Positions 1 through 8,849 of a DNA stretch of 8,849 nucleotides are shown here, one piece after another. Position numbers and translations under genes: made by a program. The DNA comes from Octopus sinensis (lineage: Eukaryota), in contig NW_021828285.1 in NCBI RefSeq assembly GCF_006345805.1, forward strand, positions 1-8,849, given 5' to 3'. How positions within the stretch are numbered: the first letter of the stretch is position 1; each line of letters opens with the position of its first letter. The notes under the pieces were generated by a model. It ran no database searches, was not told where the DNA came from, and was given only the letters and a program-made list of their open reading frames with translations.

Positions 1-40
1 TTTCCTGGAAGAGGATCGAATGCATACAAACACCAGGACA

Positions 41-69
41 CATACATACATACATACATATATACATAT

Positions 70-157
<88 letters not shown>
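41..157. repeat. (TACA)n grading into (TA)n microsatellite; probably the expanded tail of the adjacent minus-strand SINE
   Basis: Read directly; abuts the 3' end (…GGTCGATCACGTGAT on minus) of the SINE at 156-455. Confidence 0.95.
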
Positions 158-163
<6 letters not shown>

Positions 164-455
164 ATCGACCAGGCTATCAGATGTTATATATGGATATATC
201 GCTGATCACAATGCGCTTTGCATCATTTTACTTTTCGAATGAAGCCACCCAACTGGTCAGGAAAGAAGAGGCCGACATTGCCATGAGGAGAAGGTTAGTG
301 TCTGTCACAGTGTTACCCATTTACATATGAGGGGACTGGAGCAACATGAAATGAAATGTCTTGCTCAAGAATACAACGCGCGTTCGATCTGGGAGTCAAA
401 CGGACGATCTAGCGATCGTGAGTGCAACACCCAAGCTGCTAGGTCATGTGCCCTC
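156..455 (-). mobile_element. tRNA-derived CORE-type SINE, near full length (octopus OR-like family, tail type A)
   Basis: Minus strand: tRNA-like head GAGGGCACATGACCTAGCAGCTTGGGTGTTGCACTCACGATCG with decayed B box GTTTGACTCC. Then a MIR/CORE-like block TTCTTGAGCAAGACATTTCATTTCATGTTGCTCCAGTCCCCTCATATGTAAATGGG, and a tail ending GCGCATTGTGATCAGCG…CATCTGATAGCCTGGTCGATCACGTGAT followed by (AT)n. Head and core are homologous to 2766-2890. The OR-like label is from recall. Confidence 0.85.
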
Positions 456-458
456 GGG

Positions 459-459
<1 letters not shown>

Positions 460-521
<62 letters not shown>

Positions 522-587
522 ACACACACACACAACACCACACACACACACACTCACACACACACACACACATACACCACACCACTC

Positions 588-618
<31 letters not shown>

Positions 619-738
619 ACACACTCACCCACACACCACACACAACACAACACATACACACACACAACACACACACACACACACACACATACACCACACT
701 CACACACACACACACACACACAACACCCCACACACCCA
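460..738. repeat. Compound (CA)n microsatellite
   Basis: Read directly; source of the His/Thr and Cys/Val pseudo-ORFs. Confidence 0.97.
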
Positions 739-1082
739 TCTAGAGACACATCTGCGTGTGTGTGTGTGTATCCATGCTCGTGATTCTTTATGCGTGAGTC
801 TGTATTTTATCATTTAAAAAAAGAGCGAAGTTGCCATCGACGAGATTCTGGGTTCGATCCCAACTAGGTAACAACTTGGACTGTGTCTTAGTTTTGGGGA
901 TAAAACTGATGAGAGACGGGCAGTGCGAGGGGGGAGGTTATGAGTACGTTTGAGCACATAACCATCTATGATGCTCATCGTCGACAGTGACGGAAGACAC
1001 ATTACGATGAAGAAAGGCGAGTTTATGAGAGAAAAGAAGGCGTGGGCAATACAACACATGGTGTATATACAAATAGATAATT

Positions 1083-1372
1083 GTATGCACTTGTGTGCAT
1101 GTGTGCATGCGTATGTGTGTATGAGGGTGAATGTGTGTGTGTGTGTAAATGAGTATATATGTGTGAACATCTCTCTGTGTGTGTATATATATGTGAGTGT
1201 ACGCTTGTGTGTGTGTGAGTGTGTATGTATATGTGTGTGTATAGGTATGTGTAAGCGTGTACATGTGTTTTTTAGGCAGGATGTTCGAGCGTCTATGTGT
1301 GTGGTACGTTTGTTGGTGTATATGTGTGTGAGTGTGTGTGTGTGTGTGTGTGTGAGTGTGTGTGTGTGTGTT
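1083..1372. repeat. Degenerate (TG)n/(TA)n low-complexity tract
   Basis: Read directly. Confidence 0.9.
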
Positions 1373-1441
1373 ATGCATTTATGTTCAGGGTATTCTGTGC
1401 GAATGCAGAAGTTTCTAATTCGTTCAGTGACTTGCTGCGGG

Positions 1442-1536
<95 letters not shown>

Positions 1537-1872
1537 ATATATATATGTATATATATATAATATATATATACATAATATACATATATATATATATATATAT
1601 GTAATATATATGTATATATATATATTATACTATATACATATATATATATAATATATATATTATATAAATATGTTTGTATATATATATATTATATATAAAT
1701 ATGTTTGATATATATATATATATATATAAATATGTTTGTATATATTATATATATATTATATATATGTATATAATATAATATGTATATATATATGTATATA
1801 TATATGTATATATTATATATATATATATGTTATATATATATGTAATAGATATATATGCTATATATATATGTA

Positions 1873-1910
<38 letters not shown>

Positions 1911-2077
1911 CTATATATGTATATATATATGTGTATATATATATATATATAGGTATTATACATATGTATATATATATGTGATATATATATATATGTATAT
2001 ATCATATGTATATATATGTTTTATATATATATATGTATATATATATGTCATATATATGTATATATATATGTTATATA

Positions 2078-2124
<47 letters not shown>

Positions 2125-2340
2125 GTATATATATATGTGTATATATATATATATGTATATATACATATGTATATATATGTATATATATATGTATATATAT
2201 ATGTTGTATATATATATATATATATATTGTATATATACTATTATCTATATATGTATATATATATATATGTGTGTATGTGTGGTATGCGTTGTTTGTGTAT
2301 TTATTGCGTGTATATGATGTTTATGCCTGTGTATATGTGA
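1442..2340. repeat. ~900-bp compound (TA)n array with TG interruptions, including a 31-bp unit x3 at ~1660-1750
   Basis: Read directly; marker AAATATGTTTG recurs at 1666, 1697 and 1728. Confidence 0.97.
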
Positions 2341-2454
2341 TACACTGAAGCGTACGTGTGTGTGTATCTAACTGCTTATCTTTCTGTCTTCGTTCAAAAG
2401 TGTTACGGCTGATAAAATTACATAACACTAGGGATGATATCCAATAATAAAAGA

Positions 2455-2500
2455 CACACACACACACATACACACACACACACACATACACACACACACA
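2455..2500. repeat. (CA)n microsatellite
   Basis: Read directly. Confidence 0.95.
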
Positions 2501-2591
2501 AAATAAAATGAATTCCGGTGTTCAGCTTGTGTAAACGTTTGTGAAGTTTCGGCTTCCACTAAATTGCATAACGTTACTTTCTGTTATTGAG

Positions 2592-2751
2592 TACTTCGTG
2601 ATTACGATCTGTTTGGAGGCCCTGGAGACGTAGACGGCCTCGATCTGCTTTCGAAACGGGCAAAACAGGAGGCTCCTCTCTCGTTCAGAGGCGGACGTAG
2701 TGCAGATGCGATGAATGCTCGGCGTCAAGTGGCCAGAACTGGTCTATATTT
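2592..2751 (+). CDS. Candidate internal coding exon, unknown product (LRDYDLFGGPGDVDGLDLLSKRAKQEAPLSFRGGRSADAMNARRQVARTGLY)
   Basis: GC-rich non-repetitive island; frame +2 is open from 2591 to ~2800. Possible acceptor ACTTTCTGTTATTGAG (weak GAG, 2590-2591) and donor TT|GTATGT at 2752. No family recognised; boundaries are tentative. Confidence 0.35.
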
Positions 2752-2765
2752 GTATGTGTGTGTGT

Positions 2766-3082
2766 GTGCTCAATGGTTAGGGGATTTGGCTCACGATCGT
2801 GAGGCCGTGAGTTCAATTCCCGACCGCGCGTTGTTTTCTTGAACAAGACACTTTATTATACGCTGCTCTGGTCCACTCATCTGACAAAAATGAGGTCTAC
2901 CTGTAATTCAAAGGGACAGCCTTGTCACACTCTGTGTCACGCTGAATCTCCTTGTGAACTACATTGAGGATACGCGTGTCTGTGGAGTGCGCAGCCACTT
3001 GCATGTTTAATTTCACGAGCAGTCTTCCGTTGATTGGATCAAATGGGACCCTCGTCGTTGTAACCGACGGAGTACCAGTGCA
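2766..3082 (+). mobile_element. tRNA-derived CORE-type SINE, near full length (octopus OR-like family, tail type B)
   Basis: A-box-like GTGCTCAATGGTTAGG (2766-2781) and B box GTTCAATTC (2811-2819). CORE-like block TTCTTGAACAAGACACTTTATT…CCACTCATCTGACAAAAATGAG. Distinct tail …CAGCCTTGTCACACTCTGTGTCACGCTGAATCTCC…GACCCTCGTCGTTGTAACCGACGGAGTACCAG. Confidence 0.85.
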
Positions 3083-3094
3083 GTGCCAGTGATA

Positions 3095-3095
3095 C

Positions 3096-3126
<31 letters not shown>

Positions 3127-3127
3127 A

Positions 3128-3200
<73 letters not shown>
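3095..3200. repeat. (CA)n microsatellite after the SINE tail
   Basis: Read directly. Confidence 0.96.
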
Positions 3201-3201
<1 letters not shown>

Positions 3202-3613
3202 ACGCACAAACGTTTATGTACAGACATATAGATATGTATGTTATAATTTAAGAACATACAGTAAAAAGTTATATTATATACTATATATTATATTACTCCG
3301 TGTTTCGAATGTCGGAGCGAAGAGGTACGATACATTCTTGTCGGCTATTAATGGCAACAGACGCTATGAAAAACCGTCGAATAAAGGGGCAGTAACTCTA
3401 ATAGGTGGAAAAAGAAAAAAAGGGAAAAATACATGCAATCATATTCTCACAATACATAGACATAAACCTCTTGCGTTCACAACGTCTATATACCTACATG
3501 TACACACACACAAACATATACGTATGTACGTACTCATACATACCCGCATATCCACACACCAACACACACACGTATTATATATACATATATATACAGTGAT
3601 CACGGTGGTATAG

Positions 3614-3638
3614 ATATATATATATATATATATATATC

Positions 3639-3700
<62 letters not shown>
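3614..3700. repeat. (TA)n directly joined to (GA)n
   Basis: Read directly; the switch is at ~3666. Confidence 0.96.
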
Positions 3701-3944
3701 GTTATGAGCGGTAATGGTGTCAATAAGACCCAAAGGTGTCAGGTAGTGCTGAGTAAGTGCTATGGACAGATCATAGTTAAGCTCCAAGTTCGCTGATTAT
3801 GCGAAGGAGTCCAACGTAGGTCACACCGTCTCCGATGAAGGGATATAATAAATATCCTGGAAACAGCTGTAAGACCTTCTATTTATAAATGTTCTAAAAT
3901 CTACACAGCCTTGGTTTTTTTTTATCTCATTCTAAAAAAATTAT
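3701..3944 (+). mobile_element. Probable short non-autonomous retroelement carrying the hammerhead-like motif
   Basis: Non-coding module bounded by (GA)n and (TA)n tracts and containing the motif above. An extra hairpin TTCGC-tgattat-GCGAA (3789-3805) lies upstream. Boundaries are approximate. Confidence 0.45.
3828..3875 (+). ncRNA. Minimal type-I hammerhead-ribozyme-like motif (Penelope-like/retrozyme type) with variant core CCGAUGA
   Basis: GTCT(3828-31)-CCGATGA(3832-38)-A-GGGATAT-aataa-ATATCCT-G-GAAA(3860-63)-C-AGCT-G-TA|AGAC(3872-75). Helix I is GTCT/AGAC, helix II has 7 bp, helix III is the palindrome ACAGCTGT, and the GUA cleavage triplet is at 3869-3871. Confidence 0.65.
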
Positions 3945-4101
3945 ATATATATATGTATATATATATATAATAGAATCAAGTAAAGGTAATAAACCTCATT
4001 AAGGGATCATAAATCCAATGAAAATACTGGTTAGTTACCAGTCTATAGAAAGACCAACTATAACATAACCATATAAACCGTGGTTCATATATTTATATAT
4101 T

Positions 4102-4297
4102 TAAAGAATAAGGAGAAGATGGAGAGATAATAAAATTATTTATTAATTATAAAATGACATCTCTGATAGCTGTTTCGATTCAGAAGTCTTTAGATAATTA
4201 ATTTATAAAAATTGAACTAGCTGTCAGAGACGTTGTCATATTTTACAATTAATAAATAATTTTATAAATTATCTCTCCATTTTCTCCTTATTCTTTA
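4102..4297. mobile_element. ~195-bp foldback element (MITE-like or Penelope-derived inverted duplication)
   Basis: Left arm 4103-4171 (AAAGAATAAGGAGAAGATGGAGAGATAAT…TGACATCTCTGATAGCT) matches the reverse complement of right arm 4219-4296 apart from a few substitutions and three small indels. Spacer is ~47 nt. Confidence 0.85.
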
Positions 4298-4335
4298 TAC
4301 ATACATACATACATACATACATACATACATACACA

Positions 4336-4366
<31 letters not shown>

Positions 4367-4382
4367 CCACACACACACACCA
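4297..4382. repeat. (TACA)n then (CA)n microsatellite
   Basis: Read directly. Confidence 0.95.
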
Positions 4383-4387
4383 TATAT

Positions 4388-4568
4388 AAGGAAAGTTTAC
4401 GAAAATAACAAAAGACGAAGGCAGGTGGTGTACAAAACAAACAGATGTATTAGTATAACGCTCAGGAATAGAAAAAGTCTTTTACGTTTCGAGCCTACGC
4501 TCTTCTACAGAAAGGGACACAGAAAAAACAAGGAGAGAAAAAAATATGTGTAGTGGCTAACGATTTAT
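4388..4568 (-). mobile_element. Probable short non-autonomous retroelement carrying the second hammerhead-like motif
   Basis: Non-coding module bracketed by CA and TA/TCTA microsatellites and centred on the motif at 4479-4514. It resembles a short dispersed repeat seen in octopus sequence (recall, not searched). Confidence 0.5.
4479..4514 (-). ncRNA. Minimal type-I hammerhead-ribozyme-like motif (Penelope-like type) with variant core CUGUAGA
   Basis: Minus strand: CTTT-CTGTAGA-A-GAGC-gtag-GCTC-GAAA-CG-TA|AAAG. Helix I is CTTT/AAAG, helix II is GAGC/GCTC, helix III is the loopless palindrome ACGT, and the predicted GUA cleavage is between 4483 and 4482. Confidence 0.65.
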
Positions 4569-4577
4569 ACACAAACA

Positions 4578-4605
4578 CATATATATATTTATATGTATAT
4601 ATCTA

Positions 4606-4671
<66 letters not shown>

Positions 4672-4672
4672 A

Positions 4673-4703
<31 letters not shown>

Positions 4704-4724
4704 ATATATATATATATTATATAT

Positions 4725-4758
<34 letters not shown>
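4578..4758. repeat. (TCTA)n (~4602-4690) flanked by (TA)n
   Basis: Read directly. Confidence 0.96.
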
Positions 4759-5044
4759 AACCCAGGTTTGTGTACAAATACACACACACTTTTGTACTCC
4801 ACGGTATATAAATGGTGAATGGTGCTAGCGTTGGTTTCTTGGTTTCGACGAATTGCAGTCCTAGGCTGGGATCCTCCTCGACCTAAATACTCCTTGAGCA
4901 CTCAGGAACTTTTGCCCCAAACGCAATCAGCGTTACAGTATTTGTTAAACCTCGTGGGTTTCTTTACAATTTCCATTGACACAGTTTCACTTGCGCGGCT
5001 TGGCTGGAGCTGAAGATACGGTTAAAAAAACAAAACAAAAGAAA

Positions 5045-5126
5045 GCCATTGCCCAGGATGACGTGGTGTGGGATCGAAAACTGGTTCTCTTGATTTCGAA
5101 ATGGACTCTTTAACGATTTCACCATG
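5045..5126 (-). mobile_element. Possible decayed tRNA-derived SINE head
   Basis: Minus strand CATGGTGAAATCGTTAAAGAG…CAGTTTTCGATCCCACACCACGTCATCCTGGGCAA: A-box-like and B-box-like spacing followed by a CTGGGCAA core start; heavily diverged. Confidence 0.4.
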
Positions 5127-5217
5127 TAATGTATAATGCATGCAGATGTTAACTCATACTTATGAATATTCAGTACATAGTCCATACATAGCAATACAGA
5201 GAAGGAGGGAGAACTAT

Positions 5218-5790
5218 GCACACACCACACACACACCACACACCACACACACATCCACACACACACATCCATACACACACAGCCACACACACATACACAC
5301 ACACACCACACACATCCACACACACACCACACACAATCCACACACACATCCATACACACACACCACACACACACACCACACACACATCCACACACACATC
5401 CACACACACACACATCCACACACACACAGCCACACACATATGTCCATACACACACATACACATACACATCCACACACACACACCACACACATCCACACAC
5501 ACACCACACACACATCCACACACACATCCACACACACACATCCATACACACACACCACACACACACACCACACACACATCCACACACACACACACATCCA
5601 CACACACACAGCCACACACATATGTCCATACACACACATACACATACACACCACACACTCATCCACACACACACAGCACACACCACACACACACATCCAC
5701 ACCCACATCCACACACACACACAGCCACACACACACATCACACACCACACACATATCCACACACACACACCCAAACACATGTCCATGCAC
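5218..5790. repeat. Compound (CA)n/CATC/CAC array with a higher-order ~182-bp duplication
   Basis: Marker GCCACACACATATGTCCATACACACACATACACATACAC occurs at 5429 and 5611. Confidence 0.95.
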
Positions 5791-6194
5791 ATATACATTT
5801 ACACACGTCTATATAACGCACACAGACACACATACATAGAAGCACCCATAAATGTACACATGCATACACAATTACGCACACAAAATTTATTCACACCAAC
5901 ATAAGGGGCCACACGTACAGACACATACATTAACTGAATGCACATGACCGCATAGAAGCATACACAGGCATCATGCGTGCATATATATACACACATATAT
6001 ACCCAAACACGCACAAAGCTCACCAATATATGAACGAACACCGACAGGGAACAAGCAGAACCTACTTCGCCACACGCACGCACGAGCACCCTTGCATCCT
6101 CTATTTCGCATACACACATGGAATTCGTGCATGTACATACAAATGCAAGCAAACATACACAAACGCAGACACATACATGCATCCTGTCTCCTCC

Positions 6195-6276
6195 ACGCAC
6201 ACACACACACGCAAGCACGCACGTACGTACGCACGCACGCACGCACGCACGCACGCACGGGAGGCAGAGATATGTT

Positions 6277-6306
<30 letters not shown>
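6195..6306. repeat. (CA)n/(GCAC)n followed by (GGCA)n tetranucleotide repeats
   Basis: (GCAC)n ~6231-6258 and (GGCA)n ~6279-6306, read directly. Confidence 0.93.
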
Positions 6307-6307
<1 letters not shown>

Positions 6308-6450
6308 CAGCTGGTGCAAGAGGGAAGGGGGAGAGAACTGTGGAATGCAAACTTCTACCACGTGGAGATCATCTCCCTCTCCGCTCCCCCGCCCCTCGCC
6401 TTCCAACTGCCGCAATTATAAAGCTTCATTTATGTGCGACAGCTGCCCGA
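6308..6450 (+). promoter_or_regulatory. Candidate cis-regulatory island
   Basis: GC-rich unique island with CAGCTG (6308, 6440), TGGAATG (6341, MCAT/TEAD motif), CACGTG (6359), GC box CCCCGCCC (6387) and TATAAA (6417). Motif evidence only. Confidence 0.3.
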
Positions 6451-6469
6451 TAATGGTGTTTGGCTGTTT

Positions 6470-6660
6470 GTGTACGTAAGTGTGTGTGTGTGTGTATGTG
6501 TATGTGTGTATGCATGTGTGTGTATGTATGTGTGTGTGAGTGCATATGTACATGTATGTATATATGTACGTATATACATACATATATATATATATTAATA
6601 CATATATACTTATATATATATTTATACATATTTATAAATATGCCTATATATACATATATA
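6470..6660. repeat. (TG)n grading to (TA)n
   Basis: Read directly. Confidence 0.94.
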
Positions 6661-6869
6661 GACCATTTTCCTTGTCTCTCTCTGTCTTTTCTGTATTCGA
6701 TGGCCATCCATCCGGACGTCATTTCTTTCGCCTCTCGATGTTTTTCTCTTCTTTTATCTGTTCTATATCCTTTCAAAATTTCTTCCAGGCGTTACCCATT
6801 ACAATTCGTCTTGGTCTAACGGTCCCGAATGTCTATATTCGTCCATTGTTTCCTTCCATCTTAGCCAAA

Positions 6870-7509
6870 TAAAACAGCCCCTGATATATTAAAGGAAAAT
6901 GTGACCAAAGGTCACTGAATGGCAAATACCCGAAAGAAATTATGGATTCTGATGTAGATCAAACCCTTACACATTAGTGATTGTTATGCTCTGGTCTCAA
7001 ATCAGAAATTGAAGTGTATATCATTGCTACTTTGAACCAGTCCCTTCCAGCTTGAAATTTCCAGAGTAATGTCCTGAAACATGAAAGCTGCTTATCATGC
7101 AACATATGTGGGGAGCATCCGCAGACAATCGACTGCATAATCTCTGAATGCAGCAGACCGGTACTAACAGAATACTTGCAAAGATATGGCAGGGTAGCTC
7201 TGTAATTGCATTGGTCAATATGCCGCACACACAACCTCCCTCACAAAATCAATTGGTGGGAACACAAACCACCACAAGTTGTCCAGAATGCCGAGATCGC
7301 CGTCCTTTGGAACTTCAAGGTTTAGGTTGATCGGAAAATATAGTAAAAGCGACCAGATCACATTGTGAAAAATCACATTGAAAAGACTTGTCTTCTGATT
7401 GATGTTGCAGACCCAACTGACAAAAACTCTGAAAAACGTTTGAAAAAGTGAGCAAATATAAGGTTCTGAAGATTGAAATTAGAAGAATGTGACATCTCAA
7501 AGTAACAAC
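6870..7509 (+). mobile_element. Degenerate 3' portion of an RLE-type non-LTR retrotransposon (R4/Dong-like): post-RT region, CCHC knuckle and restriction-like endonuclease
   Basis: Frame +3 reads QRSLNGKYPKEIMDSDVDQTLTH**LLCSGLKSEIEVYIIATLNQSLPA*NFQSNVLKHESCLSCNICGEHPQTIDCIISECSRPVLTEYLQRYGRVAL*LHWSICRTHNLPHKINWWEHKPPQVVQNAEIAVLWNFKV*VDRKI**KRPDHIVKNHIEKTCLLIDVADPTDKN. After a frameshift near 7440 it reads FEKVSKYKVLKIEIRRM*HLKVTT. This matches the family pattern LHG…GLKxETE…QDQ…CxxC(x8)H(x4)C…RH…HW…RPD…ID…EK..KY. Multiple stops show it is dead. Confidence 0.92.
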
Positions 7510-7641
7510 ATTATTATTATTATTATTAGGGTACTTTCGGGGTCGGTAAAATAAGTACCAGTTGAACATTGGTGTTGGTATAATCAACTTCTCACACACC
7601 CCAAATTGCTGGCCTTGTGCCATAATTCGAAGCCACTATTA
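7510..7641 (+). mobile_element. 5'-truncated copy of the second tRNA-derived SINE, preceded by (TTA)6 and inserted into the LINE fragment
   Basis: CTTTCGGGGTCGGTAAAATAAGTACCAGTTGAACATTGG…CCAAATTGCTGGCCTTGTGCC…GAAGCCACTATTATT aligns to the 3' half of the element at 7908-8148. It interrupts the LINE frame between KVTT and IIEVLGMI. Confidence 0.85.
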
Positions 7642-7900
7642 TTGAGGTACTTGGTATGATACCAAGAGGAGTAAACACATACGAAAACCAAATTCCTGGC
7701 AGCCTCAAAAGATCATGCATTTGGGCACCTCACATAAATTCTTCTCTTTGTAAATGCAGTGTTACTCACTCTGTGTTTTCTTTGTCCAACAGACATCAGT
7801 GTTTTCATTTGTATGGCACCTCACCCGTTAGCATCTTTAGATGCAAAACCTTGTTGTCCCCTGACGTCTCTGGTTGAGACTTGGGTGCAACTTGTAAAAC
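7638..7900 (+). mobile_element. Resumed C-terminus and 3' UTR of the R4/Dong-like element
   Basis: IIEVLGMIPRGVNTYENQIPGS, then after a deletion/frameshift QKIMHLGTSHKFFSL* (stop ~7752-7754). This corresponds to the typical RLE C-terminus (VIIGALG…IPG…QK…GT.H). The 3' UTR end is approximate. Confidence 0.75.
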
Positions 7901-7907
7901 TTATAGC

Positions 7908-8148
7908 AAATCTACTATAGGCACAAGTCCGGGATTTTCTACTATAGGTACAAGTCCTCGAATTTAGTGGGAGGCGGGGTAAGTCAATTGCATCAATCCC
8001 AGTGCTCAACTGGCACTTATTTCATCGACCTCGAAACAACAAAAGGCATAGTCGACCTCGGCGGTATTTGAACTTAAAATGTAAAGACATGAAATGGCGC
8101 TAAGCATTTTGTCCGGTCTACTAACGATTCTGCCAGCTCTCACCTACC
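7908..8148 (-). mobile_element. Full-length tRNA-derived SINE (second family) with a duplicated 3' end
   Basis: Minus strand: head GAGCTGGCAGAATCGTTAG (A-box-like), B box AGTTCAAATACC, central GCCGAGGTCGACTATGCC…GAGGTCGATGAAATAAGTGCCAGTTGAGCACTGG. The end GGACTTGTACCTATAGTAGA is present twice, period 27 bp (7911, 7938). Confidence 0.88.
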
Positions 8149-8198
8149 TCTTAGTCACTTGGATGACATCCTAAAATGCCGTCTAACGTCAGACATGA

Positions 8199-8257
8199 GC
8201 ACACGCATACGCACGCGCACGCACACGCACGCGCACGCGCACGCACGCGCACGCACA
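8199..8257. repeat. (GCAC)/(GC) alternating purine-pyrimidine tract
   Basis: Uninterrupted RY alternation rich in CG steps. Confidence 0.9.
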
Positions 8258-8442
8258 GACACATGCGCGTGTGCGAGAGCTTATATTTGACATTATATGA
8301 ATGTAATCCTGTTTGAGTGTCAGATCATGCGCAGTACGCCACACAATCCCGTCCGATTGTTGTTCATCAGAGCGTGAAACTTGAAATAGCTCACGTATAA
8401 TTCCTGTATTTACTAAATTTTATATACATGTATGCACTCATC

Positions 8443-8548
8443 ATATATACATACATACATACATACATACATACATACATACATACATACACACATGTGT
8501 ATGTGTATACATATATATGTGTGTGTGTTTATGTGTGAATGTATGTCT
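8443..8548. repeat. (TACA)n then (TG)n
   Basis: Read directly. Confidence 0.93.
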
Positions 8549-8757
8549 TAGTGCTTGTGTCAATCAATATATAGTACGAATGCAGATGTGTTCGTGTTAG
8601 TGTTTATTTACAGAGCTAGATAGACGGTCAGTCCACCCGTCCCCAGACTGACACACAGACAGACAATGGTGGTTCTGTCAATGTTTATCTATTTGTTGAA
8701 CAGTGGTTAATTGTAAAGATAAGGACTACAAGTTCAGCTTTCACCAATGGTGATTCA

Positions 8758-8849
8758 TTGTTCTTGTAGTCGCGTTGGTTGCGGGGATGGTTGTTACTGT
8801 TTGCGTTTTGGTGTTGATTGTGGTTGTTGCTGCTGCTGTTGTTGTGTTG
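8758..8849. repeat. Degenerate (GTT/GCT)n trinucleotide tract running to the window edge
   Basis: Read directly. Confidence 0.8.

What the first reader, a model, noticed from the sequence alone, without database searches (positions are those of the whole stretch)
3701..4568. Cluster of hammerhead-related mini-elements nested between microsatellites
Seen: within ~870 bp lie a plus-strand hammerhead module, a short unique module (3970-4095), a foldback with hammerhead 3' halves and a minus-strand hammerhead module. Each is separated by GA, TA or CA tracts and none encodes protein. Inference: a set of non-autonomous ribozyme-bearing retroelements that target, or generate, microsatellites and are mobilised in trans by a Penelope-like RT/GIY-YIG enzyme. 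This is the best candidate here for an under-described system.
Basis: inference. Interest (0 to 1): 0.7.

Follow-up and report, generated by a model that had tools for sequence, protein, structure and literature searches.

The report
Decayed Penelope-type hammerhead fragments among microsatellites
Two short, mutated copies of the minimal hammerhead ribozyme typical of Penelope-like retrotransposons, plus a foldback, lie between microsatellites in an animal genome where almost everything lies between microsatellites; this kind of retroelement debris is already described and is ordinary.

Summary
Four non-coding islands (3701-3941, 3970-4086, 4103-4298, 4381-4568) are separated by GA, TA, ACAT/CA and TATC tracts.

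Two islands carry a type I minimal hammerhead motif of the kind published for Penelope-like elements (PLEs): plus strand 3828-3875 and minus strand 4514-4479. A descriptor built from the published features finds only these two sites in the window. Shuffles give 0.007-0.013 sites.

Each motif has one substitution in the conserved core (U4>C and A6>U). No Rfam hammerhead model detects either. They are probably dead copies.

The foldback is strong (arms 81% identical, z = -17). Its "hammerhead 3' halves" are imperfect and no better than chance. Island 3970-4086 has no recognisable feature.

Nothing here is tandem or repeated. No reverse transcriptase or GIY-YIG endonuclease lies in the window. 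About 35% of the window is microsatellite, and all 19 islands are bounded by it, so the flanks show no targeting.

I could not retrieve other genomic copies, because none of the collections I searched returned any related animal DNA.

Best reading: old, 5'-truncated 3' ends of PLEs or of their non-autonomous derivatives. Hammerheads in PLEs, 5' truncation, inverted copies, microsatellite bias and retrozymes are all published.

The parts
3609..3700 (.). Left flanking microsatellites, (TA)29 then (AG)18, abutting the 5' edge of module M1
   Evidence: TRF rows 3609-3666 and 3666-3700; sequence
3701..3941 (+). Module M1: 241-bp non-coding island. It comprises 127 nt upstream of the motif, a minimal type I hammerhead motif, and a 70-nt tail after the predicted cleavage site that ends at (TA)n.
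   Evidence: No other copy in the window. No ORF or Pfam hit.
3828..3875 (+). M1 hammerhead-like motif. Helix I GUCU/AGAC (3828-3831 with 3872-3875). Core CCGAUGA (3832-3838, U4>C). Bulged A at 3839. Helix II GGGAUAU/AUAUCCU, 7 bp (3840-3846 with 3852-3858), loop AAUAA. Unpaired G at 3859. GAAA 3860-3863. Palindromic helix III CAGCUG+U (3864-3870). A17 at 3871, with predicted cleavage between 3871 and 3872.
   Evidence: Descriptor hit. Coordinates checked. Homodimer through the 8-bp palindrome ACAGCUGU is favoured by -10.7 kcal/mol. No Rfam hit.
3942..3969 (.). (TA)14 tract at the 3' end of M1
   Evidence: TRF
3970..4086 (.). Module M2: 117-bp unique, non-coding island with no hammerhead feature and no similarity to the other modules. 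Identity unknown; it could be original inter-repeat DNA or an unrecognised fragment.
4087..4102 (.). TA-rich 16-mer (ATATATTT x2) between M2 and the left foldback arm
   Evidence: TRF
4103..4180 (-). Foldback left arm (M3L). Read on the minus strand it begins AAUC-GAAAC-AGCU-AU-C|AGAGA and runs 62 nt further, to the TA-rich tract.
   Evidence: Arm alignment 81% identical; blastn self-match E = 1e-36
4181..4209 (.). 29-nt AT-rich spacer (loop) of the foldback
4210..4298 (+). Foldback right arm (M3R). It begins AAUU-GAAC-UAGCU-GU-C|AGAGAC and runs 73 nt further, to (ACAT)n.
4299..4380 (.). (ACAT)n(AC)n tract lying between the 3' end of M3R and the 3' end of M4; the two elements point towards each other across it
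   Evidence: TRF
4381..4568 (-). Module M4: roughly 188-bp non-coding island on the minus strand. It comprises about 54 nt upstream of the motif, a minimal hammerhead motif, and a 102-nt tail after the predicted cleavage site that ends at (TG)n.
   Evidence: No other copy in the window.
4479..4514 (-). M4 hammerhead-like motif, read on the minus strand. Helix I CUUU/AAAG (4514-4511 with 4482-4479). Core CUGUAGA (4510-4504, A6>U). Bulged A at 4503. Helix II GAGC/GCUC, 4 bp with G10.1-C11.1 (4502-4499 with 4494-4491), loop GUAG. GAAA 4490-4487. Helix III CG+U, so A15.1 to U16.1 reads ACGU, a palindrome (4486-4484). A17 at 4483.
   Evidence: Descriptor hit; coordinates checked; no Rfam hammerhead hit
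4579..4758 (.). Right flanking (TATC)n/(TA)n microsatellite
   Evidence: TRF

Best explanation
The region is a small graveyard of old, 5'-truncated 3'-terminal fragments of Penelope-like retroelements (PLEs) or close derivatives of them. They come from at least two unrelated families and sit in a very microsatellite-rich animal genome.

How it would have worked (inferred from the literature, not shown here):
- A PLE transcript carries a minimal type I hammerhead in its terminal repeat, near the 3' end.
- The PLE reverse transcriptase and GIY-YIG endonuclease copy the RNA from its 3' end at a nicked target. Copying usually stops early, leaving only a 3' stub.
- M1 (plus strand) and M4 (minus strand) are such stubs. 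They keep the hammerhead and a 70-nt or 102-nt tail.
- The foldback may be an inverted pair of even shorter stubs made in one event. That assignment is weak.

Current state: each hammerhead now has one core substitution, and no partner copy is present for dimer formation. This locus should neither self-cleave nor give circular RNA. The surrounding microsatellites are the general state of this genome. They may have been the insertion target, but the window cannot show that.
For: - Two min-HHR descriptor hits, and only two, in 8849 bp on both strands. Both lie inside the finding. Shuffles give 0.013 (whole window) and 0.007 (non-SSR part), and none of 1300 shuffles gave two hits.
- Both hits also show the published min-HHR traits that the authors list as emerging beyond their own search descriptor: an extra nucleotide between A9 and 10.1, and a palindromic 15.2-16.2 segment or loop 3. 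My descriptor allowed the first and required the second. M4 also has the G10.1-C11.1 pair, which my descriptor did not require. M1 has the long 7-bp helix II, and both have a 4-bp helix I (PMC4209133).
- M1 can form the predicted dimeric helix III (-10.7 kcal/mol).
- The predicted cleavage sites lie 62-102 nt from the island edge in M1, M4 and both foldback arms. This agrees with hammerhead motifs lying near PLE 3' ends (PMC8557442, Fig. 1 legend).
- The literature says most genomic min-HHRs are single motifs, 'probably related to truncated PLEs', and that pairs occur on opposite strands 100-700 bp apart.
- PLE insertions are heavily 5'-truncated, often with an adjacent inverted truncated copy, and are biased towards (TA)n or (CA)n microsatellites.
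- There is no coding capacity, no tandem unit and no repeat of any module in the window.
Against: - No Rfam hammerhead model matches either motif, even at E<=10 on short slices.
- Both cores deviate at a conserved position, so the call rests on a relaxed descriptor written after I had seen the sites.
- M1 lacks the G10.1-C11.1 pair. It has G-U plus an unpaired G instead.
- Monomer folding energies are no better than shuffles (z = -0.65 and -0.27).
- Sequence similarity between M1, M4 and the foldback arms is marginal at best (p about 0.05-0.08).
- No PLE ORF lies in the window.
- No related copy or PLE could be retrieved, so a shared terminus with an autonomous element is unproven.
Confidence: 0.55

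Rival explanations
1. One reading: M1 and M4 (and perhaps the foldback) are complete copies of short, dedicated non-autonomous hammerhead-bearing retroelements, that is solo non-LTR retrozyme or SINE-like units. They would be mobilised in trans by a PLE reverse transcriptase and GIY-YIG endonuclease.
For: - Sizes of 188-241 bp fall in the 170-400-nt range of metazoan retrozymes (PMC7229834).
- Solitary 'monomer' retrozyme copies are reported, and retrozymes resemble PLE terminal repeats (bioRxiv 10.64898/2026.07.22.740005).
- There is no ORF remnant upstream of either motif.
Against: - No tandem arrangement and no second copy in the window.
- The motifs are of the minimal PLE type, not the canonical type I with a 6-bp helix I and loop-loop contacts that the 2020 paper ascribes to the retrozymes it describes.
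- Both cores are mutated.
- Constant 5' ends cannot be shown from one copy each.
Confidence: 0.2
2. The foldback 4103-4298 is unrelated to hammerheads. It would be a miniature inverted-repeat DNA transposon, or a local palindromic duplication produced by template switching in repeat-rich DNA.
For: - The unit is about 196 bp, AT-rich, and made almost entirely of two inverted arms around a 29-nt loop.
- Neither arm passes the strict GAAA-palindrome-U-H half-motif, and that half-motif is expected about 3 times per window by chance.
- No CUGAUGA box and no helix II lies upstream of either arm.
- Similarity to the M1 3' half is 77% over 30 nt, E = 0.3.
Against: - Both arms start at the same point with GAA(A)C-(U)AGCU-RU-C. 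The M1 string GAAACAGCUGU is one of the eight ancestral strings the two arms allow, given their three mismatches in this segment.
- The tails after the putative cleavage site (62 and 73 nt) are of similar length to the M1 tail (70 nt).
- No target-site duplication is evident; the flanks are ATATATTT on the left and ACAT on the right.
- Inverted 5'-truncated pairs are a known PLE insertion product.
Confidence: 0.4
3. The hammerhead resemblance is coincidental, and the islands are just unique or otherwise derived DNA left between expanding microsatellites.
For: - No Rfam hit.
- One core mismatch in each motif.
- The descriptor was tuned after inspection.
- Folding z-scores are not significant.
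Against: - Two hits against 0.007-0.013 expected, and none elsewhere even with two core mismatches allowed.
- The G10.1-C11.1 pair of M4 and the A at position 17 in both motifs were not required by the descriptor; the bulged A was allowed by it and the palindromic helix III was required.
- The two hits lie about 600 bp apart (635 nt between the two motifs).
Confidence: 0.08

Closest known systems
Minimal type I hammerhead motifs (min-HHR) of metazoan Penelope-like elements (Cervera & de la Pena 2014, PMC4209133)
   Same: - Type I topology with a 4-bp helix I.
- Helix II long in M1 (7 bp).
- An extra nucleotide between A9 and 10.1.
- GAAA followed by a tiny palindromic helix III (ACAGCUGU, ACGU) that would pair only in a dimer.
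- A U-H cleavage site.
- Occurrence as solitary motifs and on opposite strands within a few hundred bp.
   Different: - Each copy has one substitution in the conserved core (U4>C, A6>U).
- M1 lacks the G10.1-C11.1 pair.
- No PLE ORF or terminal repeat is present nearby.
- No family consensus is available, so compensatory variation could not be examined.
5'-truncated and inverted PLE insertions with microsatellite bias (Craig et al. 2021, PMC8557442)
   Same: - Short 3'-terminal stubs.
- A head-to-head inverted pair.
- Element ends abutting (TA)n and (CA)n tracts.
   Different: - The microsatellite bias was described mainly for Naiad and Chlamys elements, which mostly lack canonical hammerheads.
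- Here the SSR context is indistinguishable from the window's background.
- No target-site duplication or 30-40-bp 'tail' could be recognised.
Metazoan non-LTR retrozymes (Cervera & de la Pena 2020, PMC7229834; Li et al. 2026 bioRxiv 10.64898/2026.07.22.740005)
   Same: - Small (170-400 nt), AT-rich, non-coding units carrying a type I hammerhead.
- Thought to depend on PLE enzymes.
- Solo monomers exist.
   Different: - Retrozymes are defined by tandem repeats, and the 2020 paper ascribes canonical hammerheads to them and minimal variants to PLEs.
- Here the copies are single and non-tandem, with minimal and mutated motifs, so circular RNA cannot be produced from this locus.

Membership tests
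Hammerhead ribozyme, type I, PLE-type minimal variant | Conserved 5' core box C3-U4-G5-A6-N7-G8-A9 | tested here: not met
   M1 reads CCGAUGA (U4>C) and M4 reads CUGUAGA (A6>U). The window has no exact-core hit.
Hammerhead ribozyme, type I, PLE-type minimal variant | G12-A13-A14 followed by A15.1, and a U16.1-H17 cleavage site with H not G | tested here: met
   GAAA followed by UA in both motifs.
Hammerhead ribozyme, type I, PLE-type minimal variant | Helix II closed by G10.1-C11.1, with an extra nucleotide between A9 and 10.1 | tested here: inconclusive
   M4: bulged A, then GAGC/GCUC with the G-C closing pair, so the feature is met. M1: bulged A and 7 bp, but the closing pair is G-U with an extra unpaired G on the 3' side.
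Hammerhead ribozyme, type I, PLE-type minimal variant | Short helix I (4-5 bp) and a minimal palindromic helix III that allows a dimer | tested here: met
   Helix I is GUCU/AGAC and CUUU/AAAG. The helix III palindromes are ACAGCUGU and ACGU. Cofold gain is -10.7 and -6.4 kcal/mol.
Hammerhead ribozyme, type I, PLE-type minimal variant | Match to a curated covariance model (the hammerhead families in Rfam) | tested here: not met
   No hammerhead family at the gathering score, nor at E<=10 on the window, on the 870-nt region, or on the 81-nt and 69-nt slices. I have not checked whether the Rfam models were built from minimal PLE variants.
Hammerhead ribozyme, type I, PLE-type minimal variant | Self-cleavage activity | not testable with these tools
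   This needs in vitro transcription of monomer and dimer constructs.
Penelope-like element (autonomous) | ORF with a reverse transcriptase and a GIY-YIG endonuclease | tested here: not met
   No such ORF in the window. Pfam scan of the ten longest non-SSR frames gave nothing.
Penelope-like element (autonomous) | Pseudo-LTRs, that is partial tandem direct repeats | tested here: not met
   No direct repeats other than SSRs.
Penelope-like element (5'-truncated copy) | 3' terminus identical to that of a full-length PLE in the same genome | not testable with these tools
   No source-genome sequence came back from any collection I searched. All scans returned nothing or a chance hit.
Non-LTR retrozyme | Tandem repeats of 170-400 bp, each with a type I hammerhead | tested here: not met
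   Each module is single. TRF and repeat searches show no such period.
Non-LTR retrozyme | Multi-copy family; linear and circular RNA products | not testable with these tools
   No genome or transcriptome of the source organism is available here.
Miniature inverted-repeat transposon (foldback 4103-4298 only) | Terminal inverted repeats flanked by a target-site duplication | tested here: inconclusive
   Inverted arms are present at 81% identity. No matching duplication is seen at the two edges.

The most novel reading that the evidence does not exclude
PLE-derived hammerhead stubs are not merely found in microsatellites but help to make them. The telomerase-related PLE reverse transcriptase would add or extend short repeats at the 3' junction of each abortive insertion. 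Clusters of convergent stubs such as M1>(TA)n<M3L and M3R>(ACAT/CA)n<M4 would then be seeds of the extreme SSR load of this genome.
Probability: 0.06. Interest if true: 0.6.

Novelty: new member of a known kind. Interest (0 to 1): 0.2.

Why it matters
The practical value is for annotation. Such stubs escape Rfam and protein-based repeat masking, so PLE-derived sequence is under-counted in SSR-rich invertebrate genomes.

A genome-wide tally of these 3' ends and their flanks could test whether PLE endonucleases target microsatellites in this lineage. That bears on why some invertebrate genomes carry more than 20% SSRs (PMC7878876). This single locus adds no new principle.

Tried and rejected
1. 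Rfam at gathering and E-value thresholds on the window, the region and two short slices found no hammerhead. The only hits were sub-threshold miRNA-model matches to TA/CA repeats, and I dismissed them as low-complexity artefacts.
2. Collecting copies from sequence collections:
   - Four viral-contig scans gave 0 hits.
   - One metagenome-contig scan gave 1 hit, L001. Its flanks are unrelated, so it is a chance match.
   - Two genome-contig scans with SINE-derived patterns, run in the hope of host contamination, gave 0 hits.
3. Using spurious ORF translations as a proxy for DNA homology: a chimeric query of 11 stop-free frames from all four modules found no protein.
4. Fetching more of the same genome:
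   - The decayed retroelement ORF at 7056-7730 used as a query gave no hit.
   - Twenty window ORFs looked up by exact sequence were not in the collection.
5. Literature search for SINE strings, to name the organism, gave 0 papers.
6. A covariance model from the two motifs was abandoned. Their helix II registers differ by one column in the MAFFT alignment, and two sequences would add nothing beyond the descriptor.
7. I considered and rejected these readings:
   - tRNA genes (ARAGORN found none).
   - A pol III SINE head in M1. By eye I saw no A-box or B-box there.
   - One composite PLE insertion spanning M1 to M4. M1 and M4 converge and are unrelated in sequence.

Full report
**Layout.** The window looks like animal DNA with an extreme load of simple repeats. 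TRF tracts cover about 35% of its 8849 bp. Within 3701-4568 there are four non-repetitive islands:
- M1, 3701-3941
- M2, 3970-4086
- a foldback M3, 4103-4298
- M4, 4381-4568

They are separated by (AG)n, (TA)n, a TA-rich 16-mer, (ACAT)n(AC)n and (TATC)n. None encodes a protein. The only ORFs are read through microsatellites. A Pfam scan and a protein search with all stop-free frames of the modules found nothing.

**Hammerhead motifs.** Rfam gives no hammerhead match at the gathering score, at E<=10 for the window, for the 870-nt region, or for 81-nt and 69-nt slices around the two candidates. I therefore read the motifs by hand and scanned for them with a descriptor. It followed the published minimal hammerhead (min-HHR) of Penelope-like elements (PMC4209133).
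- M1, plus strand: GUCU-CCGAUGA-A-GGGAUAU(AAUAA)AUAUCCU-G-GAAA-CAGCUG-U-A|AGAC (3828-3875).
- M4, minus strand: CUUU-CUGUAGA-A-GAGC(GUAG)GCUC-GAAA-CG-U-A|AAAG (4514-4479).

The descriptor required:
- a core with at most one mismatch
- helix II of at least 4 bp, with optional bulges
- GAAA followed by a palindromic inner helix III
- U16.1 followed by a non-G at position 17
- helix I of at least 3 bp

It hits exactly these two sites on both strands of the window. It finds no more sites even with two core mismatches allowed.

Dinucleotide shuffles give 0.013 hits per window and 0.007 for the non-SSR part. None of 1300 shuffles gave two hits. I wrote the descriptor after seeing the sites, so these figures are optimistic.

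Both sites also show traits that the authors list as hallmarks of real min-HHRs. They have the extra nucleotide after A9 and the palindromic 15.2-16.2 segment. M1 has the long helix II, and M4 has the G10.1-C11.1 pair. My descriptor allowed the bulge and required the palindrome, so only the helix II length and the G-C pair are independent of it. M1 gains -10.7 kcal/mol as a homodimer through the 8-bp palindrome ACAGCUGU, as the dimer model expects.

**Limits of the hammerhead call.**
- Each motif has one substitution at a conserved core position: U4>C in M1 and A6>U in M4. From general knowledge of hammerhead mutagenesis, such changes strongly reduce cleavage.
- No exact-core motif exists in the window.
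- M1 has a G-U closing pair plus an unpaired G instead of G10.1-C11.1.
- Monomer folding energies are ordinary (z = -0.65 and -0.27).
- No second motif lies in the same orientation, so neither double cleavage nor dimer formation is possible at this locus.

These are best seen as dead copies.

**Foldback.** The arms 4180>4103 (minus) and 4210>4298 (plus) are 81% identical around a 29-nt spacer. As single-stranded DNA the segment folds at -54.3 kcal/mol, z = -17.

Read outward, the arms start with GAAACAGCUAUC and GAACUAGCUGUC. The M1 string GAAACAGCUGU is one of the eight ancestral strings these two arms allow. However, neither arm passes the strict half-motif, and that half-motif alone is expected about 3 times per window. 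No CUGAUGA box or helix II lies upstream. The match to M1 is 77% over 30 nt, E = 0.3.

The "hammerhead 3' halves" are therefore a plausible reading, not a demonstrated one. A miniature inverted-repeat transposon or a local palindromic duplication remains a serious alternative. No target-site duplication is visible.

**Relationships between modules.** Apart from the two arms, no pair of modules or sub-segments is significantly similar. The best pairs are M1 versus M4 (p about 0.075) and M1 versus M3L (p about 0.055). M2 has no hammerhead feature and resembles nothing else in the window. None of the modules recurs elsewhere in the window. If these are retroelement fragments, they come from different families.

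**Microsatellite context.** The window has 19 non-SSR islands with a median length of about 240 bp, and every one is bounded by SSRs. These include islands that hold other dispersed repeats:
- 2790-2883 matches 324-422 on the opposite strand at 73% identity.
- 7535-7621 matches 7947-8036 on the opposite strand at 70% identity.

Lying between microsatellites is therefore the default here. It is not evidence that these modules target or generate them.

One descriptive point stands. The predicted 3' ends face each other across SSRs: M1>(TA)n...<M3L and M3R>(ACAT/CA)n<M4. The cleavage sites lie 62-102 nt from the island edges. Both fit elements whose hammerhead sits near a fixed 3' end.

**External copies.** Pattern scans of viral, metagenomic and prokaryotic genome collections returned nothing except one chance hit, L001. 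Protein-level proxies and exact ORF look-ups also failed. None of the collections I searched returned related animal DNA. Copy number, genome-wide flank bias and a shared terminus with an autonomous PLE all remain untested.

**Comparison with what is known.**
- Cervera and de la Pena (2014) found min-HHRs in the terminal repeats of all PLEs they examined. They report thousands of solitary motifs "probably related to truncated PLEs" and pairs on opposite strands 100-700 bp apart. They also describe variants with a small palindromic helix III in flies, rotifers, shrimps and mosquitoes.
- Craig et al. (2021) describe heavy 5' truncation, adjacent inverted truncated copies, hammerhead motifs near the 3' ends, and insertion bias towards (TA)n and (CA)n.
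- Metazoan non-LTR retrozymes, and their derivation from PLE terminal repeats, are published.
- In penaeid shrimp, transposable elements including Penelope have been proposed as carriers of SSR expansion.

**Verdict.** The most likely reading (0.55) is a cluster of old, 5'-truncated PLE-type 3' ends. Two carry mutated minimal hammerheads, and an inverted pair may be a third. Solo non-autonomous units are possible (0.2). The foldback may be unrelated (0.4, for that part alone). Pure coincidence is unlikely (0.08).

Membership in the hammerhead family fails the strict core test and the Rfam test, although the architecture matches. Membership in retrozymes fails the tandem-repeat test. Membership in PLEs cannot be tested without the genome.

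Novelty: a new member of a known kind. Interest is low.

The source organism is not established. From memory only, the SINE-like repeats resemble those of cephalopods, and the SSR load also fits penaeid shrimp.

Noticed in passing
window 7056-7730 (+): A decayed retroelement reading frame in a single frame with eight in-frame stops (...CNICGEHPQTIDCIISEC...WWEHKPP...RPDHIVKN...LLIDVADPTDKN...VLGMIPRG...). From memory it resembles the C-terminal tail of a non-LTR (LINE) ORF2. It is interrupted near 7510-7650 by (ATT)6 and a SINE-like piece. It has no Pfam hit and no hit in the protein collection.
   Followed up: partly
window 2790-2883 (+) and 324-422 (-); 7535-7621 (+) and 7947-8036 (-): Two pairs of diverged dispersed repeats (73% and 70% identity) that look like tRNA-derived SINEs. 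B-box-like strings occur near 851 and 2809, but ARAGORN calls no tRNA. They also sit between microsatellites. From memory they resemble cephalopod SINEs; this is unverified.
   Followed up: partly
window 6317-6404: A GC-rich imperfect hairpin (GGGAAGGGGGAGAGAAC...CTCCCTCTCCGCTCCCCC) flanked by (CACG)n and (AGGC)n. It draws several sub-threshold miRNA-model hits (mir-483, mir-H1, mir-185), all far below the gathering scores.
   Followed up: no
whole window: About 35% of the window is simple repeat, including an 827-bp imperfect (TA)n tract (1442-2268) and a 561-bp (CA)n-like tract (5219-5779). There are 19 unique islands with a median length of about 240 bp. Many sub-threshold miRNA-family hits (mir-297, mir-3149, mir-466) are artefacts of TA/TG repeats.
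   Followed up: yes
L001 3094-3115: The only metagenome match to the 22-mer from the foldback arm (contig AUXO015636039.1). Its flanks share nothing with the window, so it is a chance match.
   Followed up: yes
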